This document shows positions 1 through 64,000 of a stretch of 64,000 nucleotides of DNA, in pieces (the stretch's first letter is position 1; each line of letters starts with the position of its first letter). Both the position numbers and the translations under genes were made by a program. Source of the DNA: Paraphysomonas bandaiensis (Eukaryota; Protista; Chrysophyceae); contig CBFFRP010000400.1 of NCBI GenBank assembly GCA_965644295.1, positions 1 through 64,000 of the forward strand, given 5' to 3'. Under the pieces are notes generated by a model. That model saw nothing but the letters and a program-made list of their open reading frames with translations. It was not told the origin of the DNA and searched no databases.

Positions 1-1080
1 GTGTGCAGTCGAGGCACATATGTTTTAGGGAATCTAGTCGAAACCCGCAGTCAGAGCATGCGGCTTTGGTCAGGTCAAGCCCCTGTTTGGTTTTGGCCCG
101 GTTCCTCCCTATGCAGAAAGATTTGTCCCATGTCAGTGCCGTGTTGAGAATTCTTTGGCGTAGATTTGAGCTGAGTTTGTCTTTGGATGCACTGCCATCC
201 GCTTGAGCTAGTTTGCGCGGGAGGTGTACTCCGCTATTGGTCCAGTAGCCAGGCGCTCGATCAGGATTGTTTCCGTAGCGTTGATCTCTGGTTGAAGTGT
301 AGTTCTCAAGTGTCCTTAGGTCGCAGAGATCTTGGAAATCAGTAAGGAGTGGGCTAGAGTAGTATGGCCGTCTTGTACTGTGCAAACGCCAGTGCCATAA
401 TCCAGCGGTTAGTAAGCGTTCAATGGCACTGTCAATCGCAATTGTACAGACAGTGTAGTTATTTTTTCCAAGGATGCGATCGACTTCATGCCAGTCTTCA
501 CCCGCGACTGCGTCCGCAATATAGATGCCCTTGTCCTCAAACGTCCACTCCGTTTCATCTGTGGTACGTCGTTCGGGATGGGACCTCACCCAGGTCACCT
601 GTCGTTTGCAATCTCTACTGGCCGCGATGCTTTCGAGTAGTACCCCTTTTGCACGGTGACCGAGAGCTCTGCGTCTTGTGGAGAGTGCTTCCTCAGTACG
701 GGTGCACACTGCCTGACAGTCTGTGTGGCTTCTTATGTGTTCGGGAATGCGTGTTGAGAGTATAAGCCCCATGGCTGTGCCTATGAGTTCATATGCGTAT
801 GAGTCCAAACCTGGCACATCACGAAAGGGTGTATCTAGTCGTAGTATTATGGTTGTACCATCTTCCCAGGCATTTTCTGGGGGTAAGTAGACGACCGCTG
901 CACCTCCTCGGTGTGTCCATCGTGTTCGCGGATTGACATGAGTGAGGCGACGCGTGGAGAGCGCACTGGCTGTGTATGATCCATCTGTGAAGATTGCCTT
1001 GAAAGTATCTGGTTGGACGCTATTAAGGCCGAGTTCTTGTTTTAGATTGGTCAGCATGTGTTCATCCTGTGGTTCGGGGG
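1..1080 (-). CDS. LINE polyprotein, C-terminal part: RNase H and CCHC zinc finger (partial, runs off window)
   Basis: Manual translation of segments in the frame reached after the G5 run at 1076-1080: FKAIFTDGSY, DSYAYELIG, WVRSHPERR, GIYIADAVAG; CSDCGFRLDSLKHMCLDC at ~5-58. Absent from the ORF track, probably because the frame has no stop inside the window. Confidence 0.85.
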
Positions 1081-3312
1081 CTCAGGTTGCTGAAGGGTAA
1101 GGCCCAATTCCGTTCCCCATTCCCTGAGGCTGAGAACATAGTGGTGGTATTGGGGCTGTGGCTCTGTTGTCTGAGTGAGTAGAAAATGTGCTGCTTGACC
1201 TGCTTCTCCCCCGAGGGTTATTGCGCGCTGTAGAGATCCCCATTTTTGCTCCTGCGCCGAGTCTGAGAAACGTTTCATACCTAATCCGTTGTGCTTGAGT
1301 GAGAGGTAGATCAGTTCCGTGGGGTATCCAGGGCCTAGACTGAGGGCCTTTCTGTAGAGGGTTGCGCAAGCAGCGTCAATTTCTCTGTACCAGTGTAGCG
1401 GCCATGAAGCTTTGGTGGCTCTATAGAGCAAAGTCGGTATGATTTGGGTCTCGATAACCATGACTTTACAGCCGGCTGAGGCCTGTTTAATCCCTAGGTG
1501 TGTGGTCACGACTTTCAGGTATTTTAGACACCAATCATGGGAGGCCTTGTCTGTGATTGTGAGAGGAAGGTCTGCTCCGAGGTAATGTATCGACTCTAGT
1601 GATGTTTGGATAGGGACTGGGTGTGGACGCCACGACCAGTCGTAGAGAATGATGTAGCCAATGGGGTCGGAGGACTTGTTGGAATCTTGTAGGATCGGAA
1701 ACACTGTGCAAACTACTTTGGGGATAGAGAGTTCCATTCCCGAAAGTACGCAGAACGCAGATATTTGTTGGGCAATGAGTTGGGCAGCGTGTATGGATTT
1801 AGCTATTGTGTTAAGATCATCCGCGAAGGAGATCTTTATTTCGCCGGTAGTCGGAGTCGTGAGTTGAATAGTTGGTAACGTTGGACTCGTTGTTGACAGT
1901 TCAATGTCCAGCCACGTGAGAAGGATGTCGTAGAGTGCCACCCAGGCGCATGTGGATTCTGTGCCCCCTTGGGTGATACCCCTTTCGGCTTCGAAACCCA
2001 GACTGAATAGTGCAATGAAGTGGCCGTCTGCGGACAGGAGGTCAAGGAGAGAACGTGGCTCTATGTTGTTTGCCATGAATGGTGTCCAGGGAAATGTTAG
2101 ACCGCCGGCATCTAAGTTGCCAAACCAGTCAACTACATCGTCCGGAACGCCCAGTCGTGCCCACGCGAGACGCATGAGGTTAGGCGCAATTGAGTCGAAG
2201 GCCTTCTTGAAGTCCCAGAGTGTACATATATGCTGGTCGCCTTTTCGTCTTGCTTCTTCTGCAGCCGCGAGTACCCTTAGTATCGCTGTGTCCGTCCCGT
2301 TCCTCCAGCGATAACCATGCTGGGACGGATGCAAAACTTTCTGTTCCTCCCATACGGTAAGAATTCTATGAGTGATTATCCTTGTTAATATTTTCCTACT
2401 GACTTCAAGCAGACCAATCGGTCGGAGATTAGTGAGGGAGGATTCTCCTGGTTTCTTGAGAATGGGAGACATTACCCTGTCTCTCCACCAAATGGGCACA
2501 TGTTTATGTTTCCAGAGAGATCTGGTGAGGATGTAAGCCTCTCGCTGAACTACCGGTGGCCAGGATTTGACCATGTTGGAGGAGACCATTGAGGGTCCAG
2601 GCGCGCGGTTGAAGGAGAGAGAGTGAAGTGTGCAGTAGAATTCATCCTGGGTGATGTCTTTTGCAAGAGTAGATTTGAGTGTGGCTGCCATGGCCGGAGT
2701 GGTCTTGGTACAAAGGGCCCGTCGTAACCCCAGTTGCAGGGGAAGAGGGATTTTCGAGCGGGGGTGGAGTGGTTCCTGGCATGTCGCTGAGCCCGGATCA
2801 AGAAGGGATTTCCACCATGTAGGGTCATCCTGGAGCTGTTGTGCTACAGGGTCAAGTCCAGGAGGTTTGGCATGATGTTCACGGAAGTGCGCATTAATGC
2901 CTTCATGAATGTCTTGCGGTGTTGTGAGGATGTGTCCGTCAGTTGTTTTCACCGTGGTAAGTCGGAGTGGTGTTTTGACCTTGAGACCAATTTTCTGAAG
3001 AATTGCTTGAAGTCTTTTCTGCTGTAGCAGTGCCTCCATCTGATTGGTGCGAGCCGTGAGTCTAGTCCGCATTTCTGTCCTGGCTCTTCCATGAAGAAGT
3101 CCTCTCAGTCGCAAGGCAATTCGGAGAAGGTTTTTCTTGGTGGCTTGCTTTTCGTTCCAACCCAGGATTACTCGTGGGTCCGCGTTGCGATGGCTGCACC
3201 AGAAGTTGATGTCTGATATGCCTTTGATGTGACCCTGAGAACTCCTGAGATAGGAGTCCCATCGGATGAACCATGCAGTGATGATTTCGTGGGTGGGGGT
3301 GGTTGCCGGGGG
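1081..3312 (-). CDS. LINE polyprotein, reverse transcriptase part
   Basis: ORF 1051-3450: RAPGPS, PILKKPG, LRPIGLLE, QHGYR, DFKKAFDSI, RGITQG, SFADDL, HYLG, GLG. Confidence 0.93.
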
Positions 3313-6300
3313 CCGCGCCATCCATGCCGTTTGTATCCGGCAGAATTGAACATCTTTTGGATAATCCGCAAAACCATGATCATTCCTTCCTGTATTACTC
3401 TCATTTCCGGGGAAAAGCCATTCTTGAACTTTGAGCGTTTGCGCTGACAACGTTCGTGTAGTCGTGTGCTATAAGTACATGCAGGACGCTTCGCTTCAAG
3501 CGAAGCCTGGAGGGTTATGTGATGGATGGCCGCTAGTCTGTTGGCTGCCACCTCAGGAGGGAGTATGGCAGACGATCCGTTGTCTAAATGTGGTAGTTGT
3601 GCATGAAGTTGGAGGAGTCTTGCGGTGTATGCCTGTACTTCCTTGGAGTCCTTCGGGTTTACATTGAGACGGGGGGGGATTCGGAGGTGCGACTCAGGTG
3701 GTCGAGGGTCAAGATTGACTGGTACAGTGAAACCGACCCAGACCGGTCGATGATCGAAGGCTGCTGCGAGTAGTGAGGGGGAGTCAAGGCAGCCAGTGTC
3801 CGTAACAGACATGTTCGGAAGTAACGGCGTGTGTAGAATATGATCGATCCGCGATATTCCTTTGTCTAATCTGTGGAAGGTATGATATGTTTTCCTGGGT
3901 AGGAGAAGCTCATGGAGTGGTGCAGCCAGTTGGAGTTTGTCGGCAAGTGGTCGTATGTCTCTGCCTTTCGGATTTGTCTCCATGGAGCCATTGAAGTCGC
4001 CGGCGACAATGACAGTATGGTCCTTGGCTCTGGCTTTAGTGACCCATTTCGTAAGGATGTTGCATAGGAGCTTGTAGGGGTCAGCCGTACAGATACCACG
4101 GGACGCTCTCCCTAGCTTGGTCAATTTGCTCCATAATGTGCAAGAGCCTGGCGTGGATGGCTTCGGGGGTAGATAGACGCTTATTAGTACTAGGGTGTGC
4201 GCCACCGACGTTTTGAACTCTAGTCGGCTCACTAAACCAAGTCCGGTAAAGTCAGCCTTTGTGAAGGCGAGACGGCGCTTCCAGTATTCGCTGATTATGA
4301 CTACTGTACCCCCCATTAGTGGGTCTCTTGAAGTCAGTTTTGGCTGCTTGCTGAGGAAGAGGCATATTCTTGATCCCTGGATTGCATCTTCTATGATACG
4401 TGTGAAGAAGTTGGCCTGAGTTTCTGTTAGACGGACATCCTGTAATAGGAGCACGTCCAATTTTTGCCGCTTAAAGTGTCGGATGATAGCTTGGACTTTG
4501 CCTGTGTGAGATGCCGGATTGCCATTTGTGTTCCATGTGGAGAGTCGGAGTCCCATGGCTGCTCCCGAGGGAGCCTTGGGGATGCTGCTGGAGGTCTCTG
4601 TAGGAGTTCCACTCTTGTCTGCAAGGAGTCTGTCCCATACTGCTTTATTGGCACCGCCTATGTCGCTGTCGTACGCAGCCCTGGCTTGGATTAATATCTC
4701 AAGTGGCCAGCGTTGATCACACCAGTAATGATGCCCGTAGTTGATGAGAAGTTCTTCATCCTTAGCAATGGGACGTATTGTACGGACATAGAGGCGTTTA
4801 TTTTTCGTGACAAACTTGACATTAGCCATGTTTGTGGCTAGGGGGTCATTAATATACCCAGCTTCGCATGTTACACATTGTCGGACTTGGTCAAAGCCAT
4901 CTATTGCGAAGGTACCAGTACTGTCTTGAACTATGTAATCAGAACGCCTTGCAGACTGACTCAGCTTTGTTAGTGGATAGCGTTTGCCTTTGTACTCAGC
5001 AATGATGACGTCTGCTGGGAATGTGTTCTTCGCATAAAGGGATAGTCCTTTGGCAGTGTTATCGGCGTACGCAATGTAGAACTTTCTTGACCAGTCCTTG
5101 TCCCAGCTGGTGGTATCAAGTGCTGGAGTTGGTCTGATCGTTCGTGTGGTCGTGGATTGGTGTGAGTTGTGAAGGTTCGTTGGTTGGTCACTTTCATCGT
5201 AATTTACGACCTTTTTGGCTTTCCGGGTTGGCTGGCATCGACTTGTCAACGCAGTTTGGGCGTGTTTCAACTGCATCTTCCTGTGCGATGGTAGTGCTCC
5301 AGGGGTTGAAGCCTGCAGAATCTGTCGATTTGTTCGTGCTAACTTGGTGCTGCTGGACGAGGTTGTTCTGGTGCTGGTCGTCTTTGATGTCCTATTGTTG
5401 TTCGTGATTGAGTCCGCGGGAAGTGTAGGTGGAGCGATGGGGTCAGACGTTGAGAGTATACTGGTGGCCAAGGTGTTTTCAAGAGATAGTAGGGCGTTGT
5501 CTAGGGCAGTAGAAAGACCGGCAGGGTCTAAGAGGAAGTAGTGAGCATCTTGTAGTATGACATGGTAGTAGTTATCACGAATAGCGTTCCTAAGTTCCTC
5601 CACCTTCCATGCGATGTTATAAGCTACTTTGTCAGTAGGGATACCTACAATGCTGAGATAATTACCATTTTGCGCCCACGTCGTGCAGGGGTTGATAGTA
5701 GAGGCTAAAAGGTGGACCTCTCGCACTGAGAGCCAGTGAGTTATGTCGTCCTCCGTAGTGTATGTTGTTTTGGCAGGTATTAAAAGTGCGGCCTGTGCGT
5801 GATCCAACTTATGTCGTAGTGGCTGAAGTGTGTGATGGGCCATGCACTCCCGTTGCATTGTGTCGAACGCTTGGGTGCCTAATGTATTTATAAAAGATGC
5901 TAGCGTGTGACGGTCCTTGCGTTGTTTGAGGTCTAATTTCAGACAGGAGCGAGTGTGTCGCCTGCTTGAAGCAAGAATGTGCAGATGATAGAGTGTGCTG
6001 TATGCGCAGTATCCATCACTTGGGATATGTTGTTGTGTGCGAAGGGCTGAGGGTCTGAGGGTGAGGCGATAGACTCTGCTCATGTCGCACATATGGAGCC
6101 TGAGTTGTCGACGGTCCGTGGGGTTCATCTGCCGTAGTTGACGTCGAGCTCTCGGTGACAAGGAGACTGCAATTACTTCCCTCTGTTCCTGTTGCTCTCT
6201 TTGCTCATGTAGCATAGATGGTACAGTTGACGGTTCCGAAGTCCAGATGATGTTGGTGCTCTGTCTGGAGGTCTGGTGTTGTAGAAAACAGGATAGCCGC

Positions 6301-6978
6301 TCCTGAGTTCGTGTTAGAGCGTGCATGATGGAGGTGGGGATATTTGTTGCATTTAGTATGTGAAACCCATGCTGGCTGCGTATGATGTCATGGGTTACCA
6401 CAGTGTTGGTAGAAGCGTGCACTGTTAGTGCCTGTCTGGAGAATGGTGATAGCTGTGCCCAACCAGGCGCCAGGTGCGGTTGAACAGCGTCCCATAGTCT
6501 GTATGGTATGGAGAGAAGATCGAGTAGCAGTTGGAAATCCTCCGTGTCTAGATGTAGTCCTGTGTGTGGATTCGAGGATTCATATTGCATAAGTGTCTTA
6601 CGGAGAGTGACAGTGGCTGTTGAGGGAATACCCTTTGTCAGGCAAAGGGTCCGCACATGCCTAGATACAACATGAGTGGAGTCTGCCCAGGGTTTGTTGC
6701 CATTCGCGAGATGCTGGGCAACTAGTAGGGCGCTGTGCGTGGTGTCCAATTTGTGCTCTGGTAGCGTGAATGATATCATGAGATCATAGTTGTCCGTCCT
6801 GGAAGCCTTGGCTATGAATCCTTCCCATATGTCTAAACAGGCAGGGGATAGCATGTGTGCGTATATTTCTTTTAAAAGGTTTCCCTGTGGGGAGGCAGCA
6901 ATGGTTTGGGTTTCATCATATCTAACCCAGTTGTTCAGCAGATCGGAGTGAAAGGGCGTGTGACCCCGGCCCTCTGTG
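3313..6978 (-). CDS. LINE polyprotein, N-terminal part: OTU-like protease (~5530-6040), SET domain (~4720-5090), AP endonuclease (~3735-4550)
   Basis: ORF 3168-6854. IPSDGYCAY...QDAHYF (OTU-type DGxC...HY); KGLSLYA...IAEYKG...GYINDP...EELLINYGHHYW (SET); APE motifs. Shifts into the RT frame at the G5 run 3308-3312. Confidence 0.85.
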
Positions 6979-8302
6979 TTATATTATTATTATAGGTAGG
7001 GCTATATTATTTTTGGTGGCCTTATTTTTTCTGACGCAAAGTGACTGGATTTCAACCACCCTTTTGCGGAATAGATAGTGCGAAATGTGACTACAATGAC
7101 GTCTATGTATGCGAACGCTAAGGCGTTTAACCAAGCTTTTGGAAAGTGGAAGGTGGGTCATGTGAGTTGTATGTTAATGAAATTTTGTACTCTATGTTCT
7201 TGGAGGTACACTTTCAACGAATAGCTATATACTATATAATATATAGTGTTTTCTCGCATTGCATTTAATGTGTTCTACCTCTATATCTTAGAAAAACATA
7301 CGTATTCCAACAGTCACATGCCATTGTCAGCAATTAAATATTGAATTGAGCAGTACTCATATCCCTACGAAACTGAAGTATCATCACTGATCAAGATGCG
7401 GAAGATAATCAGAGGTTGACTGTGAAAGTATAAACTTATGTTGTTCTTGTGTCTTACATGACAAAGCATAATTTACTATGCAATATCTACTTAGTCAAAA
7501 GACATAACTTACCTTCCACGATGACTTAAATAAGAAAGTCGAAATATTTTAAATTCGTTCTTCTGTATTTTCCGTGAAAAGCACATCGAATATAACTGTA
7601 ACACATGTAAAAGGAAATATGATGGGTACATTGTAGTTCATTAACTAAGAAAATACAAATGTAATCGCTATTACAATCACAACGGTTATCATAATGTATT
7701 TAATTGTTTGCTGGGGACCGTGTTGTGTAATGTACATGTGTACACTCTTCAATTATAATGGTCTGTTAAATTAATTAATATAACATTAGATAATTATTAT
7801 TCTCTATCTTTCAAAACAAATTCTTCCTGTGTACTATTAGAGAATAGGATACATATATGTCATGGATATGCATAGTATGTTTCCCTATTGCGTGCGTTTC
7901 AATCAATTCCTTAAACGGAACGTGCCAATACTAATGGATATGGATTATATGTTTTATAAGGCTTCTTTTATCAATCAATCCTTTGGAATGATGTGTATAA
8001 TCTGACCATCTATTGGACTGGTTTAGTTATACGTATAGACAAAGTAATCAATACAGATGTGTATTGGGGATGGAATCTTCATATTTTCATTATCATCTAG
8101 TGCTTCAGAGTACTCAGTTTAACATCACACTATCATATGATCAACCTTAACTTGTATGCTGATAGCAACCTTCATGTAATATCAGATACGTAGCAGTGTG
8201 AACTGGCAGGAGCCGGATACTGTGTACATAACTAATAAAGTGGCTGCTTCCCTGTAAAGTGGTGTTTTATATAAAAGTACCAGTTTCTGTGTGAACCCAA
8301 AA

Positions 8303-8443
8303 CATACATAAGTACATACATACATACATACATACATACATACATACATACATACATACATACATACATACATACATACATACATACATACATACATACA
8401 TACATACATACATACATACATACATACATACATACATACATAC

Positions 8444-8474
<31 letters not shown>

Positions 8475-8660
8475 CATACATACATACATACATACATACA
8501 TAAGTACATACATACATACATACATACATACATACATACATACATACATACATACATACATACATACATACATACATACATACATACATACATACATACA
8601 TACATACATACATACATACATACATACATACATACATACATACATACATACATAAGTACA
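8303..8660. repeat. (TACA)n microsatellite
   Basis: Near-perfect tetranucleotide array of ~350 bp. Confidence 0.99.
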
Positions 8661-8781
8661 TAAGTATATGTATATGAGTAGAGGTTATATATGTATGTCT
8701 CCATTCATATAATCACAAACACGCCTCTGAATAAACCACAGTTCTCTCCCCCACCTCCCCCATCCTCTCCCCCTTCATACC

Positions 8782-9009
8782 ATGTCCTCCTCCACTCCTA
8801 TCATCACTATCAAACCTCTTCAAATGTCTCGTATGGACGAAGCTAAGGATATATTAAACAGAGCTGCATCTGTCGTTAGTTCAGTCCTTAACAGACGGAA
8901 ATGGACAATTCGTTTACTCACTGAGTTCTATCCGAAGGATCCTTCATTGCAGGGACTTAATGTGAATAGAGGACAAACTGTTAAAGTTCGACTACGTTCT
9001 GCTGAGAGG

Positions 9010-9043
<34 letters not shown>

Positions 9044-10100
9044 ACTATATATACATATATATATATATACTGTTACTATATATGTATGTATTTGTATTAT
9101 AGATGCAAATTATATTTGAATATGCTGCGAAGGTTATTGTTATAAGCTATTAATATAGCGCTTAGTGCGTTATTATTGTTATAAAATGTGTTGTGTTTTC
9201 ATTCTCTATATTCTCAATTGCTTTTTTTTACTGTTGTTACATGTCGTTATTATTTTCACGTAGCTATCGTTGCTACATTATCAAGTCGTTTCGCATTGAT
9301 ACCTATATGCTACCCATACGTTTTCGACTCTATTAGTATCTTCCTGATGTGGTTTGTGCAGCAAGGAGTCATTCCTTCCGTTTGAATACATTTTAGGAAC
9401 TATTATTCATGAAATCACTCACATAAAGATATCATCCCATAGTGCGGAATTTTATAAACTGATGGAGGAACTCACTGTGGAAGTGGAACGGGATATGTCG
9501 AATGGGTTGACTGCGGAGGGTACTTTAAGATATGCAGCATTTGCAGGTATTCCAAGACGGTTGGGATGCTCTACTGGTGGTAGTAAACCACAAGATAAGC
9601 TACAACTTCGTGAAGCTCAGGTTGCTGCAGCTGAAAAACGCCTAAAGTTAGGTGACTGCTGCAAAGGAAGTGGGCAGAAATTAGGCGGCAAAAGTATTAA
9701 TAATGAATCTAAAGTACCCGCAGTTATATCAACCCGAGAAGTATGGTCCAAAAAGTATGAGACAACAATAAGCTCTCAGCATAGCGATCAAAATGCGACA
9801 AAACAAAGATGGAAAAGGAAAAATGAAGCACAACCTTCATCGGTAATAATGAACTCTCAGCATAGCGATCAAAATGCAACAAAGCAAAGACGAAAACGGA
9901 GAAATGAAGCTCTATCTTCATCGGTTGAAATTGAAAGACCATGTGGATCAGGTACAAGTGATAACGTTTGTATTCCGGCTGAGTTGAAAGGCGATAGTTC
10001 ATCTGGAAGATGGACGTGCAATGTGTGTACTTTGCTGAATACAGAATCAGTGTATATTTGTGATGCTTGCGGTACTTTTGCCCCAATTGTAGTTTTGTGA
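8782..10100 (+). CDS. WLM-domain (Wss1-like) metalloprotease with C-terminal RanBP2-type zinc finger; 2 exons (intron 9009-9361)
   Basis: LTEFYP, LQGLNVNRG, VRLR, HEITH...HSAEFY; WTCNVCTLLN...CDAC. The GT-AG intron joins the two ORFs in frame. Confidence 0.9.
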
Positions 10101-11045
10101 GTTCGTGTGACGCACTTTTAATTCATGTATATATTTCGACTTTTACTAAGCCATAATTTAAGAGTTGTGTAACCTCGTCATATACTAATGGAGATTATAA
10201 TATACATTTTTTGTATAGTAAATAACATTGAATTATGATAAATGATTATCATAATTTCCTAAGATTAAGATTAGCACCCCCCTTTAAATGATGGTGCAGT
10301 TATCAATATCGTTAAATTCGTATAATTTCATGTAATGGAGTACTATATCCTTCAAGACGATAATATATAAATCTTAAAATTTAGTTTTTTATCATAGTTT
10401 ACTTATATATATTAATATGGTTTAAGTATGGTAACTTCAATAATACTATGATTTATGATCTAATGGTATTGTTTGATAGTTTATAAGCTACATCTGCATG
10501 TATGTATATGTAGATAAGGCAGATATCTTTATGTAATTGTGAAAGTACGATAAATGCTCATGTTTACTATTAAAATATGCACAAACTAAAAAACCCACAA
10601 TTTTTAATAGAATTACTAAATAATTTCCCATTATTTTGTTAATGAACCACGTTTTTCTATGGATTATGATTTGTCTATATAAATATCTTGAAAGGATACT
10701 TCTATTGAAGGATTTGATGTATCTTCAATTGTTTTATATATAAGAGAATGTAGTAGAAGTGTGAAGTGAGGGTAGGAGAATGAAGAAGTTTTAGAGATAC
10801 AGTGATATGAAGTGAGATGAAATAGATATGTGAGATACGAGGATCTTTGTACAGTAGACCAGAAGTATACCATAAATACATATCTGTATGTACTGTATAA
10901 CCACTGAGTGTACGAAAAGAAATGAGACAGTAGATGGAGGATGTTCTTTTCAGTTTAGTACTTGAAGTGACTAGGATACGCATAGGACACATTGTTATGT
11001 ATGGTGTTATTTATGCAGTCTTTTGTGTACGGCTGTAGAATAGAA

Positions 11046-11625
11046 GCCTGCTCCGCGTTATTGCTCTTGACCTTTGGGTCATAGCATTCGACATAGTCCG
11101 GGAGCGAGTGGCATTGACTGGACGAAACCCAGTTATAAAAAAAGGAACTGTCACTGGCTTTCGGGGACTACGTCGAATGCTATGACCCAAAGGTCAAGAA
11201 CAACAACGCGGAGCAGGCCAGGACCGAAACATAGCGCTATACCCGATCGGTAACGCCAACGGTAGCTGGATAATTTTGAACCTTCAAACAAATAAATATA
11301 TCAGCTGGTGACCACGCAAATAGTAATAGAAGCCATGAATAGGATATCGTCGTCATTGCAGAACAGGCGACACTCACCTGCCACGACTAGCGAGAATGAG
11401 ATTCGAGAGATCGGGGATGCCACGCCGCCAGGAGAGACTGACAAGATCGATATGCCAGAAGTGCCGAGTGAGCCACATGAAAAGGAGCAGATGACAGCCG
11501 CTGACACGAGCAAAGGGCACGCACACACAGAAGCAACACCAGCAATCACGGAACCAGTCGACGATGATGGCGACGATGCTGATGGGCAACGCAAACAAAG
11601 CCGAACACTGCAAGAAAGTTTTTGA
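11046..11625 (+). mobile_element. Degenerate Ty1/Copia pol remnant (integrase C-terminal region) with fold-back duplication
   Basis: Translates TGRNPSYKK, LAFGDYVECYDP, ALYPIGNANGSW, VIEAMN with frameshifts. 54-bp inverted repeat 11046-11099 / 11165-11218. Confidence 0.7.
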
Positions 11626-11701
11626 CTGCCTGTAGTGTCCGAAAGGTAACGGGGGTATTCTGTCCGTTATCGAGTAGACCGAGTACGTATTTTTCTCTGC
11701 G

Positions 11702-11996
11702 GTGTATGTATGTAGGTGTGTATGTATGTATGTATGTATGTATGTATGTATGTATGTATGTATGTATGTATGTATGTATGTATGTATGTATGTATGTATG
11801 TATGTATGTATGTATGTATGTATGTATGTATGTATGTATGTATGTATGTATGTATGTATGTATGTATGTATGTATGTATGTATGTATGTATGTATGTATG
11901 TATGTATGTATGTATGTATGTATGTATGTATGTATGTATGTATGTATGTATGTATGTATGTATGTATGTATGTATGTATGTATGTATGTATGTATG
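11702..11996. repeat. (TATG)n microsatellite
   Basis: Near-perfect array, followed by GTAG-type degenerate repeats. Confidence 0.99.
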
Positions 11997-12284
11997 AATG
12001 AAGGTAGGTAGGTACTGTAGGTAGGTAGGTATGTACTGTAGGTAGGTAGGTATGTATGTATGTACTGTATCTCAATGTATGAATCATGACCACCGCCTGA
12101 AAAATCCAGGAATCTGCACAATGGACATCACATTCTATATTTGTACATACATCTTGCTAGAGCGACATCGTGTGTAGAGATATACATGCAGTAGATATAT
12201 CATCACACTTAATTAAGAGTAGTGGGTATTGCAATATAAGCATAAAACACATTTCTTTAATAGATCTATAGAACTAATAGTTCA

Positions 12285-12924
12285 ATGATTCACTCTGAGG
12301 ATTATACATACCCATACAATATTGAAGAGATCATCACACGTGTTACTAACAATGAAATATTTGAATATTTACATTTTTATGGACATCATCAAAAATATAG
12401 CGATATAGTGGATAAGTCTTGTTTCAGGTGATTAATAGTATTATATACAACTACATGTTTATCTGATATCATGTGTTTTTAGTCAGTGGTATGACTCAGG
12501 ATTTGAAATTGATGGGGTCTATTACAAGACAGCTGAACACTGGATGATGGCCTCCAAAGCACGTCTTTTTGATTCCTCGATGGTAGAGAAGATAATCAAT
12601 GCTTCTTCTCCTAGGATTGCTAAATCTCTTGGGCGGAGTGTGAAGAACTTTGACTGTGATGTATGGGAAGCCGAGTCTTGGAATATTGTCGTCGCAGGCA
12701 ATATGGCAAAGTTTTCCCAGAATAACGAGTTAAGGGATTTTCTTATGACCACGAAAGGAAAGGTGCTAGTTGAGTCAAGCCCAAACGATAGAATATGGGG
12801 TATGGGGCTAAGCTGGAATCATAAAGATGCCTGCAACCCACTCATGTGGAAGGGGAGAAATAAGCTGGGTTTTGCATTAACAGCTGTAAGGGAGAGACTA
12901 CTCCAGGACGAAAGTGTTAGTTGA
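12285..12924 (+). CDS. NADAR (YbiA-like) family N-glycosidase; 2 exons (intron 12428-12482)
   Basis: Spliced: YLHFYGH...KSCFSQWY...TAEHWMMASKA...KFSQN...LVESSPNDRIWGMG...GRNKLGFAL. Confidence 0.92.
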
Positions 12925-13184
12925 TATGCATAAATGACGTGCTATTAAAGGTTTAAAACTTTGCTTTTTTATAACATATTCAATGTTGTAGTCCTAGTTC
13001 GTAACATCATGGTACAATACTCTTTCATATTAGCTCGCAATATATGACAGAAACGCTTGTTGGTATAACGATTTTCTCTACGTCTAAAATTAGTATTCTA
13101 AAAAGAAGAGTACTACGTGCGTAGTAATGTATTTTACTTATATAGCACAAAAAGTCGAAAAATATTACACTATTTCCCTTTACA

Positions 13185-14549
13185 CTAAGTCAGTGTTTTC
13201 GTAACTACTTCAATATTACCATTACATGAAGTACAATCACTAGCACTAGAAGTAAACTCACGACGATCAAGATACTTTTCACGAAGCCGTGATACCGCGA
13301 AGCTGTCAACATTTATCGGACACTTACAGAATTTACACTTCCCTTCAGAAAAATTATTCGAAGGTTCAGATGATACTATGTCAACTGGTAGTCCAAGGGG
13401 AGTTTCACACCATACACATGTAATTTCACTACTATTATCTGCATGCTCTGGCAATGAACCTTCACAGGATTGTATGTGGAGATTACCCGTACTGCGCTGC
13501 TTACCTGTGTTACGCTGACTGCCAACGCCTACATTTCTGGAAATAGCATGGGTTGGTATATTTACATCGCTTCCGTAGTCAACAGGTACGCCAGCTGTAC
13601 ACAAATCATCATATAAGACAAGAAGACGATTAGTCTGAGATCTAGGAACTTCACTACAAGCCACACGTATTGATCGTAACGCCGATAAGAAAAGGCCACA
13701 GCCCATAGCACATAAAGCATAACGGTAATGGCCTTTTGGACACATTGGAGACATTGTCTTTGCCCGAACAGCATCCTCCAGACCTAAACTGTATAGCTTA
13801 CGCACATACTCCGAAGTGTTATTCTTCTCTCTGGCCATCCGACCAAGTTCGATATAACACTGTGCGCGATTACTATAAGCTCTAGCATCTTCAGATAGCT
13901 TCAATGAATCAGAGTATTTAGCTATAGCTCTTTTGTACTCTCCATTTCGAAAATACGTGTTACCTTCCTGCCGGAGAGTATGAGCTTTATCGACGTCGTC
14001 ATGATAAACCCTATCCAAAGCCTTTAGAATATCATGATACAACTCCCGTTTTTGTAGATCACGAACACGACGTAATTTCTTTTCAACTACAGAACGAGGA
14101 AAGTTTCCAAATTTGTCCATGATATCTAGACGAGCTCCTTTGTCTATCAACAAGCGAACAATATGAACATGCCCATACATGACAGCAAGCAAAAGAGGGG
14201 TTTCCCCTGCCGCACTTCCATGATCATCATTCACATTCAATCCATAAGACAATAGTAATTCAATAAACTCACAGGATGTACCCTGATAACAACACCAATG
14301 TAAGGGTTTAAATCCATGTGGTCCAAAACGATCAAAACATAAACTTTCAACTGTACATTTTCCATGAAAATTCTTCCAACGATTAATATAATCATTAAAA
14401 TGATCTTGATTTATATTAATATTATTTAGAATCTCCCATAATTCAGATAATTGTATTGTATCAGTGTTATTTCCTTCTGTATCTTCCTCATTAGGTTTGA
14501 TATGATCTTTATGTGTATTTGATGATAGATAATCAAGAAATTTACTCAT
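13185..14549 (-). CDS. Ankyrin-repeat + TPR protein
   Basis: KPLHWCC, GETPLLLAV...IVRLLIDKGA (ANK); RQEGNTYFRNGEYKRAIAKYS, AYSNRAQCY, KGHYRYA (TPR); Cys pairs at the C-terminus. Confidence 0.88.
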   Translation of the reverse strand: MSKFLDYLSSNTHKDHIKPNEEDTEGNNTDTIQLSELWEILNNININQDHFNDYINRWKNFHGKCTVESLCFDRFGPHGFKPLHWCCYQGTSCEFIELLLSYGLNVNDDHGSAAGETPLLLAVMYGHVHIVRLLIDKGARLDIMDKFGNFPRSVVEKKLRRVRDLQKRELYHDILKALDRVYHDDVDKAHTLRQEGNTYFRNGEYKRAIAKYSDSLKLSEDARAYSNRAQCYIELGRMAREKNNTSEYVRKLYSLGLEDAVRAKTMSPMCPKGHYRYALCAMGCGLFLSALRSIRVACSEVPRSQTNRLLVLYDDLCTAGVPVDYGSDVNIPTHAISRNVGVGSQRNTGKQRSTGNLHIQSCEGSLPEHADNSSEITCVWCETPLGLPVDIVSSEPSNNFSEGKCKFCKCPINVDSFAVSRLREKYLDRREFTSSASDCTSCNGNIEVVTKTLT

Positions 14550-14687
14550 TAATTAATTTAATATATGTAATAAAGTGTTATAGTGTGTTATATATATATG
14601 AGGTTAGATATGAGGAGAGTGGAATTGGTATGGATTGTTTAATGTTCGATGGATTGGATATAGATGTATATATACGTGGACATACAT

Positions 14688-14818
14688 CTCATTTTTCGGA
14701 AATAAATTGAAGAATAAATCTTCTATATTGCTGTGATACAAGTACGGCTAGAATACAGATAATTGTTGTCTCAATATTTGAGGCATCTTTGAACAAAAAT
14801 ATAGAAAGGATGCCGATA
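14688..14818 (+). mobile_element. ~150-bp MITE-like repeat, copy 1 (left end eroded)
   Basis: Shares TTTTTCGGAAATA...TCTCAATATTTGAGGCATCTTTGAACAAAAATA...GGATGCCGATA with copies at 15127, 43313, 59411 and 59964. Confidence 0.8.
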
Positions 14819-15126
14819 ATATATAGTGGTACGTATAGGGTATAGGTATATACAGAGGGGGTAAAAACTCTAAATTTAATTTAATATATGGAATTTTTAG
14901 ATAATGAGTGATGAAAATTGTATAGTTTCTTTGATGCTGTATTATAAACACTGGCTTTTCGATTTTTGATCTACTTCCACAGGAAAACCTTTGTTTTATG
15001 GTTTCGCAGCTGCAGAAAATTCTGATTATTACATAGAATATGAAGGTGAAGTTGTGTTGAAGGTATGATATATCTAGATATGGGTACTATTGTATAGCAT
15101 ATGATACGAAGTATAGTGAAGTACAT

Positions 15127-15278
15127 CATATCGGCAGTCAGCATCTTATTTTTCGGAAATAGATTGAGGCAAATATTTTCTATATTACTGCAATAGAACT
15201 ACGGCTTTAATACAGATAATTATTGTCTCAATATTTGAGGCATCTTTGAACAAAAATAAACAAGGATGCCGATACGAT
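15127..15278 (+). mobile_element. ~150-bp MITE-like repeat, copy 2
   Basis: Ends TATCGGCA...TGCCGATA (short TIR). Confidence 0.82.
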
Positions 15279-15452
15279 AAAAGTCTGTGTAAAGTATGTG
15301 AATGTATGTATATATAAAGACACACAGCAGTAGAGACATGCGTATCTATCCATATATAACACAATCTATCGAACCATATATACATATATACATACATACA
15401 CAACCATTAAACTATTCCTCATACATAACTATCACACTTATACAATATTAAA

Positions 15453-17767
15453 ATGAACCTTTCTTCATATCCATTCAATCTATCAGAAGATAAAGAAAGT
15501 CTTTCCATCCTTTCATTTACATCCCATCATCAGATAATTAAACTATGGTTAACTAGAGGTTTATTATGGTATTATGCATTTAATCATGAAGAAGCTGTCT
15601 ATTGTTTTAAACAAGCTGTTGAAATTGATCCGAATTGTATTATGGGACATTATGGGATTGCTATTAGTAACGGTCCGAATTATAACACTCCATTAATGTC
15701 AAGAGATTCATTCCCATCAGCTAAAGATGCATATCATCATGCAATAAAATCATATGATATCATGAAACAAATATCATCAAATAATATATTATCAGATATT
15801 GAAAAATCACTTGTTGAAGCATTACAATGTCGATTTAATCCTTTGAATGATGTGAATGATGGAAAGCCAGTTGATCAGAATACTCTAGCTTATATAGATG
15901 CAATGAAAGAGGTATATGATAAATATCCAGACAGTGCTTGTGTGGCATGCATGTATGCTGAGGCTTTGATGAATACAGCGCCTTGGAAATTATGGAATCT
16001 TGACACAGGTAAGATATCTCTCTCTTTTAATATCAGATAATACGGAATCTTATCTTTCATTATATCATAGGCATTCCTACCCCCTATGCTGAGCGTGCGC
16101 GCGCTGTATTGTCTAATGCTCTTGCATTCGCGCCTGGACATCCTGGGTTAAACCATTTCTTGATTCATCTAATGGAAATGAGCCCTGAGCCGTATGTCGC
16201 ACTGGAAGCTTGTCAGAAGCTGAGATATGAATGTTGTCCTGATGCTGGCCATCTAATACACATGCCATCTCATATATACGTGCTGCTAGGTAATGATATT
16301 GAAATTCTTTCTCTGTCCTTGCAGAGGTAACGACAATGTGTTAGGAATGTATGATGACGCCGCGGACTGCAACATTGAAGCGATTGCTGTGGACAACAAG
16401 TATGTAGCAAAGGAGGGCATATTCAACTATTACACAGGCTACCGCATACATAACATGCATTTTGTGGCTTATGCTGCAATGTTTGCTGGTAGGGTAACAC
16501 TAAAGAAAGTGATCCACATGTTGTTTTTCTAAATGTGCTGCATATATGTATATATAAATTGCACAAAAGCTGCAAAGTCTATTGGGCATCACTTTTCAAT
16601 GCAACCTTGTCATTCGATGTCGTACGTGGATGCCCTCATCTTTATCGAAATGTATAGGTCAGTTCGAGAAAGCTATGTCGGCCTGTCGCGATATACAAGG
16701 AACTCTGCCAGAGAACTTACTGTCCGATCCAGTTTTGGCAACTTACTTTGAGTCGTTTTATTCACTCAATATGCATGTTCTGGTGCGCTTTGGGCGATGG
16801 CAAGAGATATTGGATTATGAATTACCGGCCAATACTGAGGTGAGATAATTCGTGTTCCATTCATGGTGTGGTGGGTTATACTCCCTTGTTTTCATGGGAT
16901 AGTTACCACTTCTTACTATCGAATATCTGACAACATGGTACAGATATATCCTTACACCATTGCCATATGTCACTATAGTCGTGGGATAGCGAACTCAGTT
17001 CAAGGCAATATATCTGCGGCTCTGAAAGAAGAAGAGCTTTTTAATGAATCCAGGAAAAAAGTTCCTTCTGAACGGGTCCTGCATAACAACTTATGCAGCG
17101 ATATGCTAGCTGTGGGCGCAGCCATGCTCCGGGGTGAGATCCTTTATAGACAAGGTAATAAAAATGTGTATCACAGTTAGATTTTGTAAATGAGTGGTAC
17201 TGCTATCTATTTATTGCTGTTCACTCGAGCTCTCTGCACTTATGTCCTATGTATGTTTGCACTTGTGCTGAATACTGTTCAGGTCAGCATGAGGCTGCAT
17301 ATGAATCTCTGCAATCTGCTTGTATTCTGAGTGATAATTTGGTGTACGACGAACCTTGGGGGTGGATGCAACCCCCGTCTCACGCTCTGGGGGCCCTTCT
17401 TCTTGAGCAGGTATATCTATGTTTTTAAAAAGGAATTTTAACTCAACATTGAACCTATTTCTAGGGACATGTCGACAGAGCGGAGCTTCAGTACAGGAGA
17501 GATATGGACACATCCTTTTATGGCCGCTGCCATCCAGATAATATATGGGCATTGCGTGGACTTCACTCTTGCTTGATCCAGAAAATGAGCCAAGAAACAT
17601 CTGCGGAAGCAAAGCAGCTTTTAAAAACAGAAATAGATGCCATCTCAGTGAAACTATCGAAGATTCAAACCAAAAGTGATGTTGATATAAGTGTTTCCTG
17701 TATGTGTGCGGTGGGTATACCAGAGGGGAACCATGTGGGTGGTGGATGCTGCCGAAACTCCACTTAG
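15453..17767 (+). CDS. Multi-exon TPR-domain protein of a bacterial/fungal-type family
   Basis: WYYAFNHEEAVYCF, GPNYN, HPGLNHFLIHLMEMS, DAGHLIHMPSHIYV, HVLVRFGRW, HPDNIWALRGL across successive ORFs separated by short GT-AG introns. Confidence 0.85.
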
Positions 17768-18456
17768 TAATTGTCGCACGCACGTCGGCCTCAGCCGCAC
17801 TGAAGTCCCTTGCGAGTTGTGAGTGTTCTACAACTTGTTTTAACGTTGCCACGTTGGTTGTCATGCTATTTTCGTTTTTTTAGTACGTTTTGTTTACATC
17901 AAATTGTTTGTTATTGAAATGAATACTCTACCGTATGTAATGAACACAAAAGTCACACTCATCGAGCACAACAATATAAGGCGTTGCTGGTAATAACATT
18001 TGGATGGATATATGTTGATTTTCTTTTTTTGTCTACAATAATATAGCTTTTCTTATTGTGTAAATGGTATTTTCTTAGAATCGACCTCTTTAGATATCTT
18101 TCTTCGGGAGTACTGTGCTAATTTCATATCATTTATTAGCTTCAAAATTTATGATAGAAAAGCATTAGAAATTTCAGTAAATCATCAGTAATTTAAAATA
18201 GATATTAAGTACCTTTCAAATAAATACATTGTTGTTGTTTACTATTTGTGAGCAATTAAAAGCTGTAGTTTTTAATATATTTGAATTATAGCAGTTTCTC
18301 AAAGACTGCAGCAGCTAACCGAATTATGAGAACCAATGATATCTTCTATATATAATTGATATCTATGTAAGATATATTAAGTGTTACTAAGTGTGAATAG
18401 AAGTAAGTGTTACTACTAAGTGATAGCAAGCAATTGTAGTAATAAATAGATACCAT

Positions 18457-19255
18457 CAGGGATAGGGAACAATATATTGTATTGCAATACATTGTACAAT
18501 ATATTGCAATATATTGTAAAATATATTGATTGGTGGACTGGTCAAATATTCCATCAATAGTGTTTCTGCTAAAAGAGCTCACAATACTATTGCAATATAT
18601 TGCAATCAATATTATGATAGTCATATAAGAGAAGATTCTCAACTGTAGGGTGCAAAATGGATATAAATAACCGAGAAATTGATTACAACATTACAAAGGA
18701 TAATGAAGCTGATGTTGACTATGCGACTAAATATCTTCAGTCAGCTCAAAAAATTAAGAAACGTACAGATCTACGAGTCATTAACGGTTGCCTGGCCTTG
18801 GTATGTACTTCCAATACATGGGAACGTCTGTTCAGCACAGCTAAACATATAGTATCAGTGTTGCGCAAAAGTATCCATCCTACTTAATATGCTGTTGTTT
18901 TAGAAAGCTATTCGACAGTTATGGCCGGATACTAGCATATTTCAGTTAATTCTGTGGATGAATATGGTGATGTTGACCTCACCGATGATGGCTCAGAGGA
19001 TGAGGACGAGGTGGATTTTTAGTAGCTATAAGCAGCAGTTGGTTTGGTTGTCATGTGATCTTAATGACTAATACTAAAAATGAAATCTACGGATGTGTTT
19101 ACCTACTGATTAGTCAAACTAATATATCGCAATACATTGACAATATATTGCAATATATTGTAATTGTATTGTAGGACCGGTTTAAAAAATCCATCAATAC
19201 TATTGATGGAACGCTATCTAACAATAGTATTGCAATATATTGTTCCCTATCCCTG
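18457..19255 (+). mobile_element. Non-autonomous hAT element, copy 1
   Basis: TIR CAGGGATAGGGAACAATATATTG at both ends; 8-bp TSD GATACCAT (18449-18456 / 19256-19263); remnant dimerization motif TSNTWERLFSTAK. Confidence 0.95.
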
Positions 19256-19388
19256 GATACCATTAATGAAAGTCCGGTTTCAGGCAATTATAATGACAGT
19301 AATGACAAATGTACCAGCAATTAAAATGGTATTACCATTAACGGTTACCAGGCCCTGGTACTGAACCTGAAATATATTGACTCTACAA

Positions 19389-20047
19389 CAGGGATAGGGA
19401 ACAGTATATTGTATTGCAATATGTTGAAGTCAATATTATGATAGTCATATACAGAAAAAGCTTCTTCTTAACTGTAGGGTAAAAAATATAAGTCCATGTA
19501 TATAACTCTCCGTTCAGACAGTGATTATTGCAACAATACAGAGGATGATGAAGCTGAAGTTTTGGCTTTTCGGAAAAAATACTTCAATCAGCTCAAAATT
19601 TAATAAATGGAAAGTTGAAATATCTATGTACAGGGGCACGAGTCATGTAGTAAGTACTTCCAATACATGTGAACACCTGTTCAGCGCGGCAAAAACTTCC
19701 TACTACACATAATATGCTGTTGTTTCTGAAAGCTAACCGACAGTTGTGGCCGAATGCAAGCATGTTTCAATTAATATTGGATGAATATGGTGATGATGAT
19801 GTCACCAATGATGGCTCAGAGGATGAGTATGAGGAAATTTTTAATTAGTTAAGAGTAGTGGGTCTAATAATGACAAGTACTAAAAATTGAGACTGCGGAT
19901 GTGTTTACTAACTGATTAGTCTAATATATGGCAATATATTGTAGAATATATTGCAATAGTATTGTAGGGCCAGTTTAAAAACTCCATCAATACTATTGAT
20001 GGAACGCTATCTAATAATAGTATTGCAATATATTTTCCCCATCCCTG
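19389..20047 (+). mobile_element. Non-autonomous hAT element, copy 2
   Basis: Same TIR, imperfect at the right end; 8-bp TSD CTCTACAA (19381-19388 / 20048-20055); TSNTCEHLFSAAK and LFLKANRQLWP remnants. Confidence 0.95.
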
Positions 20048-20655
20048 CTCTACAATATAGTGACGATGTAAGATCATACCAGAAAGGGTTGGTGTAGTAG
20101 TAATAAATCGAGTTGATGAATGACAATGAATGTTGAATGGTATCTCTTCTAATTTTCTGCTTAAAAAGTTTATCTAAGATTTCTTACTAAGTTCAACTAC
20201 TAATTATATCGTTATCTAACATACACCAAACCACCATCATAAATAAGTTTATTTATATAAAAACTTTTAAACATTAAGTCAAAGAGCGAAGATAATATAA
20301 AATAAAATAGAAATATCTGAGTGTTCAATTCCTTGTTTTGTTCCAGCGCTTTCGAGGTCATAATAAATTATTTGTAGGTTCACAATGCGCAATAATGTCA
20401 TTATAACCACTCTGCACTCATTTGAGTTATAAACCACATTAAAAATTAGGATGATATTAGCTACACTATATAGTATTATGACCTTCAATTTTGTTAAATA
20501 CCACGTTTATTAGTTTAAACAGCAGTACAAAATTCAGCAACATGGTATCGCATATATCGGGCTTAGAGATAATGTTATCACTTCGTCAAAACGTACTGCC
20601 AAATAGTGACAAAGTATAAGTTGACAACAATAAATACCGCAAGCCCGACCAACGT

Positions 20656-21837
20656 TTACTTCTTGGATTCAAATGCTCCTTGATTTTCCTTCTGGAATTT
20701 GTGCATGAAGTCACGAATGTACTGTACAACCTCGATAGGTTGATGGTTGTACATTGTGATGCGTATCGCATCTGTAGAAATTCCCAGAGGATGAGAGCGG
20801 ACATCCAACCATCCCATGTCGGCTGTTTCTTTGAGAAATTTCTCAACAAGTTCTCCGTCGCGTCCCTCTCCAGTGCCAATGGTGAATACGACCTGCATTC
20901 GAGATCGGAATCGCCAGTCATTCACAAAGGTACGATAGAAGCCATTGGAATCATCAATATAGTTGTAAAGCAAATTCGAGCGATCGATAGCAAGTTTTTC
21001 GTAGAATTCTACCCCACCACGCTCGATCATGTACTCACAAGTGAGATGTCCCAGCCATACGGAAAAGATTACAGGAACATTCCAGATCTTGTTTGGCGCC
21101 GTCTGAAATACATTCCAGTTGCACATCGTCGGCGTATAAGGGTGAACATCATCGTTGATTAAATCTTTGCGAATAACGGTGTAACATACACCACTGGTAG
21201 AAAATATCTTATGAGCGGCAGCGTATATTACGCCATATTTTGAGATATCCACAGGCTTCGAGCCAAAGTTTGCGCTCGCATCACAGACGAGTTCCACACC
21301 CTTTGGTATGACATCATATTCAAAGTCCTGAAACTCAAAGCCCTGCCGAGTGTCCGCAGCCGTATAATGAACATACTTTGAATCGGCGGGGATATTCCAA
21401 TCCTTACCATCTGGATAGTCGAAATAGAGCCCTATTGGATCCACATTAGCTTGATGGACATCATCACAGTATATTTTGGCCTCTTTAACAGATTTTTCCG
21501 ACCAATGACCACTCATCAAATACGTCGCCTTTCCACCATTCTTTCCAAGTAAGTTCATTGGTATAGCAGCAAACTGCAGTGTTGCTCCACCATTAAAGAA
21601 ATGCACTTCATAATTATCAGGAATACGATTCAGCTTCCTGAAAGACTCTTCTGCTTTATCCATAATAATATGGAAGTCAGATGTCCGATATCCCATCTCG
21701 GCAACTGATATTTGTTTGCCAAGTGGACTGAGAAACAGCTGTTGAGCTTTTTCTAGAACCTCTACTGGTAATGCCGCACAACCAGCGGAGAGGTTCACAA
21801 TCCGCTTAGGAATAGTTGAAAACAATCGTCGTTGCAT
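20656..21837 (-). CDS. serC: Phosphoserine aminotransferase, probable mitochondrial presequence
   Basis: NLSAGCAALP, GGATLQFAAIPMNL, GHWS, VCDAS, YGVIYAAAHK (PLP Lys), RSRMQVVF, IRITMYN; N-terminus MQRRLFST. Confidence 0.92.
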   Translation of the reverse strand: MQRRLFSTIPKRIVNLSAGCAALPVEVLEKAQQLFLSPLGKQISVAEMGYRTSDFHIIMDKAEESFRKLNRIPDNYEVHFFNGGATLQFAAIPMNLLGKNGGKATYLMSGHWSEKSVKEAKIYCDDVHQANVDPIGLYFDYPDGKDWNIPADSKYVHYTAADTRQGFEFQDFEYDVIPKGVELVCDASANFGSKPVDISKYGVIYAAAHKIFSTSGVCYTVIRKDLINDDVHPYTPTMCNWNVFQTAPNKIWNVPVIFSVWLGHLTCEYMIERGGVEFYEKLAIDRSNLLYNYIDDSNGFYRTFVNDWRFRSRMQVVFTIGTGEGRDGELVEKFLKETADMGWLDVRSHPLGISTDAIRITMYNHQPIEVVQYIRDFMHKFQKENQGAFESKK

Positions 21838-22871
21838 TATTTCTTGTATTCAGTAGATATTGGTATATATATGGTGCAATTGGCCAAACGGTTAAGTTAA
21901 TATTCTTTCTAATAAGAAGAGCTGAGCTTATATATAGAAACACACGTACATACATCCATATATCTTATCACACATACATACACACACATACATACACATA
22001 CAACCACATGTGCGTAACATTTCCACCAATCATCATTGCTAAAATGATATCAGCCTGTCATTATTCGGTATCTAGAATTCAGGAGTTTTTTCGATTTCTA
22101 CTATATTATAGAGTTTTTTCTAGATTTTCGTCAATATTCTGGAGTATTTGTAGGTGTTTCTGTGAAATATATCCAATGATTATCGTTTACCATGATTTTA
22201 TTGGCTAGAATATTCATTTGTTTTAAATATCACTATCCCCCATACAACACAAAACCCTGTATGTGTATGTACAATGTATCAATGAACCTCTGGCTTTGAC
22301 ACTTCTATCGTGAGGACCTTTAACTAGTTTACCCCGATCAACACTTTCAACATGATTGGCATGTTTTCATATATATGTTGGTCTCTTTAAAGATCCCTTA
22401 TAAAAACATAAGTTTTATATTGAATTCCCCAATAAAAATGTATAAAAGCCCATGTATTCGATTTTTGGGACCTAAATTTCCTCAATATTAGATTTCTATC
22501 CTAAATTTCCATTAAATTCTGTTGTATATTATACTGAAAAACGTTTAAAGATACGATATGAGTACACTGGGCACCTTCCCTCCCTAAAAAAAATAAAAGC
22601 AGTTACAAAAATCCTCTTCACAGTATACAGTATACACATACATACATACACATACATACATACATATATACATACATACATACGTAGATGCAGTCATGGA
22701 TGTAACCTCCAAACGAACATAGACACACAAACAGTCAGTCAGACAGTTGAATTACAAGAAGATTATAGTAAAATATTGCATTTGATTATAAAAGATTAAA
22801 GAATTGATCAATTGTATAGATTAGATTGCTACTAGATAACCTTTTATTGTGTTATCTTATTGTTTGATTCA

Positions 22872-25008
22872 ATGACAATGGATAATACTGGTACAAATGA
22901 ATTCGATAATACTGATTATGATCGACCAAATACAGCTAAATCTGGTAAATCAAGTAAATCAAAAACTGGTAAGAAGAAGAAAGTTAAAGTTCCACTATCA
23001 ATCGAGGAGATATTTAACAAGCCCTCAACAATGACTGCATCAAATATAAATCCTCCCCCGGCAAGAGTGGTATTAACACCTAGAAGTGCAGAAGCATGCC
23101 TTAAACTTGGTGTTAATCCTGAAGTGATTAAAATTCGAGATATTGATTCATTTTGGGAGCCTAATATTGATCCATCAGTACAACGTATGCGACATGAAGC
23201 CTACGTGCAGAGACGATATGAAGTAATGAAGCAGTTACGAGCAGAGCGCAAACAATTAATGAACTCAGATTTTCAAGCTTCTGAAACCCCTGGTACAGGA
23301 ATGACACCAGAAATGATATTAAAGCAGCAAGAAGCAGAGAATCAGACAATTATAGAAATGGAGAAGAAGCGCATCGAAAAGATGAAGCAGCGCCAAGAGA
23401 GAGAGTTAGAGCAGATGCTTCAGTATGAAGTGAATCGCGCAAAGCTGCAGCAAGACATGGAGAAACGTATCCAGATCAGTAAGAAGAAAGAAATGATGCG
23501 TAAAAAACAACAAGAAAAGAGAATGAAACTGATGGCTGAAGAACGAAGACTTAGAGAGCTTCAGAAACTTGCCATGGAGGAGGCGGAAGAGTCGAAGAGG
23601 CGTGCATTGGCGAAGGTATGAATTCGTGTGTATAATTAACATATATTAACACAATTTCTATCACAGGTTATGTTTGAGCGGGAGCAGAAGGCGATTGAGG
23701 ACTTAAAGCGTAAAGAGGAGGAGGATGCCCGTTTCGCGAGAGAGCAGGAAGCCCTAAGAAAAAAGAAGCAGGAAGAACATCGTATGCAAGTGCAGAGGTA
23801 AGTTACAACTTATGTTTACGTGGTGTACGAATCATTATTTCTGTCGTATGAGTTATATATATGAGAGTCGGCATGTTTATAATTTTCTTGCAGATATTTT
23901 ACTGAAGAGCAAATGAAACTCAGAGCTCGTCTAGAGTCCATGCAAGAGGCTGAAGTACGTAAGCAGCAAGCAATCGAGGAGGCTCAGCAGCAAAAGCGAG
24001 AGGAGCTTAAGAAAAAGCGAGAGATGGTCGAGAAACGCATTGCTCGGAATATGGAGATGGCAGCTGCGGTTGAGAAAAAGCGCAAGGATGACTTTTTGAG
24101 TAAGCAAGAGAAAAACGAGAAACTCCGACAGCAACATTTGGATGAAATGGAGAGGCAGAGACAACTTCATGCTCAAGAACTGGAAATGCAGGAGCAAAGA
24201 CGACGCATGATTATACTGCAACAGAGGCGGGAGGAGGAGCTCAAGAAGGAGGAACTGCTTCAGAAGTTTGAAGAAGACGAGAAACACGTGGAGGAGATCA
24301 AGTCTATGCATCAACATGAGCAGGATTTGATAAAGGAGAGAAAGGCTCTGCAGATACAAATGAAGGCAGAGAATGTTGAGAGGGTGAAGCGCATGGCGGA
24401 GTATCAAAGACTCAATACACTTAAGAAGATTGAAAAGAATGATGAGTAAGTAATTGACTCTGTGTGTTAATGCATTATGACTGGCATTAGTCAAGGTTAA
24501 GAATATTGCGTGTAGTAGCATTGTTTGCAAACTTGGAATAGCTGTTACGTCTTACTATTTTAATATTTGTCCCTGCAGACGCACTACCAGTATGTTGGAA
24601 GCCCGGAAGAGTCTGATACAACAGAGGCGCGAGACAGCGGTTAAGACGAAGAAACAGAAGGATGATATTAATAAACTTATGGAGAGTGTTCGAACTGATC
24701 AATCCAAGGCCAATAAAATTATTACTATGGCTCTTAAAGGAAATATGACACTGAACTCAATAATGACACCGGAACGAACGTCCACTGGTAAGAAGAAGAA
24801 AAAGGTGAAGCGAAGTAAGACATCAAACTCTATGCTAAGTTCAAATGGGAGAGAGAAGAGCTCCTTTTCTGCTGGTGATGCGGGCCAGTCAAGAACCATG
24901 GGTGACAGTATGAAATTCGAAATGGACGATGGCCACCCTAACCCTCAGCCGTATGTGTCACCCTATGAGACGACCACCCCAGCCAAACCTCAAAAAGTAA
25001 CACTATAG
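22872..25008 (+). CDS. Long E/K/Q/R-rich coiled-coil protein, 4 exons
   Basis: ORFs 22860-23621, ~23668-23797, 23913-24449 and 24592-25008 linked by GT-AG introns; conserved-looking LTPRSAEACLKLGVNP block. Confidence 0.8.
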
Positions 25009-25195
25009 ATGATGGCATTTGTGAAAAATGGTTAGATACTTTGGCAGTGTATTTTTGTGTTGTTTCCCATCTTACCCACCCATGTCTTGCAGTGTGTTGT
25101 TATCGCGTTGCTTAAGTCATTACGATCGCATTATATGTAGTTGTTTGGTACGTCAGCAAAGCGTATATCGTAGTCCACAATCATTGTTATAAATA

Positions 25196-25761
25196 TTATA
25201 TTGAATGTCTTTTTATTTAGCAATAGGCGTTAAAAACCCGTTCCGATATAGCGGCTAGTTGAATACTAGTCTACTAGTTAGACCTCTACCCATAACTAAT
25301 CAGCGCAAATTCTATTATCCTACTATTTAACGCTACAGAAGCTGCTTGTGCGTCGCCGCAAGCACCAAGGTGCAACCACTTCCGTTCTTTGATGTTTGTG
25401 TGTGAATTCGCCCTGCTCGTGTGTCTGAGGACTCACTGGCGCGTGTTGTCCGGGGGTCTCCCCTTGGGATACGGTTCCGCCTGACTCTGAGGTACCGGGT
25501 TCTGTATTAAGGTCCTGAGTGTACCGAGCACTAGATGTGTGGACTGAGAGGTTGATGGTGTGGTGGAATGTGGCGGTGTCGCCATGCACCGTTTGGGCGT
25601 TGGGCATAGGTGGAGTTGCCGGAGACGTCGTCGCCTTTGTCTAGGGCCTGTTGGTTTCATACGGTCCGTTGCTATGGTCCTCTGTGTATGGTTGGTAGGG
25701 TTCAGAGGTACGGTGGGCGGTGTTCCAGTCTCGGTTCGTCTGTGGATTCCTAGTAATCTTA
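25196..25761 (-). mobile_element. 5'-truncated retroelement 3' fragment with conserved structured tail
   Basis: GC-rich body. Tail shared with 36160-36270 and 55018-55197, ending ACGCCTATTGCTAAATAAAAA. Candidate 13-bp TSD ATTGTTATAAATA at 25183-25195 / 25762-25774. Confidence 0.65.
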
Positions 25762-25934
25762 ATTGTTATAAATAATATTACTATCAACTCTTACATACTT
25801 ATGTGCTATGATTTGTTTGAGCTTTATTGATAATCTCTTTATTGGTAATGTGATCTCTGTTACAGTTTGATCTTAATGACTGACAATTACTTATTAATGA
25901 TACTAAAATAGGCTTTTTCTCTTCTTTTCCGGAG

Positions 25935-26093
25935 GTTTTTATATACATGGACTTATATTTTGCACCCTACAGTGAAGAAGCTTTCTGTATATGACTATCA
26001 TAAGTTTGATTGCAATATATTGATATATTGTGAGCTATTTTAACAGAAACAATATTGACCAATCAATAAATTGTTCCCTATTCCCTATCCCTG
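25935..26093 (-). mobile_element. Partial hAT derivative (left end, inverted)
   Basis: Reverse complement of the 18457/19389 left ends, terminating TTCCCTATCCCTG. Confidence 0.8.
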
Positions 26094-26149
26094 ATATATA
26101 GATATATAGATATATAACATATAGTACTGTAAGAAGGAGGATAGAGGAG

Positions 26150-27229
26150 TAGTCCCACAGTTTAATGAGAGCAATGTTGAACAATGGATTGAAGACTTCG
26201 AAACGTTCCTCATGAGGAAAGAGCAAAGTGAAGTAGCGGTGGAGCCACCACCGAAGGAGAGCGACTTCGGGGAACAGCCACTCACGTTAATGGAGGAGAA
26301 GTCTTACAGACAGGCTGTGAAGAAGTACTGGAAGGCGAATGCCATAGCGTATTCGTACTGTAGAGAGGCAGTGCAATCATCTTCGAAGGCGCTTCAGAAA
26401 TTCCATCTTTTACATAAAGGGTTCAAGGCTGATGGAAGAGGAAGCAACAGGTTTAAGGCGCATATTATGATTGATGAGTTGAAGAAGTGCTTTGCTGGAG
26501 GGAAGCAAAACAAGATCAGTGAGCTGTTGACTCAATATGGCTCTTTCCGTATGCGTCCGGAGGAGACTGCGAAGGACTACGTACTACGGTTCGAACTACT
26601 GCTGAAAGAGCTACAGGAGCAGCAGCAGGACATATCGGAGCTCTCAAAAATAACACAGTTACGAGAAGGTCTGTTGAATGAAGAATATGCTCCTTTGAAT
26701 GTTGCTTTGTACTTGATGCCTGATGATGTTGATTATGCAACATTATCAAGGAAGATAGAACGGTATGATGATACCATTCCTGGAAGGATTGCGTTAGAGC
26801 GGAAACGCAAGAAGGTGGAGGAGCTGAATTTCATTGAAAAGAGCAAACGGTCTCGAACAGAACGGGATAAGCGTAAGAAGGGCAACTGTAGATATTGCAG
26901 GAAAGAAGGAATTCCTCATAGCCATTCAACTGAACAGTGCAGGAGGAAGCAGAGGAAGAAGGATGGAGAGATATCAGGGCAGCGTCCTGGAAGTGCTGAG
27001 TATACGGGATGCAGAAATTGCAAGTCTCTGGAACATCTTGCTGCTGGTTCTCCACGCCGTATATTCTCTACTGTCAGCAACCTTTTGTCCGGCTTCCTAC
27101 CATGATTCTTCCCTTTCTCTCCTCTTCTAGAATGCTTTTTCTTCGTCGTTGGACAATCAGCAGCAAGATGTTCCAGAGACTTGCAATTTCTGTATCCCGT
27201 ATACTCAGCACTTCCAGGACGCTGCCCTG
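26150..27229 (+). mobile_element. Ty1/Copia gag remnant with zinc knuckles and a terminal inversion
   Basis: PQFNESNVEQW, NAIAYSY, FRMRPEETAKDYVLRF, GLLNEEY (UBN2/gag_2-like); CRYC...H...C and CRNCKSLEHLAA. The continuation lies inverted at 27047-27229. Confidence 0.85.
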
Positions 27230-27464
27230 GAAGTTGTGATAACCAACACTAACTCATTATAATCCCTGCATAATATCCTACATATGCGAACCTCTCGTTA
27301 CTGAACATATCTTGAAAGATCAAACTATTTCAGTTTCTCAATATCATCACAGCATTTGTACATCACTATATTTCACTGTATTCTCGTACATTGTCTTGAA
27401 GTGACATACTGAATATACTAGAATAAGATCCATATTCTAATACTGTAGGGCTGACTGAAACATT

Positions 27465-27508
27465 ATTCCATCAAACAATAGTATTGCAACATATTAACCC
27501 TATCCCTG
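27465..27508 (+). mobile_element. Isolated hAT right-end fragment
   Basis: CCATCAA...AATAGTATTGCAA...CCCTATCCCTG matches the right ends at 19255 and 20047. Confidence 0.7.
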
Positions 27509-27557
27509 ATCCAGTCCAAGTACCAAAACAATATCTAGGTATACACACCACTAATTA

Positions 27558-28400
27558 TTACTTATATGACCTAACATCATAAATTTCAACAACATCAGCC
27601 AGAATCAGAAAAGTAACATCACAAAGGAGGAAACACCATCCTGGTGTTGTGAAATGGGGACCTAAATACAGACATAATTCCTTTTCCACGGCACCTATAG
27701 CAAATGCAGCAGAAAGTGTTATACAGCACTTAAGCAGTGGTCTGATTTTATGGGTTGGCCAATATAGAAAAGGTATGATAATACCAGTGATTGCCATAGT
27801 CACTGGGTAGAGTATCTCACCGAGATAAGGGATAGATGTTAAGCCCATATAAGTAATTATAAATATCACTATAAATAATAATATAAATAAATTGGGATTT
27901 ATTCGTCGTATTAGTCGTGTTTGATACAATCTTCCAACTAAAAATGATAAGCATGAACAACATGTACTGCATATATCACCAACATGTCCAATATATGTAA
28001 TGAAAGAGAGATTATGATGTAATGTCATATCAATATGATGTATATATAGAGGAGGTGGATATATACAGTGATATAATAAGCCACATATATTCATAGTAGC
28101 AAAAAATAAGAATGACATACTATAAAATTGATATGGTATAGTATTAACAGGATCTCTACTATTGATATATAGACTGTATTTGAGGAGACCCCTACAGCCG
28201 TAGTATATACCAATGATTATACCACCAATAGCTGCAATAGCAAGCATAGGATTTGTAATAAGTCCTATAGGGGGTATATGTATATATGGAGTGGAGCATG
28301 TGGAAGAGGGATCGTTGAATAGATGATTCCATAGAGATGGAATGTTCTTCTGGAGGAAAGAAGATCCATCTGGGAAGAATGATAGAAGCATAGATTCCAT
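27558..28400 (-). CDS. Multi-pass membrane protein, function unknown
   Basis: About 7 hydrophobic segments. Likely start MESMLLSFF at 28400; the longer ORF is microsatellite read-through. Confidence 0.7.
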   Translation of the reverse strand: MESMLLSFFPDGSSFLQKNIPSLWNHLFNDPSSTCSTPYIHIPPIGLITNPMLAIAAIGGIIIGIYYGCRGLLKYSLYINSRDPVNTIPYQFYSMSFLFFATMNICGLLYHCIYPPPLYIHHIDMTLHHNLSFITYIGHVGDICSTCCSCLSFLVGRLYQTRLIRRINPNLFILLFIVIFIITYMGLTSIPYLGEILYPVTMAITGIIIPFLYWPTHKIRPLLKCCITLSAAFAIGAVEKELCLYLGPHFTTPGWCFLLCDVTFLILADVVEIYDVRSYK

Positions 28401-28491
28401 GAAGAAGGATTTGGGGGGTAAGTGAGTGGTGTGATAGCAGGGATACAGAGATAGTGGACATAATAGTATATATACGCTACACAACCTCCCT

Positions 28492-28746
28492 ATACATACA
28501 TACATACATACATACATACATACATACATACATACATACATGTACATACATACATACATACATACATACATACATACATACATACATACATACATACATA
28601 CATACATACATACATACATACATACATACATACATACATACATACATACATACATACATACATACATACATACATACATACATACATACATACATACATA
28701 CATACATACATACATACATACATACATACATACATACATACATACA
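28492..28746. repeat. (TACA)n microsatellite
   Basis: Near-perfect array between divergent genes. Confidence 0.99.
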
Positions 28747-28991
28747 TTCAAGTACAGCAGTACATACATGTACAGGTACATGCAGCAGCAGTAAAAGAAA
28801 AACTGAAAATGAAAGGTTTTGAGCGCATCATCTAGAGATGCACATGCAGATGTCTGTATACGGTATATGTATGTCTATCAACGTTGTTTGTTGTATGCAT
28901 GTGTGTATATGTATGTACAATCAATAATTACACCACATCACTATACCAAAATACTATCACTCAAAACACATCTCTATTCCTAGAATTAAAT

Positions 28992-29343
28992 ATGCTAACA
29001 AGATCATTGTTGCGTTCAGTACGTCGTGTACCCACTAACTCATCATTTAGTGGAATACAAGTGGCTCAATTTGGTGGAGGTCCTCCTCCTATTAAACTAA
29101 GAGGACCCGATAATCCAAGAGGAAAGAATGAATGGAATGTTGATGAAGAAGAGACCCCTCCTAAAACAGAACAAGTGATATTTGCCAAATTTATTGGAGC
29201 GTGTTGTTGGTTATGGATTATGATATCGGCGTATGAGGATAAGGGAAAGATGTTTGTAAGTAGCAAATACATATTGCACTAACTGGTTTAAAATTATTTT
29301 TTAGGGTTTATATGAGCCATGGAAAGAGGATCACGCACATTAA
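28992..29343 (+). CDS. Small mitochondrial membrane protein, complex I NDUFB2 (AGGG)-like; intron 29256-29304
   Basis: Presequence MLTRSLLRSVRR, FGGG, one TM AKFIGACCWLWIM, then D...FGLYEPW. Confidence 0.7.
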
Positions 29344-29847
29344 GTTTATGCTGCATAGGGTTTTCATTTCAGTGGACGGCAAAGTAGAATTTATGTTTTA
29401 TATCCCGTGAAGAAGATTGTTTGCATTGATGATGCACATAATAATCAGAACACGCTTACTTATCCTTGCATTGAGAGTGTCCCAATATTAAACTTGCAGA
29501 TTACTCAATATTCTCGTTGCTGGATTGTAGTAGTAGGTAGTATGTGTTGTGACGTACTAAGTGCGAGCTAGACACACACAAGGCCAAATTGATATGGGAC
29601 TCAAACCTCAAACTATTTACTGAGCTATCATTCTAGCAACTGTTTTGCTGTTTTGAATATGTGCTATTTTATGACTATGTGCTAGTGCTACAAAATCTTT
29701 TCAACTAATGAAGGAATGCTTGCAACATCAAGAAACAGAGTGGATGTTGATGTGCGCAGGTGAAAGAACCAACAAAAGATGGGTAGTTAGATGAAGAATA
29801 AAGACTAGTCAAGCTAGATCGACCTCCATCGGTGGGACTCCCGCTGA

Positions 29848-30195
29848 GTACCTATAGGTACCTACCTATAGGTATACCTATAGGTACTTTTATAATTAAA
29901 ATCGAAGGTACCTATTAGGTACCTCTGTCTACCTATAGGTACATTTTTGAGCAATAGGTGGTACCTAAAGGTTTTCGAATAGGTACCACCTATAGCTACC
30001 CAGTATACCTATAGGTACCCCCTAATACACGTACCTATTTGTCTCCCTATAGGTGGTACCTATGACCTCTAGATTTCCTACTGATAGGTATCCCTATTTA
30101 TATTAAAATGTACCTATAGGTACTGCCTACATGTATCAATACTACCTATAGGTACTACCTAAAAATATAATACCAATACTACCTATAGGTACTAT
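29848..30195. repeat. Left subterminal array of palindromic (T)ACCTATAGGT(A) motifs
   Basis: A dozen or more full or half copies with irregular spacing. Confidence 0.92.
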
Positions 30196-30453
30196 AATTA
30201 GCAATAATAAACACAGTATAATATATATATTGCAAAGTAGAAAAAGCAAGCAATGCAGATCTGTAATCATGAATGAGTAGACAAACTATGTATTCAATTA
30301 ATATAGACGGCATTAACATAGTTCGAAGTAAAAATTAACGGCAATTACTACTTAGAACCTACAAAATACATACCACGACAAATTTGAACCACATCGTAAG
30401 CTAGCTCCCAATCACCTGCTAAGAAGTAGAAGCATTGTGCACTTCAGAAGCCT

Positions 30454-32005
30454 TCACCGCCAATCTGAAGTTAACAGGGAAGTATCGTCATTGTTCAGAC
30501 TGTCGTCGTCCTTCTTCGACTTCCCCAACGTTTGAACCATACCCCAACGTTTGAACCATACTAACCTTTCATTCTTGAAAAAATTCAAATCACTGTCACT
30601 TATCACAAGTTCACGCCGGGAATCCCGAATAGGATTCATACCGTCGGTCGCTCTGGAGCAAATTTCAGATGTCCATGCTTCTCGTGGAGGACCTAAAAGC
30701 ATTTGTTGAGCCGTTGACTCAACCATGATGCTAGTCTGGTCCATAAAGGCCTCAGGATCTTCATTTTCATCGAAGTCGTAGGCTCCAATCATGATGCATA
30801 CTGCCTCAATGGCAGTCTGCATATATGACCCCTTGTTGTCCACTTGATACTTTCGTGGACTAATACCTTTTCAACAGAATTACATCAATTGGCACAATAT
30901 AATAAATACTTACCATTTTCCAATACTTCGGCTAATTCCCGTCTAAATGATGCAGTCGCCCACAAAGGCTGTGTGGAGAACAGCTTGGCGTGACAACATC
31001 TAATCTTGGTCTTCAAATTACACGACAATTTGCGAATATACTTCTTGACATACCTGCAATGATATTAGAAAAAAGTAAATAATATGAGCAGTATATACTT
31101 GCACGCCGAAAATGCAGACACCACCTCACTTGCTAACAATTTTTCATCAGCTTGCAAAGCACCTTCTTTATAAGCGAGAGATAATGCCTACTAGTGTGTT
31201 ATTCACAATAATAATATAATAGTAGCAGATGACTGGGCACTGTAAAATGCGATGCGGCACGATATATATATTATGCTGTACTGTATGATATGATATATAT
31301 ATAACGTAATGATACAATAATGAATGGTATAAAATATATGTTATACGATATATATCATACGATATCATAATATTTGATATGGTTGTTCAAAAAACACAAG
31401 AGGTATCTAATACAATGATAGATATGAAATGTATAATATAACGGTGTACGATATGTTAATACATGATAAAAGGAGGATGGTATTTGATGATGTGAGGGTA
31501 TACAATATATGATGATATGTGATGCTATATGATTCAAGATATGTGGCAGAGAAAACAACATGAATAACCTTGTTATGAGGAGCTTGAGTTGCAACCCCTC
31601 CTTTGAAATCACCACCAAAATCAGCTGAATCAGTAGGTCGAAGTGCTCTTCCACTGAAACCACATCTCCTGTGTCCAGTTTAACAAAGAGACGTTCATAC
31701 ATCATCTCTTTGTGATAAGCACGGAATCCTGGAAGAGTGGAGAGTTTTTCGGCGCTCTGGCGTCCAATGCACAGCTCATTCGTTGTGAGAACCGTCGCCA
31801 ATATCCTGGACTGGACTTTCTTATGCCTGAAAGTCGTGTACACTGTCGAGTTGGACGAAGAGTTACATGGAGGCATCCTGGCTTCTCGAGGTGAAGCATC
31901 TGACTGTTCGGCGGCGAAGTTGTCGTCCACGATGGATTGCTGTTGACAAGGCCTTTTCTGTGCCCTCGCAGACACAGCAGATGCAGTTCGTTTTCGCAGG
32001 GGCAT
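30454..32005 (-). CDS. Transposon accessory gene, multi-exon, function unknown
   Basis: Starts MPLRKRTAS. Downstream exons ~31100-31187, ~30915-31053 and 30454-30867 join in frame via GT-AG sites. The exon 1 donor is uncertain. Confidence 0.6.
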
Positions 32006-32310
32006 CTCAGAGTAAATTGTGGCATTAAGTCACCATGAATTCACATGTTTGAAATTCAAATATTCGCATACTCTCTGAATATATTCACATACTCACACTT
32101 CGCCTCTTTGCTTCTTTCTTTCATATATGTAGTTATGTGATGCACTTCTTCGAAGTCAACTTCGAGAGAAGTCCAGGAAGTGTGTGCTATAATCGTTTTT
32201 ATATACTAGGAATTTCCTACTGTACGCACAGTACGGAGCAGAGTACAACACTGTAGTATACTGCTGTACCGTATAACAGATAGCAGTAGATACGATCGTA
32301 GCAGTATATT

Positions 32311-35300
32311 ATGGACAGCTTGTGGAAATGCGCAATATGTCAGGGAATATTCAGTTCAAGTCAGAGTCTGGGGAACCATGGAAGATACTGCTCGCCACTG
32401 TCTTCAGAATCAGAGATTTGTACATCAGAGCAGTATTCTAAGAAACGAAAAGCTGCATATGGACCTCAGGCTTACACTATTCATGATGATTACAATCAAG
32501 ATGACAGTGGAATTGATGAGTACAGTGACTGTGAGGACTCATCAATTCCTATGTACATGTGGCAACATCAGAGACTGGAGGAAGCAAGCCCAACTGGAAA
32601 TACAGAGTTTCCAATCTGTCATCCAGATTATGACGCGGAAGACAAACCACTCTCCACGTATAAGAAGCTCCAGGAAGTGTTTTACGACAAGTCTTATGGC
32701 GTGGATGCATTGGGAGCTATGAATCTTGAAAGCTTTATTGAAGCTGTCAGCACTTCGAGTAATCATAACATGTCAGATATTTTGCTTCTCAAGTTGTATG
32801 CATTTGGAAGAAAGTGCAAGTTAAGCCGATCTACAGGAGATGCACTTCTGGAATTGATTCGCTTATTCAAACCTTGTGAAGAACTTCCAAAATCATGGAA
32901 GACAGTTGTGTCGAATTTCAAAAAGAGAACACAACATTACAGATATGTTGAAAAGTCTATAGGTTGGCCATCTTCGTGGGAAATGGAATCTTGGAAAATT
33001 TCTGGACAGAAACCTGACGAAATCATTGTTCGAGCACGAGACCCATTGGAAATGCTAAGTTATCTGGCCGTCGACCCGACAATTCAGTTCTCGTGGAAAG
33101 AGCACGTTCATTATGATACATTTTCCATGACAGATATTAATACTGGTGAGAACTATGTTGGTGATCTCATGTCATCATCCTGGGCGAAGAACACGGAGCG
33201 AGTTATACGCCAAGAAAAAAATCCTGAAGGCAAATTAATGCCATGTCTACTGTATCATGACGGGGTTGCTATGGGGCATGGTGCCAACATCAAGTCTGTG
33301 CCAGTCCTGGGGACATGCGGCAATTTCAGCGATGAGTTAATTCGGAAAAATATTGCAAAGTTTTGCTTAGGTTTTATTCCTGACATCACAAGCACGATAA
33401 GTGTCGAAGCTCTGATTTCTCATTTGATGGAACGTGGAATGAGCCGAACCGCAGCAGGGAAGGAAGTCAGGTGGTTTAACTTGCACTTGGAAAAAGAATT
33501 CTGGAGTATGGTTACGGCTCCTCTCAAAGCTGCTTCTTCTAGAGGTGCAGAGATGTATGTGTTAGGAAAGGGTTTAATTACCGTTTATACCTTTCATCCT
33601 TTTAGCATTGGAGATGACCCGGCCATCCATCGACAGTTTGGCTTATACGAAGGAAATTCCCGCTTTGCATGTGTTACATGTGAGTATCCTCTGAGGGCCG
33701 GTGTTTTTTATAACCCAGACCTTCATCCGAGGAGAGATGGCAATGCCATTGCTGAACAGTGCCGAAATGTGAATAGTGGTCAGCTATCAGACAAAGAAGA
33801 GAAGTATGTTCGTAAGTTACTTGATAATAGATGCATCATGCCGTTTGTAAACGCCTTCCATCATGCGTTTATGGGCTACAACAACCATTGCTTCAATAAT
33901 CCTCAAGACTTATTTCACCTGTTTTGTGCTGGTATTGCAAAAAGTCTTGTTTTATGGATTCTTAGCGTTGTTGACAGTATTAGCACAACAGTAGACCGAA
34001 CATTTCGAAATATTAAGGGCGTGTTGGATGCCAGACTTAAGTTGATGCCTCAGGTTCCTGATATGCCACACGTGAATTGGACAGTCTTCAAGAAAGGCTT
34101 GATGCACATTATGAGCAATAAAAGTAAAAAGGAAAAGGGTCACTCGACTGGTTCCGGAGGTGGATATAGATCAAGTGAATTCATCACGGCACTATTGCAA
34201 CTTCTGTTTGCGGTATGTTTTTCTAAATTGTATTCTCTATATTATGTGCTTGACATCACCTTTTTACATTAGATTGGCACGGATGGTCAAGTGCTACCGA
34301 CAGATACCAACTACAGTTATTGCAGCAAAAATTCACGGCACCTGCGTTTAGGCAATGTAACAAAGAAAGTGTTACAAGCAATTAAAGCCGTGCTGAACGT
34401 CTATTTTGAGTGCAAGAAAAGCTGTTTTACTGATGGTGACATCCTGAATGTGGACCGTATGTGCCACGATATGGTTGCTAAGGTTTTACTGGTATGGGAT
34501 TTGAAACAAACACTTCTTGGTAACCAGCCATCAAGTCCATTAATGCGCAAACTCCATTCTGTAATGCATCTTTCACTTAATATTTCCATGTTTGGGGCAT
34601 TATCAAAGTCTGATGCGGGTACTTGGGAATCAAGCAATCGCTATTTTACAACCGAAAACTGGCGACGCACAAGCAGGAGGTATACTTCTTCTAATGTGGA
34701 GATGCTAACATTAGCAATATGCCAAGATCATTGTCGAGTACTTGAGTTTATAGCCGCGTGCCACACACACGACACTGAATACATAAACTCTCTGAAGCCA
34801 GAAATTCCACCGGAGGTCGTTCTAGTTTACCCCATGAGAAATGTCAAACATGTGCGGTTATGTGTTGATGCTAACCACTCCTTGTTTATTTGTGAAGAAG
34901 AAGGAATAGAATTGGAAGAATTTATTGGACACAAGGAATTATCTAGTAACTCCCTTACTGATTTTTGTAAACAAGCTCTTGGTGATAAGAACTGGAACTG
35001 TTTACAACGTGGTGACATCTCGTTGAAGTTAATACAGGCCCTCACCTACAATGCCAACAAAGAGAGTGGCATTGGTAAAGGATCTCATCATGCCATGAAA
35101 GGGGCAGAGAGTCGAAAACCACGCTTTGATTTCATATGCATCCAAATGGAAAGTGGAGACATACAAGTTGCTCAAATAGTATCGATGCTTCAGTTGTCAG
35201 CGGCCAACAACACTAAATATCTCTATATTGTTCAATACATGGAAAAATGTACGACCACTATTCTTGACCCGTTTTCAAAATATAAGTGGGAGGTACTGCG

Positions 35301-35688
35301 CTACAACAGGCGACGACAACCTCAGTTTTTTCAGGATATTATTAATTTTGAAAGTATTATTGACACAGCTTTTATAATACCAGATTCTTCTTGCGATGTC
35401 GTCGTGGGTAAGCCTCAAATTTCAGATCGTTTTTGGTTTATTCCAAGGAAGTTTTTTGATCGTTGTGGGTGGGATGATTTGGATTTTATTAACTGTCATC
35501 ATATAGAGGGAATGCAACAATATATCAGACAAAATAGCTCCGGTGCAATTGTTCTTGAACGTAATGTGCATGGCCACGACAGTCATAACGCAAACAATGA
35601 GAGTGGCAGTAGTGACCACTCATCAGAATGTGATAGCAATCCCAGTACTGTTTACAGCACCGGTGACTCTTCTGACAATGACACATAA
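32311..35688 (+). CDS. Plavaka-type DDE transposase, ~1105 aa; 2 exons (intron 34213-34272)
   Basis: N-terminal zinc finger CAIC...H...C; RDPLEML...DP; LLYHDG; PVLGTCGNF; LGFIP; GDDPA; CVTC; PQDLFHLFCAG; KLHSVMHL...FG...WESSNR. A phase-0 intron joins the two ORFs with no stops. Confidence 0.88.
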
Positions 35689-35854
35689 TTAATGTTGCGC
35701 GCTTATTATTGATTATGATCATAGAATGCACAGCCATACTTGTTTAGTAATAATAATATATAACAAAAAAAGATATATTATACTATTCACCGCTGTGTTG
35801 CTTGCCTATGTACATTGTGAAACTTAAAACAACATCTGATGGTTCAAAACTCAG

Positions 35855-36140
35855 GTACCTACAGGTCTTTCGTCTTATACCTATAGGCAACGAGTAGCAC
35901 TACCTATAGATAGTACCTAATCCTTCGATACCTATAGGTGGGACTTGAGGTACCTATAGGTAGGTGCCTAACTCTTATCACCTATAGGCAGGGTAGCTAG
36001 GTATACCTATAGGTAGTGACAGCTAGGTACCTACCTATAGGTAGGGTCCTTAGGCATGCCTATAGGTGGGTACCTATTAGGTAGGTACCTATTAGGTACC
36101 TGCGATGGACCTATAGGTAGGTCGAGCGACCTATAGGTAC
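35855..36140. repeat. Right subterminal array of ACCTATAGGT motifs
   Basis: A dozen or more full or half copies. Confidence 0.92.
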
Positions 36141-36159
36141 TAAATTCGACCCACCGATG

Positions 36160-36275
36160 TCTACCATTAACTAACACAAATTCTCATATCCTACTATTTA
36201 ACGCTACAGAAGCTGCTTGTGCATCGCCGCAAGCACCAAGGTGTAACGTGTAACCACTTCCGTTCTTGTGTGAGG
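36160..36275 (-). repeat. Conserved retroelement tail copy interrupted by the Plavaka insertion (remainder at ~29780-29826)
   Basis: Nearly identical to 25285-25388; the left flank of the transposon supplies the rest. Confidence 0.85.
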
Positions 36276-36514
36276 GAGAAGCTCTCTGCGGACGTTATGA
36301 CTTGAATACTTGTGTATTTATTGTTCACTTTCCCTACAATAGTATACTACTTCGCTAGAAACGGCTACATATACTTCTCGGATAGTGTATATCTATTACA
36401 AAAATACAGCACCGTATGAAGGACAAGATACGACAATGAAATTAATTGAAAATGAATTAAATGATACGCAACCATGTGAAGTATATATCAGTACAACCAT
36501 ACACTATCTATTCC

Positions 36515-36672
36515 ACAAACCTCCCACTTCACAGAACATACTAGGATGCTATCGGATCACAGAATGGTACCTTACCTATAAGATTTATTGTTCCTGATAT
36601 GACATAAATCACATTTGTACGGCAATATAAGTACCCCAACTCTATAGGCATTGTGCAATGCTTGCTGGTATG
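36515..36672 (-). repeat. ~158-bp tandem duplicate of the sfsA 3' end
   Basis: Closely matches 36674-36832 with a few substitutions and a small deletion. Confidence 0.93.
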
Positions 36673-36699
36673 TACAAACCTCCCACTTCACAGAACATA

Positions 36700-37590
36700 C
36701 TAGGATGCTATCGGATCACAGAATGGTACCTTACCTATAAGATTTATTGTTCCTGATATAGGACATAATTCACATTTGTAAGGCAATATAAGCACCCCAG
36801 CTCTATAGGCATTGTGCAATGCTTGCTGGTATGCTAGATCTATATTAGACGGAGTAAACGAGGTTGCATCGCCGCGTTGAATTAAAAACAAAATTGCTGC
36901 TTTTCCACCAGCAAGGACGTGGCGAGTTAAACATTGTGCGTGTTTGGTCGCTCGGTCACTTACTGCATCCGGGAACTCTGCCTTCACCTCACTATTAGTC
37001 GATGCAGAGGGAAAAGCCAAGGTTACAGATTTCACCTCTATGAGCATCCGATTGGCTATGCCACTACTCACAGTATTTTCCTGTTGTTTATTATTTTCCA
37101 ACGATGGCGTTGATGACTTTCGTTTCCGTTTCTTTGATGGGGAAGGTGTAGCAAGAACAGTACCAACTGGGTTAAAATCAAGTTCAAAGTCAATCCTGCA
37201 GTCACCGACTTTAACTTCACTCTTAAGTTCTGAAAACCCTTTACATTCTTCAATCAATCCATCACTTAGAGCTTTCGATACAATCTTATTAGCCAATGCA
37301 GAGTGAATGCCTACCCAAACACCGTTGACAGATATCATTTGTAATGTATGTGCATACTTTCGTTTCATATTATTTGATACTGATACAATACATGGAGGCT
37401 GTGGTATAGCAGGTGGTACTAAATTAAGCATAGATCCTGTGTTAGGACAGTGAACAGTGATAGTTTCCTTGTTATCATCTGCATTACTTGTATTTAATAT
37501 AATGTCAGCTAAAAATCTCTTATATCTCTGTAATAATGTAGCTGATAGTAGTCTTTCTTCAAATTTATAGACAATTGTAGGGTTAGACAT
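36700..37590 (-). CDS. sfsA: SfsA-family PD-(D/E)XK nuclease, intronless
   Basis: RYKRFLADI, HCPNTGSM, RIDF, IEVKSVTL, FPDAVSDRATKH, LFLIQRGD, AYRAGV. Start is MSNPT (37590) or the upstream ATG at 37638. Confidence 0.92.
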   Translation of the reverse strand: MSNPTIVYKFEERLLSATLLQRYKRFLADIILNTSNADDNKETITVHCPNTGSMLNLVPPAIPQPPCIVSVSNNMKRKYAHTLQMISVNGVWVGIHSALANKIVSKALSDGLIEECKGFSELKSEVKVGDCRIDFELDFNPVGTVLATPSPSKKRKRKSSTPSLENNKQQENTVSSGIANRMLIEVKSVTLAFPSASTNSEVKAEFPDAVSDRATKHAQCLTRHVLAGGKAAILFLIQRGDATSFTPSNIDLAYQQALHNAYRAGVLILPYKCELCPISGTINLIGKVPFCDPIAS

Positions 37591-38422
37591 GTTTCTATAA
37601 TGAAATGGATTGAGTGTGTGGTTAATGAGGTTGATCATATCATATCCATGTATAGCTTACACGCTGCTGCTCCACATCCTCCATATAACTACACATGTAC
37701 AGTACATTATATCCTTAAAAAATAAGGGTTATTTAGATTGAAAATGTAAATATCATAGAATTAGGACATATAAATGGGGTTATTGTGAGGTAGGTATAGA
37801 AAATAGTGTTATTTTAGTCAATGTTGCTGATGGTGAGTGAGGGAAGAAACGGTGGGGTGTGGTATAAATAACACATTAAGTCAAAAGTCGTAATTTTTGT
37901 ATATAAAATCAAGAAAAAAGTGATTTTTGTACATAAAACTAAGAAAAATAGCTACATACAAGTACAGTTTATACTATTATTGATATCTAGAAAACTCAAT
38001 AAATTCAATATAATCTAAAAACTCATAGATTTTTATACTTATATTCTATAAAAAATACACATATAGTTGTTCATCGATTTGTTCATCGTTTTTTTCATTG
38101 AAAAGTCATCGATTTTTCATTAAAAAGTCTCTTTTTTTCACTTTTCACTGAAAAATCGATGACTTTTCAATAAAATAATTGATGAAATCGATATGCACAA
38201 CCACCCCCAGAGTATACTGTATATGTCTATATTTATATACTGTACATGTATGTATGAGATTCTACTTAATAAGTCTATTAATTCATTCGTACATACATAC
38301 ACAGTTAGGACACAAGATTCAAACCATCCTCTTATATTCATTATATAAATAATCTTGTATTCTTATTATCCTATTCATTCATGTATATTTATGATATAAT
38401 TTAACTATAAAACTATAAGGAG

Positions 38423-41400
38423 ATGATGATTGTATGTCTATTATATATTAACCTCCTGTTACTATGGGGGGATACATGCAATGCATTACCATCAATAGAA
38501 AAATATGGATATATATGGACTTTATCATTATCAAATATCAGTCATACAATGGCATGTGCTAATAATGGTTTAAAACCATCATCTTCATATGATTTCATTC
38601 CATGGAATAGAACTATTATGGAAGATATTGTAACTTCATTCAATAGAGATGTTATCAAGACAGGATATGGTATAAATGGGTGTTGTGTTCCTGGTTTATG
38701 GTGTGATCAATCTGTTTGTTTCACACAATCGCTTAGTCCGCATTACTTTAATTATCAAGGGTCTCAGGATATTGCCGCTTATACTGTATATACATGCGTA
38801 GGTAGTCCAGTTGATGATACTGTTAGTATAAGTTCCGTGACACTCAATGGTGGACAGTTGACTATCTCTGGTCATAATTATGGACTTAATGATACATTAA
38901 TTGATACCACTATTGGCGGTATTCCCTGCCGGAATAAGGAAATATGCAGCAGTGTGTGCCAAGTATGTGACGACTACAACTGCCCCAAAGATAGTGTGTG
39001 CTTATCTGTGGGATCCACAAGATCATGTTTAATGTATTGTGGGGGACCTGCTGACAGTAGTTGCCCATGTGACACGACATGTCAGCATGTGAACGTATAT
39101 ACCGGACAGGATTCTTTCGTGTCTGCGCACTTTTGTGCCCCGAAGAACTTAGATTGTGGTAGTTATAGAAGTTCACATAGCAGTCAAGTTCGATGTGAAA
39201 CACATCGCTCGTATTCATGGACTTCAGATAGTACGGTACGTAGATGCAGTCTAACTGTTACACGGCTTCATTGATATTTCCTTTTTGTACAGGGCCCGCA
39301 ATCATTGAATGTTGCTATTGCTGTGTCTCAAAATTCAGCAATTGTTTCACACACTCAGAATATGGAAGCTTGTACCAGCGATATGAACTGTCACGATGAC
39401 TCCATGTACACATCTGATACCTGTGAGTATGGCTCTTGTTCGTATGAGCCTTATACTCAATCACTTGACGAGCCTTCTGGACAAATGTCTACTCCTTTTG
39501 GAAGTGTATACCCTGCTATTACAGAACGTAGTACTCCTTTCACGTATGTTACCTTTATTGCGGACGATATGATATCCGAACAAGATCTCTTCGAGTCCAC
39601 TGTACGCCTTACTGGAAAACTATCATCTGTAAGCGACGTCGATGATTTTCCAGTTGAATATATGCCACTGAATTTTCCGTTTACGTTTTTTGGGAATACC
39701 GTTAACGACATCGGAATTAATCCTAATGGTCTTATTTCATTACCTCCGTATGTGCCCTGTTTTGCACTTGCGGGTACTTTAAATGTACGTACACATTGCT
39801 CTTCTCTGATTCTTTTGGTTGCTGAAATATATAGCATAAATCCAGTATGAGTGAAGTGTCCATGCTTAAGAATATACAATATGAACTATCTTATCGCTGT
39901 GAATATATCTAATAGTAATTATTTAATCGTAGTGTCCGGTATTCGGGACTGACACAAATGTGATCTCAATTTGGGGCTCAGATTTCGACCTTCGTCTTGG
40001 TGGCCAAGACTCCACGGTTCATGTTTTGGAACAGTCACGAAGCAACGAATTATATTTCAATGACGTATATGGCATCAATGCTGATGGGTTTCATGTGCTG
40101 TACTCGTTTGTATACAAATATGTCCAGGGTAGTGCACGAGACAGTCCATCCAATCCTGTCACTTTTTCTCTCTCCATGTATGAAGATGGCTCGATTCGGC
40201 TAAGATATCACACAGCACATGCTACGCACGCATCCACCGATGTGTATGGTATTTGGGGGTCGCGTGCGTCCACGAGTGATGAAACAGGTTCCCGATATCA
40301 TGAGGAGTCCTTACCAAAAGATGTGGTGAGTAGTGGAACAGATGTGACGTTTTGTGCCATTACCACAATGTCATGTGCTCCTGAGACATCCGCCCGCGAA
40401 GGGTCTTCAGTAACTGTCACTCTACTTGGGGACGCGCCATCATGTACTGCATTAGGTGAAGCAGGCTTGTTAACGTATTGTGTATGGATGGGAGGGGGTG
40501 ATGGCATGGTTACCACACCCACTTATATCCAGAGCAGTAATGGAACTTCTCTTTTGTGCCCAGTACCTTCCCTCAATGTATCTGATCATTCCCTTGTGTC
40601 ACTTGATATATCCTACAACGCAACCCGTGATGTATTGTATTCTACTGTTTCTGATGGACAAAAAAGCCTTTTTACCAAATCGTATGATACAAGTACAGGG
40701 GAAATAACGAACGGGCACGTTATGTTCCGTTATATTTCTGCGGTTGCAGACGAGGTTGAATATGGATGCAACCCACTTCAGTCCTCACCTTCAGTGTGCG
40801 ATTCATGTTTAGTGTGTGGTGGCAACAGCAGCACAGTGGACTGCAATGGCGAGTGTTTTGGAATGGCCTACATTGACTCTTGTGGAGTATGCAGTGGGGG
40901 CTCGACAGGTTTGTCTCCTGGTGCGTCCTGTGACTTATCCGGTGTTTCAGATGATTGGAACAATAGTAATATACTGGACACCGTATCGAAGACAATACTG
41001 TTGTTGACAATGATGGTGTGCATGACTTTCATATTTTCTGCGTGCATGAGAGTTATACGAGCCTCATTCATCGTGGGCAGAGGCGACGACCTGACTGACG
41101 AAAATGTATTCGGTGGTCCTGCTTACCCTTTGCGCCGTGGCAATGGCTTATCTCGTTTTGAAATTGATGCCCTTGGTCAGATGGAGTACTCCGCTGGGAC
41201 CAAGTTGAACTCATCGCACCAGCACTGTACGGATATTGAGACATCGCTGACTTTTGGAAACGACGCCCCTCTAATTGATTTTACTGTGGAATGTGCAATT
41301 TGTTTGAATGATCTCAATGAAGGCGATATGTGTCGGCAACTTCCCTGTGATCACCTCTTCCATCGCGATTGCATAGATCAATGGTTCACCCTCTCAGTGG

Positions 41401-41690
41401 CATGCCCGATGTGCAAGCGGAATATTCGTGCTATTCTCCACGGGGATGACACAAGCACTACGTCTTCCAGCGCGTCCAGTTTTCCGAGTCGTCGAACAGA
41501 TACATCACCTTCCACTGGTAATCCACTTCCCACAATTTCTCCCTCACCATCAGTAGTGTCATCGGAAAACGTAGAGCTCAACCCCATCGTAGAATTAGCG
41601 CCGCGTAATACGGAAAACGTTACTTCTCCTGATACCAACGCAGCATCTGAAACTTCTGGGTATTCCCACGTGCCCAATTCAGAGGAGTAA
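38423..41690 (+). CDS. Type I membrane protein: signal peptide, large Cys-rich ectodomain, TM, cytosolic RING-H2; 3 exons
   Basis: Hydrophobic N-terminus; DCNGECFG...DSCGVCSGG repeats; TM ILLLTMMVCMTFIF; CAICL...LPCDHLFHRDCIDQW...CPMCK. Introns ~39236-39291 and ~39784-39932. Confidence 0.88.
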
Positions 41691-42299
41691 TCGTATAACT
41701 CCAGCCACATATATGTATAAATACTTTTAAGTTCAAACGATTACACTTTTATATTAGCATATCAAAATTTAGGTTCTTTTGCCTGTATGATAGTGATGAA
41801 TTAGTACTCTGTCTGCCACATACGATAATAATACATAGCGTAGTCCTGCGGTGAAAAGAAATTCCTGAAGTATGCTAGTTGTACAATGAGAATCGCCTCA
41901 ACTTGAAAGCTTGAGTACGTATTAAAATTCCTCATAGGGGTGTAATTGAACCAATGAAATGTAGATATGACTGTAGAAATGGAGTTGGTAGACGACACTT
42001 CATTTACTGGTCAAAAAAGGAACAAAACACATAACCTAGCCACTGTTACATTATAAGATTCTATCATTGATCATTGTACTTCAAAGAAGTGCGTGCTCTT
42101 TTCATAATATTGTTTGTTTCATTATTTCTCCATTATTAATAGTAGCAATGCACATTAAAGTTGCCTTCAAAATGCGAATGGCAGTACTTTCAGTGGATAA
42201 TATAGAATACGTATATTGTATATTATTGCATTATTGCAGAAGGCAACTGAAGTAAATGGTAAATGGTAAATGTGAAATGTGACCTTCTAAGAGTTAAGG

Positions 42300-43010
42300 A
42301 TTCAAAACGTCCTGAGAACTGCAGTTCTAATTTGGGAAGTTCTTAGTTTAATTTTAGGCCATATTCTAGCTTTAGTATCTGCTGATTATAGTTAGTAACA
42401 GCAAAAGTCGTAACGATTTACTTCATGACATCATGATTCGCTGTATACATAGGTACTCTTTAGTAATGTACTACTATTCAAGGCTTAACGTATATTATAC
42501 AAGTAGGGTTCTAGAAATTTCATACAGTATAGAGAGTTAACTTCCAGAGCTTAATTGATTATTCTCGGACTATCACAGAAATATTCTCTGCACTATCTCA
42601 ATCAATTCTGTATTACTTCTAGATTAAAAATATTCAAGTCTACTTATGATATTCCAAAACTTAATTTGGTAATAGATGAATAAGCCGGTATTCCAACAAC
42701 ATCGGACGCCCAGGCTGTGCACTCGAGCAATTCTGAAACACCACTACATCAAAACCTTTACAGTCTTGAAGTAATAGAAGCGGGGTGTCTAGAACTGTAC
42801 TGAACTGGAACTACAAACCTTCAAGTAATCCTTTCATTCAAAAATTAATTTCACCTATAAGACATTAAGACCCACAATCTTTTACAAGATAATTAAACTA
42901 AGATCAAATCATTCACTATCACACTCTGATAAACGACTTCCTTCACTCGTATTTACAGTATAGAGTAGGAGTAATTCATATACACACTGAGAGGGGGGCA
43001 TGATGTCTAC
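42300..43010 (+). mobile_element. Possible highly decayed Copia RT/RNase H remnant ending in a polypurine tract
   Basis: Fragments SRYSNN and RAILKH; GAGAGGGGGG followed closely by TG at ~42989-43002. Weak support. Confidence 0.3.
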
Positions 43011-43312
43011 CATCATGAGCATGATTATCCATATCTATAAGATAACACCCTTATAATCAATCAGATAATCAGATGAACGACATAAAGTAACTGAAGCTTA
43101 TGAGTATGTTGATATACACTGTATTCATATGTATCATTACATGATAATCAACCCTATCAGCTCATTCTTATCAATTGATATTATCAGCCTTTAATGACAG
43201 GAGCAAGAAGATCACATACAATCGTTTCTCTTTAAGATTTTAATGATGATGTTCAGTGTATAGATTTCCATAATGTAGACATACATACAGTGGAATACGG
43301 TGACATGTATGC

Positions 43313-43388
43313 GTATCTTCAAAGATGCCTTAAATATTGAGATAATAATTACCTGTATTCTAGCCGTAGTTCTATTACAGTAATATAG
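43313..43388 (-). mobile_element. ~150-bp MITE-like repeat, partial copy 3
   Basis: TTCAAAGATGCCTTAAATATTGAGA...CTGTATTCTAGCCGTA is the reverse complement of the family core. Confidence 0.78.
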
Positions 43389-43401
43389 TTACTCCCGAAA
43401 A

Positions 43402-43563
43402 TGTATGTAGGTATGTATGTATGTATGTATGTATGTATGTATGTATGTATGTATGTATGTAGGTATGTATGTATGTATGTATGTATGTATGTATGTATGT
43501 ATGTATGTATGTATGTATGTATGTATGTATGTATGTATGTATGTATGTATGTATGTATGTATG
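43402..43563. repeat. (TATG)n microsatellite
   Basis: Near-perfect array. Confidence 0.99.
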
Positions 43564-43884
43564 CATATGTCGGTAGGTACACTATTACTTCAATTCGATT
43601 CGAACATTTCTTTTTCTAGTAATTTTTTATAGTGGTGTATGTATGTGGTAGGCATTACTAGTATAAACCCTCCATATGGGAAGTGGACCATCCCTCTACC
43701 CACATCTATCTACCTTACTTCACTGACATCTTAGTGTATATCTATATCTATATATAGACATCACCATCTACTCCTAAGAAGCTTCTTATCAATCTCCACA
43801 TATCTCTCTATCATTTCCCTTAGAAAATACCCTTCTCCAACTACCTTCATATAACACATACACATACAGATACATACATAGACA

Positions 43885-44653
43885 ATGCAAAGCATATGGA
43901 CTATGAAAACATTATCATATATTGGTGCTGCAGCTACAGGATGTATTCTTTGTTGGCATATGAGTCGTCCTAGATCTCAACCTAAACCTATCACATGGAC
44001 ATGTCATTGTCATCGTGTACAGGCTCATGTACAATTCAGATCAGATCATATTCCATCTGCTGAATGTCACTGTAATGATTGTATTGGATTTGGTAATTGG
44101 ACTATAGAAGAACTGAAATCTCCAGTTAACGTAAGATTACATGTAGATATATGATTATAACTATTGTTCTTATCTATTTTTTGTACAAATGGACTTATAT
44201 ATGTAGGTACTATCTAACAATGGAGGCCCCTATATGGTACAAGTTTTTAAAGATGAATTCACGTTTACGAAAGGGGCTGAATTAATAAAACGTGTTAAAT
44301 TAACGGATAAGTCTTTTATTCAAAGAATGTATACCACTTGCTGTCACACTCCTGTCGGTTTGGTACCGACATGGCAGCCTTATCCTATGCTTGTCCTCTA
44401 CCGTGAGAATTTTCAAGACATCGAATTTGGAACAGTTTGGTGGAGATTATACACAGAACGTATATCAAGTCCAGAGTTGTACGAACGTGGTGAAGGGCGT
44501 GCCATTCAGTCTGCTCAGCTCGCTATCTCGTTCATTGCCTTCACATTGGTCAGAGTTTTGTATGGTTGCGTTTCTGGAAGGAATAAACCTGATCCTTTAA
44601 GTCAAGTACCTCAGGACATAGAAATTATTCAAGTCAGCAGCAAGGACAAATGA
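43885..44653 (+). CDS. GFA/CENP-V-like zinc-binding protein (DUF6151-like) with N-terminal anchor; 2 exons
   Basis: WTCHCHRVQ, ECHCNDC, GG...VQV, RMYTTCCHTPVG; intron ~44131-44206. Confidence 0.7.
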
Positions 44654-45554
44654 GTCAGTTCTTGTCCATTAGCAATGTGTCAATCTGGCGTTTTTTAACC
44701 CCTACATGCAGACATATTATATTTTATTGCTTATTAACGAATTCTCTGCTTTAGTATATAGATCGACAGTTTTCGTAGTTACACATTGAGTCCGGTGTTT
44801 TTATTTTCACTTGGTCGTTTCATTACTTACCCCAAGTGAGAGCAATTTCGACACCGTCCTTTGTGAGCTATACCGTTTCTGTCATCACAACCTATTGGTA
44901 TTACTGCTTGTTGCTCTTGATGATTATTGACCTTATTACTACTATCTTTTATTTATTGATGACATTATAGTTTTATTTACTCTTACAAAATTCAATTTAA
45001 ATGCTTATTACTTTATTAAAGATATTTAAAATTTGTAAAATAGCCTTGCGTTTTCTTTTCCAACCTATTTAGCTATTTAGTAGAACTCAGTTAACATCTT
45101 GGTCATCGTTGCCTTCGCCATTAATGTTTGTAGAAAACACTGCGTCAAATAAAGAAGAGAGCTATTTCAATTACAGACCACCAGCAATGCATTTTAAAAA
45201 ATTCATTAATTCTATTATCCTTGAGACAGTTATGTAACCAGAATTGGTTTTCATCACTAGCAGCCAGCAGCCAGTGTGTTCTCTGTTCCACCTTGTAGCA
45301 TATTGAGCATAGAAATGAATATCTTTTCGCTGACAAAAATCACGAAGGTATACTTATTACACAGTCACTATTCATATTACTCTTCATAGTAGAATCCTAC
45401 TAGATACGATGCCTACTGTTTACACGTACAAGACTGTGACAGCAGTACTACAATCGGCGCCTCGATACCAATTCTAATTTCAATTCGAAGCAACATATAT
45501 TATCAACAAAAACACTCATACAGTGAATTAGACGATGACACAATATAAAATAGT

Positions 45555-46402
45555 CTACAAGTCATTAGGCAAAGCATGTGTCATCTCCGCTGGGTGGTGA
45601 TGGTTTCCTGCCATATATGTTAGCCGCTACATACATGCGTTACGGAAGCATAACTCTAACCTGTATTATGCATAAGTCCCATTCCTTTGTCTCGTAGGTC
45701 CAGAAAGGTAAGCCCCTCGAATTCATACTCAGCATCACTTCCTGGGTCATTCTGTGTAACAGCAATGGACACATCGCCAGTGGTAATGTCGGCGGCATAG
45801 ACAGTGTCTCCTTTGTTCACGCCTATATAGAGTAAGCCATCGTAAAAAGCACCACCTTGAACTTCATCCAAAATTGAATTAAGTTTGATACTACCAACAT
45901 ATTCAAGGTCCGTGTTGTACATAAGAAGCGTGGAGATATTGTAGTAATCACTGGAGTATAATATATTGGTTGTAGGGTCCATAGCAATCCAAGGCATATG
46001 AGTCTGTGCACTCTGTGCCTTATAATTCACAAACTCAATCGAGTTATCAGTTAATTTATAAACAAATATAGCTGGTATTGTATAACTAGGCTCTTCCACT
46101 GGAAAATATACGTATCCATTAGAATAATCACAGTCACCAAGATGATTATATTGAAATTCTTCACGCAGAGAATGCGGAATAGCATCCAAATTTTGTGTTA
46201 TAATATCAAATGAATTTGTCATAATAAAAATTTGATTTTTTGAGTTTAATATAAATTGTTTTCCGTTATTACATAATCCTTCCATAGTTAGAGTCTGCAT
46301 ATAGTTCATAGGGAAGGGAGAGGTGCTGGATACATGCCATGTGTCCGGTCGAACAAGAGGGAGGAAGGTAATGAGTAGATAAGATAATAGAGATGTATTC
46401 AT
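45555..46402 (-). CDS. Secreted protein, probable beta-propeller; short last exon
   Basis: Signal peptide; YNHLGDCDY, YFPVEEP, MPWIA, VQGGAF, EFEGLTF; probable intron ~45609-45660. Confidence 0.7.
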
Positions 46403-46933
46403 GTGATTGTAGTGTAGAGGATACTGGTTAGGTGAAATGTGAATATCTTAAGAACGATATATACAACCATGCCATATATATACATACATGATGGGAGTTG
46501 TACTGCTGTAGTAGGTAGATTGGGTTGTATGTACATGTAGGTAGGTAGTTACGGCAGTATGTGCGTAGGTACGTAGGTAGGTAGGTGTGTAGGTACGTAG
46601 GTATGTGTGTATGTTGGTAGGTAGGTATATGTGCAGGTACGTAGGTATGTGTGTATGTTGGTAGGTAGGTATGTGTGTAGGTAGGTACGTAGGTACCTAG
46701 GTATGTAATTCCTACAGCAGTACTCTATATGTACTGTATATGTATGTATGGTGTTCACCATATGGTTCCTGTGTGTCCATATGCTTGGATGGATAGTATG
46801 ATACACGACTGTGTATGATATCTATGCATCGTATCCTGACTGTATGTATATCGACAGATTACACAGTCATTCATTCTATTACAAGAATTCATAGTCTAAC
46901 AAACACATTCAACACTATAAAACTATATTAACA

Positions 46934-49060
46934 ATGTCTTATAAGAACAAACTATACATTAATGGCGAATGGAGAGGTTCTTATTCATTCCTTCATATAT
47001 ATATCTAATTAATATCATATCTATAACTAGATGCTATTAAAGGAGGAACATTTGACACTATTAATCCTGCAACAGAAGAAATTATTACATCAGTAGCTGC
47101 TGCTACATCTGAAGATATTGATGGTATTATTAAACTATTCAATATATTTATTTTTATATAATTTTTTTTTATTGTATAGTTGCTGTTGAAGCTGCGGTGA
47201 GATGTCTTCACTCTTCTGATTGGGGATACTGTAGTACAGGGGCTCAACGTGCTCAAATTCTTCGTAAACTTGGTGATCTATTTACAGCTCATCAGGATGA
47301 ACTTGCTCGGTTAGACAGTCTTGATCAAGGCAAGCCACTAAGAGAAGCCAAAGCCGATCTCGGAGATGCTATTTCGTGCTGTGCGCACTTTGCTAAGCTT
47401 GCAGAAGAACAAGACTCGAAACAAAACGAAGTGATCGACAACGGTACTGATGGGGAATTCGTGACAACTATTGTGTTGGAACCCATAGGCGTGGTGGCAG
47501 CTATCACCCCTTGGAACTACCCTCTACTGATGGCTGTTTGGAAAGTTGTACCTGCAATTGCTGCTGGGTGTACTATTGTACTAAAACCATCCGAACTGGC
47601 TCCGCTGTCTTGTCTCGTGTTTGGAGAACTTTGTACTCAGGTATTTATTCATTCAGCGATGAGGATATCGTTTATATCCCACAGGCCGGTCTTCCCAATG
47701 GAGCCCTGAATGTTGTTCCAGGACTTGGGCCGGATGCTGGTGGCCCCTTGTCCTCGCATCCTGCTGTGGATAAAGTTAGCTTCACTGGCAAGTTAATGCA
47801 CATTTGTATACTTTTCTTCTGTTCTTGTACTTAATTATACTTTATTTTAGTTAGTTGCTATATATTTCTCGATATTTAAATGTATCTATTCCTAGGATCG
47901 GTACCAACCGCTCGCCGAGTGATGACCTGCGCTGCTGCTGGTCCACGTGCAGTCACGCTTGAGCTGGGTAAGGAGCATACATATATATTTGTTCCCCAGT
48001 ATAAATTATATTGGGAGTTATTTGACACTGCGTTTGGACCCAGGTGGAAAATCCCCGCTAATTATATTCGAGGATGCGGAATTGGACTCCGCCGTTGATT
48101 GGGTAATAACTGGTTTCTTATGGGGATCTGGGCAGGTAAGTGATAAGTAATTGTGTATTGGTCGATTGAAATGTATCCGCGCGGATTGATGGCATGACAG
48201 TACATGACGATATTTATAGGTGTGCTCAGCTACAGCACGTGTTTTGGTACACTCTTCTCTTCGTGAGACGTTTATGAAGAAACTCATTGATAGAATAGCT
48301 TTTGTGAAGCTTGGAGACTCGCTCACAGAAGAAATGATATCTCATGAGGGTGGTCAAATGGGCCCTCTGGTGAACAAGACACAATACGATAAGGTGGGGT
48401 TTGAATTTCATATACATTCTATTGAATCTGTTTGTGTGTTTTATTTCAACCGAGTACTAAGCTACGGAAAATAGGTTTGGGCGTTTATTGACGGCGCACG
48501 AGCAGAAGGCTGCGTGTTCGCTTATGGGGGAGAGCGTGCCATGGTTTCTTCTGTGAATAATGGAAAAGGGTATTTTATTCCTCCTACCGTCATTGTCGAC
48601 CCTCCTACGACAGCAACTGTGTGGAATGAAGAGATCTTTGGGCCTGTATTGTGTGTCAGAGAGTTCAGTACTGAAGATGAAGCTGTGCAAGTAGCAAATG
48701 ATACTCCTTATGGGTTGGCAGGCGCAGTGTTTTCTGCTGATTCGACGAGGTAATGTATTACAGTTTTATGATTCGTATATGACGTTTCGTTTTATGTATT
48801 TTTCTTATTTAGGTGTGAACGGGTGTCACGACGGCTTAGAGTGGGTATTGTGTGGCGCAACAATTGTCAACCAGCTTTCATACAGGCTCCTTGGGGAGGA
48901 TGCAAAATGAGTGGATTCGGTCGTGATCTTGGAAGGTATGGAAATCGATAAATAGAAATGGCTATATTGTTATATGTTGTTTAGATGGGGACTCGAGGAG
49001 TTTACAAACGTGAAACAAGTAACCACTTGTGCACCTGGTCATCAGTGGTCGCTCTGGTAA
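46934..49060 (+). CDS. Betaine/aminoaldehyde dehydrogenase (ALDH10 family), ~9-10 exons
   Basis: [50 protein letters not shown] (catalytic Cys), [23 protein letters not shown]. Confidence 0.93.
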
Positions 49061-50400
49061 AATGCGACCGACTACTACCCGTGGAACAAAACAACGTCGT
49101 CCATGTCAAGCGTTTCTCTTTCTTTTCTCCTACGAGTAGTATAATATGAACATCATGAATTATTTTTGTTCACGTAATTGTTTCAGTGAATTTTCAGTTG
49201 TATAATTAAGGTTTCATTGACTCCTTGAATATATTTAAATACCCTGTAAATACTACTAGTATTGGAATTTCCGTTTCATGAATGAGGTTTAACTAAGTTT
49301 ACCTTCGTATATTACAGACTTTGGAAAATAAATAACAATGTAATATAGGTGATTACTACATCTCTCAATAGATTAGATTATGAAAGTAATAAGCGTTAGC
49401 AATCAACAACAACCTTTGACGTAGAGTTCCCTGCTAGTAGTTAATATGGGCTTGTACTATTCAACCTTGCCCACTTGCCACACATATTTATTAAATAGTA
49501 AAGATATTGAGTTCAACAATGACTAGATAGACAGCTGTTCAACTTGAACCTTGAACCATGTAACAATGTTTAATATATACGTACAACAAAACATAATGTT
49601 GAACGGCAATTTAATTGACGTCAGGGATTCCAAGCTAAGGTTATTGCTCGTGCTGCTCTTAGTACTGCTTTATAACAGCTGTTGAAGGCGAGTTTATTTG
49701 ACGATATCAGCAATTGCACCCCCTCGTTGGGCACCATGGTTTCGTGTGTTGCGTAGAGTTGAGGAATAATCATTATTCAATGACAGGGACCACAAGGCTT
49801 GTTTTCAAGTTGTTATTGTCCACATATCCGGTTTACTTTACAGGTCTAGACGTCAGTTATGTGAATTCCAATATACAACCTTAAGCACCTCTGCTTGCTA
49901 TTAGAGATCGTTCTATCAACGACATTAAGGGTAATAAAGATCATGTTAATATGAGTGTGTATCATTCTTTGTAACTATGAATATATCCGCATATAGAATG
50001 CATGTATAGATATCTGTATATATGAGTATAGCTTAATAATATCAGTGTAGTAGATAATGTTAGTGTTACTGTTTAATGTTGTTATGATAATCATAACCAT
50101 TGTATTGAATAGACAGACTATGACCGACATTAAGATCTGGGTATCTTAACGTGTTGGGTCAGTTGCTATCATCATAGCAACTGCTGTATATATGTCTGAT
50201 TTTGGAGGATAAAAGGTATTTTTATACTATAATATATGGAATTTAGGGAGTCATCTCGTGTATAAATACCCAGATTTTTATAATCCTTGATGTTTTTAGA
50301 CAGTCAAATGTCTGTATTTTCACAGATATGGTGTAGATGTAGGCATTTGGACAGTGTGTGGACATAAATGCATAGGAATTCCAACAATTGAGTTCCCCAA

Positions 50401-53154
50401 CATATCTTCAAATATCCCACTTTTACGAATATTTGGATCACCGTATAACGGACTTGCCGAACAATAAATGTTCGGAAAATCGGTTTATCTCCACCGTATA
50501 ATTATGATATCTAGAATATCTCGATTTTACGAACACATTATTGTTCGGCATTTTTTTACCGTTTGGCCACTATCGCCATTCAAACCATACAACACCAATG
50601 CCCATAAACTGCAAGAACAAAGAACTTAGAACAAATAAAGCACTTAAAACAAACCAAGCACAATGGATATTATTAGAGAGCAAAGTGAGTTCAGAGATGA
50701 GATTGCACAGCAAACCAAGCAGATGCGGTTAACGGATAGCACCCGCAGGCAATATGCAGACAGGGTCAGGGCCTTTGCACATTGGCTTGATGAGCATTAC
50801 CCCGCCTGCGTGGAAAGAGACAACGGTGACAAGCTCACACCAATACTACCGATACCTGACGTAGTCATGGAAAAGTACATGGCTCATGTGCTTCTTAAAA
50901 TAGACAGCCGCACTGGTCTGTACTATGACCCTCCACAATATTACTCGTTTGCACACGTTAATGGACATCGAAGTGCTCTTAAGAATATGTACACGGAAAA
51001 GCGAATGAACCCTTCACCGGAAATAGAGAGTATGTTTAAGGAAACTCTCGAGGGATTCAAGAGGAAGGTTGCTGACCTTAAGCAGCGTGGCTTATTACCT
51101 TCACGAGAAGGCAAGGCTGCAATGACCATGAAAGGGTACATATTTCTTGCAGAGAAAGCAGCTAAACAGGACCATGACTTTGGACTGTATACATTTTGCT
51201 TGTCCTATTTATTGCTATGCTGGAATTTGATAGCAAGATCTGTAACAGTTGCACATATAATGTACGATCATATATCTTGGGAGGAGGATGCACTGACCAT
51301 TAATATTGGCAAACAGAAGAATGATCAAGAGGGAAGCAATGGATTTCCGCGTCATATATATGCAAACCCAAAAAACCCTATAATATGTCCTATTTTGGCA
51401 TTATCAGTATGGGTGTTTACTCAAGGCTATCATCGTGAAGGCTCTGATAGGCGCCTCTTCGGGAACCCAAGAAGTTCTCAAGATCGATTTGAGAAATGGC
51501 TCTCTAAAGTACTTAAAACATTTGCTGATGCTATTATATCTCTGGGTATAATGATTGCAGAAATAGGAACACACTCATTCAGAAAAGGTGTTGCAACGGC
51601 ATTAGCTAATTGCCCTGGTGGACCCAGTGCCATAAATATATGGTTGCGAGCTGGATGGAGTTTAGGACCCGTTCAGAGTCGATACATATTTGAAGGAGCA
51701 GGTGGAGATCAATTTGTTGGCAGGGCAGCTACAGGTATATCAAGCAGTGATCCCGACTTTGCTATTCTTCCACCTCATTTCGATGACACTAATGGCCCGG
51801 TTCTATCCGTTGAAGAATGGGAAGACATACTGCCTGGCTTCACATCATTCTATCCTGAGAATTTTAGAGTGGCTTTGCCTTATCTTCTTGCTTCGCTGGC
51901 ATATCATCATGACTGGCTATTAGACACTCTTTCACCAAATCATCCTCTGTTTCTTCAAAGAGTTTGGACAAGTGGTATACTACAACGTCTACGACCGAAA
52001 GTATTAACTGGTGTGTTTCGAAATGATGTGTCAAGAATGAATGCTACTGGTGTTCCACCCAATGTGATTCTAGCTAATCGTATGTCGTCGCTGGAAGCAA
52101 ATGTCGGGAACTTATCTAGAGGTATGCGAGAAATGCATACGACATTACCGGAAGCATTGTGTACGAGAATGCTTGATAAGTTTACAGTTAATGGTGCGGT
52201 GCCAATAACTAGTACCGACATCGATAGTCTACGCGAAACACTTTTAGAAGAAATCAGAACAAGATGTACTCCACATAATGTGGAGCAAATTTCTACACAA
52301 GAAGAGCAATCCACATCACAAGAGAAGCCTGGATTTTACACATGGGGAGGGCGCCATCATTTGTTTCCAGAGGGCTTTCGTTTTCCAAAAGGTAACATAA
52401 AAATGCTGTGGGATCTGTGGTGGGGGGGAGAACCTCAGAGACATATATTACCCTACAGAAAAATCAAAGGCTTCGATTTATCCCGAACTGACCGGGTAAA
52501 CTGGAGTAAATGTACCTGCATCATGAACGCACTAGTCTCCAAGGGCATAGAGATGAACGAGATCGGAGCAGTAGAGGATATTAGTAGCCTACTACCACGA
52601 CAAAGAGATGCGTTATTCAGCAAAGTGTTTATACCTTTCTGTATGAACATATTCGCGGTTGCTAATCCCGTTCTTCTCGATGATATAGGCATCGGAAAAA
52701 TGTCATATACGACATTCTACGATTACATGAAGGGTCGCAAGAGGAATAAACGTAGACGGAATGAAATGGAGCAAACGGAAGAAGATAATTGACTGGTACA
52801 TGTCTATGTTTGTGTCGTATATACGTGAGGGGGTCTGTGAGACTATTAACAGTCACCTTCACGTATATACATGAACAGACATCGCATTAATGGAGGGGTT
52901 GATGAGAATATGACGCTCAAGTAGATAGCTATCGGCTTCTGGTGTAGATATCATCTTGTTTCATGGCACTACTGACAGTTTAAAGTAACATGTAAAGTTG
53001 AACGTTAGATGACATACACATACAACACCATTCTACAACAGTACTCTACCATAATTATACAACAGTATACAGCAGTAATACTACATAATACCGTTCTGTT
53101 CGTATACTGTTCGTAAAAGCGGACCTTCTATAAGTGTTAATAGTATTCCATATC
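50401..53154 (+). mobile_element. Crypton (CryptonS-like) tyrosine-recombinase transposon; boundaries inferred
   Basis: Single YR ORF; imperfect 23-24-bp direct repeat beginning CATATC at 50401 and 53149; subterminal TTTTACGAACA / TGTTCGTAAAA inverted motif. Confidence 0.75.
50663..52792 (+). CDS. Crypton tyrosine recombinase, 709 aa, intact and intronless
   Basis: Catalytic set R (WNLIARS), K (KQKNDQEG), HxxR (GTHSFRKG), W (RAGW), Y (QSRY); PIICPILAL; C-terminal WGG...FP...LWDLWW domain. Confidence 0.92.
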   Translation: MDIIREQSEFRDEIAQQTKQMRLTDSTRRQYADRVRAFAHWLDEHYPACVERDNGDKLTPILPIPDVVMEKYMAHVLLKIDSRTGLYYDPPQYYSFAHVNGHRSALKNMYTEKRMNPSPEIESMFKETLEGFKRKVADLKQRGLLPSREGKAAMTMKGYIFLAEKAAKQDHDFGLYTFCLSYLLLCWNLIARSVTVAHIMYDHISWEEDALTINIGKQKNDQEGSNGFPRHIYANPKNPIICPILALSVWVFTQGYHREGSDRRLFGNPRSSQDRFEKWLSKVLKTFADAIISLGIMIAEIGTHSFRKGVATALANCPGGPSAINIWLRAGWSLGPVQSRYIFEGAGGDQFVGRAATGISSSDPDFAILPPHFDDTNGPVLSVEEWEDILPGFTSFYPENFRVALPYLLASLAYHHDWLLDTLSPNHPLFLQRVWTSGILQRLRPKVLTGVFRNDVSRMNATGVPPNVILANRMSSLEANVGNLSRGMREMHTTLPEALCTRMLDKFTVNGAVPITSTDIDSLRETLLEEIRTRCTPHNVEQISTQEEQSTSQEKPGFYTWGGRHHLFPEGFRFPKGNIKMLWDLWWGGEPQRHILPYRKIKGFDLSRTDRVNWSKCTCIMNALVSKGIEMNEIGAVEDISSLLPRQRDALFSKVFIPFCMNIFAVANPVLLDDIGIGKMSYTTFYDYMKGRKRNKRRRNEMEQTEEDN

Positions 53155-53583
53155 CTCAAAAACCCACTTTTTTCATATAAAATTCTTAACTTTGTTATTT
53201 TCTTCATGAAAACTTATGATTTTTATAAGGGAAATTAGAAAAATATGGTAGGGTTGAAAGGGAATGGAGGTAAAGTAGGGCGTGCTTTATCTTCCCAAAC
53301 GAATATTTACAACTAGATCTTGCTGTATGTATACATACACACACATTGCCTTCTAGGCACTCTATGTATGTATATACATACATATATCATTAATAGCATA
53401 TATATATATGTATGTATGTAATTCATTATTCTTTTATCAAGTAAAGTGAGATTATATCATCATCAACAATCATTTCTCATCATATTCATTGCTTCGTTCC
53501 ATTAGTATCAGTTAGTTGATATACACACACACACATACATACATACATACAGAGAGAGAGTGAGTGAGAAACTAGTGACTGAG

Positions 53584-54222
53584 ATGATAATGAAGAGATC
53601 TATACGAATAGAGGATCATTCCATTTATTTAATGAAACGTTCACGACATAATTCATATAGAAAACCACCAAGATGTGTGAAGTTCTCTGATTCTATTAAG
53701 ATTGAGCTCATACCCACATCAGCTGAGTATGCTGATTGGGGTCTCTCACTATGGTGGACACATGAAGATATATCTCGATTTAAAAAAGCTTATTATGATG
53801 AGAAATATGAGTTATTAACAGCTGAAATACGATCATCTATACTTATAGTTACTGATTCTCCTGTTCGAAAGAAAAAACTTGCAGCAAGATTGTCCACTAT
53901 TGTCTCCAAAGATACCAAGTTCAAATCTTGCACTCATGAGCAGGTTGAACGGGTGTTAACGAAATTGCGACAAGGATTTGCTGCCATTGTCGTCGACGGT
54001 ACACCTGAAGGTTGTGTGGTATGCCCGTACTCGTCTCCAGGGGATACAGCTCAATTTGTGCGCTCCCAGGTTTCAAAGGATATCACGGTTACATTGCTAG
54101 TACAAGATAATGGGATGGCTTCGACATCACTGATGCAACAAGCTGCCTTTTTGTGGTCTGAAATTACTGTATTGAGTTCGGATTGCTGGAAAGAATATGT
54201 CAACATTTTCAAGGGATTTTGA
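53584..54222 (+). CDS. Hypothetical protein with an N-terminal VKF...LWW motif and a possible degenerate receiver-like domain
   Basis: ORF of ~212 aa: RCVKFSD...IELIP...LWWTHEDI; SILIVTDSP...AAIVVD. Confidence 0.6.
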   Translation: MIMKRSIRIEDHSIYLMKRSRHNSYRKPPRCVKFSDSIKIELIPTSAEYADWGLSLWWTHEDISRFKKAYYDEKYELLTAEIRSSILIVTDSPVRKKKLAARLSTIVSKDTKFKSCTHEQVERVLTKLRQGFAAIVVDGTPEGCVVCPYSSPGDTAQFVRSQVSKDITVTLLVQDNGMASTSLMQQAAFLWSEITVLSSDCWKEYVNIFKGF

Positions 54223-54644
54223 ATATTACGACTTGACTACTTCCGCTTACTATTTTGACGTAGTGTAACGTAGACTTATTTTCATTGACGGGTTTCTTTT
54301 TTAGTCATTAAATTTGCTTTGATACTGTGATGGACTGTTGTTGTGAGACAGGAATATTCAACTCACATTGCATTATATGATCGTAATCTTATAAATAATA
54401 TTTGTGATGCCAACGTTTCAGGGTAACTTTCTCCAGGGTAGCCTTTCCATATCCAATTCTCTACATTAATCGATAGTGGTATAGAAATCCCCTAGGAGGC
54501 TCCTCTATGATAAATTCAACTGCTAACTGTCCTTGAACTACGACAATAAGTAACAGTTACACGCCTATTGCTAATTGCTAATAATCATACATTTACTACT
54601 TAGCAACAGTGGATTTACATTTAAGCTATAAATGATATATATAT

Positions 54645-55197
54645 GCTGCACCCTCAACAAAGTCGGACTCGCACCTTTTCGTGGTGTTCTGGGGGATAAC
54701 CACCGGAGATATTTCTTCGGGAAACTAACGTGAGCCGCATATATAGTCAGCAGAGATTGTTCTGCCCACTCATAGCCGAATGCTTGTGTGGTACAAGGGA
54801 CACCAATAAAAGTAGTGTCACTTGTGTAGACGTCTTTGGGCCTTGACGAATAACAGGCATCCGGAAATGGGCCCACCTCAAGGGTAACCGGGGTATTGGG
54901 CTGTCTGCTGAAGTCAAGCATCCGGGCTGTTCACTTTAAGGACTCAGAAAACCCGAAGTCAGCAGATGTCAGGTATATCAACATTCTGCTTGCTCACGGC
55001 GTTTGCTTGCTCACAGATAGAGCGGAGGTGGTTGCACCTTGGTGTTTGCGGCGACGCACAAGAAGCCTCCGTAGCGTTAATAGTAGGATGATAGAGTTTG
55101 TACTAGTTAGGTACAGGTAGACGTCTATCTAGCTCGACCAATATTCTTCTATCTACTAAACTGGGGCTGATTCTTAACGCCCATTGCTAATAATAAT
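54645..55197 (+). mobile_element. Retroelement 3' fragment ending in the conserved tail and (TAA)n
   Basis: GC-rich body with no visible similarity to 25390-25760, but 55018-55197 matches the shared tail and ends ACGCCCATTGCTAATAATAATA. Confidence 0.65.
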
Positions 55198-55637
55198 ACT
55201 TTCAATATATATAAGCACGTAGCCATTGGAGTACGTAGTTTTGTTGTTTAGTATCATGTAATTGGGATAGAAAGTAATAATTACACTTACACTTGACTAC
55301 AACGTGCGTCAATTAATTGATACGCAGCCCTGATTTGTTTATACGTTTAGACATCACTTTTCTATCGCCTTTCATATTATATATTTTATATCTACAACAG
55401 TATTTCTGCTTCTAGTTCCGACTCTTGTACTAGTGACACTTACTACAATAGCATTTAAAATTCGATATTAATTCGATTGTAACATCACTGATCTTTATCA
55501 TATTATAACGTTAATAAAAGTGAATTTCGATTGTGCGGCAAATTTAATGTGTGTAGCGTCATGCGCAAATACGCGACAAACATCATGCCACGAATATATA
55601 AATAACGGAAAATATAGTACGCTATAATGCAACTTCC

Positions 55638-58600
55638 TTACGATTTCTTTTGTGACTGTCTCAAATAAGGATGCTGGCATATTGACATGACATCTGGGCG
55701 ATGTTGCTGATCATACGTCAGACACGCTCGGATTAAATCTTTTGCTTCTTCTGAGACTTTCTGGAAACCACTGGGTGAATTAGAAGATACTAACATGTTA
55801 CTGCTTGACTTGCTGTTGTTTTCTTGGGGAAACTCCACCTGCATTAATGAAAATCCCAGTAAATAGATTATTACTAATGACTCCATATCACCACCTGGGT
55901 TGCATTTCGCATAATACCCTCGGACAACAATTTCTCTTGGGACTTTCCCTCACCAAATGGACGACGCCCGTAGAGCATCTATCAGAACAACGACACTTAC
56001 TGCTAGTGTACGTTAATGTATGTAGTAGTCGCGTACCTGAAAGAATATAACACCCAAGGACCAGACATCTACCTTACTAGAAATCCTACGTATAAGATGT
56101 GAAACATTGCGCAATCAATATATTTATCACATGCTCCCATTTTCCAAATATACATAACTATATGTCATATGTAAACCTGGGGGGAGAATCTCCTCTTCCA
56201 AAACACTCAGGTGGAAGGTACCAGTATGTGCCTGCACCTTGAGATGTCAGTTCTACCGAGGTTTGTTCATCTGCCTCCTCTAAAATCTATTATACATGTC
56301 AAAGCACTGAAGTTTACAGTAAGAATACGATATCGTACATATCAACCCTGTATACAGCTGCACAATATTGATAGTGGAACTGAGAACGAACATTACCTTT
56401 GAGAGTCCAAAATCAGTAATTTTTACATCACCCATATTATCAAATAGAATGTTAGCAGGTTTTAGGTCAAAGTGAATAATAGAACGCTTTCGAGAAGGCA
56501 TGGCTGGCTGCACTCCTCCGCCCTGCACCTCTGTATTATCCTGAGGAGCATTTAAATATCTAAGCCCCGCCACTATTTGCATTACTATCGTTTTGGCATC
56601 CTTTTCAGGTAAGGTTTTCATAGTTTTCAGCTTCTCGTCAAGATCAGTCCCACGGCAAAGTTCCAACACAGTTGCAAACGTATTGACATCGATTTCAAAT
56701 ACATCAAATAGCTTTACCACACGAGGGTGGTCTAAGTCCCTATACAACCGTTTAATTGAATAAAAAACGATTACACTGAGAGCAACACACGTATTCACGT
56801 GTTGTGTAATTGCTACGTATATACTAGACGTATAACTAAATACCTGTGAATCGTATATTCCCTTCTCACATGTTTAATATACGATTGTTTTCGAGACTGT
56901 GACCACGCGGGATTGAGCTGGTGAATCTGTGTACATGAATTACATATATAGTCGCAAAATAGAACGATGCGGATATACACATATAATATCAACTGACGAT
57001 GCATAAAAAGAGCATCAGTAGCAAATTAGTATCATACCTTCACGGCAACTTCATTCAATTCTACTAAGTCAAGAGCTTTCCACACCTCACTAAAACCTCC
57101 CCTTCCAAGTAGACTCAACAACAGGTACCTCTGCAAGCATTTAAATAAAATATACAATACACATCACATGATATTTAAATACTCTGTGCCATAATATATA
57201 AAATTCCTTCCAAATTATAACCTAAAACCTTAAAAGCGCAATAATATAGAACACATTACAGTAATGACATAATATACTCCAGCTTACACTCTACATTTAC
57301 TAATAAAATACCATATATACAGTTCGCAGTATCTTACAGATGCGTATTATACCTTATGTAGACATGGCAAATCCTTTGTAAAGCGAGACCTGTCTGCACT
57401 CATTGAGAGTTTCAGCTCCTATTTTACGTTTGTACAGTGAGGCAAATAAAACTATCATATCGATATTGTTATACCTTTTGGTGAGCAGCTTTCTCCGATT
57501 CCAATAAACGTTTTTCTTCTAAAAGTGCCGACTCATCCCGACGTAGTTGTTCCATGTGCATACGAACAGCACTTTCCTCTGTCGTTATATCTAATTCTGA
57601 CATTCCATGGCACCCCTCATCCTCATCTATGCCATCTATGGAGTGGGTACATACAAATATGACATTATATATAGCGGTAAGAACTTATTAGCGAAAGTTT
57701 TGACCAAATGTATGAATGTGAACATGAAATGTGTACGAAATAAATTTTACATCTATATCTATCACCATAAGTTGTTTACTTAAAATCAATACCTGGCATC
57801 TTTTTGGTAGCTGCACTATGCTTTTTCTTTGTGGTCTTTAAACGATTTCTTCGTTTCTCTAATTCTTCCCGTCTGTAAACTAACTCGGAAGTACGAGCAT
57901 TGAGATCTTTAAGAGCGTAGCCTTCCTCCCACACTTCCCCGATAGCAGTAGGGCCTACGCACAATATCAATAATATATTTACTCCAGAGAGGTACGCAAC
58001 AAATTACAATAAGACATACATTCCCCATACTCACTTGTACGAACGGTATATATTTTTCCTAAACGGACACAATCTGCAGCAAGCCTGTCACGCTTACGCC
58101 TCATATCCTGCTGTGCCATTAATCTGTATACATCTTCCAACGCTGTGCAGAGTTTCGTACTGCGCTCTTCGAGAAGGCGGTGTCTGTACACAAAAGTGAA
58201 TCCAACATAGACTCGGATGAAATTAACAACAGAACCACACGGAGCGAACCCCACCTCTCGAATTGTGACTTGAGCTCAGATTCTAGTCTTAACACCTATG
58301 TTTCGCATTCATGGTGGTTAAATATATTTATATCTTACAAAAGGCAATTGATTCAGAATACACCAATCACCTTTTGTTCAGCTTTTTCTTTGGCTAATTT
58401 CAAAGACTCATTTTGCTTTTTCCACTCCGCAGAATTAAGCATACTACTTGATATCAATGATGACATATCCTTATTTGAAGTGCGGTCGGAAGACGTGTGT
58501 GAGTTAGCCACTGACGAAGATTTTTCTTGTGTTGGTGTAATTGCTTCACACTCTACATTAGACAAAAGCATTACGTGTTTCATACTCATGTAATAATACC

Positions 58601-59180
58601 AATATGATTGAGAGTACACCAATAAACTATCGTATGTAAATATATATATATACCTGAAACCGTCTTGGAAGGCAATTTTGAGGCCTGAACAGTTGCAGTG
58701 GAGTTGTCGCCTTGATTTGGAGCAAAGTAACTTTCTATTTTCCGCATACCCACTGCACTACCCAATCCACCTCTAGAATTGTCTGTAATAAACAATTAAT
58801 CCAATAAAAACAAGTAGTTTAAAAACATAATTTATGAAACATATATCAACAAGTATGATAGCATGTGTAGTGCTGTAGTTATACATACTTTCATCAGACA
58901 TATCAATTTTTATTCGTTTCGGAGTATTTTCTTTTCTTTCAGTTTTTGAATCTTCTTTTTCAATTTCATTATATTTTATTTTATTATTAAATCCATCTGA
59001 TGAGAATTCTTTATTCCAATATTTGTGATCTGTTATATCAGATGTATCACATATATCAACAACATGATGCTGCTGTTGTTGTTGTTGTTGTTGTTGTTGA
59101 TGCTGTTGCTGCTGTTGTTGTTGACGTTGTTCCTGCTGCTGTTGTTCCTGTTGCTGTTGTTGTATGTGTATATGCTTCAT
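55638..59180 (-). CDS. TLK: Tousled-like Ser/Thr kinase, many exons, N-terminal polyQ
   Basis: RLG...EVWEEG coiled region; [86 protein letters not shown]. Confidence 0.93.
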
Positions 59181-59410
59181 ACCATTGAATTCATTCTATA
59201 TATAGCATTATATAGATACATACGAAGATCTCGCCTAGTTATCTACCTGTATATGATTCATCTCATCTGATGAGGGTATGGTATGATATTTCATGTTATC
59301 CATATGATTATATGACAGAATATATGAATGAAATTGATATAATAAGCCATATAATGGAGTTCTATGATATGTATGTATATATATATGAGGAATGATATCA
59401 CTTAACACAC

Positions 59411-59564
59411 ATCGTATCGGCAGTCAGCATGTTATTTTTCGGAAATAAATTGAATCAAATATTCTCTACAGTACTGATATACATCTACGGCTGGAATACA
59501 GGTAATTATTGTCTCAATATTAGAGGCATCTTTGAACAAAAATAGACCAAGGATGCCTATACGA
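59411..59564 (+). mobile_element. ~150-bp MITE-like repeat, copy 4
   Basis: ATCGTATCGGCA...GGATGCCTATACG. Confidence 0.82.
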
Positions 59565-59963
59565 CATGTATATGTATATACACACATACAGTCCATTTCC
59601 TTATGAAAAATGTCCAATAAAAACCCAAGATAGATAGATTTTATAGATTCAAATATTCAAATTATTTTAGTTTGGTAATTTTTATAATATATTTCTCTGA
59701 TATTTTACGATTTGTTTCTAGATATTCCAGTAATTTGTAAAAAGCTCTCCGATACTGCTGTATATGCAAGATACTCTACGAACTTCTCTGTACTGCTGCT
59801 AGTATATTCTCAAAATCGAGAATTTCTAGGAAAAGAAACTACAAAAATATGTAGAAAAATATATTGTCTCAACTTAAAAATCAGGATTTTTTTACTAATT
59901 GTCTTATTCCCTCTAAATGACTTCTTCCCACATATAGAATTCTATAGAAGGTATATGGGTACA

Positions 59964-60113
59964 CGTATCGGTATCCGTCGTATATTTTTGTTCCAAGATG
60001 CCTCTAATATTGAGGCAATAATTATCTGTATTTTAGCCGTACTTGTATCACAGTTATATAGAGGATATTTGATTCAATTTATTTCCGAAAAATAAGATGC
60101 TGACTGCTGATAC
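59964..60113 (-). mobile_element. ~150-bp MITE-like repeat, copy 5 (inverted relative to copy 4)
   Basis: Full-length diverged reverse complement of copy 4. Confidence 0.82.
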
Positions 60114-60224
60114 ACAGCAGTAGGAGAGCCATATGCATCCTCCTATACATGAATTGATCCACTAATCTACTCATTCTTACATACATACATACATTCTCAT
60201 ATATAAAAGACATTCTTATTAAAT

Positions 60225-60608
60225 ATGTTTCTATCAAGTGGTATTGCCGCTGTAGTGATCATGGGGAATTCATTAGCAGCAAAGTGTTTGATGTCGTTTG
60301 GGTTTCGCCTGAAAATTGCTTCAGGAGATAAAAAAACAAAAACTGATGTCTTAGAAAGCTCATCTTTTAAAAATTGTCATACTGCTCAATTGAATGAAGC
60401 TGAATGGGCACCAATATTTATTGCAGGTCTATTGTATCTTCATTCGAAAGGTATCGCTGCACCATTTGCTTCAACTGCCTCTGCTGTTGGTTGTGTATGG
60501 TATTTCTGGATGAAAGCATTTATGCCTTTCCCCTCCCATGTACCAGGAGCTGTGTTGCGCTTTATTAGTCTAACCATGCTGTGCTGGGAGGTTTATAAGA
60601 CATTGTAA
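60225..60608 (+). CDS. Small MAPEG-like membrane protein
   Basis: Four hydrophobic segments; HTAQLNEAEWAPIF resembles the MAPEG N-x2-E-x2-P motif. Confidence 0.65.
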   Translation: MFLSSGIAAVVIMGNSLAAKCLMSFGFRLKIASGDKKTKTDVLESSSFKNCHTAQLNEAEWAPIFIAGLLYLHSKGIAAPFASTASAVGCVWYFWMKAFMPFPSHVPGAVLRFISLTMLCWEVYKTL

Positions 60609-60649
60609 GAACTGAATACCGGGTTCTTAGTAATAAGACTAATTCTTAA

Positions 60650-61150
60650 CAAATATATTGCAATACTATTGTTAGATACCGCCCCATCAATAATATTGAT
60701 GGAGTCATTTGGAGTCATTTAAACCGGCTCAACTATACTATTGTATTATGTTGACAATGTATTAGTATAAGTAATTAAGCGCATGCGTAGGTTTCATTTT
60801 TAATACGAGCCCTTAAGATTTATGATCATATGGTAGTAACCAAACCCACTCTGCTGGCACGCAAATTCAAATATGTATCGGGCCACAAGTATCGATTAAC
60901 GTTTAGAAGCGATGTAATATTAATTGCAGTAAGATGTACACTGTATAGGTTTACGCAACACTGAGATAGCTGCGCTGAATAGTTTTCTACACGTTGTGTT
61001 GGAAGGAAATGTACTACACGCTACTCGTGTGTCTGTACTTAGATACTTCCACTTTACGTTTTTAAGTTTTTTGAGCTGACTGAATATTTTTCTCCGTAAA
61101 AGGCAATACCAGCTTCATCATATGTATCGTTGCTATCACTCCAAACGGAG
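60650..61150 (-). mobile_element. Decayed hAT derivative of the CAGGGATAGGG family (no TIR seen)
   Basis: Reverse complement of the right-end motifs (ATATATTGCAATACTATTGTTAGATA...CCATCAATA) and of the SN...LFSAA remnant. Confidence 0.75.
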
Positions 61151-61557
61151 AAATGTTGACATCATCTTTCTCACATCCTCTCAAATTCAATATCAGGCAT
61201 ATTCATATCTTATAACTGTCTATAGAGCTAAATTTCTGCATTCACTTTCTGTTAACTGACGGCAGGAAGCTAAGAACTAAAAAGCACGCAAAATATTTCA
61301 AACAGACAACACTGACCTATTAATGGATTGATGTTAAGAGAGTAAAACTATTCCTCTCGAAGTAGAACGAATGAACTGTAATTCGCTGACACACACCGGC
61401 AATAGTCATTACTATACCCATAATGAATAAATGTATGTACATCTTAGCGTTCAGCTATTATGACGCAAGTACAACATAATTCCTACAGTAAACAAAAACA
61501 AGAAATGCATAATTTCACAGTAATATCGACACATATGAACAGGCTAAAGTCTCTTGA

Positions 61558-63238
61558 TCAATATTTGACTTTTTGTTCTTCGTCTCTCCTCTTGCGCCGC
61601 TCTTTGCGGTCCTCTACTCTTTTGTTCCTATTTCTTGTTATCTTGTCTTGCTGTGACTATTCATGCCCTAAATTAGGCAAGAGATATACACACAAAACGA
61701 GCCAACTCAACATATTTAAACCACTAGTACACTAAAACAAAATAAAGTGTACAGCGCTTGTATATGATACATGTGCTTGTGCATAGCCACATACCTCAAT
61801 AAAGTTTGTATTTCCTCTCGCTACCAATGTTTCCTTCTTTTCCTTATATTTATTCCAAGCTTGCGTTTCTGGATTCTTTAGGCGGAGTTCAGCTAACCGC
61901 TTGGCTTCAGCTATTTCAGCAGCACGTTTCGCTTTCATGTCTATCACCTAGCGCACACATTAACATATATTTACAATATCTAGAAGGACAGGATATAGTA
62001 GTCAAAGTACCTCTTGTGATTGGTCTGGTAGCACAGAGCCATCATACATAAAGCGCAGACATGGACAGCAATAATAACGGGCCAGTCCCATCCTTTTTCG
62101 AGTCTTTCGTTCGTTTGCTCGTTTTGCACGAGCTGCTTTAGAGTCCTTGTCCTTAGATTGCTAATAGTAATATCGTGATTTACTGGATTTTTTAATGGTA
62201 TTCGTTTCATACCTTCAATTTCTCTTCTCTGCGGATAGCCTCCAATTGATTCTTTTTATTTTCCCAAAACCTGAGTAACAGATGCATAAGAGCACTACCT
62301 TTAGACAAAACACTTCTCAAAATTAGAATACGACAGGAGCCCTACCTTTTCCCCATTATATATCTCGTCATATTTATTTGTACAGAAAAGGCGGGCTGGA
62401 AGAGTCGGGGGAATTCCTTGTGAAAATCTGATTCACTCTCAATTAATTGGCTCATAACAACATAAATAAAATTCCATGAATATGGCCATATCAATAACTA
62501 CTAATAATAAGCCATGTCCATACGTTCAAATTCTTCGAAATCTACCCTGTCATCATCGCCGAACTTGAGGTTTTGCCAAGAAATCTTGATGTTACCCTGA
62601 ACAGACAAAAGTCATAAAATGAGTGCAAGAAGGTGTCATGCTATCACAATACCTTTACTGTTTCTCCGTCCTCAACACGGTGAAGGATGTTCATAAGCAT
62701 CTTCAGTTCGTCAGTCTCAAAATACCCATGCTTGTCTTGGTCGAATACAAAGAAACAAACTGTATCAAGCGTACATGAGCTAAAGCACGCTCAAAAGATA
62801 TTTAATTTCTGGCGCATATACACCACATATAAATAATTACATTTTAATATTTCTCGCGGTTCAAACAGGCAGTAGGTCGTGACCATTAGAAGAAATGCAC
62901 CAAAGTTGATTTTTCCATCATTTTCAATTTCTGATTAAGATTTTCAGATGACAATAAAAAGAGTAAAAGTACTTACCTAAAAGATCACATATACTATCAG
63001 TAAATATGGTACGCTTTTCTTCAATTGATTCAAATATTACAGATAGTTTAGCAAATCCTTTCAAACCAATTACACAGTTGTTCATATATGTATGTATATA
63101 TAACAAACCTGACTTCTCTTTATCATATCTACGAAATATCTTATAGAGCTTCTTGACCTCTTTTTGAGATAAATTTCCAAGTACAATAGCACGTTTAGCA
63201 TAATCATCAGGCTCTGGTACACTACCAGTAATACCCAT
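61558..63238 (-). CDS. EF-hand calcium-binding protein, probably N-myristoylated; multi-exon, 3' exons approximate
   Basis: MGITGS; KLYKIFRRYDKEKSG; NDGKINFGAFL; CFFVFDQDKHGYFETDEL; DDDRVDFEEF; LFQPAF. Confidence 0.8.
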
Positions 63239-63645
63239 CTTAGAATATGACTGTTAATGTATATATATATACAATAAATCACTGATATTACATGCTAATG
63301 AAGGGATATAATGAGGGTGATGTGATGGTATACATACGGTGTAATGGTATGTAATAGGGGTGTTTGATTGGGGTAATGTGCCCTATGAAGGTAGAGATAT
63401 CACTACCAGACAGCACTATTCGAGTGAATGTAAGTTACAAGGCAGTAGAAAGATGGGAATGTAGCGTATGACTACTTGCGTTCTTGACTGCCTATATATA
63501 TATATACAGTATACAGTCAAAGTACAGAGTGGAGCTACACTGCAGAGGAGTGTAAATATCACATTTCCGTTGAATGTATGTGTGTTATGTACGTATGTAT
63601 GTATGTAGTGCTGTAGGTAGGTACGTAGGTACCGCTGTACATACT

Positions 63646-63743
63646 ATGTATGTATGTATGTATGTATGTATGTATGTATGTATGTATGTATGTATGTATG
63701 TATGTATGTATGTATGTATGTATGTATGTATGTATGTATGTAT
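63646..63743. repeat. (TATG)n microsatellite
   Basis: Array of ~100 bp. Confidence 0.98.
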
Positions 63744-64000
63744 AGGTACATGTACTGTAGGTGTACCTATCTATGTATGTATTTGTATATTGTTGAGGTG
63801 GTGGAGTGTGTTAAGAAGGTTTAAAGTCATCGCATCTCAGTTAGCATCATACACATACATATACCGAAACACACACACAATGATACGTTCACTCTTTCAA
63901 TCCACACATTCATTTCGTACTATTCGTTCATCAATTCTAACCCGTCATACATCTACATGGCCATCATTTAGTGCTGAACATGCGGCTATATCAGAAATGT

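What the first reader, a model, noticed from the sequence alone, without database searches (positions are those of the whole stretch)
4720..6040. LINE polyprotein carrying an OTU-like protease plus a SET domain: a possible chromatin-writing retrotransposon
Seen: two extra modules lie upstream of the APE endonuclease in the same uninterrupted frame. One is OTU-like, IPSDGYCAY (Cys ~6007)...QDAHYF (His ~5542). The other is a complete SET domain (KGLSLYA, IAEYKG, GYINDP, EELLINYGHHYW), separated from the first by a basic S/T-rich linker. Known: cysteine proteases occur in some single-ORF non-LTR elements (Ulp1-type in NeSL, a protease in Dualen/RandI); SET domains are SAM-dependent lysine methyltransferases; OTUs are deubiquitinases. 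I know of no well-described LINE with an in-frame SET domain, but could not search. Inference: the element may deubiquitinate and methylate histones or host defence proteins at its insertion site, or use SET as a chromatin reader. The ND in place of the canonical NH is non-standard, so activity is uncertain.
Basis: partly seen in the sequence, partly recalled or inferred. Interest (0 to 1): 0.92.

Follow-up and report, generated by a model that had tools for sequence, protein, structure and literature searches.

The report
LINE retrotransposon carrying SET and OTU-like domains
A young, multi-copy jumping gene (LINE) of a marine protist carries, in the same giant reading frame as its endonuclease and reverse transcriptase, a genuine SET lysine-methyltransferase domain and a probable OTU-type cysteine protease, so the element seems to bring its own protein- or chromatin-modifying enzymes.

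Summary
Window 3168-6854 (-) is one open frame with APE (Pfam 39 bits), a SET domain above Pfam's cut-off (37 bits) and, upstream, a conserved Cys...His module.

The SET fold is confirmed by a model (pLDDT 81; 371 SET/PR matches). The OTU call is weaker. Pfam and sequence searches are blank and the model is poor (pLDDT 61), but every domain-spanning structural match and the nearest named language-model clusters are OTU deubiquitinases.

The window copy is not the whole element. It is 5'-truncated at 6979, cut by the contig start, and differs from an intact copy by two 1-nt G-run deletions. Intact copies encode one 2,800-3,700-aa ORF.

At least four lineages (RT identity down to 53%) keep OTU-like-SET-APE-RT. 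Both modules are as constrained as APE and RT, which rules out a one-off capture.

The odd 'NDP' in place of 'NHSC' is a family trait. Ty3/Gypsy elements of the same genome share it, with SET between RNase H and integrase.

No paper describing a SET-bearing LINE was found. The scan had already noted SET-bearing LINE and Gypsy elements on other DNA of this genome. Enzymatic activity and any chromatin role remain untested.

The parts
1..6979 (-). One copy of the LINE. It is 5'-truncated at 6979, its 3' end is cut by the contig start, and it is 99.8% identical to intact copy G000:C440:4173-13235.
   Evidence: blastn: window 1-6979 = C440 4913-11893, 10 mismatches, 2 one-base gaps; other copies extend further 5'
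5457..6149 (-). OTU-like cysteine-protease module (aa 236-466 of the window ORF). Invariant Cys is codon 6006-6008 in the I-P-x-(D/N)-G-Y-C-A-Y motif; invariant His is codon 5541-5543 in the A-H-(Y/F) motif.
   Evidence: conserved in 4 lineages; fold matches to OTU only, weak; ESM features: OTU; no sequence-level hit
5088..5456 (-). Basic, Ser/Thr-rich linker that is poorly conserved
   Evidence: translation; (pN 0.41-0.58 against 0.18-0.38 in the flanking domains)
4680..5087 (-). SET domain (Pfam core 4734-5048) of the compact 'NDP' subtype. The catalytic Tyr lies in the N-Y-G motif at 4722-4745.
   Evidence: Pfam 36-55 bits in 4 lineages; PDB sequences: vSET, KMT2C/D, PRDM1; model pLDDT 81, top hits SET/PR domains, E 1e-8
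3825..4538 (-). APE-type endonuclease (Exo_endo_phos)
3303..3307 (.). G5 run that is G6 in intact copies and in RNA-library contigs. It causes the apparent frame break between the APE and RT parts.
1576..2457 (-). Reverse transcriptase (RVT_1)
500..1000 (-). RNase H-like segment, recognised by motifs only (FTDGS, YELIG, HTDCQAV, WVRSHPE, IYIADA); Pfam is blank
5..58 (-). C-terminal Cys-x2-Cys-x8-His-x4-Cys knuckle typical of LINE ORF2 tails

Best explanation
Shown. This is a copy of an autonomous, recently active APE-type LINE of a marine protist. Intact members encode a single 2,800-3,700-aa polyprotein ordered as: N-terminal region of unknown fold, OTU-like Cys/His module, S/T-rich linker, compact SET domain, APE, RT, RNase H-like segment, CCHC. 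The OTU-like and SET modules are stable, selected parts of the element. They entered before the clade diversified. The SET belongs to an unusual 'NDP' subtype whose nearest relatives are SET domains sitting between RNase H and integrase in Ty3/Gypsy elements of the same genome.

Inferred, most likely mechanism. The SET domain is an active SAM-dependent lysine methyltransferase. It travels with the integration enzyme (APE here, integrase in the Gypsy elements) and methylates a chromatin protein, most plausibly a histone tail, at or near the target site. An alternative substrate is an element or host protein in the RNP. The OTU-like module is a papain-fold cysteine protease that cuts the giant polyprotein in cis and/or removes ubiquitin-like modifiers.
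For: Architecture and copies:
- at least 30 copies at >=96% identity. Intact open frames are 3021 aa (C440), 2823 aa (C433), 2795 aa (C143) and 3731 aa (C644).
- 5'-truncated copies, typical of LINEs.

SET domain:
- above the Pfam cut-off in all four lineages.
- SET fold, pLDDT 81, TM 0.64-0.75 to SET7/9, SETD8, PRDM and MLL.
- every residue invariant across 22 compact SETs is retained (G14, D63, N80, N89, E112, Y117).
- Y117 aligns with the catalytic Tyr of KMT2C/D.

Selection:
- Synonymous sites are saturated (pS 0.66-0.85).
- pN for the OTU-like module is 0.20/0.38 and for SET 0.18/0.34, equal to APE (0.16/0.35) and RT (0.17/0.31).
- Linkers evolve faster, at 0.41-0.58.

Relation to Gypsy SETs:
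- Gypsy elements read RT-RNaseH-SET-IN.
- they share the NDP(L/I) and YG..YW motifs with the LINE SET.
- LINE SETs are monophyletic (99/99) and group with Gypsy SETs (92/92).

OTU-like module:
- invariant Cys at the start of a helix and His on a strand.
- about 45 of the top 50 Foldseek hits are OTU DUBs; best E 0.011, probability 0.98.
- the only domain-spanning VIA matches are OTUs (Z 4.6-5.8, 127-145 residues aligned).
- atlas shape hits are Otubain and OTU.
- 47 of 100 ESM-feature hits fall in an OTU set.

Presence in RNA libraries: searches show >=99% identical contigs in polyA metatranscriptomes.
Against: - No enzymatic activity, substrate or processing site is shown.
- The canonical NHSC His is Asp. 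The second Gly of the GxG SAM-binding motif is Ser/Ala in the LINE lineages.
- The OTU-like module fails Pfam OTU at E<=1 and PDB sequence search. It has no relatives outside its own family among 1.84 billion representatives.
- Its model is poor (pLDDT 61, pTM 0.58), and Z 5-6 is within the range the tool calls common.
- The residue at Cys-3 is Asp in two lineages and Asn in two.
- RNA-library contigs do not prove transcription.
- The clade is so far seen in one species only; environmental hits are 99% identical to this genome.
Confidence: 0.55

Rival explanations
1. The SET domain is retained but does not write chromatin. Either it methylates a non-histone protein (the element's own polyprotein, an RNP component or a host restriction factor), or it acts non-catalytically as a binding or reader module.
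For: NH is ND and GxG is GxS/GxA. Its structural neighbours include PR domains, which sit alongside SET7/9 in the hit list. Purifying selection shows function, not which function.
Against: The catalytic Tyr and the SAM-contacting Asn are invariant. In two unrelated retrotransposon classes the SET sits directly beside the DNA-integration enzyme, which fits action at the target site.
Confidence: 0.3
2. The Cys/His module is not an OTU protease. It is a lineage-specific alpha/beta domain of another function, and the OTU resemblance is an artefact of a low-confidence model plus a short motif.
For: No profile or sequence hit to OTU. Model pLDDT is 61. Foldseek E is 0.011 or worse, TM 0.34-0.45, and VIA Z is below 6.
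Against: Four partly independent lines converge on OTU and on no other fold. Cys and His are invariant, in the Cys-then-His order and on the secondary-structure elements expected for papain-like enzymes. Constraint equals that of APE and RT.
Confidence: 0.3
3. The modules are a one-off capture of host exons by a single dead copy, or a chimeric mis-assembly. On this reading they have no role in the element's life cycle.
For: The window copy itself is truncated and frameshifted.
Against: The same order recurs in at least 30 near-identical copies and in lineages with only 36-56% identity. Open frames are intact, up to 3731 aa. Constraint is at the RT level. The same architecture appears on independently assembled metagenome contigs.
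Confidence: 0.02

Closest known systems
DNMT-bearing retrotransposons (SymbioLINE-Dnmt, SymbioDIRS-Dnmt3, KnitGypsy-Dnmt3; PMC5890265)
   Same: Retrotransposons of several classes in protist or algal genomes have taken an epigenetic 'writer' enzyme into their coding region. They keep it under purifying selection at the level of RT, across many active subfamilies.
   Different: There the enzyme is a C5 cytosine DNA methyltransferase, and in the LINE it lies in ORF1. Here it is a SET protein-lysine methyltransferase fused in frame just upstream of APE, together with a protease-like module. That paper does not mention SET.
Helentrons and proto-Helentron (PMC4067079)
   Same: These are transposons with an APE-type endonuclease that also carry OTU-like cysteine protease genes. 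In Phytophthora infestans they also carry a SET-domain ORF.
   Different: They are rolling-circle Rep/helicase DNA transposons, and OTU and SET are separate ORFs. Here there is no Rep or helicase, an RT is present, and both modules are fused into one polyprotein.
Single-ORF LINEs with cysteine proteases: Dualen/RandI (Josephin-related; PMC9977147) and NeSL/Utopia (Ulp1-like; PMC4640811)
   Same: A giant single ORF holding a ubiquitin/UBL-type cysteine protease beside the retrotransposition enzymes.
   Different: The protease class differs (OTU-like here). No restriction-like endonuclease was recognised, and none of those families is reported with a SET domain.
Ty3/Gypsy elements of the same genome with RT-RNaseH-SET-IN
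   Same: Same 'NDP' SET subtype with the C-terminal YG..YW motif, placed next to the integration enzyme. They are the nearest relatives of the LINE SET.
   Different: A different retrotransposon class (LTR, integrase), only 24-30% SET identity, and no OTU-like module detected by Pfam.
Chlorella virus PBCV-1 vSET (PDB 1n3j)
   Same: A minimal SET of about 120 aa without pre- or post-SET zinc clusters, carried by a genetic parasite. It is the best PDB sequence hit, through the shared C-terminal YG-x-x-YW segment.
   Different: The match is weak (E 0.003, C-terminal 33 residues only). vSET is a free-standing viral protein, not part of a retrotransposon polyprotein.

Membership tests
APE-type non-LTR retrotransposon (LINE) | Exo_endo_phos (APE) endonuclease N-terminal of a reverse transcriptase in one coding unit | tested here: met
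   intact 3021-aa frame in C440
APE-type non-LTR retrotransposon (LINE) | Dispersed multi-copy family with variable 5' truncation | tested here: met
   The 5' homology ends correspond to positions 4108, 4120 and 4307 of the intact copy, while other copies run further upstream.
APE-type non-LTR retrotransposon (LINE) | 3' tail (poly-A or simple repeat) and target-site duplication | not tested
   The 3' end lies outside the window.
SET domain lysine methyltransferases (PF00856) | Profile match above the curated cut-off | tested here: met
   37.2 bits against 22.4; 36-55 bits in three other lineages
SET domain lysine methyltransferases (PF00856) | SET beta-fold | tested here: met
   pLDDT 81, pTM 0.75; 371 PDB matches at E<=0.001, the top 50 all SET/PR domains
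SET domain lysine methyltransferases (PF00856) | Catalytic Tyr and SAM-contacting Asn conserved | tested here: met
   N80 and Y117 are invariant across 22 compact SETs. Y117 aligns with the final Tyr of the KMT2C/D 'YDY' motif.
SET domain lysine methyltransferases (PF00856) | Canonical N-H-S-C motif | tested here: not met
   The motif is N-D-P-L in all LINE lineages and N-D-P-L/I in the Gypsy SETs. Bacterial small SETs have N-D-A. This is a subtype trait, not a lesion.
SET domain lysine methyltransferases (PF00856) | Methyltransferase activity | not testable with these tools
   Needs a biochemical assay.
OTU deubiquitinases (PF02338, clan CA) | Profile match above the curated cut-off | tested here: not met
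   No hit at E<=1. A genome-wide PF02338 scan finds 10 host loci and none of the LINE copies.
OTU deubiquitinases (PF02338, clan CA) | Catalytic Cys at the N-terminus of a helix (D/N-G-x-C loop), followed about 150 residues later by His on a beta strand | tested here: met
   Cys48 and His203 of alignment A1 are invariant. The model's secondary structure has H48-61 and E203-207.
OTU deubiquitinases (PF02338, clan CA) | OTU fold | tested here: inconclusive
   The model is poor (pLDDT 61). Best Foldseek E is 0.011 with TM 0.34/0.45, and VIA Z is 4.6-5.8 over 127-145 residues. However, OTUs are the only domain-spanning matches, and atlas and ESM-feature searches agree.
OTU deubiquitinases (PF02338, clan CA) | Isopeptidase or protease activity | not testable with these tools
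   Needs probe labelling or cleavage assays.
Dualen/RandI LINE group | Both APE and a C-terminal restriction-like endonuclease | tested here: inconclusive
   The post-RT 771 aa have no Pfam hit at E<=5. Alignment shows RNase H-like motifs and a CCHC knuckle, but I recognised no PD-(D/E)xK motif. No profile for RLE was run.
Helentron | Rep (HUH) and helicase domains | tested here: not met
   No such Pfam hits anywhere in the 3021- and 3731-aa ORFs.

The most novel reading that the evidence does not exclude
Retrotransposons of two unrelated classes in one protist (a LINE and Ty3/Gypsy elements) have each wired the same unusual SET lysine methyltransferase next to their integration enzyme. In the LINE it is paired with an OTU-type deubiquitinase. 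On this reading the elements themselves write, and perhaps erase, histone marks at their insertion sites. This would be a transposon-encoded chromatin-programming system, either self-silencing or anti-silencing.
Probability: 0.3. Interest if true: 0.88.

Novelty: new variant of a known kind. Interest (0 to 1): 0.72.

Why it matters
Transposons are usually treated as passive targets of host chromatin silencing. The one well-documented exception is the group of retrotransposons that carry DNA methyltransferases.

A LINE that keeps a SET lysine methyltransferase and an OTU-like protease under RT-level constraint would extend that idea from DNA marks to protein or histone marks. The same SET subtype in co-resident Gypsy elements adds to the case.

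It gives a tractable system: compact domains, many intact copies, and environmental RNA-library signal. With it one could test whether mobile elements program the chromatin of their own insertion sites.

It also adds a third class of ubiquitin-type cysteine protease (OTU-like) to the single-ORF LINEs, beside Ulp1 and Josephin.

Tried and rejected
OTU-like module, searches that led nowhere:
- Pfam at E<=1.
- Profile search against PDB sequences, which gave only a spurious lectin repeat.
- Profile search of 1.84 billion representatives, which gave only fragments of the same family.

Other blank searches:
- The N-terminal 733 aa of the intact ORF have no Pfam hit at E<=5 and no ESM-atlas hit.
- The post-RT 771 aa have no Pfam hit.

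Relatives in other taxa:
- Two word-indexed searches found metagenome proteins.
- The two contigs compared (L052, and L043 carrying P0001) are 99.3-99.4% identical to copies in this genome. P0005 matches one lineage at 74% and was not compared further. No independent host was found.

Rejected idea: copies clustering at contig starts might mean telomere targeting. The contig breaks fall at variable points inside the repeat, so this is an assembly effect.

Not possible: fetching host OTU and SET genes for profile-profile comparison and a host-versus-element SET tree.

Literature: eight full-text searches found no paper describing a SET domain in a LINE or Gypsy element.

Full report
**1. What is in the window**

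The minus strand of window 3168-6854 is a single 1228-aa open frame. Pfam finds three things:
- an APE-type endonuclease at aa 773-1010 (39.1 bits);
- a SET domain at aa 603-707 (E 4.3e-9, 37.2 bits, curated cut-off 22.4), with a weaker overlapping PR-domain match;
- a reverse transcriptase in the next, overlapping ORF 1051..3450.

The Cys codon is 6006-6008 and the His codon 5541-5543. The two modules are joined by a Ser/Thr- and Lys/Arg-rich linker.

Downstream of RT there are RNase H-like motifs (about 500-1000) and a Cys-x2-Cys-x8-His-x4-Cys knuckle (5-58). These are seen only at motif level; Pfam is blank.

**2. The window copy is not the whole element**

The genome (62.5 Mb, 669 contigs) holds at least 30 copies that are 96-100% identical over the N-terminal 760 aa. 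RT hits number 140.

- An intact copy, C440:4173-13235 (-), has one 3021-aa open frame.
- The window matches it at 99.8% from window 1 to 6979.
- The window copy is therefore 5'-truncated at 6979, the ATG at 6854 is an internal Met, and the contig start cuts off the last ~740 nt of the ORF.
- Other copies are truncated at other points or run further upstream, as expected for LINEs.
- The only length differences from C440 are two missing G's in G-runs, after 1075 and after 3307.
- The one at 3307 produces the apparent APE/RT frame break. Contigs from other runs carry the extra G. These may be homopolymer assembly errors.

**3. Is the linkage conserved?**

Yes. Diverged lineages in the same genome keep the same order in intact frames:

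| Lineage | N-terminal identity to window | Open frame |
|---|---|---|
| C143 | 56% | 2795 aa |
| C32 | ~41% | at least 2062 aa, cut by the contig end |
| C644 | 36% | 3731 aa |

RT identity across these lineages falls to 53%. Further lineages (C412, C666, C426, C661) show SET and RT hits at the expected ~2.5-kb spacing. I found no full-length relative lacking the modules.

Selection was measured between lineages. Synonymous sites are saturated (pS 0.66-0.85). Non-synonymous divergence, for C440 against C143 and against C644:

| Region | pN vs C143 | pN vs C644 |
|---|---|---|
| OTU-like | 0.20 | 0.38 |
| SET | 0.18 | 0.34 |
| APE | 0.16 | 0.35 |
| RT | 0.17 | 0.31 |
| Linker (OTU-like to SET) | 0.41 | 0.54 |

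Against C32 the same linker reaches 0.58. Both modules are thus as constrained as the core enzymes.

**4. The SET domain**

- A model built on 22 compact SETs is confident: pLDDT 81, pTM 0.75.
- Foldseek returns 371 PDB matches at E<=0.001. The top ones are PRDM3/5/9 PR domains, SET7/9, SETD8 and MLL SETs, with TM 0.64-0.75.
- By sequence, the best solved relative is the chlorovirus vSET through the shared C-terminal YG-x-x-YW segment. KMT2C/D and PRDM1 follow.
- In that alignment 'A-G-Y-I-N-D-P-L' sits on 'A-R-Y-I-N-H-S-C', and the Tyr of 'N-Y-G' sits on the catalytic Tyr.
- All six positions invariant across the 22 sequences are retained (G14, D63, N80, N89, E112, Y117).

It is shared with other SETs, so it defines a subtype rather than marking decay.

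**5. Link to Gypsy elements**

After its own family, the LINE SET's next-best hits in the genome lie in long ORFs. Pfam resolves these as Ty3/Gypsy Pol with SET between RNase H and integrase: RT-RNaseH-SET-IN.

- They share N-D-P-(L/I), a conserved Cys before it, and the YG-x-x-YW tail.
- A profile search also found small stand-alone SETs with N-D-A. One lies on a clearly bacterial contig.
- The same search found another Gypsy-embedded SET in an unrelated metagenome.

In a maximum-likelihood tree:
- the four LINE SETs are monophyletic (99/99);
- the Gypsy SETs are monophyletic (86/93);
- the two groups join, together with one long-branch row, at 92/92;
- they sit apart from the bacterial NDA-type and canonical NHSC SETs.

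This fits one acquisition by the LINE clade before it diversified, and a common source or an exchange with the Gypsy elements. Host SET genes could not be included, so the donor is open.

Earlier notes of this scan on other DNA of this genome had reported SET-bearing LINE and Gypsy elements. I re-derived those points independently here.

**6. The OTU-like module**

Evidence against an OTU assignment at sequence level:
- no Pfam hit at E<=1;
- no PDB sequence hit;
- only fragments of its own family among 1.84 billion representatives;
- a genome-wide scan with PF02338 finds ten host loci but none of the LINE copies.

The four-lineage alignment has invariant Cys48 (in I-P-x-D/N-G-Y-C-A-Y) and His203 (in A-H-Y/F), 155 residues apart.

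The AlphaFold model is poor: pLDDT 61, pTM 0.58. It does place the Cys at the start of a helix and the His on a strand of a small sheet.

Searches with the model agree with each other, although none is significant on its own:
- Foldseek: about 45 of the top 50 PDB hits are OTU DUBs (nairovirus vOTUs, OTUB1/2, A20, Cezanne, TRABID). The best is E 0.011, probability 0.98, TM 0.34/0.45.
- VIA-align against 48,161 representatives, and on Foldseek's top 1000: the only matches spanning the domain (127-145 aligned residues, model 20-216) are OTUs, at Z 4.6-5.8. Equal-scoring rows are two-helix hairpins.
- ESM-atlas shape search: Otubain (TM 0.43) and OTU (TM 0.40/0.51).
- Language-model features: 47 of 100 nearest clusters fall in a set carrying PF02338.

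I rate an OTU-like papain fold at about 0.7. Formal membership of PF02338 is not met.

**7. How it most likely works**

Shown: the architecture, copy number, intact frames, constraint, and the SET fold with its catalytic residues.

Inferred:
- The SET domain is an active lysine methyltransferase.
- In two unrelated retrotransposon classes it sits directly beside the enzyme that engages target DNA (APE or integrase). The simplest reading is action on chromatin proteins at the integration site. The mark and its sign (self-silencing or anti-silencing) are unknown.
- Methylation of an element or host protein, or a non-catalytic role, is the main rival.
- A 3,000-aa single ORF with a papain-like protease suggests cis-processing of the polyprotein and/or deubiquitination. 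From my own knowledge, viral OTU and papain-like proteases act in this dual way.
- DUB-type proteases recur in single-ORF LINEs: Josephin-related in Dualen (PMC9977147) and Ulp1-like in NeSL/Utopia (PMC4640811).

**8. Occurrence and expression**

- Sampled 31-mers of the stretch occur in DNA runs of two coded organisms and in seawater, marine and hydrocarbon metagenomes from 14 studies. They also occur in polyA metatranscriptomes.
- Contigs from two polyA RNA libraries lie on parts of the RT, APE, SET and OTU-like regions at >=99% identity.
- This is compatible with transcription but does not prove it.
- The environmental contigs I compared are 99.3-99.4% identical to copies in this genome. 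One of them is filed under a bacterial MAG.
- The clade is therefore known so far from one species.

**9. Comparison with what is known**

- Closest precedent in concept: retrotransposons carrying DNA methyltransferases (PMC5890265). That paper does not mention SET.
- Closest in domain content: Helentrons, which carry OTU ORFs and, in a Phytophthora proto-Helentron, a SET ORF (PMC4067079). These are Rep/helicase DNA transposons with separate ORFs.
- Eight full-text searches found no description of a LINE or Gypsy element with a SET domain.

I file this as a new variant of a known kind: an APE-RT-RNH-CCHC LINE with two extra, selected enzymatic modules.

Noticed in passing
L034:3626-4078 (+) = G000:C644, aa 518-641 of the 3731-aa ORF: The C644 lineage has a second, N-terminal SET-like segment. 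It scores 21.5 bits in Pfam SET, just under the cut-off, and has S-D-P and D-Y-G at the motif positions. It lies in a ~700-aa extension absent from the window family. This may be a degenerate duplicated SET.
   Followed up: partly
window 6636-6979: A 634-nt contig covers only this 5' segment plus 264 nt further upstream. It appears in three runs at 4-10 times the depth of the rest of the element, with the same 27-nt unrelated sequence joined at 6636. This could be a splice or sub-genomic junction, or a separate abundant repeat sharing the LINE's 5' region.
   Followed up: no
L052 (NCBI GCA_002726235.1, PBSN01000010.1): A 7.3-kb contig filed in a marine MAG labelled Nitrospiraceae bacterium is 99.3% identical to the C32-lineage LINE of this eukaryote. 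It looks like a eukaryotic contig mis-binned into a bacterial MAG.
   Followed up: partly
window 1071-1080 and 3303-3307: Both frame-breaking differences from the intact copy are one-base shortenings of G-runs. Many 99-100% identical copies have very different open-frame lengths, which suggests homopolymer errors in the assembly rather than real decay.
   Followed up: partly
window 8182-8661: A tandem repeat whose translation reads (MYVC)n in two frames. It creates spurious 137- and 159-aa ORFs just beyond the LINE's 5' flank.
   Followed up: no
L035 (G000:C32) about 2074-2746, and L052:1-190: The N-terminal coding region of the C32 lineage contains tandem repeats of ~162 nt; one 190-nt query segment matches at four offsets, 90-95% identical. 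The window family also varies by a ~100-nt repeat unit near position 3367-3468 of the intact copy.
   Followed up: no
L048:4001-4405 (bacterial contig, P0011): Small stand-alone SET proteins of about 135-170 aa carry an N-D-A motif and the same YG-x-x-(Y/F)W tail. The one examined (P0011) lies among Omp85, TamB and response-regulator genes, so it is bacterial. The 'ND' SET subtype is therefore not confined to retrotransposons.
   Followed up: partly
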